In this document: piece after piece, positions 1-20,000 of the stretch
Numbering within the stretch: the stretch's first letter is position 1
Layout of the letters: each line of letters begins with the position of its first letter
Source: an uncultured virus (IMG/VR IMGVR_UViG_2700989568_000007)
Lineage: Duplodnaviria > Heunggongvirae > Uroviricota > Caudoviricetes
Strand: one strand, 5' to 3'
IMG/VR virus record: IMGVR_UViG_2700989568_000007
Length of the DNA: 20,000 nt
Notes under the pieces: generated by a model
What the model saw: the letters and a program-made list of their open reading frames with translations, nothing else
What the model was told of the DNA's origin: nothing
Database searches by the model: none
Made by a program: the position numbers and the translations under genes

Positions 1-2843
1 GTGCGCCAACCGGTGGCGACGGCACCGCCCACATTTCGACCTCAGTCGAGTTCGTGAACGGCGTAATGATGGGGCTTGGAGCAGCTGGTGGCGTGATGAT
101 GAAAGCAGATGCAAACGCATCGGCGATTACCACACTCCAGAACACAGTAACGCAGCAAGGTAAAGATATTACCTCGTCCAGTAGCGCAATCACGAGTCTC
201 CAGAATGGACTGGTAGCAGCGAACAGCAACATCGACAAGAAAGCTGACGCAACGGCGCTTCAGTCACTCCAGAACACGGTAACACAGCAAGGTAAGGATA
301 TTTCCACGCAGAGCGGTAATGTCACCAACCTGCAGAACAGCCTGAGTGCCACGAATACCGGACTTGCCAATCTGGTTGCGGACAGCGACGCGTCGAAAAA
401 AATCATTGGAAACCTTCTGACCAACTCATCGTTTGAGCGAGGTCTGGAAGGTTTCAGCGGCGGCGCGTCATTTATAAAGGTTATTGATGCTCAGTCGCCA
501 AATTCGGGAAGTAAGATCCTGTCATGTGGGGCCGGTACGGGGACAGTCTCCCAAAGCATCGCAGTGACGAAAGATCGCACCTACAAAATCGGCGTGTTTG
601 CTCGCTGTCAGTCTGGCTCCGTTGTCGACAATCAGAGCAATAACAAACTGCGTATCGGCAACTCTGTCTTACTCGCTGACTTTCAGTTTAAGCCTGCTGA
701 TTTGCCGACTGATTCCACATGGAAGGAGATTGCTGGAAAATGGAAGGCTACGGTTACAGGCAAAGTTGATGTTTCCATCAACTCATCCCTGTCATCGGGA
801 ACTCAGTATTTCGATGATTTTTACTTCATCGATATCACTGACATAGTGAACATCGACGCGGCGAGCAATGCGGTTGCTAGTCTGACTTCGCGAGTTACCA
901 GTGCGGAAGGTACTGTTTCCAGTCACACCGGGAGTATCACGAATCTGAGCAATAGCCTTAATTCGTTGAATAACACGGTTTCTGGTAAGGCTGATGCTTC
1001 GGCACTTCAGTCACTGCAGAACACGGTTACGCAGCAAGGCAAAGACTTGTCTTCTGCGAGTGGCAGTGTCACTGAACTGAAGAGTAGCCTGAATACGCTG
1101 AAGGTCCAGAGTAACCCGTGGATCGACGGTACTTTCGAAACCTATGACAACAATCAGCAGTTAGGCGGCAGCACTGCGGTTGTTACGACGGACTTTAGCT
1201 ACTCCGGCAGCAAATGTCTGAAGGTTACTCGCCCGGCCAATACCAGCGGGAATGCCGACAAAAGCATCGGCTCTTATTCTGTGGTACGCCAGAGCGCGAA
1301 ATATCGCGTTGAGTTTTGGGCTATGATGCCAGCAAGTGAAGCCCCGCCGTCTGGCTGGTCTGTGGTCGTTGGTCTGCACTCCATCAACAAAGATGGCGGG
1401 AATGACTGGCAGGGCATTACGTTCAACGAGGCTGGTCTTGGCGGTCGCGACCAGTGGGTTAAGTTTACTGGTGTAGTGAAAGTGAGTCCGAGCGTTACCC
1501 GTAGCCATGTATGGATTTCTACTCGTGGTCAGAGTGGCTCCAACACACCTGGATACGCGGTGTACATTGATGATTTCGTCATTACCGATATCACTGATGC
1601 TGCGGATGCACAGGCTACGGCGGATGCAAACGCAACAGCAATCTCATCGTTGCAGACGAAGGTCAGCGATATCGATGGGAAAGTGACTGCCCAAACGTCG
1701 CAACTGTCTTCCATGCAGTCGAAGGTAGACGCGTCTTCTTCGAAAGTGGATCAGCTGTCTAAGACCATTTCGGACAGTCAGAGCACTCAGGCATCGTTGA
1801 ATACCAGCTTGCAGTCGCAAATTGACGCGCAGGCATCGGCAAACATCAAAAACCAGACGGAGTTGAATAACGCCACCACCTCGCTGGCGGCAATTAAGTC
1901 AACTCAGCAGACCCAGGCCACAACGATAAGCGCACTGTCTCAGCAGCAGACGAATTTGACAGCTCAGGTAGGAGGCCAGTCAGCCGAGCTTCAGGAGCTG
2001 AAGAAAACGGTTGTCGAAAACGGCAACGTTAACAGTACCTGGATGGTCAAAATGGAAACCAACAGCAATGGTAAAAAATATGCTGCTGGTATTGCTTTAG
2101 GTATCGATGGCAAAAATTTGCAGAGCCAGTTTCTGGTTCAGGCTGATCGCTTCGGCTTAATCAACACCTCTAACGGGAATACGACTACACCTTTCGTTAT
2201 CGAAAATGGCGTTGCCTACATGAATGCCGCTGTGATTAAGGATGGCTCCATCACCAATGCAAAAATTGGCGGTGAAATCCGATCTGACAATTTCGTTAAC
2301 GGTTCAAATGGCTGGAGAATTGGAAAAGACGGTAGTTCACAGTTCAACAACGTAGTTATTCGTGGTGAAGTTCACGCAAATACTGGTGTGCTTAATAACG
2401 TGACTATTAACGAGAACTGCACTGTGCTTGGCACTGTTCAGGCCAATAAAATTGTTGGTGACGTTGTGACAATGACCGACCGTGTTGTTAAAAACTGGCC
2501 AGCTTCCGGGAATACCTCATCCGGCACGCGCTACCTGATTGCAACGATTGACGGTATGCCCTTTGAACGGCGTATGGTGTTCAATGGTTCCGTTGTGATT
2601 GTTCAGTCATGGCGTCAAAACGTAACAATCCGCGTTGATGAAACGACCGTTTGGACTTTTGACTCTGGAAACGATGGTAAGGACTTTGAAACATCAATCT
2701 TCTCAATCCGTATCCCGGCGTCAAACTTCGGTCAACGTCACCAGATTACCATTCAGTGGCCGAACCGTGGCGATAGCGGTCAGTTCCGGTTTACAGGGGT
2801 TGTCTCGATGTACAGAACTACTGGCTCCATCTCTCTGGCTTAA
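1..2843 (+). CDS. Phage host-specificity / central tail fibre protein (J-like, DUF1983-type C-terminal region), 5'-truncated by the window edge
   Basis: The frame is open from nt 3 (APTGGDGTAHISTSVEFV...), so the true start lies upstream. It has Ser/Thr/Gln-rich coiled-coil repeats, two carbohydrate-binding-like domains (NLLTNSSFE..YFDDF; NPWIDGTFE..VYIDDF), and the KYAAGIALG...QSQFLVQADRF...PFVIENG...IKDGSITNAKIG segment typical of lambdoid J/DUF1983 proteins. Confidence 0.85.
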   Translation, partial: APTGGDGTAHISTSVEFVNGVMMGLGAAGGVMMKADANASAITTLQNTVTQQGKDITSSSSAITSLQNGLVAANSNIDKKADATALQSLQNTVTQQGKDISTQSGNVTNLQNSLSATNTGLANLVADSDASKKIIGNLLTNSSFERGLEGFSGGASFIKVIDAQSPNSGSKILSCGAGTGTVSQSIAVTKDRTYKIGVFARCQSGSVVDNQSNNKLRIGNSVLLADFQFKPADLPTDSTWKEIAGKWKATVTGKVDVSINSSLSSGTQYFDDFYFIDITDIVNIDAASNAVASLTSRVTSAEGTVSSHTGSITNLSNSLNSLNNTVSGKADASALQSLQNTVTQQGKDLSSASGSVTELKSSLNTLKVQSNPWIDGTFETYDNNQQLGGSTAVVTTDFSYSGSKCLKVTRPANTSGNADKSIGSYSVVRQSAKYRVEFWAMMPASEAPPSGWSVVVGLHSINKDGGNDWQGITFNEAGLGGRDQWVKFTGVVKVSPSVTRSHVWISTRGQSGSNTPGYAVYIDDFVITDITDAADAQATADANATAISSLQTKVSDIDGKVTAQTSQLSSMQSKVDASSSKVDQLSKTISDSQSTQASLNTSLQSQIDAQASANIKNQTELNNATTSLAAIKSTQQTQATTISALSQQQTNLTAQVGGQSAELQELKKTVVENGNVNSTWMVKMETNSNGKKYAAGIALGIDGKNLQSQFLVQADRFGLINTSNGNTTTPFVIENGVAYMNAAVIKDGSITNAKIGGEIRSDNFVNGSNGWRIGKDGSSQFNNVVIRGEVHANTGVLNNVTINENCTVLGTVQANKIVGDVVTMTDRVVKNWPASGNTSSGTRYLIATIDGMPFERRMVFNGSVVIVQSWRQNVTIRVDETTVWTFDSGNDGKDFETSIFSIRIPASNFGQRHQITIQWPNRGDSGQFRFTGVVSMYRTTGSISLA

Positions 2844-2850
2844 GTTTCAG

Positions 2851-2869
2851 GCGGCTCTTTGAGAGCCGC
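2851..2869 (+). other. Intergenic hairpin between the tail genes
   Basis: GCGGCTCT-ttg-AGAGCCGC with no U-tract, so more likely a stability or processing hairpin than a terminator. Confidence 0.45.
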
Positions 2870-2895
2870 TCATTAAAATTACAAGGAATGTAATT

Positions 2896-4422
2896 ATGGC
2901 AATGTATGAAGTTGGCACCGTAACGGGTGCAGCAAACCAGGCAAAGGTTACTGGTATTTCAACAAAGTGGTCGGAGCCCGCACTTGGTATTCAAGAGGGT
3001 TCAATTTTAGTCATTTATCGCAATGGAAGTGCTGATCTGTATGCCATCAAATCAGTAAATAATGACACTCAACTGACTTTGACGAGAAACATCACAACAG
3101 CTTTTTCTGGTGCGAAATATGGAATTATCACGTCAGAAACTGCCAGCACATCGTCTTTTGCGAACCAACTAGCCAGTGCATTTACTCTTTGGCGTAACGT
3201 TGTCCAAGGATGGTCTACAGCCCTGACCGGAAGCGGCGACATTACGATGACAGACCCTATTACAGGTACGCAGGTGACCGTACCGGCGATTGCCGGGATG
3301 GCGAAGGCTTCGGATCTGGATGCGCTGGCTAAACTTTCAGGGGGAAACAACCTCGCCGGCTCGCAAATTATAACCAGCGATAATTCCGGTTTTATTTTGG
3401 GCAGGAATTCAGATCTGGCTCTGCTCAAAAAACAGGGGCAAGGCGGGACAATTGCCGTTGGCTCGGGAACACCGTTCAGGGTTCAACGTTCAAGAGCGAC
3501 CACTGTATCACCGTCAGACACCTATGATGACATCCTCGTTATTGGCACCAACAACCAGACGACGTTGCCCGGAGATTTGGTTGTCGGTGGTGGTTTCGAT
3601 AATACGGCAAAGGGCAAGCTGTATTCCCAGGCGTTAGAGCTGTCGATGGGCACTCCGTACATCGATTTTCATCATAACAATAGTACCAACGACTACACTG
3701 CTCGTCTCATAACCACAGCCGCTGATCAACTGAGTGTGCAGGGGAGCCACCTACGGGTAGACAGAGACCTGCGGGTGGGGCAAGCGGCCGACATCGGCAG
3801 CTGGATACAGTGTCGCTATGACTGTGTGTCCCAGCAGACCGACTTCGGTTCCCCTGCCATTGGCGCGTTAGTTTCCGGTGGCAGAGTCCGGTCCCGCATG
3901 ACAGGGCGTGGAGGAAACGGCGACACGTCTGGAGCGTGGGGTGGTTTCTACCTTGAAGAATACGTTGGGTACAACCACCGAGTGGTACTGTATATGGACG
4001 GCTTCGACAGAAAAGATGCCTGGCTCTTTTACACCGGTGGGACAATCTCCACACCTAAAGGCGATGTTATGACCACTGGCTCAGACGTGCGGCTGAAAAA
4101 AGATTTTACGGATTCTCAGAAAGGGGCATCCAAGCGTATTAACGCGCTGGGGGTATGTGAGTTCAACATGAAAGGCGAAACACGCCGTAGGCGTGGATTT
4201 ATTGCTCAACAAGCCGAAAAAGTGGACCCGATTTACACTTTCCAAAGCGGTGATGTAGAAATTGATGGCGAGAAGATCAATATCCTTAACGTAGATCAGA
4301 CAGCAATTGTCGCAGACCTGGTAACTACCGTTCAGGAGCAATACGAATGTATCGAAAAACTAAAAGGTGAGATCCAAAATCTAAAGGTTTTAGTGATGAA
4401 CACATCAGCAAAAGCGACTTAA
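2896..4422 (+). CDS. Tail fibre protein with C-terminal intramolecular chaperone (peptidase S74) domain
   Basis: The N-terminus MAMYEVGTVTG..KVTG..T.W is typical of tail fibres. It has a PYIDFH..DYTARL fibre motif and an SDVRLKKD autocleavage motif followed by GFIAQQ and a terminal coiled coil. RBS AAGGA. Confidence 0.88.
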   Translation: MAMYEVGTVTGAANQAKVTGISTKWSEPALGIQEGSILVIYRNGSADLYAIKSVNNDTQLTLTRNITTAFSGAKYGIITSETASTSSFANQLASAFTLWRNVVQGWSTALTGSGDITMTDPITGTQVTVPAIAGMAKASDLDALAKLSGGNNLAGSQIITSDNSGFILGRNSDLALLKKQGQGGTIAVGSGTPFRVQRSRATTVSPSDTYDDILVIGTNNQTTLPGDLVVGGGFDNTAKGKLYSQALELSMGTPYIDFHHNNSTNDYTARLITTAADQLSVQGSHLRVDRDLRVGQAADIGSWIQCRYDCVSQQTDFGSPAIGALVSGGRVRSRMTGRGGNGDTSGAWGGFYLEEYVGYNHRVVLYMDGFDRKDAWLFYTGGTISTPKGDVMTTGSDVRLKKDFTDSQKGASKRINALGVCEFNMKGETRRRRGFIAQQAEKVDPIYTFQSGDVEIDGEKINILNVDQTAIVADLVTTVQEQYECIEKLKGEIQNLKVLVMNTSAKAT

Positions 4423-4441
4423 AAGGAATAATTATTGTATG

Positions 4442-4455
4442 TAAGTACTTACCTA
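4442..4455. promoter_or_regulatory. Palindromic operator-like site upstream of the lysis cassette
   Basis: TAAGTACTTACCTA; near-identical sites at 9565, 13050, 15143 and 16373. Confidence 0.55.
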
Positions 4456-4518
4456 CAATTAGTTTCTAATTTATGATATAAATCTGCCATCCGATTTGAC
4501 TTATTCATGGAGGAAGAC

Positions 4519-4842
4519 ATGTCAAACGAGATGGCAGGCGTGACGCCAGAGCAGGTGGAGCGCATTGCCGCAATTGTTGCGCGAGAAGTCGTAGGAAAAT
4601 TAAGTAAGGAGCTTCGCGATGATATTGGCCAGGAGGTCAACGATCAGCTGCGAACCTACTTTGGTGATATGACTCCGGCGCAACATAGCATTCAGCATTC
4701 CAACCTGGACAAACTTCTTAATCGGCTCGACACGATTTCAAGCGGGTTCTTTGGAGGCATTATTTCCAAGATTACCTCGTTCCTGATCACCGTGCTGCTT
4801 TTGGGTTTGGCCGCTTATGGCGTGAAAAATGGACTGCAATAA
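4519..4842 (+). CDS. Putative holin-like membrane protein
   Basis: GGAGG RBS before the ATG at 4519 (alternative start 4507), a C-terminal hydrophobic helix FLITVLLLGLAAYGV, and first position in the lysis cassette. Confidence 0.5.
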   Translation: MSNEMAGVTPEQVERIAAIVAREVVGKLSKELRDDIGQEVNDQLRTYFGDMTPAQHSIQHSNLDKLLNRLDTISSGFFGGIISKITSFLITVLLLGLAAYGVKNGLQ

Positions 4843-4855
4843 CAGGAGAACAAGG

Positions 4856-5548
4856 ATGAGTACTCCAAGAGGCATTCGTAACAATAACCCTGGTAACCTG
4901 GATAAGGGGTCGCCGTGGCAAGGGCTAGTAAACAATCCGGCGGAACCGCGGTTCTGCACTTTTAAAGACCCCGTATGGGGGATTCGAGCACTGACAGTAA
5001 CGCTCATCACCTACCATGATAAGCGCCGCGCAAAAGACGGTTCCAGCATCGATACGATCCGCGAAGTCATCGAGCGTTGGGCGCCGCCACATGAAAACAA
5101 CACGGCCGCCTATATCAATGAGGTCTCTAAAGCCGTAGGCGTGACGCCGGACATGATCATCGATCTGCATGACTACAATACTATGCGGCCGCTGGTGGAG
5201 GCGATTATTCGTCATGAGAACGGTCGTGGCCCGTTGAAAACACTCAATAGCTGGTATTCGGCCGAAGTTATTGACGAAGGTATGCGTCGCGCCGGCGTCG
5301 TTAAACCGGTGACTGCAGTGAAAGCCGTACCTGTCACGAAAGAAACTGCAGGCGCAACGGTGACTGCAGGTATCGGTATTGCGCAGCTGGCGGACGTAAT
5401 GCCGCAGATCTCCGTTGCGATGGATAAGGCCCAGGGACATATCACCAGCGGGGACACCGTTCGCATTATTTTCGGTATTGCGACCATTGTTGTCGCCGGC
5501 TTTATTGCCTGGGCGCAGATTCGTAAGCATCAGGCAGGAGTGGTGTAA
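4856..5548 (+). CDS. Putative endolysin / lysozyme-like protein with C-terminal membrane segments
   Basis: RGIRNNNPGNL motif, ERWAPPHENNT and AIIRHENG match a phage lysozyme-like family. C-terminal TM helix IIFGIATIVVAGFIAW. AGGAG RBS upstream of ATG 4856. Confidence 0.75.
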   Translation: MSTPRGIRNNNPGNLDKGSPWQGLVNNPAEPRFCTFKDPVWGIRALTVTLITYHDKRRAKDGSSIDTIREVIERWAPPHENNTAAYINEVSKAVGVTPDMIIDLHDYNTMRPLVEAIIRHENGRGPLKTLNSWYSAEVIDEGMRRAGVVKPVTAVKAVPVTKETAGATVTAGIGIAQLADVMPQISVAMDKAQGHITSGDTVRIIFGIATIVVAGFIAWAQIRKHQAGVV

Positions 5549-5550
5549 CC

Positions 5551-5802
5551 ATGAACGGCAGCCTGTTTTCAAAGGTCAAATCGACCATCATGACTTTGGC
5601 TGCCGTCTTCTTTGTGCTCGTTGGGGCGTACACCTGGGGTGGACGCGCTGCCCGGCGGGCCATGGAGGAAAAGGCGCAGAGAGAAACCAACAAACGGCTT
5701 CAAGGCACAGTGGATGTGAAAAATGAGACGATTAATGAAGTCAGGACTAAGGATGCTTCTGCCGTTCATCGCGAGCTTCGCGATAAGTGGATGCGTGATT
5801 AA
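5551..5802 (+). CDS. Putative inner-membrane spanin (Rz-like)
   Basis: N-terminal TM helix followed by a charged helical region; lies after the endolysin and overlaps a lipoprotein gene. Confidence 0.65.
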   Translation: MNGSLFSKVKSTIMTLAAVFFVLVGAYTWGGRAARRAMEEKAQRETNKRLQGTVDVKNETINEVRTKDASAVHRELRDKWMRD

Positions 5803-5944
5803 ACCTCAGACCGTTGGCGTACAATTCTGTGATGGGGCAAACCCTATCTACATCAGCAAGGACGACGCCCTGACAGAAGAAACTGAGAGGGAAATCCTGA
5901 TCCACAACACGCTGGGTGAAAGAATTTGTGATTGGGGGCGGTAG
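5735..5944 (+). CDS. Putative outer-membrane spanin lipoprotein (Rz1-like)
   Basis: MKSGLRMLLPFIASFAISGC reads as signal peptide II with a lipobox. It overlaps the 3' end of the i-spanin in another frame and has extra Cys residues. Confidence 0.7.
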   Translation: MKSGLRMLLPFIASFAISGCVIKPQTVGVQFCDGANPIYISKDDALTEETEREILIHNTLGERICDWGR

Positions 5945-5962
5945 CATTTTATGCCCCGCCTC

Positions 5963-6010
5963 AGAGGATACGCTGCGTTACACTACCTAAACTATGGCGT
6001 ATCCTCTTTT
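5963..6010 (+). terminator. Probable terminator-like hairpin after the lysis cassette
   Basis: AGAGGATACGC (5963-5973) / GCGTATCCTCT (5997-6007) followed by a short T run; the loop is unusually long. Confidence 0.4.
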
Positions 6011-6218
6011 CTTCACATCTGTCGTCAGAGCTTGATATTCACGGCATCTAACTGTGCTTCATTCAACCTCATGTTGAATGATCCTGCTTAATGATGTAGA
6101 TTTGATATGACTACAGTCATAACGTGTAGTCACATTCAAGCTACGCATACTCGTAGCCTCTAAACCCCACAGGGGGTCGCCGCAACGACAGCATTGTCTC
6201 AACGGCTAAGGTGGAAAC

Positions 6219-6617
6219 ATGCATAACGCACTTAACTCATCACGTTCTATTCAAACGATTAGAGACTGTACCAACATGATCGCATCGGTTCCTTTGCGTC
6301 ATTGGGATGACTCGCTCCAAATCCGAGAAATGGGCACACCAGGTGAACTTAAGGATCAGCGTTTCATCATTACACTGAAGAGTGACGTGGAAGCAGGTAG
6401 CTTTACTATCAAATTATTTGCTGAGTTGATGGTTCTGAACAACCGTTTGCGCTTCCTCGTGAAGCCCGAAAAACAGTTTCCAGAAGTCGTTTACTGCGAA
6501 AGGCAAATTTTTTCGGATATCGAGAGTGAAATTGCTACTTTTGTTAAGGACAAGTACAGTGTAGATGTTAGTCTTGTCCGTACAGATAAATCAATGGACA
6601 TGCGGCTTGCAAACTAG
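6219..6617 (+). CDS. Hypothetical protein, first gene of a two-gene accessory module
   Basis: 132-aa ORF with an AAGGTGG RBS; its stop abuts the next start (TAG ATG). Confidence 0.6.
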   Translation: MHNALNSSRSIQTIRDCTNMIASVPLRHWDDSLQIREMGTPGELKDQRFIITLKSDVEAGSFTIKLFAELMVLNNRLRFLVKPEKQFPEVVYCERQIFSDIESEIATFVKDKYSVDVSLVRTDKSMDMRLAN

Positions 6618-7400
6618 ATGGCACCTTCACTAATCGCGGATTACAAAAAGGTACTCTCAGATTTCCCAGATCATGATAAACGCGAAAAAATCCGAGTCGG
6701 CTATACGGTTGGCTCGGATTTTTCTGTTTTGCGCCTTACTGAGTGGGCGTTGACGGGGTCAAGTTACCCATATTGCCTCACTGTATCTGTGGTAGGGGCG
6801 CCAGATAATGAGTGGTTGCAAGAAATTGCGATAGAAATGGATGCCTCTGATAATGATGAAGAGGAAATCATTGGCTACATACGTGCTTTAGTCGGTGCTG
6901 AACCTGAAGATGATGATGGCATCCAGATCGCTAGATTTGTATACAGAGATTTTCTGTTTCGGTCACAACAAGGTCACCACAGCGGAGTGCAGATTAAAGG
7001 TGCTTTTGTTGATCCTTCCAAGGAAAAGAAAGGCCTTGCCCGCTTAGTATATGGCTTCCTCCTTAACTGGCACGAGCATATCATCAGCGATGACCATCAG
7101 ACGGTTTATGGGGCTAAGATATGGGCCGTTGGGATGTTAAAAGTAGGTAGAGTGCAAGTCTACGATAACATAAAAAGTGATTTTGTAGATGTGCTTACTG
7201 AAGGCGGTATCGGTATAAATGGATTCAAGCCTTGGGATGCTATGATGCTCAAAGAAGCACAGCTAAAGCACTGGAACCCTATGGCGATTAGTATAGACCC
7301 ATCATCGCAGATTCTAGCCATCATTTCAGCGTCTGACAGGCATCAGTATAATGGTGTTACTGTGTTTTTAACAGAGTCGTTAGACGAAGGCTCAGAGTAA
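6618..7400 (+). CDS. Hypothetical protein with a GNAT-like acetyltransferase motif
   Basis: IKGAFVDPSKEKKGLARLVYGFLL resembles GNAT motif A (V.P..(R/Q)xxGxA); the later SD..QT..GAKIW segment fits motif B. Confidence 0.55.
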   Translation: MAPSLIADYKKVLSDFPDHDKREKIRVGYTVGSDFSVLRLTEWALTGSSYPYCLTVSVVGAPDNEWLQEIAIEMDASDNDEEEIIGYIRALVGAEPEDDDGIQIARFVYRDFLFRSQQGHHSGVQIKGAFVDPSKEKKGLARLVYGFLLNWHEHIISDDHQTVYGAKIWAVGMLKVGRVQVYDNIKSDFVDVLTEGGIGINGFKPWDAMMLKEAQLKHWNPMAISIDPSSQILAIISASDRHQYNGVTVFLTESLDEGSE

Positions 7401-7406
7401 CGAGAT

Positions 7407-7429
7407 AAACCCGCTGCGGCGGGTTTTTT
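7407..7429 (+). terminator. Rho-independent terminator
   Basis: AAACCCGC-tgcg-GCGGGTTTTTT immediately after the stop codon. Confidence 0.85.
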
Positions 7430-7564
7430 GTTGCCATCCTTTAATTAACTCCAAAGTACCTACCATTTCACCTTTACACCGCAGCCGTAGGCATTTAGGC
7501 TATATCGCATATAAGAAAACAAGTTGTTTCATACGACGATAAATCACACGTAGGGATATCACGA

Positions 7565-8230
7565 ATGACTCAGATCATTGTGGTGGGCGGCACCAAGGGT
7601 GGCCCAGGCAAATCGACTGTTGCTCAGCAAATTGCAGCCTGTCTGAAAATCAAAAAGAAAAAGAAAGTCCAGATCACTGATATCGACATCCAGCGCACCA
7701 CGACAGGGTGGTGTGAAGACCGCCGGCACAATGAAGAACTGGAGCTGATCCCGTTCGCCTATGTCCAGGATGACATTATTAAACACATCACTTCGCTTCG
7801 CGGCCGTTACGATTACGTCGTAGTCGACGCTGGTGGTTTCGACTCCGAAATTCAGCGCCAGGCTATGCTGATGGCCAACGTGATCCTTATCCCGCTTCGC
7901 CCGAAACGCCGCGATCTGAAATCCTTACGTGACATCGACCCCATCGTCGACAGCGTTAGCAGCGTGAATGACCAAATCAAAATCCGTGCTGTAATGAACC
8001 AGTGCCCGTCTCTGCCCTCCCAGGCTGCGCGCATTATCGCTGCAAAAGAAATTGTCGAAACCTTTGGCATCGAGGCGGTGCCGGTGAACCTTTACAACCG
8101 CAACGTCTATGACGATGCCGAAGAGGCGGGTCGTTCCATCTTTGAGATGACCGGAGCCGAACGCGACAAAAAGGCTGAGGCCGAGATTGAAGCATTAGTA
8201 GAATACGTAATGACCTTGGAGGGTGAATAA
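7565..8230 (+). CDS. parA: ParA-family partition ATPase (short type Ib-like)
   Basis: Deviant Walker A KGGPGKST, DIDIQ motif, Walker B YDYVVVDAGG; no N-terminal HTH. Confidence 0.92.
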   Translation: MTQIIVVGGTKGGPGKSTVAQQIAACLKIKKKKKVQITDIDIQRTTTGWCEDRRHNEELELIPFAYVQDDIIKHITSLRGRYDYVVVDAGGFDSEIQRQAMLMANVILIPLRPKRRDLKSLRDIDPIVDSVSSVNDQIKIRAVMNQCPSLPSQAARIIAAKEIVETFGIEAVPVNLYNRNVYDDAEEAGRSIFEMTGAERDKKAEAEIEALVEYVMTLEGE

Positions 8231-8592
8231 TGTCCATGAAAATGGGTGATCTGGCAAAACGTCCGGCTGCAGAAGCTGCCGCGCCTAAAAGCAGCACACC
8301 GATGCGCCAGCCTGTCCGTCCACAAGGCCGTCCAACACGTGGCAAAGAGAAAATCAAAAGCCGCACGATGTCTCTTGAAGACGAGTATTTCGAATTACTG
8401 GAGATGATGAAGTTCATCCCTCGCTTCGAGAAGTTCACCCGTTCTGATGTGATACGTGCAGCCATTTTCCATCTGGCAGAGAAGTCCCCGCAGGAAATAG
8501 AGGACATCGTAAAGATGAACGAGGCGATCACCGCAGCCGATGTGACGATGCGTACCGATGAAATCAAGCGTGAGCTGATGAAGAAAGGTTAA
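8230..8592 (+). CDS. Putative centromere-binding partition protein (ribbon-helix-helix-like)
   Basis: Coupled to parA (TAATG overlap). Flexible basic N-terminus, then SRTMSL...TRSDVIRAAI, an RHH-like pattern. Confidence 0.65.
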   Translation: MSMKMGDLAKRPAAEAAAPKSSTPMRQPVRPQGRPTRGKEKIKSRTMSLEDEYFELLEMMKFIPRFEKFTRSDVIRAAIFHLAEKSPQEIEDIVKMNEAITAADVTMRTDEIKRELMKKG

Positions 8593-8631
8593 ATAAGAGG
8601 CGTCGAAAGATGCCTTTAACTCAAAAGGACT

Positions 8632-9396
8632 TTGTTTGTGCTGTACAAATACGTAGGGCATGAAGACCCAAACGAATTAATCAAAATTCTTAAATTCTTC
8701 ATCGAAGATGGAACCATCCGAGCCACCCGGCCACACGACTTCAATGATCCTGCCGAGTTCAAAGCCAAATTTAGTTTTGACGCCACGATCCAAGAGAAGC
8801 TTGTCCGATATCATGAGATGTGGCCTGGCAAAAGCGACGATGACGGTGAGAACTGGTTAAGAGGGCGAACCAAAAACGCCGAAGAGTTTGACGCCTATAT
8901 GCTGCGCGGAAATCTGCTTTTGGATACTGGTGTGATATGCCTCACCAGAACTGACACTAATTACCTGATGTGGTCGCATTACGCCAGCTCCCACTCTGGA
9001 TTTTGCATAGGGTTTGATGACGCTATTGTGGAAGCGCTGGATGACCGACACACAGCGTTAAACGGTGACGTGGAGTACGTGAAATCGCCGCCTGAAGTGA
9101 ACTTCTATACCGCTGATGTGTACGACATTGTCAGAGCCATCTTTCTGCACAAGGGTGAGAGCTGGAAGTACGAAGAAGAGTTCCGGATTATCTCTGAGCT
9201 GCCAGGGCTTAAGAAGTTGGACACCTCGCTCATCAAAGAGATTTCTATCGGATGCAAACCCTATCCAGAGCTGGAAAGTTTTGCCCGTGAACTGCTGGAC
9301 AGCAATCTGGCCGTGTACAAAATGCTTTGCCCTACCGACTCGTACCAACTGAAGCGTGTGGAGCTGGACAAGAACCTTTCTTTTCAAGGTTACTAG
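8632..9396 (+). CDS. DUF2971-like domain protein
   Basis: LYKY, FNDPAE, LMWSHYASSHSGFCIGFD and KGESWKYEEEFR motifs are characteristic of DUF2971 proteins. TTG start with an AAAGGA RBS. Confidence 0.8.
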   Translation: MFVLYKYVGHEDPNELIKILKFFIEDGTIRATRPHDFNDPAEFKAKFSFDATIQEKLVRYHEMWPGKSDDDGENWLRGRTKNAEEFDAYMLRGNLLLDTGVICLTRTDTNYLMWSHYASSHSGFCIGFDDAIVEALDDRHTALNGDVEYVKSPPEVNFYTADVYDIVRAIFLHKGESWKYEEEFRIISELPGLKKLDTSLIKEISIGCKPYPELESFARELLDSNLAVYKMLCPTDSYQLKRVELDKNLSFQGY

Positions 9397-9417
9397 TTCT
9401 GGCAGCTTCAATTAAGA

Positions 9418-9475
9418 ACCTGCTTCTGTATATATAAATACTAAGTTACTTATTATTATTTATACGGAAGCAGGT
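9418..9475. repeat. 15-bp inverted repeat enclosing an AT-rich palindromic core
   Basis: ACCTGCTTCTGTATA (9418-9432) / TATACGGAAGCAGGT (9461-9475), with TAAGTTACTTA in the middle. Confidence 0.7.
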
Positions 9476-9564
9476 CTTTTTCTATGCCAACTTCCCAGAC
9501 ACATTCCCTTCCGTTTCCACTTCCAAAAAACATCTCCAGTCGCTATGATCCGCCAAATAGTAAG

Positions 9565-9578
9565 TAAGTAGTTACCTA
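9565..9578. promoter_or_regulatory. Palindromic operator-like site upstream of the replication genes
   Basis: TAAGTAGTTACCTA. Confidence 0.55.
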
Positions 9579-9589
9579 TCGGTGAGAGC

Positions 9590-10315
9590 ATGAGCCAGAT
9601 CTTTTTTGACACCATAAACAACGGCCAGTACGACTTCATGACGGAGTGGGACACGGTCGCCATGGACAAGTGGGTTGCGGAAAACATCGGTCTTTCACGA
9701 TGCCAGGGGGAGGCTGAGCTCTTTGATACAAAGTGGTTTGACTATCGCGACATGCACCCGCTGATGGCAACCTGCCTGTTCACCGAAGCCTATAAGCGCG
9801 CATACTCACAGATCATGCTGTCTCATGGCCGCGAGCATTTCGAGACGGCGCCATTCAGCACTGGTCTGAAACGCCTGCCTTACCAAGAGCTTTCGGCGGT
9901 GAACAAAACCTCTCTCTGGAAAGCTCGCCAGTTTGCAGATCGGTATTGCTGTTCTTATGACTATTTTATATCAACTGTTCTTTCTGCAGCTGCGCGCCGG
10001 CTCTGGGACAAATTACCTCGCCCTCAGCATCTTTGGCAGCCAGAACTGATTGAAATCTTCGAAAGCAAACTCGCCAGTCGTGCGGGAACGCGTCTGGATG
10101 ACTCTGTAGTGAGTTTTAAGCACTTAGGAGACATGCAGCATGACCCAATTCAGGAACGTTACTTTGAATGGGTTCTGGAGCGTTTGAAGCACATCACCCG
10201 TGATAAGCGTATCCGCACCATCTTCTCTGCTGTCTGGTTGATGGAGCTGGTGCCTGAGCGCGTTATCTACGCCCATTACCCGGAAGAACTGGAAGAAGCA
10301 CGGCGACTGTGTTGA
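9590..10315 (+). CDS. Hypothetical phage protein, probably replication-associated
   Basis: 241-aa ORF directly upstream of the helicase and primase; function inferred from context only. Confidence 0.65.
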   Translation: MSQIFFDTINNGQYDFMTEWDTVAMDKWVAENIGLSRCQGEAELFDTKWFDYRDMHPLMATCLFTEAYKRAYSQIMLSHGREHFETAPFSTGLKRLPYQELSAVNKTSLWKARQFADRYCCSYDYFISTVLSAAARRLWDKLPRPQHLWQPELIEIFESKLASRAGTRLDDSVVSFKHLGDMQHDPIQERYFEWVLERLKHITRDKRIRTIFSAVWLMELVPERVIYAHYPEELEEARRLC

Positions 10316-10379
10316 TTGCCTGTTCCATATTTTTACGATTAGAAAACAACTTGTTTAAGCACCAAAGGATAACAAACAC

Positions 10380-11720
10380 ATGACCGAACTTTGCCACACG
10401 GGACGAGGGTTGTCTGAAGAGTTCGACGACGACTTCCAGAATCGTCTGGCGGCGTATTTTTGCCGCGATCATGAGTTTCTGACTCGTGCCGGCGATCTGG
10501 TTGCCCCCAACCAATTCTCCAATGCGGCAAACGCCATACTGGTGAACATGGTATCGGGCTATTTCAGAATGTATAAGAGCGCGCCTTCATCGGCGGCCAT
10601 CCTCGATATGTTGAAGCGTGCTAAACGCGATAAGACGATCAGAGAAGAGATGTTCCCGGACGTTGTGGCGGCGTTTAAGCGGGTGCTCTCGGAAAAACTC
10701 TCTGATACGGCTTACATGGTCGACCAGGTCGCGACGTTCGCTAAAAGTGTAGCGTTCGACGATGCGTTGATTAAAGCGGCCGAGATGAAGGAGAAGGGTG
10801 ACTTCCAGGGAGCGATGGCCATCATGGCCAAAGTGCAGCAGATCGGTTCTAACGAAGCGACGGGCATTTATGACTATTACGCCTCTGCAGCGGAACGTTA
10901 CAAGGCCCGTGAATATGAAGCCTCTGATGATTATGTGCCGAACAGCATCACCACCGGTCTTCCGCTGCTGGATCGTATGCTCTATCAAAAAGGTTGGGCG
11001 AAACGTGAGATGGTGCTCTTCATGGGGTTTGCGAAATCAGGTAAATCGACAGCGATGGGGGAGTTCTCCATTAACGCAACGCTGGCCGGCTACAACGTTT
11101 TGTATCTTTCTCTCGAAGTGCATACCTCGATTCTCTCCGATCGCTTCGATGCACGGCTGTCTGAAACGGAGATGTCAAAGCTGGTAGAGCAGCGTGACGA
11201 CGTTCACCGGAAACTCGCGGAGCTTGGCGCGACGAAAGGGGTGGGGAATCTCTGGGTGGTTGAGCGCCCGTCAGGAAGCATGTCGCCTGCAGATTTGGAT
11301 CGTATGCTCAATAGCATGAAAGCGAATGGCATGATCCCGGATATGGTGGTGGTCGACTATGCGGATTTGATGCGTGCCAGTTACGACCTCCGTGACGACC
11401 GGGCGAACATCCGTTCTATCTACACCGATCTGCGTGCTCTCTACGATAAGCACAACGTTGCAGGAATCACGGCATCCCAGACCAACCGTGAAGGTGGCTC
11501 ATCCGAAGTGGCCACCATGATGCACGCCGCGGACAATATCGAAAAAGTCCGTATCGCCGACTTAGTCATCACTATCAACAAGACTGAGGAGGAAGAAGCC
11601 AAAGGTGAAGCACGACTCTATTTTGCTGGTTCCCGTAACCAGAAGGGCGGGGTGAGTATTCGCGTTAAGCAGAACCTCGAACAGATGCGCTTCATCGAGC
11701 GGATCATGGAGGTTCTTTAA
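10380..11720 (+). CDS. dnaB: DnaB-like (SF4) replicative helicase
   Basis: Walker A GFAKSGKS, LYLSLE, Walker B VVVDYAD, ASQTNR, ADLVI motifs. Confidence 0.9.
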   Translation: MTELCHTGRGLSEEFDDDFQNRLAAYFCRDHEFLTRAGDLVAPNQFSNAANAILVNMVSGYFRMYKSAPSSAAILDMLKRAKRDKTIREEMFPDVVAAFKRVLSEKLSDTAYMVDQVATFAKSVAFDDALIKAAEMKEKGDFQGAMAIMAKVQQIGSNEATGIYDYYASAAERYKAREYEASDDYVPNSITTGLPLLDRMLYQKGWAKREMVLFMGFAKSGKSTAMGEFSINATLAGYNVLYLSLEVHTSILSDRFDARLSETEMSKLVEQRDDVHRKLAELGATKGVGNLWVVERPSGSMSPADLDRMLNSMKANGMIPDMVVVDYADLMRASYDLRDDRANIRSIYTDLRALYDKHNVAGITASQTNREGGSSEVATMMHAADNIEKVRIADLVITINKTEEEEAKGEARLYFAGSRNQKGGVSIRVKQNLEQMRFIERIMEVL

Positions 11721-11727
11721 AAAAATA

Positions 11728-11761
11728 GGCGTGGGGCAAAGACGGATAACAGCCCCACGCC
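11728..11761 (+). other. GC-rich hairpin between helicase and primase
   Basis: GGCGTGGGGC / GCCCCACGCC 10-bp perfect stem with only a weak U-tract. Confidence 0.5.
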
Positions 11762-11802
11762 CTTAAAAATTACCTTTTGGTTAATCACAAAAGGAAAAAC
11801 AC

Positions 11803-11871
11803 ATGAGCCTTTATGGTATTCAAAAAACGCGGCTTATCAAGATATTGCCGTTTAAAAACTGCGGTAAATGA
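11803..11871 (+). CDS. Small ORF (22 aa, MSLYGIQKTRLIKILPFKNCGK) coupled to the primase
   Basis: AAGGA RBS; the stop overlaps the primase start (ATGA). Confidence 0.4.
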   Translation: MSLYGIQKTRLIKILPFKNCGK

Positions 11872-12989
11872 CAATGAGTGACCTCAAAGAGTTACTGTCC
11901 GAGCTGGATTTCGAACAATGGCTGGATATGGAAGGCATCATCTATCGTCGCGGCGGTGTAAGCGCCCGCGGCCGCGAAGTGAATATCAAAGAATGTCCGG
12001 TATGTGGAAGCACAAACTGGAAGGTCTATTTCAACCTGACCAACAACGTCGGGAAATGCTTCGCCGGCGATCACCCAGAAGAAATTCAATTTAACAAGCT
12101 GGTTTTCCTCAAACACTACAGCGGTAAGTCTCGTCGTGCCTTTGAGGAGTACGTACATAACGCACTCCTGTCTCAAGGTTGGGCGCCAAAAAAAGAAGAG
12201 GTTGTGCTGGCCAGTGCTGTGGAACTTGAAGGCCCGGTGGCTTTACCGCGGCATTATGAACTGCCAATTGACGGTCGGCTGCCGGACTATCTTGTTGAGC
12301 GGAACATTACCCCGGAGCTGGCCAAATATTTTGACCTGCGTTACTGCGTCGAGGGAAAACATGCTTATGTCGACCCATATACCGATCAGGTAAAAGGGCA
12401 GGCATTCGATATGCGCATCCTGATACCGATTTACGATCTGAATGGGGTGATGAAGACATTCCAGGGGCGTGACATCACCGGCGCAGCAGAACGTCGATAT
12501 CTCTTTCCAATGCAGCTGCCGGCATCCGGGAGGTTTCTCTACAATGGACATAACGCAGTTGGTAAGCAAACCGTCGTCGTCTGTGAGGGGGCTTTCGATG
12601 TCATGGGGGTTAAGCGCGCCATATTCGACGAGGAAATACTCCGGGACTACGTAGAGCCCATTGGCACGTTCGGGATGCATCTGTCCGGAAACACGACTGT
12701 AGACGCAGAAGACCAGCTGGGCGCGTTTCTGTCGTTAAAGGCTGATGGTCTGCGAAACGTCATCATGATGTGGGATAGCGAGAAGCAAGCGATCCGAAAC
12801 ACAATGGCGGCCGCCAGACGATTAACCAGTATAGGGTTAAATGTGAAAATAGCCTGTCTGGGAGAAGAAGGGCTAGATCCCGGAGAGGCCACCCAGGAAC
12901 AAATTCTCAAAGCCTACTATCGTGCAAAACCCTACTCTAAGCAACTGGAGCTGCAGAGCAAGGTTCTCGGTATTAGTGCATTTAATTAG
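11868..12989 (+). CDS. DNA primase (zinc finger + TOPRIM)
   Basis: CPVC...C..H zinc-binding region, FQGRD, TOPRIM VVCEGAFD, MMWD and LDPG motifs; adjacent to the helicase. Confidence 0.88.
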   Translation: MTMSDLKELLSELDFEQWLDMEGIIYRRGGVSARGREVNIKECPVCGSTNWKVYFNLTNNVGKCFAGDHPEEIQFNKLVFLKHYSGKSRRAFEEYVHNALLSQGWAPKKEEVVLASAVELEGPVALPRHYELPIDGRLPDYLVERNITPELAKYFDLRYCVEGKHAYVDPYTDQVKGQAFDMRILIPIYDLNGVMKTFQGRDITGAAERRYLFPMQLPASGRFLYNGHNAVGKQTVVVCEGAFDVMGVKRAIFDEEILRDYVEPIGTFGMHLSGNTTVDAEDQLGAFLSLKADGLRNVIMMWDSEKQAIRNTMAAARRLTSIGLNVKIACLGEEGLDPGEATQEQILKAYYRAKPYSKQLELQSKVLGISAFN

Positions 12990-13049
12990 TTCGACTCATG
13001 GCTGTAGTTCCATATCCGTGTCGGAAATACCATAATTTTTTTATGGATG

Positions 13050-13063
13050 TAGGTATCTACTTA
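13050..13063. promoter_or_regulatory. Palindromic operator-like site
   Basis: TAGGTATCTACTTA in an AT-rich promoter region. Confidence 0.55.
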
Positions 13064-13109
13064 AATATTTTAATGTAATAAATAACACTTTGGTTATGGA
13101 GGACATCAC

Positions 13110-13898
13110 ATGAAAAAAGGTATCGAACAGGCAGTTTTAGAGATGATCAAGAAGTCAGGCGTAGAGCTTGGCGAGGGAGAACTGGAGAGCATCATCGATG
13201 CCTCATTCAACACGGCATCAGAGCACATATCGAATGCGCTATCCTGCATTCCTCTCAAAGAAGGGGCGACACATACGTCGGTGTTAGTGTGGTACGCAAA
13301 GACGCCTGAAATGCCCGGTACTGTTCAAAAGCGTGTAGCTCTGGTTGCGTTCATCGTCCCGTCGTTTGAGACCGGCATTGGGCCAGTCGCGCGTTTTGGC
13401 GCCTGGTATGACGACAAAATCATCTTCTCAAACTGCTACCAGATGGAAAGCAGAGAATCCCTTGAGAAGAGCGTGAACGTGACTCTAAGAGCCGTAGAAA
13501 GCAAATGCGAGACAGTAGGAGAGGCTTTCGTCAGCGTCATGACTTCTCCCGATGTTGAAAAACGCCATGTAGATCTGGTGGCACCACCAGGCTTGTTGGA
13601 AATGATTGTCTCTGGAGATTACAACAAGGCTATAGCGCGTGTTCGTGAGCTGGACTATGGGCGTATCTGCGACTTGTGTCGTAGTGATCTGGACTTAATC
13701 AACGTGATCGTTGAGGCTGGCCGCGTCTGTGATGGGGTGTTGGCGCAATACGCAAGTAAGATCAGTCGTTTGGCCAATGAAATGCCTATGCTGATTCAGG
13801 AAGCCAAATCCCACGCCGTTCATGCCGCAAACGACCTGCTAACCCCATATCGATACGAAGCCGCAAGTGACAAGATGACCGGCTGGGCCACCTGGTAA
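13110..13898 (+). CDS. Hypothetical protein
   Basis: 262-aa ORF with a strong GGAGG RBS. Confidence 0.75.
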   Translation: MKKGIEQAVLEMIKKSGVELGEGELESIIDASFNTASEHISNALSCIPLKEGATHTSVLVWYAKTPEMPGTVQKRVALVAFIVPSFETGIGPVARFGAWYDDKIIFSNCYQMESRESLEKSVNVTLRAVESKCETVGEAFVSVMTSPDVEKRHVDLVAPPGLLEMIVSGDYNKAIARVRELDYGRICDLCRSDLDLINVIVEAGRVCDGVLAQYASKISRLANEMPMLIQEAKSHAVHAANDLLTPYRYEAASDKMTGWATW

Positions 13899-13977
13899 GC
13901 CGTGACTATGTACTGTGTCCCCGTACAGAGTTATTTAAACTGATTAGTAAGTAAGTACAAGATTATCATTTAGAGAA

Positions 13978-14445
13978 ATGGCTACCAAAACTGACTTATC
14001 AAAAATCCCTTCGATCTCTGGACTCAACGGCTACTCGCTGCGTTGCCCGGAAGTGAAGCTTAACGGACATGACTCGTACTGCAGCTACACCGTCTGTCAG
14101 CACACGATCCTTGCCTTCAAAGAGAAGCGACTGCCGGCGTCATCGTTCACCTCCTGTGCGAACGCCATTTCGGCCGGAAAATGCCAGGCGCTGGAAATGA
14201 TGGTGGAGGAAATCCGGCAAGGTGAGTCGCTGTATTTCGTCGATATGCCGGCGCTCATTGAAGAGGTGGAGGAAAGAAACCGAACAGCAAGAACCCTGCA
14301 GCCGAAGAGAGGCAGTGCATCTATCTACAGTGGAATTAAGGGGAAGCGCCAATCTTCGACCGTTGCTGAAACTGGCAGACTGCCCGATGCCAGCGAGATT
14401 TATTCAGAACTTATCAAAGAAACCTTAAAGGTGAAGACCGACTAA
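13978..14445 (+). CDS. Hypothetical Cys-rich protein
   Basis: 155-aa ORF with five Cys in the N-terminal half; TAATG overlap with the next gene. Confidence 0.7.
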   Translation: MATKTDLSKIPSISGLNGYSLRCPEVKLNGHDSYCSYTVCQHTILAFKEKRLPASSFTSCANAISAGKCQALEMMVEEIRQGESLYFVDMPALIEEVEERNRTARTLQPKRGSASIYSGIKGKRQSSTVAETGRLPDASEIYSELIKETLKVKTD

Positions 14446-14693
14446 TGGAGAAGCTGATCGCGCTTAAACATAAGCTGGACGCCATTAAAGCAATGGGAAC
14501 GAACGCCAAGAAAGAGGCGCTGGCCAGTATGAATGACTTCGAACAAAGAATGGTGTCACTCATGCTGAACCCATTTGTTCGTTTCGGGGTGAAGAAATAC
14601 AAAGTGGCCGATCCACTTAGCAAGTCCGTACCCAGTGATCAGAAAGCGATAGAGCTGCTGGAGCAACTGATTGAAGCAGGAGAATACTCATGA
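14445..14693 (+). pseudogene. Truncated ATP-dependent DNA ligase (N-terminal fragment only)
   Basis: LDAIKAMGTNAKKEALAS...LMLNPFVRFGVKKY...IELLEQL resembles, from memory, the N-terminal DNA-binding domain of T4-type ligases. It ends after 82 aa with no KxDG adenylation motif. Confidence 0.6.
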
Positions 14694-14842
14694 TTCCATA
14701 CATCATATTGACTTTTTCTGGAGGCGTCGCCCTTGGCTTCATCATCTGTCATGACTTGATCAAGCAGGAACTGAAGACCAAAACACTACGTATCGGTAAG
14801 CGGGTATATCGCGTCGTTCACGAGACAGGGGTATCAAAATGA
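14690..14842 (+). CDS. Small membrane protein (50 aa)
   Basis: MIPYIILTFSGGVALGFIICHDLIKQELKTKTLRIGKRVYRVVHETGVSK, with an AGGAG RBS and ATGA overlaps at both ends; too short for the ORF track. Confidence 0.7.
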   Translation: MIPYIILTFSGGVALGFIICHDLIKQELKTKTLRIGKRVYRVVHETGVSK

Positions 14843-15138
14843 GCAATCTAACCTCCTTAGACTGGTGGGTAGGCTTGTACTTTGTGGCCTCTGGTGTCGC
14901 AGTAGCTTTCACGGTTGGCCAGTCTCTTGTAAAGCTACTGCTTTTAAGATTCGCCAATCGCAAGCGTATCGATGACACGCTTTGGTGCCTTGGATCTCTA
15001 CTTGAACAGCGTTACGGCGAGCTGAAGGAAGGTGCAACCCTTTGCATAAAGGCAAAACGTTTCACGGCCACAATCCAACGGACGCAGGATGAGAAGCCAG
15101 TACTGATCAAAAAAGGAGCAAGCGAACGCATGAAATAA
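14839..15138 (+). CDS. Hypothetical membrane protein
   Basis: 99 aa with an N-terminal hydrophobic helix; coupled to the upstream small ORF. Confidence 0.65.
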   Translation: MSNLTSLDWWVGLYFVASGVAVAFTVGQSLVKLLLLRFANRKRIDDTLWCLGSLLEQRYGELKEGATLCIKAKRFTATIQRTQDEKPVLIKKGASERMK

Positions 15139-15142
15139 TAGG

Positions 15143-15156
15143 TAAGTGTTTACTTA
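15143..15156. promoter_or_regulatory. Palindromic operator-like site at the head of the RNA cluster
   Basis: TAAGTGTTTACTTA followed by TGATATAAAT (extended -10-like), a 10-mer also seen downstream of the 4442 site. Confidence 0.55.
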
Positions 15157-15184
15157 TTAAGTTGATATAAATATGATTGACTTA

Positions 15185-15303
15185 TTTTCGTTGAGACGCG
15201 ACTGTTTGAACGTTTAAAGATAACTGCAAACGACAATCAGTATCTGGCAGTAGCCTAAAAAGCCAAACACCAGCGAGGTCAGTTTCCAGCCTCGTCACCG
15301 AAA
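15185..15303 (+). ncRNA. Candidate tmRNA-like RNA carrying an SsrA-type tag frame (ANDNQYLAVA*)
   Basis: ATAACT-GCA AAC GAC AAT CAG TAT CTG GCA GTA GCC TAA (tag 15226-15258), with no in-frame start codon. The flanks can pair (TTTCG/CGAAA, TGTTTG/CAAACA). No canonical tRNA-like domain found. Confidence 0.5.
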
Positions 15304-15338
15304 TGGGACACACTAAGCGAGTGTGATTGCAAAACGCA

Positions 15339-15858
15339 GGTAGGGCATCTGGTTAACCAGTGCCCTTACCGATGAGGTAACAGAATGGGCGGTTGGGTTT
15401 TATGTCCAACACATCCCGGCTCCCAAAGGCCCGACCGTCTATCCTGTTACGTCATTTCTGTTACTTATGTCGTTTAGTTTTGGGTTAAAAATGGCGACGT
15501 AACCCGGCTGGTTAGGTGAGCCAGCACGCAACGTTGAGACCACTGGTTTTTGCATCACAGAGGCAGAGCCGGCAGACATGTAGGGCCAAGTACATTAATC
15601 CGTCCCAGTGGTCTCAACGTTGTGGTCACGGATTCATTATCCTTCTGGTTATAGCCATTGTTGTCACTGCCCCGTGCCCACAACGATTAAATGATTCCAT
15701 ACATCTAATTAGATCTGAATGAAAACTCTCCTCAGCCCTCGGAGAGTATTTGAAGATCTTGGCTTGTAAGCGTTTGGTGAACACGTAAAGCACAAGTGGC
15801 AGGAAACGGTAGGACTGCTGCGAACGACACCGGTGAATCGACAGCGGCTGACGGTGTC
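15339..15858 (+). ncRNA. Cluster of structured non-coding RNA hairpins
   Basis: Stems at 15339-15370, 15372-15455, 15527-15624, 15618-15685, 15725-15747 and 15826-15858. Several deviations are G-U compatible on the + strand, and there is no credible ORF. Confidence 0.55.
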
Positions 15859-15865
15859 AACCTTA

Positions 15866-15940
15866 GATGGTGTAGCTCAGTGGTAGAGCGGTTGACTGTT
15901 AATCAGCTGGTCGGTGGTTCGAATCCCCCCACCATCGCCA
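15866..15940 (+). tRNA. tRNA-Asn (GTT)
   Basis: Acceptor stem GATGGTG/CACCATC, D arm GCTC..GAGC, anticodon loop CTGTTAA, TTCGAAT T-loop, encoded CCA; one T-stem mismatch. Confidence 0.93.
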
Positions 15941-16084
15941 CAACGGTAAGGGTATTTGGACGACAGCAAGGAAGGCGCGCTCTTTGGCTGTTCGCGACGG
16001 ATCTGATTCCCTGAATTCCCTTACCGTTGTGATGAATTGCAGCTCGTTGAAGCAACCAGAAGATAAGCATCTGGCGTCACAACG
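15939..16084 (+). ncRNA. Overlapping hairpin pair between the tRNAs
   Basis: CACAACGGTAAGGG (15939-15952) / CCCTTACCGTTGTG (16018-16031), and CGTTGTGATG (16025-16034) / CGTCACAACG (16075-16084). Confidence 0.5.
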
Positions 16085-16087
16085 AAC

Positions 16088-16174
16088 GGAGGATAGAGGG
16101 CATGGCGCCCAAGCGGTCTTGAAAACCGTCCCATTGCGAAAGCGATGATGGTTCGATTCCATTATCCTCCGCCA
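16088..16174 (+). tRNA. tRNA-Ser (TGA)
   Basis: Acceptor stem GGAGGAT/ATCCTCC, G discriminator + CCA, anticodon loop CTTGAAA, long variable arm, TTCGATT T-loop. Confidence 0.9.
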
Positions 16175-16175
16175 A

Positions 16176-16256
16176 CACAGCGTTGAGCGGTTTGGTTTTG
16201 TTTTTCTTATCGAAAAGACTCCGCCTGTCACCATGGCCAGACCGCTCAACGCTGTG
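16176..16256 (+). ncRNA. 20-bp hairpin directly after tRNA-Ser
   Basis: CACAGCGTTGAGCGGTTTGG / CCAGACCGCTCAACGCTGTG (one G-U pair). Confidence 0.5.
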
Positions 16257-16330
16257 ATAGACATTACGGCAGACGTTCTTTAACCATAGCTTCTAGCATC
16301 TTAGCAACACTTTTTTCAGCGCAAAATCCA

Positions 16331-16350
16331 AAGGGGCTTCGGCCCCTTTT
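16331..16350 (+). terminator. Rho-independent terminator closing the RNA cluster
   Basis: AAGGGGC-TTCG-GCCCCTTTT. Confidence 0.9.
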
Positions 16351-16372
16351 CTTGCATAAACGCCCTTGTCGT

Positions 16373-16386
16373 TATGTAACTACTTA
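16373..16386. promoter_or_regulatory. Palindromic operator-like site upstream of phoH
   Basis: TATGTAACTACTTA (reverse complement TAAGTAGTTACATA). Confidence 0.5.
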
Positions 16387-16447
16387 CTTACTTTTGTGTT
16401 AACTTTTAGGTATAGTTCGTCTGGTTACTCACTTGAAAGGACTCAAT

Positions 16448-17224
16448 ATGGGAAACAAACGTAAACAGGCGCGACGTGCAGCTCGCCAGGCGCTTAAGTC
16501 AAAATCGCGTATCCTTGGCTACGAGATCGACACTATTATCGTAGACGAGGTGGCCTCCGCCGCCCCTGCTCTGCCCCCAAAACCGAAGCGTGATACTTCC
16601 CCCATAGAGGCACGCAACGAAGCCCAGGCCCACTATCTTATCTCTCTTGATAGCAAAGCACTGACCTTCGCCACTGGCGAAGCCGGCTGCGGTAAAACCT
16701 TCCTGGCGACGGCAGTCGCGGCACAGCGATTACTCGATAAGGAAGTAGAGCGAATTATCGTTACGCGCCCCGTACTGCAGGCAGAGGAGGATTTGGGCTT
16801 CCTGCCTGGCGATATGGCCGAGAAGTTCGCTCCGTTCTTTCGTCCCGTCTACGATGTGCTGCAGAAGCGCCTGGGCGCTTCATTTCTCGAATACTGCCTA
16901 AAGCCTGAGGTGGCTAAAGTCGAGATCGCCCCCTTCGCATACATGCGCGGTCGCACGTTCGAAAACGCTGTGGTGATCCTCGATGAGGCCCAGAACGTGA
17001 CGGCGTCACAAATGAAGATGTTCCTGACTCGGATGGGTGAGAACGTAACGGTCATCGTGAATGGTGATGTAACCCAATGCGATCTGCCGGGTAATGTTAA
17101 ATCTGGTCTTGAGGACGCCCTGCAGCGGTTCCGGCCATCTCGCCAGGTAGGGCTCATTGAGTTCACGGCCGAAGATTGCGTGCGCTCTGAGCTGTGCAAA
17201 GTGGCGCTTCAAGCCTATCTGTAA
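16448..17224 (+). CDS. phoH: PhoH-family ATPase
   Basis: GEAGCGKT Walker A, LGFLPGD, YMRGRTF, ILDEAQN, FLTRMGE and GDVTQCD motifs; AAAGGA RBS before ATG 16448. Confidence 0.95.
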   Translation: MGNKRKQARRAARQALKSKSRILGYEIDTIIVDEVASAAPALPPKPKRDTSPIEARNEAQAHYLISLDSKALTFATGEAGCGKTFLATAVAAQRLLDKEVERIIVTRPVLQAEEDLGFLPGDMAEKFAPFFRPVYDVLQKRLGASFLEYCLKPEVAKVEIAPFAYMRGRTFENAVVILDEAQNVTASQMKMFLTRMGENVTVIVNGDVTQCDLPGNVKSGLEDALQRFRPSRQVGLIEFTAEDCVRSELCKVALQAYL

Positions 17225-17233
17225 GGAAACAAA

Positions 17234-17620
17234 ATGACTGACATGGAAATCGAAAAAGAAATCGTGGCCAAGGGAAAAACGGCCGCGCGAGTAACCCCAG
17301 AACGTATCCAAAGCGTTATCCGCGCCGAACATTATTTTACGGCCTTTGATGGCAGATCTGGCGCCCTGGCAAGTGGGACCTATGCCGGCAAAGAGGTGCC
17401 AGTTGCTGGCGACGCTGATCTTGAGTCGCTTAAATTACTGACGTTTTGTGTACTGGTGTTGGAGAACGGATTCATCGTTACCGGTGAATCAGCTTGTGCA
17501 AGCCCGGAAAACTTTGATCCGGAGATCGGTCGTAAGATTGCGCGCCAGAACGCAGTCGCTAAAATCTGGCCACTTGAAGGATATCTCTTAAAACAAAGAT
17601 TTAACAAGGCAAAACAATGA
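17234..17620 (+). CDS. Phage Gp49/Gp66-family protein
   Basis: LTFCVLVLENGFIVTGESACASPENFDPEIGRKIARQNA..KIWPLEGY signature. Confidence 0.85.
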   Translation: MTDMEIEKEIVAKGKTAARVTPERIQSVIRAEHYFTAFDGRSGALASGTYAGKEVPVAGDADLESLKLLTFCVLVLENGFIVTGESACASPENFDPEIGRKIARQNAVAKIWPLEGYLLKQRFNKAKQ

Positions 17621-17862
17621 AGTGTGTGATTTATGGCCGAGGTAATTGCTCCTTCTGTAAGCGGGCAGTTGAGCTGGCGAAGCAGCTGCAGGGGCATGGA
17701 TATGGCGAATATCAGTACATCGATATTGTCGCTGCCGGGATCGATAAACAAAAGCTGAGTGAAATGGTTGGGAAGCCGGTAGAAACCATTCCCCAGGTGT
17801 TTTTGGACGATGTTCCAATCGGCGGTTACACAGAATTTGCTGCTTTCGCAAGCACTCTGTAA
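17617..17862 (+). CDS. Glutaredoxin (GrxA-like)
   Basis: CSFC active site, ETIPQVF and IGGYTEF motifs. Confidence 0.92.
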   Translation: MKCVIYGRGNCSFCKRAVELAKQLQGHGYGEYQYIDIVAAGIDKQKLSEMVGKPVETIPQVFLDDVPIGGYTEFAAFASTL

Positions 17863-17868
17863 TACAAT

Positions 17869-17891
17869 ACGGCTCCGTTTGGGGCCGTTTT
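17869..17891 (+). terminator. Probable Rho-independent terminator
   Basis: ACGGCTCC-gttt-GGGGCCGTTTT. Confidence 0.7.
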
Positions 17892-17956
17892 GATTTGTCG
17901 CTTTTGATAACAGAGCGTACACTTAGGTACGAGCCATTTAGCTGTAAAGAGGTTTT

Positions 17957-18574
17957 ATGCATTTAGAAAATTGCCTGGAAGATATGAATGTCATTAGCAA
18001 TGCTCTTGCTACCGTGACTTCTAACGCTTCACGCTTTTCGAATGCAAATAGCACTCCGAAAGCATTCCCGAAGCGTGTACACACAAAATTTAAGATGCGT
18101 CCCCGTTTCGGCGGCCTCACAAGGTCGACGAGGCCCGGTTTTGCAGATTCCCATGAGTTCAGACTGCCGCAAACGGAAGGCATTCCGGTTGCTGAGAGTG
18201 ACACCGCAGCTCAACTTGCGGATATTGAACAAAGGCTCGCAGAGCTGACGGCGAAACACGTTCAGCTGACCCATAGCATTTCAGGTTACAGTGCGGAACA
18301 AATCCGCGAATCTTTCGGTGAAAGCCGTTACGAGGACTTGAAGAACGTTGACCTGTCCATACGCGGTTTAGAAGGCTTCGTTAACAAGTTCATCCGTGAT
18401 GCTGAACAGCCACATCCGTACCTGAAACGCTTGAGTGATGCTATCACTGAGTACCGTCTGGCGGTTTCTGACCTCCTGATGATTTTAAATCAGTGCTTTA
18501 ACGAAGTTGAGGTTATCGAATCGCAGACAGGTCTCATTGATGAGGACGTCTTCGCAAACTTCTCCTTCCATTAA
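17957..18574 (+). CDS. Hypothetical protein, candidate antitoxin partner
   Basis: 205-aa ORF with a GAGG RBS, helical with an acidic C-terminus; ends 9 nt upstream of the YafO-like gene. Confidence 0.65.
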   Translation: MHLENCLEDMNVISNALATVTSNASRFSNANSTPKAFPKRVHTKFKMRPRFGGLTRSTRPGFADSHEFRLPQTEGIPVAESDTAAQLADIEQRLAELTAKHVQLTHSISGYSAEQIRESFGESRYEDLKNVDLSIRGLEGFVNKFIRDAEQPHPYLKRLSDAITEYRLAVSDLLMILNQCFNEVEVIESQTGLIDEDVFANFSFH

Positions 18575-18583
18575 GGCTTCTCA

Positions 18584-18994
18584 ATGAAAGTCACATGGAA
18601 TAGTGATAGTTACGCCCGATTTTTGGAGCCGGTCTTCAGAGTTATGCCAGATCTGAAGACCTCCTTGCTTACTGATTTTGTGAGTTTTAAGAACGGCTTT
18701 TATCCGGCCGTTTTTGGCAAAGATGGCCCCTATACCGAACCTGGTTCTGTAGTTTCCTCTCGTGTTTACCACGTTCATCTCTTATTCACCAAGCAAGAAC
18801 GAAATAGTCACCGAAACAGGTTCAACTGTACAAGCGACCGCGCCCTCGTTTATACCCAGCACGCCAAGTTTCAGGACGTGTATAGTCTGCTGGCCATCTT
18901 CCCAAATAATGCTCACAACACGGCAAATGACAATGGAATAATGAATGACATTGCCAAATACGCTGAAGCCTTCCAGAAATTAACAAACCCGTAG
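18584..18994 (+). CDS. YafO-family type II toxin (mRNA interferase-like)
   Basis: FGKDGPY, YHVHL, TSDRALVY and LLAIF.NNAH motifs match the YafO family pattern. Confidence 0.8.
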   Translation: MKVTWNSDSYARFLEPVFRVMPDLKTSLLTDFVSFKNGFYPAVFGKDGPYTEPGSVVSSRVYHVHLLFTKQERNSHRNRFNCTSDRALVYTQHAKFQDVYSLLAIFPNNAHNTANDNGIMNDIAKYAEAFQKLTNP

Positions 18995-19057
18995 TTACCT
19001 GCAGCTCCATGCCTTTCTCATTCGTAGCGTGGTTCCATTACGATAATTTTCATATTT

Positions 19058-19417
19058 TTAGGCACTTAATCTAGTCGTTGCGCGTATGCATAAATATACA
19101 AGGAATAACGGTACAGAAAGCGGCATGCAAAATAACCACAAAATAATGAACATGCCATACACACCGCTATTCACGCCAATGTGACGATCCCAAAAGGGTT
19201 TGGTCATTATCTTAAGGGCTAGTTTCTCCGAAGTATAATATGAGAATGGGTACAGGATGGCGCTTAAAACAAGATATGTAACCACAAATGGCATATAAGG
19301 AGCATAGGCAGGAAAAATGAGTCCGTCATTCATATCGCGCACTATAAAGTAGATCAGATAGCCATAACCACACCATCCCCATAAGCAGTGCCGTAAATAA
19401 TATTTTAAGGTCATCAT
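19058..19417 (-). CDS. Colicin E1-type (pore-former) immunity protein homologue
   Basis: Three hydrophobic segments. MTLKYYL.., SAILYPFSYY..EKLA...KPFW and LFCMPLSVP parallel the ColE1 Imm pattern as recalled (MSLRYYIK..STILCPYSKYAIE..LLCLVLAIP). GAAGGA RBS. Confidence 0.7.
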   Translation of the reverse strand: MMTLKYYLRHCLWGWCGYGYLIYFIVRDMNDGLIFPAYAPYMPFVVTYLVLSAILYPFSYYTSEKLALKIMTKPFWDRHIGVNSGVYGMFIILWLFCMPLSVPLFLVYLCIRATTRLSA

Positions 19418-19724
19418 CTATGATTCCTTCATAGCTATACCGTTAAAGCTATCATATCATGAATTGACGAAGTACCCCCTTCGAGACCAGGCGGCATCGA
19501 GACAGCCATAGACGCAAACATGACTGAACTGGCACCGGACAACGATGGGACATAACGCATAGACAAGGGTGATGTCGCAAACAAACAAGCGGGAAATGAA
19601 TGACTCTGCCCAGATGACTAATTTTCAAAAAAAAGGCTTTCTATGATTCCATACTTGGTAGGTATGGAATCATTAGACAAAAGAGGGTATTTTAGGTTGA
19701 TCTCAATAAAAACAATGCCTAATA

Positions 19725-19743
19725 TACTGTATATAAACACAGT
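19725..19743. promoter_or_regulatory. LexA (SOS) box
   Basis: TACTGTATATAAACACAGT is a close match to the consensus TACTGTATATATATACAGTA (CTG-N10-CAG at 19727-19742). Confidence 0.85.
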
Positions 19744-20000
19744 GTGCGCCGGGAGACCGGTAGAGATCAAGGGGTGAAAGTCCCCGACCATTGAAGGACC
19801 AGCAATCCACAAGGTCCCCGAGTCATGCGTTGCATACCGCGAGGTATGGGGCGAAGCGTTGACAGGGGTGTTGACAGGCCAGCCATTGAGCCACGAAATG
19901 TATATTAAATTACCGGGTGCCGACGTTGTACTGTTAACGGAAGGCAACATCATAGGGTGCGATACTGCGAGTGCCACATGGACCCGGCGGGGTCTGAGAC
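19744..20000 (+). mobile_element. Group II intron, 5' end (domain I), continuing beyond the window
   Basis: Begins with GTGCG, with an abrupt AT-to-GC shift. Domain I-like elements: GGGGTGAAAGTCCCC, CCCCGAGTCATGCG, GAAGCGTTGACAGGGG and GCCATTGAGCCACGAAA. A candidate EBS1 loop is complementary to the upstream exon. Confidence 0.8.

Follow-up and report, generated by a model that had tools for sequence, protein, structure and literature searches.

How might the tag-coding part of a tmRNA operate at a viral locus that carries no tRNA-like domain? The question is raised by a 20,000-nt stretch of DNA from an uncultured Caudoviricetes virus (the window), in which positions 15226-15258 (+ strand) read GCA AAC GAC AAT CAG TAT CTG GCA GTA GCC TAA, with ATAACT directly 5'. 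The start-less frame ANDNQYLAVA* described in the initial annotation is thus present; there is no ATG, GTG or TTG between its GCA and an in-frame TGA 15 codons upstream, as had also been claimed. The tmRNA forms that have been catalogued are one-piece, permuted, intron-bearing and tRNA-like-domain-only, and a form reduced to the tag end has, to our knowledge, not been reported.

The locus and its family

The tag frame lies within a longer conserved element at the front of a tRNA cluster, the position assigned to it previously, with two tRNA genes identified downstream by ARAGORN:

15149..15177, + strand: sigma-70-like promoter, TTTACT, 17 nt, TATGAT (9/12 matches)
15184..15340, + strand: the conserved RNA as a whole, from antisense 5' domain through leader, tag and helix to the two pseudoknots, with predicted ends
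15214..15225, + strand: A/U-rich leader ending in ATAACT and abutting the resume codon, conserved as A[TC]AA[ACG]T or similar
15226..15258, + strand: start-less tag frame of 10 codons and stop, ANDNQYLAVA*
15866-15940, + strand: tRNA-Asn (ARAGORN)
16088-16174, + strand: tRNA-Ser (ARAGORN)

The promoter/operator that had been posited 5' of the tag is represented by a promoter-like sequence, although this site taken alone is no better than chance (the single such site in 14900-16300, vs 1.6 expected). To judge from its position, the promoter would put the 5' end of the RNA at ~15184-15186. A -10-like box is found by eye 7-8 nt 5' of a conserved (G)TTTTCG in every lineage read, and cross-lineage conservation runs from (G)TTTTCG to the 3' strand of the second pseudoknot. 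Three RNA-library contigs (X1, X3 and X8) contain the stretch, with a depth step near 15226-15231 in X8; transcript ends of the tag RNA are not visible in these contigs. With its ends so predicted, the window, which comes from a phage-plasmid, encodes a phage RNA of ~155 nt in two modules: a 5' third that is an antisense arm, and a 3' two-thirds that is a tag-coding relative of tmRNA.

The element belongs to a large family of RNAs of ~155-190 nt that are almost never annotated in the records concerned. With the window element as query, matches were obtained in 406 phage and 772 plasmid records; with the Felix O1 copy, they were obtained in 602 phage records, which span at least five unrelated lineages. 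The phage carriers are Ounavirinae, Ackermannviridae, N4-like phages and Klebsiella siphophages, and the plasmid carriers are SSU5-like. A model of the family (R1) scored 105-141 bits on 13/13 phage loci, and in the window it aligned to 15214-15341 (105 bits, E 1.2e-17). In Felixounavirus, Mooglevirus, Kolesnikvirus and DP01-like phages, the element is within or adjoining a tRNA cluster, on the tRNA strand. The window feature is far beyond chance, because the frame and its surrounding structure are kept in hundreds of unrelated phages. Literature searches yielded no account of the RNA apart from two genome announcements, which note an 'ssrA' call by ARAGORN for Moogle and Felix O1. The phage names are absent from the available part of the supplement of a 2025 tmRNA database paper, and the expert surveys consulted list phage tmRNAs only for mycobacteriophages, Bacillus phage G and DS6A.

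Tag frame, structure and the search for a tRNA-like domain

The frame is conserved in the manner of a coding sequence. Among 120 loci picked by the pseudoknot region alone, and hence independently of the tag, exactly one 10-codon GCN…stop frame was found in each of the 119 usable loci; among 123 loci located by a tag-region pattern, the frame was present in all and stop-terminated in 122, the remaining copy (L117) having TTA where the stop is expected. The consensus is AN[DE]xx[YFV]L[AM][VA]A, and all three stop codons occur. Alignment of homologues gave 39 distinct tags that vary synonymously at codons 1, 2, 3 and 6, and in which codon 10 is GCC (17), GCT (12), GCG (9) or GCA (1) and the stop is TAA (34), TAG (2) or TGA (2). 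The remaining two frames carry stops in 37/39 and 22/39 of these tags, and pN/pS is 0.56 in the tag frame vs 1.67 and 0.71 in the other two. The first value is just moderately low, as codons 4-5 are free to vary, and the hairpin also places a constraint on some of the tag sequence. A conventional start codon and read-through from an upstream ORF were both rejected as readings of the frame; in most lineages the region upstream of the tag has a stop in frame and lacks ATG, GTG and TTG.

Downstream, the RNA folds into a hairpin and two pseudoknots:

15244..15273, + strand: helix-5-like hairpin, CTGG 15244-15247 / CCAG 15270-15273, enclosing the last tag codons and the stop
15274..15308, + strand: pseudoknot a, with stem 1 CGAGG 15274-15278 / CCTCG 15290-15294, and stem 2 formed by loop TTCCA 15284-15288 / TGGGA 15304-15308
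15309..15337, + strand: pseudoknot b, with stem 1 CACAC 15309-15313 / GTGTG 15321-15325, and stem 2 in the window's lineage consisting of GCG 15317-15319 / CGC 15335-15337 only

Covariation was assessed over 22 pairs in five helices, using 59 distinct sequences and 500 shuffles. Paired cells amounted to 93.6% vs 79.1% in shuffles, and cells changed on both sides numbered 172 vs 49, with 0/500 shuffles as high in either measure; slid controls gave 27-45% paired. The hairpin (helix 1) is paired in 100% of cells, its fourth pair being G-C (44 sequences) or A-U (15). The initial annotation, which placed the tag in a loop with pairing flanks, was therefore partly right: a covarying 4-bp helix does form, and it holds the last codons and the stop. 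The flanking structure as a whole, helix and two pseudoknots, covaries. In pseudoknot a, both-sided changes affect 3/5 pairs of one stem (helix 2) and 3/4 pairs of the other (helix 3); its stem 2 in the window's lineage was read by eye, because MAFFT displaces these rows by one column. Stem 2 of pseudoknot b is strongly covarying in other lineages (GGCCC/GGGC, GCCCAC/GTGGGC, GCCCTGA/TCAGGGC and GACGGGAG/CTCCCGTC), and is unsupported in the SSU5-like copies because the three pairs are invariant there.

The search for a tRNA-like domain was consistently negative, in agreement with the earlier failure to find an acceptor stem with G3-U70, a T-arm or a CCA. In the window, ARAGORN at default called no tmRNA, Rfam at gathering score returned no tmRNA family, and RF00023 gave no match even at E up to 10. 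Relaxed Rfam searches matched the tag region only (alpha_tmRNA, 16.4 bits, cut-off 50; beta_tmRNA, 12.4 bits; tmRNA_permuted, 11.3 bits, cut-off 47), and the IME11 copy reached 33.1 bits against the permuted-type model (cut-off 47). A scan for T-loops and stems near the element recovered the T-arms of tRNA-Asn and tRNA-Ser and no other, and ARAGORN at default, -ps and -ps80 yielded no credible tRNA-like domain near the element. The -ps80 'permuted' calls and the default call in Moogle, the sole genome with a default call, were rejected as assemblies of pieces of unrelated neighbouring tRNA genes; as far as the tRNA-like domain is concerned, the 'tmRNA' that ARAGORN reports in Felix O1-like genomes is an artefact. 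The second pseudoknot was also considered as an aminoacylatable 3' end of the plant-virus type, and was rejected because it is not followed by CCA or ACCA, has no G:U third pair, and precedes bases that differ between lineages.

Compared with a one-piece bacterial tmRNA (SsrA, RF00023), the phage RNA has an A/U-rich leader in which position -5 is U and position -4 is A (E. coli ssrA reads AATAGTC before its GCA), a GCA resume codon, and a start-less 10-codon AND…Y…A tag that runs to a stop inside a hairpin (the 4-bp helix) and is followed by H-type pseudoknots. Model R1 aligned from the tag leader onward in 30/30 host tmRNA loci (17.5-26.1 bits, E 0.0085-0.36), a collinear CM similarity that is weak yet consistent. 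Together with the coding-type conservation and the covarying flanks, this similarity bears out the description of the locus as a stand-alone mRNA-like domain. The first 8 bases of the tag (GCAAACGA) are identical to those of enterobacterial ssrA, and the identity extends to 8-9 bases; the divergence thereafter indicates that the tag is not a recent ssrA fragment. Unlike bacterial tmRNA, the phage RNA has no acceptor stem with G3:U70, T-arm, 3' CCA or helix 2, no pseudoknot 1 was identified upstream of its tag, and the pseudoknots number two only; its tag ends in LAVA or LMAA vs ALAA, and it is encoded by the phage downstream of a promoter-like site of its own, with a 5' arm antisense to tmRNA. 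The permuted, two-piece tmRNAs of Alpha- and Betaproteobacteria, cyanobacteria and some cyanophages (RF01849, RF01850, RF01851 and RF04321) have an acceptor piece upstream of the coding piece; no such piece was found here, and matches to the permuted-tmRNA models were sub-threshold and confined to the tag region.

Complementarity to host tmRNA

In its conserved 5' domain, the RNA is antisense to host tmRNA nt ~60-107, a region that takes in tag codons 1-6, the resume leader and a portion of PK1. This gives direct sequence support to the previous suggestion that the RNA may act in trans with host tmRNA. In the window, two segments are involved:

15185..15193, + strand: antisense segment A, TTTTCGTTG, complement of host tmRNA nt 95-103 in tag codons 2-5 (…C GAC GAA AA…)
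15198..15207, + strand: antisense segment B, GCGACTGTTT, complement of host tmRNA nt 82-91

The target of segment B is the element upstream of the resume codon, AAAUAGUC, plus GC, the first two bases of the host resume codon; GCGAC is near-invariant throughout the family.

The complementarity is conserved, site-specific and beyond chance, being strong in DP01-like, N4-like, Ackermannviridae and Erwinia-phage copies and modest in the window's lineage (9 + 10 bp in the window). The longest perfect complement to E. coli tmRNA lies between the phage 5' end and nt 96-108 (7-12 nt) in 16/19 lineage representatives. When RNAduplex was given the whole tmRNA, nt ~54-129 was chosen in 17/19 representatives, with 0/300 shuffles as good in eight of them; the z-scores for complementarity are not independent because the lineages are related. 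In other lineages, the predicted duplex with tmRNA reaches -49 kcal/mol (0/300 shuffles as good). The window paired with tmRNA nt 60-125 at -23.4 kcal/mol (shuffles -16.4 +/- 2.8; 15/1000 as good), and none of the other 66-nt tmRNA windows scanned gave a stronger duplex; when the A-rich leader was included and the whole tmRNA offered, the best duplex of the window lay elsewhere and was not significant (58/300 shuffles), as was also the case for the copy L012.

Pairing of the arm with the RNA's own tag was rejected as an alternative: in 12/12 representatives, pairing with host tmRNA (-23.0 to -41.5) was much stronger than with the RNA's own leader and tag (-10.6 to -19.1). GAAAAC, which would pair with the arm in its own molecule, occurs in 0/39 phage tags. 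The nearest host tmRNAs compared were those of Raoultella, Enterobacter, Citrobacter and E. coli; pairing with Yersinia- and Sodalis-type tmRNAs was 7-20 kcal/mol weaker in most of seven representatives.

Proposed docking on host tmRNA and competing readings

Given its 5' complementarity to host tmRNA, the RNA would probably dock on the host molecule and swap in a phage-chosen tag. We tentatively propose, on sequence grounds, that, once annealed to host tmRNA, it covers the host's tag template and offers its own in that place, so that the two molecules form a host-phage 'heterologous two-piece tmRNA'; this reading could well be right, but we hold it short of confidence. The phage arm would anneal to either side of the host resume codon (host nt ~82-91 and ~95-103 in the window's case, nt ~60-107 in other lineages), and the duplex would lock this codon together with the host leader. 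Their phage counterparts would then emerge beside host pseudoknot 1 and be loaded into the rescued ribosome instead, while the host would contribute the alanine-charged tRNA-like domain and SmpB. If both RNAs pair in this way in cells and the tag is translated, stalled proteins would receive the phage tag (A)ANDNQYLAVA, not the host (A)ANDENYALAA, and the changed C-terminal end (LAVA/LMAA vs ALAA) would be expected to affect proteolysis. We know of no precedent for a resume codon loaded into the ribosome from a second RNA. Counting against docking, a duplex at tmRNA nt 69-80 would disrupt host pseudoknot 1.

Partial parallels exist among known systems. As in two-piece tmRNA, the functional molecule would form from two base-paired RNAs, of which the coding piece has the tag and pseudoknots; there, however, both pieces come from one gene in one genome and the coding piece bears the 5' acceptor strand, whereas here the partner would be a complete host tmRNA, contacted at its tag region and not at the acceptor or helix 2. 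The tRNA-like-domain-only 'mini-tmRNA' of mycobacteriophage DS6A and relatives is likewise a phage-borne tmRNA fragment, and is presumed to interfere with host trans-translation (PMC4131195); it is the mirror image of the present RNA, being a tRNA-like end without a tag, where this RNA is a tag end with an antisense arm. Synthetic anti-ssrA oligonucleotides also pair with tmRNA and stop host tagging in cell-free translation, and tmRNA with a replaced tag template is still functional, according to published reports (PMC3384345, PMC7038980); these oligonucleotides are man-made DNA that brings no replacement template.

The same antisense complementarity would be expected of a pure inhibitor or decoy, whose arm blocks tagging or rescue on host tmRNA and whose tag is never translated, with the tmRNA-like 3' part merely stabilizing the RNA or soaking up tmRNA-binding proteins. 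The suppression of trans-translation in vitro by oligonucleotides alone and the DS6A precedent are in keeping with such a role. We nevertheless consider it unlikely, as it leaves unexplained the fixed-length frame of every usable tag-independent locus with its synonymous third positions, the four-fold use of the last Ala codon, the three interchangeable stops and the retained resume leader. Two-piece tmRNAs do exist in bacteria, and the element could instead be the coding piece of a split phage tmRNA, joined by base pairing to an alanine-accepting tRNA-like piece elsewhere in the phage. Candidate partners are found among odd tRNA-like genes that adjoin the element in some lineages: a conserved 125-nt cloverleaf-like RNA with T-arm and encoded CCA directly 3' of the tag RNA in Ackermannviridae, and, by eye, a D-arm-less tRNA-like gene with G3:U70 and ACCA directly after the element in Felix O1 and wV8. 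However, no partner is common to the lineages; the 125-nt RNA has no G3:U70 and was rejected as a universal partner, being confined to 199 records that by name and size fit Ackermannviridae, and in JohannRWettstein and Moogle an ordinary tRNA-Arg stands in place of the Felix-type gene. With no extra T-arm near the element in the window, and an arm that matches host tmRNA better than the phage's own RNA, a split phage tmRNA seems quite improbable.

An ordinary feature is already disfavoured and would be very surprising, be it the decayed remains of ssrA, an attachment site, a micro-ORF of conventional type or a tRNA-operon processing spacer. The element does sit in tRNA clusters rich in long spacer hairpins, and an ATG is present in the overlapping +1 frame of some lineages; yet the start of that frame varies by lineage (ATG, GTG, CTG or CAG) and the frame is closed in 37/39 tags, on which grounds it was rejected. 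An ssrA relic or attachment site was rejected because strictly lytic phages retain the element intact, with its own promoter-like site and covarying structure, and the tag is unlike that of the host beyond the shared opening bases.

If docking on host tmRNA is borne out, an organism would for the first time be seen to reprogramme another's tmRNA template in nature, and at least five unrelated enterobacterial phage lineages would share an RNA that hijacks host ribosome rescue. Every rescued protein would then carry a phage-specified C-terminal tag (…YLAVA or …LMAA), and the treatment of tagged proteins by ClpXP, SspB and other proteases would be altered during infection or lysogeny, providing phages with a new route to manipulate host proteolysis and ribosome rescue. 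A highly conserved gene that lacks annotation would also gain a function in model phages and therapeutic phages, the phages concerned being Felix O1, Vi01-like, N4-like and Klebsiella phages and the SSU5-like phage-plasmids of clinical Enterobacteriaceae.

A start-less tag frame and the search for a tRNA-like domain

Over bases 14800-16300, the window, an SSU5-like Klebsiella phage-plasmid, matches plasmids such as NZ_CP055511 at 100% identity and Klebsiella phage vB_KpnS_p4727 at 99.7%. The features of the locus are:

15149-15177, putative sigma-70-like promoter (TTTACT-17-TATGAT), the sole such site in 14900-16300
15226-15258, tag frame (GCA AAC GAC AAT CAG TAT CTG GCA GTA GCC TAA), with ATAACT directly 5'
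15866-15940, tRNA-Asn, 3' of the tag frame
16088-16174, tRNA-Ser, 3' of the tag frame

An in-frame TGA lies 15 codons 5' of the tag frame, ATG, GTG and TTG are absent between this TGA and GCA, and no terminator-like site was detected in 14900-16300. The initial annotation had described a start-less tag frame without a tRNA-like domain ahead of a tRNA cluster; this observation is correct, since the frame is in place without a start codon and no tmRNA was recovered from the window by ARAGORN, by Rfam at the gathering score, or by a T-arm scan, which near the element found the T-arms of tRNA-Asn and tRNA-Ser alone. Relaxed Rfam searches of the window gave weak matches that all fell in the tag region, at 16.4 bits for alpha_tmRNA, 12.4 bits for beta_tmRNA and 11.3 bits for tmRNA_permuted.

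RNA-library contigs of three studies contain the tag RNA stretch, which in public library X1 is spanned by a single contig; as contigs, these cannot reveal RNA ends. In library X8, a contig over 15055-15226 has a depth of about 1027 and a 35-base contig (15197-15231) a depth of 820, followed by a contig from 15205 onward at depth 64; the depth step coincides with the resume codon. Elsewhere in the window, a group II intron begins at 19777-20000 (+) (Rfam RF02005 domains D1-D4, 176.9 bits, E 4e-52) and continues past the window end, and a sub-threshold match to the Yersinia sRNA Ysr251 within an ORF region at 17026-17217 (-) (48.8 bits vs a gathering score of 100, E 7e-11) probably reflects a common SSU5/pMT1-type backbone.

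No tRNA-like domain common to the lineages was found. With default settings, ARAGORN reports a 'permuted tmRNA' in Moogle alone (tag ANDNVFLAVA), and this call (locus L127, 920-1668) joins a stray T-arm and part of a tRNA-Lys to the real tag; 'permuted' calls in Felix O1, wV8 and the window appear only at the 80% ARAGORN threshold, amid many obvious false calls. Two genome announcements report an ARAGORN 'ssrA' for Moogle and Felix O1, and such calls (default for Moogle, or at the 80% threshold) explain the published ssrA statements for Felix O1-like phages. The relevant sections of expert surveys (including PMC4131195) give phage tmRNAs for mycobacteriophages, Bacillus phage G and DS6A alone.

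Coding signature, structure and kinship to tmRNA

The tag-end pattern occurs at more than 119 IMG/VR loci, with a 10-codon frame in 123 of 123 loci, stop-terminated in 122. To avoid circularity, a tag-independent set was chosen by the pseudoknot region alone (n=120, one too short), and exactly one 10-codon GCN…stop frame was present in all 119 usable loci. The 39 distinct tags have the consensus AN[DE]xx[YFV]L[AM][VA]A and vary synonymously as follows.

Codon usage in the 39 distinct tags
Codon 1: GCA or GCT
Codon 2: AAC or AAT
Asp codons: GAC or GAT
Val codons: GTT, GTC, GTA or GTG
Codon 10: GCC 17, GCT 12, GCG 9, GCA 1
Stop: TAA 34, TAG 2, TGA 2; TTA in one copy

The tag ANDNTFLAVA exists in two nucleotide versions with three synonymous differences. 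The other two frames over the tag contain stops in 37/39 and 22/39 cases, and pN/pS is 0.56 in the tag frame vs 1.67 and 0.71 in the others; the overlapping +1 frame begins with ATG, GTG, CTG or CAG according to lineage. Most lineages have a stop 5-9 codons 5' of GCA and no start codon. On sequence grounds, this conservation of a start-less frame carries the hallmark of a tmRNA tag template. The tags fall into two C-terminal classes, ending in LAVA or LMAA in place of the host ALAA; judged by what ClpX and SspB recognize, SspB binding through the N-terminal AANDxxY part should be retained, while the last three residues differ from LAA.

Covariation was assessed in a MAFFT alignment of 61 representatives at <94% identity (59 distinct rows) for five helices: a 4-bp helix around the final codons of the tag and its stop, and the two stems of each of two H-type pseudoknots. 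Standard pairs fill 93.6% of cells (79.1% in shuffles), 172 cells are changed on both sides (49 in shuffles), and the covariation score is 0.393 (0.150 in shuffles), each with 0/500 shuffles as high. Pairing falls to 27-45% when the partners are slid by 1-3 columns, and 13 of the 22 pairs have compensatory changes. The loop-to-tail stem of the second pseudoknot is replaced wholesale among lineages (GGCCC/GGGC, GCCCAC/GTGGGC, GCCCTGA/TCAGGGC, GACGGGAG/CTCCCGTC, GATCC/GGAT); in the window lineage it is merely GCG/CGC and invariant, and hence unsupported by covariation there. The initial annotation had proposed to test homologues for synonymous-only variation in the tag and covariation in its flanks; synonymous codons occur at several positions of the tag, and the flanks covary in the 4-bp helix and the two pseudoknots.

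Cross-lineage conservation begins at (G)TTTTCG and stops at the second-pseudoknot loop-to-tail stem, which gives a tag RNA of ~155-190 nt, extending in the window, by conservation, over about 15184-15340. A covariance model built from its leader-to-pseudoknot part (R1) scores 105-141 bits on 13/13 phage loci. R1 also aligns weakly to host tmRNA from the tag leader onward in 30/30 tmRNA loci (17.5-26.1 bits, E 0.0085-0.36), which suggests descent of the tag RNA from the tag-coding part of a tmRNA.

Distribution and genomic setting

By blastn, window bases 15140-15480 matched 772 plasmid records, from SSU5-like elements of Klebsiella, Escherichia, Enterobacter, Salmonella and others, and 406 phage records, among which strictly lytic phages unrelated to SSU5 match bases 15181-15280. 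The Felix O1 copy of the element matched 602 phage records, where the underlying annotation is 'none' or hypothetical protein:

Ounavirinae: Felixounavirus, Mooglevirus and Erwinia Kolesnikvirus
Ackermannviridae: Vi01 and Kuttervirus, together with Klebsiella phages of ~157 kb
N4-like Schitoviridae: IME11 and FSL SP-076
Klebsiella siphophages of 46-60 kb: DP01, KP13-27 and Sashavirus

The element lies within or adjoining a tRNA cluster, on the same strand as the tRNAs, in Ounavirinae phages and DP01; no tRNA was found in the 3-kb locus around it in Vi01. By eye, each lineage inspected has a -10-like box 7-8 nt 5' of the conserved (G)TTTTCG, and Felix-type phages have a consensus TTGACA-17-TATAGT at this position.

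Several unannotated neighbors were observed. Ackermannviridae encode, directly 3' of the tag RNA, a conserved 125-nt cloverleaf-like RNA (locus L203, 360-486 (-); locus L124, about 1800-1925 (+)) with a 6-bp acceptor stem, U8 A9, a long arm replacing the D-arm, a T-arm, U73, an encoded CCA, and a tetraloop hairpin where the anticodon loop is expected. It was rejected as a shared tRNA-like domain, as it lacks G3:U70 and is limited to 199 phage records that by name and size are consistent with Ackermannviridae. Felix O1 (L001, about 2697-2785 (+)) and wV8 (L123, about 25942-26033 (+)) have a tRNA-like gene directly 3' of the tag RNA without a D-arm, with an anticodon-like loop containing UCU, a long extra arm, a G3:U70 acceptor stem and ACCA; its anticodon stem is preserved via a compensatory change in the Felix-type locus L053, and in JohannRWettstein and Moogle its position is taken by a normal tRNA-Arg(UCU). 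N4-like IME11 has a tRNA-shaped gene (L125, 2297-2372 (+)) with a two-base anticodon according to ARAGORN, the anticodon arm of which fails to align to the tRNA model.

By eye, the non-coding DNA of the window at 15338-15865 and 15940-16085, and of loci L002, L125 and L129, consists of long hairpin modules. Their stems between tag RNA and tRNAs repeat CACAACG…CGTTGTG and GGTAAGGG…CCCTTACC, and DP01-like and N4-like phages have variable inserts inside the hairpin helices, some with T-arm-like motifs (L007, L129). The tRNA operon may be processed at these modules.

The 5' arm and a possible docking on host tmRNA

The invariant 5' end of the tag RNA, (UA)GUUUUCGU(C), is perfectly complementary to E. 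coli tmRNA tag codons 3-6 (GAC GAA AAC UAC), and in 16/19 lineage representatives the longest perfect complement between phage RNA and tmRNA (7-12 nt) falls at tmRNA nt 96-108. The second complementary stretch consists of GCGACU and the U-rich bases after it; opposite it lie the host resume leader and the first two resume-codon bases (AAAAUAGUC followed by GC). In long-armed lineages complementarity continues as far as the 3' strand of pseudoknot 1 of the host. The conserved parts of the arm are the pairing segments, and the linker facing host A92-C95 varies in length and sequence.

When the 5' domain was paired with the whole 363-nt tmRNA in RNAduplex, the best duplex lay at nt ~54-129 in 17/19 representatives, the exceptions being the window and L012. 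Energies were -23 to -49 kcal/mol, with 0/300 dinucleotide shuffles as good in eight representatives (z -6.4 for IME11 and -6.2 for L139). Complementarity is modest in the window's own lineage: the window arm reaches -23.4 kcal/mol against tmRNA nt 60-125 vs -16.4 +/- 2.8 in shuffles (15/1000), and none of the other 66-nt tmRNA stretches scanned exceeded this; at the same site, eight further representatives with short arms had 0-25/1000 shuffles as good. These statistics are not independent, the lineages being related, and the nearest hosts in the comparison were Raoultella, Enterobacter, Citrobacter and E. coli.

Predicted energies are -23.0 to -41.5 for the arm with host tmRNA vs -10.6 to -19.1 with its own leader and tag, the host being better in 12/12 representatives; by this measure, the arm therefore tracks the host sequence rather than its own. 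The self-pairing motif GAAAAC is absent from 39/39 phage tags. The target stretch is conserved in most sampled Enterobacterales (GACGAAAAC in the tag of 84/120 species, by our count), and for most of the seven representatives tested, Yersinia- or Sodalis-type tmRNAs are predicted to pair less strongly, by 7-20 kcal/mol.

We tentatively favor, at somewhat less than even probability, a docking model in which the phage RNA would anneal to host tmRNA and substitute the phage tag. The antisense arm would dock the phage RNA and hold the leader and resume codon of the host molecule locked in a duplex, and the phage single-stranded leader and resume codon would emerge beside host pseudoknot 1; SmpB and the alanyl-tRNA-like domain would come from the host, and the tag from the phage. 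In long-armed lineages, the phage GCA lies about 11 nt from the last predicted pair (our count on the drawn duplex), which equals the distance from pseudoknot 1 to the resume codon in E. coli tmRNA. Published work states that antisense oligonucleotides to tmRNA stop trans-translation in vitro and that tmRNA with a replaced tag template stays active (PMC3384345; PMC7038980). The former result is in keeping with a pure antisense inhibitor or decoy, which we consider unlikely; the docking model would jointly explain why the tRNA-like domain is missing, why the frame has a coding signature and why the arm tracks the host. A split phage tmRNA with its partner piece elsewhere would also leave the tag RNA without this domain, and, with none common to the lineages, seems less probable still. 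That the conserved frame, helices and arm represent something ordinary is very improbable.

The tag RNA is related to one-piece tmRNA, yet lacks the tRNA-like domain that defines it, and it does not qualify as a permuted tmRNA. DS6A-type RNAs, which keep the tRNA-like domain alone, are the mirror image of the tag RNA. A description of a tag-only, tmRNA-directed phage RNA was not found in the literature, and if the docking model is true, the mechanism itself would be new.

Follow-up and report, generated by a model that had tools for sequence, protein, structure and literature searches.

Background

The 16S and 23S rRNAs of bacterial rRNA operons are flanked by RNase III stalks. In the tRNA cluster of phage T4, the stable RNA species 1 and 2, whose function is unknown, are co-transcribed with the tRNAs and released by processing, and sites where RNase III processes the late leader RNA of phage lambda are said to have been the subject of a 1988 article in Virology by Daniels, Subbarao, Blattner and Lozeron. 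Lambdoid prophages also encode the anti-sRNAs AgvB and AsxR, together with other small RNAs, in the PR' moron region, and the anti-sRNAs of this region map to primary transcription start sites, according to Tree et al. (2014, PMC4104026). Hudson et al. (2014, PMC4131195) describe a TLD-only tmRNA in mycobacteriophage DS6A.

The window analysed in this work (the whole stretch of 20,000 nucleotides) is an SSU5-like phage-plasmid of Klebsiella. It contains an operon of 1.3 kb without ORFs, which is homologous to the leader of the ban operon of phage P1, and in which six hairpins (hp1 to hp6, from 5' to 3') are interleaved with tRNAs (Table 1). The hairpins resemble the stalk of the lambda late leader in their base (CACAAC/GUUGUG), their stem length and their placement in an untranslated leader, but the window has six elements interleaved with tRNAs and a second arm type, CAACGUUGAG, for which 46 of the 47 loci found in one IMG/VR scan are operons of the P1/SSU5 type. 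As with the rRNA stalks, a long helix would form from both flanks of a stable RNA in a polycistronic precursor that includes tRNAs; the enclosed segments are, however, 27–81 nt long and hypervariable, and a fixed base sequence is combined with many unrelated cargoes. Small structured RNAs lie beside phage tRNAs in T4 too, but these do not belong to a family with a repeated scaffold. The small RNAs that Tree et al. describe from the PR' moron region share with the stalks both the combination of a conserved and a variable part and the untranslated late-leader neighbourhood. No Rfam match to families of the AgvB/AsxR or STnc100 type was found in the window; STnc100 (RF02076) scores 33–43 bits, below the cut-off of 47, beside an hp6-like stalk in P1, P7 and D6.

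Table 1. Features of the ORF-free operon, in positions of the window. Arms and their identity are from the repeat search; energies are in kcal/mol, with z against 200 shuffles in parentheses.
Feature	Position	Strand	Basis or remark	Arms	Pairs	Energy (z)
Promoter-like site, TTTACT-17-TATGAT	15149..15177	+	9/12 consensus match only; RNA start would be ~15184
Leader of tag cassette, AUUUUCGUUGAGACGCGACUGUUU...	15184..15225	+	complementary to host tmRNA around resume codon
tmRNA-tag-like frame GCA...TAA, ANDNQYLAVA then stop	15226..15258	+	start codon absent
Stop-codon hairpin, candidate H-type pseudoknot, then hairpin ACACACU/AGUGUGA	15245..15328	+	RNAalifold; pseudoknot by reading only
hp1, stalk 3' of tag cassette, base diverged (GUAACAG/CUGUUAC)	15372..15455	+	repeat search, folding, alignment	15372/15455, 26 nt, 81%	26-29	-40.5 (-5.4)
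Conserved hairpin or pseudoknot candidate, then 6-bp hairpin with 7-nt loop	15465..15527	+	directly 5' of hp2
hp2, 20-bp stalk CGCAACGUUGAG.../...CUCAACGUUGUG, loop 58 nt	15527..15624	+	repeats, folding, covariation	15529/15622, 18 nt, 100%	20	-45.0 (-6.3)
hp3, reverse-type hairpin CGUUGUG...CACAACG	15618..15685	+	5' arm is 3' arm of hp2	15618/15685, 14 nt, 93%	13	-22.9 (-4.3)
ATGATTCCATACATC, duplicating the start of ORF 14690	15691..15705	+	4 matches vs 0.07 expected
tRNA-Asn(GUU)	15866..15940	+	tRNA prediction
hp4, stalk CACAACGGUAAGGG.../...CCCUUACCGUUGUG	15939..16031	+	type of the lambda late-leader stalk	15939/16031, 18 nt, 94%	20-23	-40.9 (-4.8)
hp5, reverse-type element	16025..16084	+	sequence kept between SSU5-type and P1-type elements		10	-19.7 (-2.65)
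tRNA-Ser(UGA), type II	16088..16174	+	tRNA prediction
hp6, 24-bp stalk CACAGCGUUGAG.../...CUCAACGCUGUG	16176..16256	+	repeats, folding, covariation	16176/16256, 20 nt, 95%	24-25	-44.0 (-9.0)
Likely terminator, GGGGC-UUCG-GCCCC and U-run	16333..16350	+	reading and folding; terminator scan gave no flag

Hairpins and layout of the operon

All six hairpins described in the initial annotation exist, five of them recovered by repeat search and hp5 by reading and folding, and the perfect 18-bp stem claimed for hp2 was confirmed (Table 1). Hairpins of at least 18 bp are confined, in the 1.9 kb scanned, to the four stems of hp1, hp2, hp4 and hp6 (20–29 bp), which abut each other and the CCA ends of tRNAs. 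As had been observed, two stems begin at such ends: hp4 starts inside the CCA and hp6 two bases past it. An equally good fold was found in none of 200 shuffles for each of hp1, hp2, hp3, hp4 and hp6; hp5 is weaker and was equalled in 3 of 200. The four hairpins folded on both strands were all more stable on the + strand (−40.5 compared with −29.3, −45.0 with −41.9, −40.9 with −34.2 and −44.0 with −38.5 kcal/mol).

A closing motif of the CACAACG/CGTTGTG type, said to be shared by most of the hairpins, is indeed present in five of the six, the exception being hp1 with its diverged base GTAACAG/CTGTTAC. Matches to CRCARCG number 29 in the window compared with 12.7 ± 3.5 expected, a count reached in 0 of 200 shuffles, and 8 of the 29 lie inside 15527–16256. 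The neighbours hp2 and hp3, and likewise hp4 and hp5, have the 7-nt word CGTTGTG in common and overlap by it, so that the two basal pairings of each couple are mutually exclusive. The copy of ATGATTCCATACATC forms the 3' limit of the block made up of the tag cassette and hp1–hp3. A stalk in the position of hp1 is also found in P1/P7 and Sf11, and hp5 is 93–97% identical to P7-type loci, with 6 unique variants. The tRNA-Ser(UGA) also scored as tRNA-Sec-like, at 44.1 bits, below the cut-off of 47.

A polycistronic precursor running from about 15170 to 16350, as initially proposed, is plausible in view of the promoter-like site, the hairpin with its U-run and the co-oriented tRNAs, and we infer a single transcription unit from 15184 to 16350. 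A contig from an RNA library (run X1) covers the entire stretch, and run X4 gave none; such contigs are uninformative on transcription or RNA ends.

A family of stalks in phages

Stems of about 20 bp with a fixed base and hypervariable loops of 27–81 nt form a family whose members also occur in the lambda late leader, in P1, P7 and D6, and in SSU5 and Cyrano. They are not restricted to phage-plasmids, being present in many phage contigs of 27–60 kb as well as in lambda, where a stalk of the same type and a reverse element lie at 44787–44948, between tR' and gene S. The 140 unique stalks obtained from 197 viral loci carry loops of 63 clusters, which bears out at scale the constant scaffold with variable loop that had been suggested from the single locus. 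Positions free of the search pattern are 85–100% paired, with several pair types, and pairing falls to 31–39% past position 13; the end of the stalk is therefore sharp. Two irregularities are kept, a U-U mismatch in 120 of 140 stalks and a U-G wobble in 115. Stalks are flanked by tRNAs at 54 of the 197 loci, and all 112 of these tRNAs lie on the strand of the stalk.

None of the hairpins matches Rfam 15 at the gathering score; at E values up to 10 there were only chance-level matches to microRNA precursors, and the lambda homologue had no match at E up to 1. A literature search, mostly at the level of abstracts, found no paper naming the hairpins. The stalks are a large family without a name and without an Rfam counterpart. 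We found no homologue of the lambda stalk in E. coli K-12, so published RNase III maps of K-12 are unusable here.

Inverted repeats with variable centres recall integron attC sites and MITEs, and DNA hairpins tolerate G-T mismatches, as would be expected if the hairpins acted in single-stranded DNA, either as MITEs or as sites for a recombinase or for replication. Integron attC sites have cores of the form RYYYAAC/GTTRRRY, extrahelical bases and an integron integrase nearby. Identity with attC was rejected, given that the CACAACG/CGTTGTG motif falls outside these cores (by reading), that the stems are without bulged bases and that the 22 ORFs scanned include no integrase. MITEs and other elements with terminal inverted repeats were rejected as well: no target duplications were seen flanking the hairpins, and orientation relative to the tRNAs is fixed (112 of 112). 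A function of the hairpins in single-stranded DNA is consequently very improbable. A CRISPR array or solitary-repeat RNA anti-CRISPR was also rejected, as copies of the motif alternate in orientation and there is no direct-repeat family longer than 20 nt, and nothing indicates the guide function that had been considered.

Selection on the stems

Covariation, which the initial annotation had named as a check, was found in hp1, hp2, hp3 and hp6, whose stems show compensatory changes among relatives. Among 27 unique sequences of hp2, 98.8% of cells are paired and 18 cells are changed on both sides, values that were each reached in 0 of 500 shuffles, and slid controls gave only 29–56% pairing; three pairs are compensatory. 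Hp3 has three compensatory positions in 21 unique sequences and hp6 two in 17, with the base of hp6 a compensatory version of CACAACG/CGUUGUG, and hp1 shows one compensatory pair (UA 18, GC 12) and seven that are replaced by G-U in some sequences. Deviations from the motif had been described as mostly G-U compatible on the + strand, and the counts agree: G-U cells compared with A-C cells number 50 vs 7 in the classes of the window and 159 vs 12 family-wide. These patterns support selection on the stems at the level of RNA, on the + strand.

At its base, hp2 hardly varies over 12 bp. Nine of the ten pairs at positions 3–12 are identical in 27 of 27 sequences and the remaining one is disrupted in a single sequence; the only variation in the outer two is G-U wobble. 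Such a base is left unexplained, as are the conserved U-U mismatch and U-G wobble and the maturation of a tRNA 3' end inside a 20-bp helix, if the hairpins are structure that is never cleaved and that would protect a long, untranslated RNA against Rho and exonucleases and keep the neighbouring tRNAs folding independently. We regard this as quite unlikely, even though stems under selection with free loop sequence would fit it and, by reading, single-stranded spacer between the modules is nearly absent.

Exchange of modules among relatives

Relatives of the window differ in the order and content of modules, with breakpoints at the motif, and loops are exchanged between constant arms. A tRNA-Thr occupies the slot of hp4 and hp5 in Cyrano, hp2/hp3 are positioned before tRNA-Ser in P7 and D6, and other relatives carry different tRNAs in equivalent slots. 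Judged from these sequences, modules are shown to have been shuffled among relatives.

Breakpoints at the motif and swaps of loops would also result if the shared words were DNA recombination linkers at the borders of tRNA and small-RNA cassettes and the hairpins a by-product. A contig from an RNA library (run X10), which covers the stretch except for 260 nt missing between two (G)CCACAACG copies, fits this, although a joint in DNA and a joint in RNA are indistinguishable in the contig. Self-complementarity is unnecessary for linkers, however, and the strand-specific excess of G-U cells, the compensatory changes and the common orientation of all flanking tRNAs favour a role in RNA, which makes linkers with incidental hairpins an unlikely explanation.

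Proposed processing of a precursor

Our preferred reading, to which we assign a probability of roughly one half, is that the hairpins serve a polycistronic precursor of stable RNAs both as boundary stalks and as processing stalks of the RNase III type, and are at the same time joints for the swapping of modules. The region 15184–16350 would be transcribed as one untranslated precursor, with two tRNAs, an RNA related to tmRNA and one or more conserved small RNAs (hp5 among them) as its cargo. Hp1, hp2, hp4 and hp6 would be double-stranded stalks that mark the module boundaries and are cut by host RNase III, like those around 16S and 23S rRNA. This would leave each tRNA 3' end with a short stub, to be trimmed to CCA, and RNase P would produce the tRNA 5' ends. 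Hp3 and hp5, closed by the same 7-nt word, would form their closing helix only after the preceding stalk opens. At the level of DNA, the fixed words would provide short homologies for the loss, gain or swap of modules between phages. We infer that the enzyme is RNase III and that events run in this order; the link to RNase III in lambda derives from the title of the article by Daniels and coworkers and from the position of the stalk in the late leader.

Double-stranded helices that reach some two turns, or around 20 bp, are present in hp1, hp2, hp4 and hp6, whereas hp3, with 13 bp, and hp5, with 10 bp and a z of −2.65, fall below the length of classical RNase III substrates. The near-invariance of the hp2 base exceeds what pairing needs, and since the sequence preferences of RNase III are weak, this counts against the enzyme; the actual constraint may be a sequence-specific factor or pairing with two partners. 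Simple tRNA-processing stems, a reading that the initial annotation had treated as a refutation of its own, come close to the processing stalks preferred here, but a base that is fixed, with loops that are hypervariable and in part structured, goes beyond simple spacers.

Sub-hairpins are retained in the loops of some clusters, in one cluster through G-U changes, and these fit cargo RNAs better than spacers. The loop of hp2 contains, by reading, a small hairpin with one pair changed between lineages, and 10 of 140 loops contain a T-arm-like hairpin, compared with 0.10 expected. It is conceivable from these loops, from the number of loop clusters with a sharp border to the stalk, and from the part-conserved, part-variable small RNAs of the moron region (Tree et al. 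2014, PMC4104026) that the stalks are scaffolds for display or maturation and the variable loops the products, whether regulators, decoys or tRNA-like fragments, which phages exchange as accessory RNAs. Against this, hp4 occurs in forms of 68, 87 and 93 nt with loops that are unrelated at the same position among close relatives, and no Rfam family was matched. Scaffolds of this kind appear rather doubtful to us; they overlap with processing stalks and differ only in which product is selected.

A cassette with a tmRNA-tag-like frame

The cassette upstream of hp1 is similar to tmRNA (RF00023) in having a tag frame of the ANDENYALAA type, without a start codon and opening with an Ala codon, in a resume-like context, with the stop codon in the loop of a small hairpin (RNAalifold pairs) and a pseudoknot candidate thereafter (GCGAGG/CCUCGU and UUCCA/UGGGA, by reading only). 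Of 52 loci, 50 keep the frame intact, and changes in it are synonymous or conservative; indels of 1–2 nt occur directly upstream of it, and its last Ala codon is GCC, GCT or GCA. Rfam tmRNA models match the tag below threshold (at best 24.1 bits compared with a cut-off of 47, RF04321).

Unlike tmRNA, the cassette is without a tRNA-like domain and has a leader antisense to host tmRNA. ARAGORN, at default or lowered thresholds, found no tRNA-like domain (acceptor stem with G3-U70, T-arm, 3' ACCA) in it. RF00023 run over the whole records of P1, SSU5, Cyrano and G001 found only the tag or true tRNAs, a brute-force search for acceptor and CCA gave only noise, and a search for a partner piece by T-arm and complementary acceptor gave only one true tRNA. 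As a coding part without a tRNA part, the cassette is the converse of the DS6A tmRNA described by Hudson et al. A circularly permuted tmRNA was rejected, alignment of a permuted query to E. coli ssrA yielding z of 0–1.5; full and MLD-less queries reached z 2.7 in the best case (3–4 of 200). Two further structures were set aside: the 5'/3' closing helix that RNAalifold gave for SSU5-type cassettes, half of which is lost from an RNA begun at the likely start site, and a long-range duplex of the P1 type, which is not conserved in SSU5-type sequences.

Complementarity of the leader to nt 54–105 of host tmRNA holds in each of 10 phage lineages, compared with 0 of 600 shuffles. Its best duplex with E. 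coli ssrA is at nt 56–104, and among 31 tmRNAs of Enterobacteriaceae the duplex takes in the resume codon in 22. Pairing with host tmRNA gives −23.4 kcal/mol compared with −10.8 for pairing with the tag region of the cassette itself. In the independent relatives HY02 and Sf11, a promoter-like site stands, by reading, directly 5' of GTTTTCG. The cassette was found in 771 phage records of several unrelated groups; in the 40 of these that were listed it is never annotated as RNA, carrying either no annotation or a CDS named 'hypothetical protein' or RIIA. No paper on a tmRNA-like RNA of P1, SSU5 or Felix O1 was found in a literature search, mostly at the level of abstracts.

These results lead us to suggest, tentatively and as a possibility rather than an expectation, that the operon opens with a phage anti-tmRNA and that the CACAAC stalks are a shared maturation and exchange system for many cargo RNAs. 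Through its 5' arm, the anti-tmRNA, of about 160 nt, would pair with nt 54–105 of host tmRNA, a stretch that begins on the 3' side of pseudoknot 1 and extends over the resume codon as far as codon 5, and it would then present a resume context and a tag frame of its own (…YLAVA, …MMVAA, …FLAVA). Rescued ribosomes might be re-templated, or trans-translation blocked, with the fate of tagged proteins altered during infection. CACAAC stalks would carry this cassette and many other small cargo RNAs among the enterobacterial phages, namely lambda, P1, SSU5-like elements and Sf11-like siphoviruses.

Conclusions

If the stalks are processing signals, they would constitute a reusable "cut here" module of temperate coliphages, including lambda and P1, that serves the expression of tRNAs and of a large, fast-changing repertoire of small RNAs, which is without annotation and absent from Rfam. 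The tag cassette bears on an old question, the reason for the dependence of several phages on tmRNA or for their interference with it. A substitute tag frame brought in by a phage RNA antisense to tmRNA would, if true, be a new viral route to reprogram ribosome rescue.

Hairpin region and genomic setting

The six plus-strand hairpins (hp1-hp6) that the initial annotation had claimed are all found in the sequence, and the tRNA positions that it gave are confirmed. They lie in a gap without open reading frames (ORFs), among ORFs of phage tail, ParA-like, DnaB-like, primase-like and PhoH-like types. Over 1.25 kb, the region shares 100% identity with Klebsiella plasmids, 99.9% with Klebsiella phage vB_KpnS_p4727 and 73-83% with Salmonella phage SSU5 and Escherichia phage Cyrano; P1, P7 and D6 match it in its tRNA part. 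The homologous stretch of P1 is annotated 3' of the C1-controlled ban promoters and contains tRNA-Asn and tRNA-Thr.

The general tRNA model fails to match the tRNA-Ser(UGA), which scores as tRNA-Sec-like at 44.1 bits, slightly under the cut-off of 47; in the D6 record the amino acid of its counterpart is noted as not called. Elsewhere in the window, ATGATTCCATACATC has 4 matches with ≤2 mismatches compared to 0.07 expected; one copy begins a 50-aa ORF, one is directly 3' of hp3, and the other two are arranged as an inverted pair.

Features of the window and sequence variation of the hairpins
Feature	Position	Strand	Observation
ATGATTCCATACATC copy	14690-14704	+	match at ≤2 mismatches
ORF bordering the gap	14839-15138
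Tag cassette	15184-15340		unannotated
Leader of cassette	15184-15225
Tag frame	15226-15258		ANDNQYLAVA*, without start codon
Small hairpin	15345-15356		CTGGTTA(A/G)CCAG
hp1	15372-15455	+	31 unique sequences; 7 pairs alternating with G-U, 1 compensatory
hp2	15527-15624	+	27 unique sequences; 98.8% of cells paired (0/500 shuffles)
hp3	15618-15685	+	21/22 unique sequences (L018 excluded: 3' arm mutated, distant site chosen by the search pattern); 3 compensatory positions
Segment missing in X10 contig	15677-15936		260 nt, tRNA-Asn included
ATGATTCCATACATC copy	15691-15705	+	match at ≤2 mismatches
tRNA-Asn(GUU)	15866-15940
hp4	15939-16031	+
hp5	16025-16084	+
tRNA-Ser(UGA)	16088-16174
hp6	16176-16256	+	17 unique sequences; 2 compensatory positions
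PhoH-like ORF	16433
YafO-toxin-family ORF	18584-18994	+
ORF with colicin E1 (microcin) immunity domain	19058-19417	-
ATGATTCCATACATC copy	19643-19657	+	match at ≤2 mismatches
ATGATTCCATACATC copy	19659-19673	-	match at ≤2 mismatches
Group II intron start	19777-20000		RF02005, 176.9 bits; truncated by window end

Folding and covariation

Five of the six hairpins fold far better than shuffled sequences (z from -4.3 to -9.0, with 0/200 shuffles as good), while hp5 is marginal (z -2.65, 3/200), and the plus strand folds better than the other strand in all four hairpins tested. The window contains 29 copies of the motif CRCARCG (8 of them within 730 bases), compared to 12.7 expected. The motif's orientation alternates (CACAACG, CGTTGTG, CACAACG), a feature absent from the initial annotation. 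Because the middle copy is common to both members of each pair, the basal helices are mutually exclusive in hp2/hp3 and in hp4/hp5; hp6 is solitary, without a third copy, and its base, CACAGCG/CGCUGUG, departs from the motif by a compensatory change.

The hp2 arm type was found at 47 loci in viral contigs, 46 of which represent this operon, carried by elements of SSU5-like or P1-like type. Three hp2 pairs and 18 cells are changed on both sides (cells: 0/500 shuffles), and in a control with partners slid by 1-3 columns only 29-56% pair. The basal 12 bp are near-invariant: at positions 3-12, nine of ten pairs are identical in 27/27 sequences and the tenth is disrupted in a single sequence; variation in the outer two pairs is confined to G-U wobble. 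We infer that this constancy is partly due to one word having to pair with two partners. Non-Watson-Crick cells in the window's hairpin classes comprise 50 G-U versus 7 A-C, which points to the plus strand as the folded strand.

A wider family of stalks

Hairpins of this kind, with a constant base and a variable loop, are here termed stalks. Phage lambda has a homologue at 44787-44948 (CACAACAGGTAAGAGCATTG, loop, CAGTGCTCTTTCCGTTGTG), followed by a reverse element (the type of hp3 and hp5) with closing arms CGTTGTGCTG...CAGCACAAC; the lambda stalk matches no Rfam family, and no copy of it was found in E. coli K-12. Two arm-pattern scans of viral contigs yielded at least 120 loci and 77 loci, together 197 loci with 211 occurrences and 140 unique hairpins. 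Positions left free by the search pattern are 85-100% paired, with A-U, G-C, C-G and U-A all present, and beyond position 13 pairing drops to 31-39%. A U-U mismatch is kept in 120/140 stalks and a U-G wobble in 115/140; the bulged A was required by the search pattern, and its constancy carries no weight. G-U cells number 159 versus 12 A-C cells. Flanking tRNAs occur at 54/197 loci, and all 112 of them are on the stalk's strand. The stalks form a broad, unnamed and apparently undescribed family.

The loops are 27-81 nt long and fall into 63 clusters, within one of which a sub-hairpin is retained. A perfect T-arm-like hairpin occurs in 10/140 loops compared to 0.10 expected, and ARAGORN detected no tRNA in the 58 long stalk forms. 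That the loops are cargo is possible but unlikely. The small hairpin CTGGTTA(A/G)CCAG recurs in the related lambda locus (L175, 436-447) and in 7/140 loops.

A conserved element of ~147 nt, CGTTGTGGTGAATGCGC...CCGGCCACCACAAC, lies 3' of the stalk in P7 (L004, 1650-1797) and many scanned loci, its opening GTGAATGCGC being present in 32/140 unique cases. It has an 11-bp closing helix and a covarying 5-bp hairpin near the 3' end, and has no Rfam match.

The four long stems match RNase III substrates in size and leave almost no single-stranded spacer, long stems start 0-2 nt away from a tRNA CCA end, and the lambda RNA with the stalk homologue is, going by a title, reportedly processed by RNase III in vivo. 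These observations favor processing and boundary stalks, with presumed cleavage, a reading to which we assign a probability of about 0.5; the mechanism is plausible and of a known type. The stalks could instead be insulators that stay uncleaved, or act at the DNA level as pure linkers or hairpin elements, all of which we consider less probable than either this reading or that of the loops as cargo.

Module exchange

Cyrano has a tRNA-Thr in place of hp4 and hp5, the order in P7 and D6 is Asn, Thr, hp4', hp5', hp2', hp3', Ser, hp6', and other loci fill the same slots with Arg, Tyr or His tRNAs. At 1862-1936 of one SSU5-like locus (L045), tRNA-His(GUG) stands where others have tRNA-Asn(GUU), which may be an anticodon change. 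One contig of RNA library X10 skips a segment bounded by two copies of (G)CCACAACG. Most relatives and library X1 have G at 15677, so the flanks are two copies of GCCACAACG, and the skip is therefore read as a loss between direct repeats, in DNA or RNA.

A tag cassette beside the stalks

Immediately 5' of hp1, an arrangement also seen in P1/P7 and Sf11, is a compact cassette of ~160 nt with a tmRNA-tag-like frame and a 5' leader, present in 46/197 stalk loci. Blastn matches occur in 771 phage records from several unrelated groups, including Felixounavirus, Kuttervirus, Sf11-like and Klebsiella siphoviruses, and Erwinia phages. Among the best 40 of the 771, none has an RNA annotation at the cassette: 34 have no feature there, one record is unannotated, four have a "hypothetical protein" CDS and one an RIIA lysis-inhibitor CDS. 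In an exhaustive 2014 survey (PMC4131195), the only phage tmRNAs listed are those of mycobacteriophages, Bacillus phage G and DS6A.

The frame is retained in 50/52 related loci, with variants including ANEDTYLAVA, ANEEVYLAVA and ANDDLMMVAA. Indels of 1-2 nt occur directly 5' of it and its last Ala codon varies (GCC, GCT or GCA), as predicted by selection on a translated tag. Rfam matches to tmRNA over the tag are all sub-threshold, and no tRNA-like domain was found by ARAGORN, the Rfam tmRNA model, acceptor/T-arm searches or permuted ssrA alignment. In PhiSH19 (L381, ~1300-1360 and 1690-1900), tRNA-like pieces that ARAGORN does not call adjoin the cassette; in these, an acceptor-like strand comes after a T-arm, and one piece has UCCA.

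The invariant 5' end of the leader, GUUUUCGU, complements the host tag codons GAC GAA AAC, and the block after it is complementary to AGUCGC and CCGCAA, which lie directly 5' of the host resume codon. With E. coli ssrA, the best duplex spans nt 54-81 to 104-105 in 10/10 lineages compared to 0/600 shuffled leaders. The six long leaders reach -39 to -46 kcal/mol versus -28 to -35 for shuffles (0-2/200); for the four short ones, including the window's, duplex energy alone is not significant (14-48/200). For each leader, pairing with host tmRNA is about twice as good as with the tag region of the same cassette. Of 31 Enterobacteriaceae tmRNAs, the 25 with ANDENYALAA conserve the target, and in 22/31 this is where the window's leader pairs.

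P1-type leaders also have a potential partner in cis, an internal segment (736-769 with 1070-1103 in the P7 locus L004; -31.7 kcal/mol, 18/20 bp, invariant in 11 sequences), and this duplex is possibly a self-masking structure; its conservation does not extend to SSU5-type elements.

The tag cassette is a more novel RNA than the adjoining stalks. From the leader's complementarity to host tmRNA we infer that it may be an anti-tmRNA, which may substitute its own tag template.

Follow-up and report, generated by a model that had tools for sequence, protein, structure and literature searches.

A group II intron inserted at LexA-type operators, and the RNA pairing that may guide it there

In Gamma- and Betaproteobacteria the LexA (SOS) operator is a palindrome, CTGT-N8-ACAG, with an A+T-rich spacer. 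The homing sites known for group II introns are single genes, insertion sequences and terminator stems. The DNA described here brings the two together: near the end of a 20,000-nucleotide stretch from an uncultured virus (the window), a group II intron begins at the very edge of a LexA-type box. What placed it there? A preliminary description of the window suggested that the intron picks its target by pairing between its EBS sequences and the operator, and that it may home to LexA operators as a class. We compared copies of the intron and their flanks in genomes, viral contigs and metagenomes. We conclude, with a probability of about 0.85, that the lineage homes to the LexA operator through EBS1 and EBS2 pairing and its own reverse transcriptase, the copy in the window being the element Se.ma.I1/Kl.pn.I5.

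The window is part of a Klebsiella phage-plasmid of ~110 kb, and the intron lies in sense orientation between the operator and the start codon of an integrase gene (Table 1). The box reads TACTGTATATAAACACAGT. As the preliminary description had it, the intron starts with nothing in between, its 5' GTGCG occupying 19744-19748; the A at the operator's twentieth position lies past the intron, where it opens the 3' exon. By its letters the box qualifies as a LexA palindrome, and the matrix compiled from 77 clusters of insertion sites (below) gives the same palindrome. The 20-kb window has two matches to strict CTGT-N8-ACAG where 0.28 would be expected; 5 of 200 shuffled sequences also reach two. 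The other match, at 13913-13928 (CTGTGTCCCCGTACAG), has a G+C-rich spacer and is probably due to chance.

Table 1. Features of the window around the intron (window coordinates)
Feature	Positions	Strand	Basis or remarks
tRNA	15866-15937		
PhoH-like gene	16433-17224		
Glutaredoxin-like gene	17617-17862		
YafO-toxin-family ORF	18584-18994		Pfam E 3.5e-24
Colicin-E1-type immunity-like membrane protein	19058-19417	-	
Possible SOS promoter (TTGATC, 16 nt, TAATAT)	19698-19725	+	by-eye reading, inference only
LexA-type operator, 19/20 positions	19725-19743	+	CTGT-N8-ACAG core at 19727-19742
Predicted IBS2 (-13/-12 to -7) and IBS1 (-6 to -1)	19731-19743	+	pairing count, covariation
Group II intron, 5' part (GTGCG and most of domain I)	19744-20000	+	first 257 nt of 1909; rest past window end
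EBS2 candidate UGUAUA(U), internal loop just 3' of GAAA	19899-19905	+	unpaired in Rfam consensus and minimum-energy fold
EBS1 hairpin, 5-bp stem, loop UACUGU	19924-19939	+	minimum-energy fold, Rfam consensus, covariation

What did the site look like before the intron arrived? In two intron-less relatives, the Klebsiella phages pJN2-26 and vB_Kpn_1825-KPC53, the box is uninterrupted (TACTGTATATAAACACAGTA) and leads without a break into the same 3' exon and the integrase gene (TAATATACTGTATATAAACACAGTATAAAAAGCGTC...ATG). Insertion was therefore precise: the intron separates T(-1) from A(+1) in an otherwise complete 20-nt operator, and no target bases are duplicated. CTGT-N8-ACAG also stands at this position by the homologous integrase gene of E. 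coli phage Cyrano. Occupancy is low, the 5' exon-intron junction being present in 16 plasmid records and the integrase exon (at least 95% identity) in 311. In the nearest virus record, G001, the same integrase site holds an intron variant just 92.1% identical, a divergence suggesting that this site has probably been invaded repeatedly.

The candidate promoter matches 8 of 12 consensus positions and overlaps the box by one base, its last. The intron-less relatives have kept this stretch; a promoter scan of positions 19500-19800 returned no sigma-70-like site. If this promoter is used, transcription would start inside the box and the 5' exon would be only about a dozen nucleotides long. Some 25 nt upstream of the putative -35 element, at 19643-19673, lies a perfect 12-bp inverted repeat (ATGATTCCATAC, 7 nt, GTATGGAATCAT), kept in pJN2-26 and vB_Kpn_1825-KPC53 and found in slightly different form in Cyrano. 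It may be a phage repressor operator or the terminator of the upstream gene.

The window ends inside the intron. On the + strand, positions 19777-20000 score 176.9 bits (gathering score 49; E 4.3e-52) against model positions 1-225 of Rfam family RF02005 (group-II-D1D4-6); the intron is thus real and cut by the window's end. Its 257 nt in the window are identical, 257/257, to the copy in the Serratia plasmid R478. A complete copy at the same kind of site is found in plasmid NZ_CP132620.1 (locus L340), which agrees with the window at 100% over a 400-nt stretch across the 5' junction and at 3419 of 3457 nt over the whole shared stretch; from it we infer the 3' part of the window's own copy. Its gene order is that of the window (phoH, gp49-like, glutaredoxin, YafO-like, colicin-E1-type immunity-like), followed by the intron and then by a site-specific integrase, and its junction reads T/intron/A. 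The L340 intron is 1909 nt long, 99.9% identical to the R478 copy and, in an alignment of 1910 columns, 99.8% identical to that of CP006658 (plasmid p2 of K. pneumoniae JM45), a copy that a table in PMC6764390 labels Se.ma.I1/Kl.pn.I5. We identify the window's intron, by sequence identity, as this already catalogued element of Klebsiella and Serratia plasmids. A much lower identity to CP006658 (83/257, ungapped) was discarded as the artefact of a 1-nt insertion, gapped alignment giving the 99.8%.

The absence of a domain V/VI or of a reverse transcriptase downstream would, according to the preliminary description, have refuted its reading; a reverse transcriptase and putative domains V and VI are present in the L340 plasmid copy and in sister copies. 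The intron encodes a protein of 495 aa with an RVT_1 domain (E 1e-45); the Pfam search at E <=0.01 returned no HNH and no maturase match. The ORF in L340 is annotated ltrA and shares its protein accession with that of R478. The closest PDB relatives of the protein are group II intron reverse transcriptases (E about 1e-43), a sequence search that does not settle the class of the intron. Folding of the terminal 76 nt of the G001 copy gives two hairpins (-46.3 kcal/mol, z -4.55), and a UA bulge lies 7-8 nt before the 3' end; domains V and VI are expected to look like this. On the R478 copy the Rfam D5/D6 family was not reached at E 0.01, only the D1 family being matched.

Does the association with a LexA box extend beyond this one locus? 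The intron's first 257 nt are present at 4823 places in 4259 of 72,556 plasmid records (Klebsiella accounting for 3751 records), in 4 phage records and in 215 of 5426 complete E. coli genomes, where 45 of the copies are chromosomal and 222 lie on plasmids. Scanning genome contigs for the intron's 5' 18-mer gave at least 120 loci, 117 of them with enough flank. Among the matches listed, 24 of the 117 belong to this clade, and CTG-N10-CAG stands at the junction in 22 of the 24. The remaining matches listed serve as controls, with a box at 1 of 93: one of 19 other group II introns with the same 5' 18-mer, and none of 74 non-intron chance matches to the 18-mer. The sole boxed control intron in that list (L033, Herbaspirillum) is itself a relative.

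A more specific pattern added 97 viral loci and at least 114 metagenome loci. Pooled over genomes, viral contigs and metagenomes, the matches number at least 250: 10 intron-intron junctions and 240 others. From the latter, as listed, we kept the 232 with at least 80 nt of 5' flank, dropped 8, and clustered the flanks by DNA similarity upstream of the box. The matches listed fall into 79 flank clusters, 62 with strict CTGT-N8-ACAG, 67 with loose CTG-N10-CAG and 12 with no box. The 67 boxed clusters among these listed matches hold 45 distinct operator sequences. One operator sequence is shared by 14 of the listed clusters, which may represent homologous prophage operators; the clusters are thus not all independent, and 45 is the safer count. 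Homing to LexA operators as a class, as the preliminary description proposed, is supported by these figures. It had also asked for a logo of the flanks of other copies: the matrix of 77 clusters among the matches listed (two, L253 and L269, excluded) reads TACTGTATATATATACAGT/AT, the slash marking the insertion point, and is a LexA-type palindrome. On the 3' side of listed insertion sites, +1 is A in 25 of 26 and +2 is T in 24 of 26.

The 12 box-less clusters among the matches listed are of three kinds. Two are distant relatives with a different EBS1 (L253, L269). In two more (L278, L286) the left half-site has been replaced by an ISL3-type element. The other eight of those listed are degenerate and retain the right half and spacer only.

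Could the box and the intron simply travel together in one larger DNA element, or stand side by side by chance? The window alone would allow it, and nothing beyond that single locus favours it. The 79 clusters among the matches listed have unrelated DNA upstream of the box and, between them, 45 operators; empty sites already have a complete box; and 74 of 74 listed chance matches to the 18-mer are without one. We therefore regard this explanation as extremely improbable, and a single mobile segment carrying both box and intron is contradicted by the varied flanks and by the complete boxes at empty sites.

By their record titles, the hosts are Enterobacterales and Burkholderiales (Burkholderia, Paraburkholderia, Trinickia, Pelomonas and Herbaspirillum). 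Seven loci (L022, L032, L043, L054, L057, L063 and L069) place an enterobacterial intron in contigs, most of them short, that are filed under Actinomycetota or Prevotella. Their 5' flanks look enterobacterial, and these are probably contaminant contigs in the assemblies.

How would an intron recognize an operator? The preliminary description pointed to a stem-loop that presents ACTGT, the complement of the exon end ACAGT, as EBS1. The complementarity is there in the sequence: ACUGU(U) at 19930-19935 pairs with positions -1 to -5 (-6), that is, with ACAGT at -5 to -1, and the adjoining U19929 could pair with A(+1). The hairpin (CGTTG, TACTGT, TAACG) is the minimum-energy fold of 19885-19996 and matches the terminal hairpin of the Rfam consensus. 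By itself the D1 piece folds no better than shuffled sequences (z -0.12); what supports the structure is the covariance model together with covariation.

The covariation is clear. Twenty distinct intron/flank combinations of the structural family, taken from the 18-mer scan of contigs, were compared. This family includes introns with quite different targets, and each EBS1 loop was scored for pairing with the last 6 nt of its own 5' exon. Among the matches listed, all six positions pair in 11 combinations and at least five in 18. The mean for own loop with own flank is 5.45 of 6 pairs; shuffling the flanks gives 4.52, with a maximum of 5.10, and none of 500 shuffles reaches 5.45. Individual introns illustrate the point. 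A Paraburkholderia relative (L008) has the loop CCUGU and is inserted after ACAGG. The distant relatives L253 and L269, which have no LexA box, are inserted after AACACGG and AACACAG; the homologous loop is CUGUG in L253 and was not recovered in L269. A true EBS1 elsewhere in the intron, the doubt raised in the preliminary description, does not agree with these results: it is the loop at 19929-19935 that co-varies with the targets.

For EBS2 the proposal was TGTATAT, complementary with one mismatch to -13 to -7, and it too has stood. UGUAUAU pairs with ATATAAA at these positions except for a G.A mismatch at -8. Within the enterobacterial type, pairing leaves the register ambiguous, for a window moved by 2 or 4 nt along the AT repeat of the spacer pairs nearly as well. 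Two subfamilies with compensatory pairs fix the register that had been proposed. The B. cenocepacia type has the hexamer UGGAUA and, at two sites (L116, L291), TATCCA at -12 to -7; L018 and L280 have UGUUUA and the site TAAATA at -12 to -7. At position -8 the 77 sites have A in 28, T in 39 and C in 10, A being the base that forms the G.A mismatch with EBS2.

Two minor observations concern the pairing. Five of the 232 copies, at different sites (L127, L178, L180, L208 and L214), have C rather than T at -1 (ACAGC/intron) with an unchanged EBS1 loop, giving an A.C mismatch. A word resembling GTTC-N7-GTTC at L089 and L093 was considered as an alphaproteobacterial LexA motif. We rejected this because the two hosts are of one genus, Cupriavidus, their flanks appear to be homologous, and a match of the EBS1 loop to TTCTGA is explanation enough.

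We propose the following mechanism. The EBS1 loop ACUGU(U) in domain I would pair with the conserved right half-site ACAGT, and the EBS2 internal-loop hexamer UGUAUA with the A+T-rich spacer at -12 to -7. The intron RNA would then reverse-splice exactly after the T of ACAGT, and the intron's own reverse transcriptase would copy it into DNA. In introns without an endonuclease domain, such as RmInt1, priming is by host replication; the protein encoded here has no recognizable endonuclease domain, so priming probably depends on host replication as well.

This mechanism makes two features of the insertions understandable. The first is their orientation. Because the operator is palindromic, either strand can be hit, and insertion into both would yield sense and antisense copies. 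We called orientation only from flank ORFs with Pfam matches, ORF heuristics being noisy. Sense copies are found at the window's integrase, at the E. coli chromosomal umuDC, at the cloacin gene and at prophage dinI and umuD-like genes; in antisense copies, such as that at umuD of plasmid R478, the gene diverges from the box. The dinI and umuD-like genes have copies in both orientations. Among the matches listed, the two largest clusters, L257 (33 members) and L140 (30), are antisense to the SOS gene. A further copy has its junction in the tisB region of an E. coli chromosome (L341). The box at other copies belongs to umuDC, tisB, dinI and the cloacin gene.

The second feature is tandem arrays. 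Head-to-tail copies with zero spacer (...CGCGAC/GTGCGCC...) start at a LexA box at L147-L150, on one viral contig, and at L187-L188; one array contig has at least 4 intron copies and reaches the contig end. The first copy in L148 matches the R478 intron exactly; 6 of the 1909 positions are different in copies 2 and 3, so the array is not simply a collapsed-repeat artefact. The arrays fit re-invasion of an occupied site, because all positions read by the RNA stay in the 5' exon; an occupied site would thus remain open to new invasion.

The flanks are also mixed. One 3' exon, beginning ATATTTAACAGCG, stands behind at least six unrelated 5' exons (for example L186, L222, L229, L232, L273 and L286), and in L140 the 5' flank is of the umuD type and the 3' flank that of dinI. 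Such mixtures suggest recombination between intron copies on different replicons.

The pairing model leaves one observation unexplained. The left half-site, at -19 to -14, carries 1.0-1.5 bits per position among the matches listed and lies outside the EBS1 and EBS2 pairings. Is the whole operator recognized after all? The intron protein might contact the left half, or the palindrome might be read as a single-stranded DNA hairpin, much as group IIC introns read terminator stems. Besides the conserved left half, the frequency of full boxes speaks for this: they make up 67 of the 79 clusters (85%) among the matches listed, against only 47% of the pattern-matching sites in hosts. The latter is a rough figure from four host genomes, where 25 of 53 matches to a right-half-plus-spacer pattern also have CTG on the left; the pattern is loose and occupied sites were counted too. 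By this estimate operators are about half of the pool of pairable sites. Against recognition of the whole operator stand the eight listed clusters with right half and spacer only, which show that the left half is not obligatory, and the covariation of both EBS1 and EBS2 with the target; moreover, an EBS2 is present here but absent from group IIC introns according to PMC3522654. We consider such recognition doubtful, though it deserves more weight than the alternative that follows.

Targeting could also be broader than it appears. The intron might insert wherever 11-13 nt pair, only the harmless, transcribed intergenic copies behind SOS promoters persisting; the enrichment of LexA boxes would then reflect selection as much as targeting. 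Degenerate, non-LexA sites do exist, and a wobble-tolerant pairing pattern finds 24-40 matches per genome, just 0-4 of them LexA-like. These matches are mostly G+C-rich, however, and their pairing is weak; we rejected the pattern as a model of the target pool for being too permissive. Nor are the two largest clusters, L257 and L140, obviously transcribed from an SOS promoter, antisense as they are. Copies 99.8-100% identical lie at many operators, which points to recent moves and little time for purging. Selective survival of this kind is in our judgement unlikely, and we retain homing to the operator by EBS1 and EBS2 pairing.

If the intron homes to LexA operators, is its life cycle tied to the SOS response? 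Since the RNA reads 5'-exon positions only, a sense copy leaves an intact operator upstream of itself and would then be transcribed under LexA control. DNA damage could switch on intron RNA and protein from sense copies behind LexA-repressed promoters; the same damage would strip LexA off every operator, exposing the targets, and stalled forks could provide primers. With each burst the intron would reach more SOS genes, be they chromosomal, plasmid-borne or in prophages, and in either orientation. We offer this extension tentatively, as less than an even bet. Should it hold, SOS genes would be rewired, antisense copies separating umuDC from its upstream promoter DNA, and recombination between replicons would be seeded. 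The sequences show the intron's identity, its exact junction, its association with LexA boxes and the EBS/IBS covariation. On the view taken here the intron would also retrohome and splice at present and be induced by the SOS response, with priming as proposed above, and it may affect the integrase gene downstream.

RNA data bear on its expression. In one run of stranded raw reads (X24), most of the read pairs covering the intron have their first mate on the - strand, as sense RNA would in a library of the usual kind. Coverage is 130-190 deep along most of the first ~600 nt and 11-30 deep along most of the ORF, and reads continue into two other 3' exons. No spliced exon-exon junction was seen in the RNA data, this raw-read run included. 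The 20 RNA runs with matches carry ~0.8 of the sampled words, roughly the intron's share of the stretch. In an RNA-library assembly (run X1; L124:3932-6239) the integrase site is without the intron, which is present at another, umuD-type site. We do not take this intron-skipping contig for spliced RNA, since pJN2-26 has the joined form in its DNA and X1 contains the intron elsewhere. We read it as an empty allele; an unoccupied target and the intron can thus co-exist in one sample.

How much of this was known? Leclercq and Cordaux (2012; PMC3522654), in the part of the paper covered here, derive a consensus homing site of Kl.pn.I5 from three copies, using database EBS motifs, and report no free homing site in the one genome searched; LexA, SOS and palindrom- have 0 occurrences in its text. 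That part of their account does not describe the link to SOS operators, the many sites, the two orientations or the tandem arrays. Full-text searching found Kl.pn.I5 or Se.ma.I1 named, apart from that paper, in plasmid descriptions only. The same literature, to which subscription journals and the intron database do not belong, yielded, among the titles and abstracts listed, no paper linking a group II intron to LexA and nothing relevant on a group II intron with umuD, umuC or SOS. As far as we searched the full-text literature, then, the element is known and no published work describes its homing to the LexA operator.

Two known systems invite comparison. RmInt1 of Sinorhizobium meliloti, a group IIB intron without an endonuclease domain, has, in the portion of PMC4615759 consulted, the same RT/maturase-only protein, chooses its target by EBS/IBS pairing and is present in many copies at one repeated kind of target. 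RmInt1 homes to an insertion sequence, whereas the present intron homes to the operator of a host transcription factor at many unrelated genes. The likeness is one of protein make-up and targeting. Group IIC introns (class C) resemble it in homing to a class of motif at many loci, the motif being palindromic and insertion falling at its 3' edge. According to the passages of PMC3522654 at hand, they use EBS1 and EBS3 only and insert after the stems of Rho-independent terminators. Unlike them, the intron described here has an EBS2 region, a match to Rfam D1D4-6 and sequence-specific covariation with its target.

If true, homing to LexA operators would be a different strategy, with the operator of a global stress regulator as the landing pad. 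It would provide tens of ready targets per genome, shared across Gamma- and Betaproteobacteria and spread over chromosomes, resistance plasmids, colicin plasmids and prophages, and it would put a retroelement under damage-inducible control. A ribozyme of 1.9 kb would come to lie between SOS promoters and umuDC, dinI, tisB, bacteriocin genes, phage integrases or antirepressors. The abundance of the intron in plasmid records and E. coli genomes would give such effects practical weight, for SOS mutagenesis and for plasmid-plasmid recombination through identical intron copies. The intron also lets one test, in a natural setting, to what extent an RNA guide of 12-13 nt is enough to recognize a protein-binding site.

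A last observation concerns another mobile element. An ISL3-family element lies immediately 5' of the intron at L278, L286 and L226, all on metagenome contigs, and at L341, where it is annotated as ISKox3; L278 encodes a 406-aa transposase with a DDE_Tnp_ISL3 domain. The element takes the place of the left half of the LexA box, at umuDC or tisB, and this second mobile element may also prefer LexA operators.
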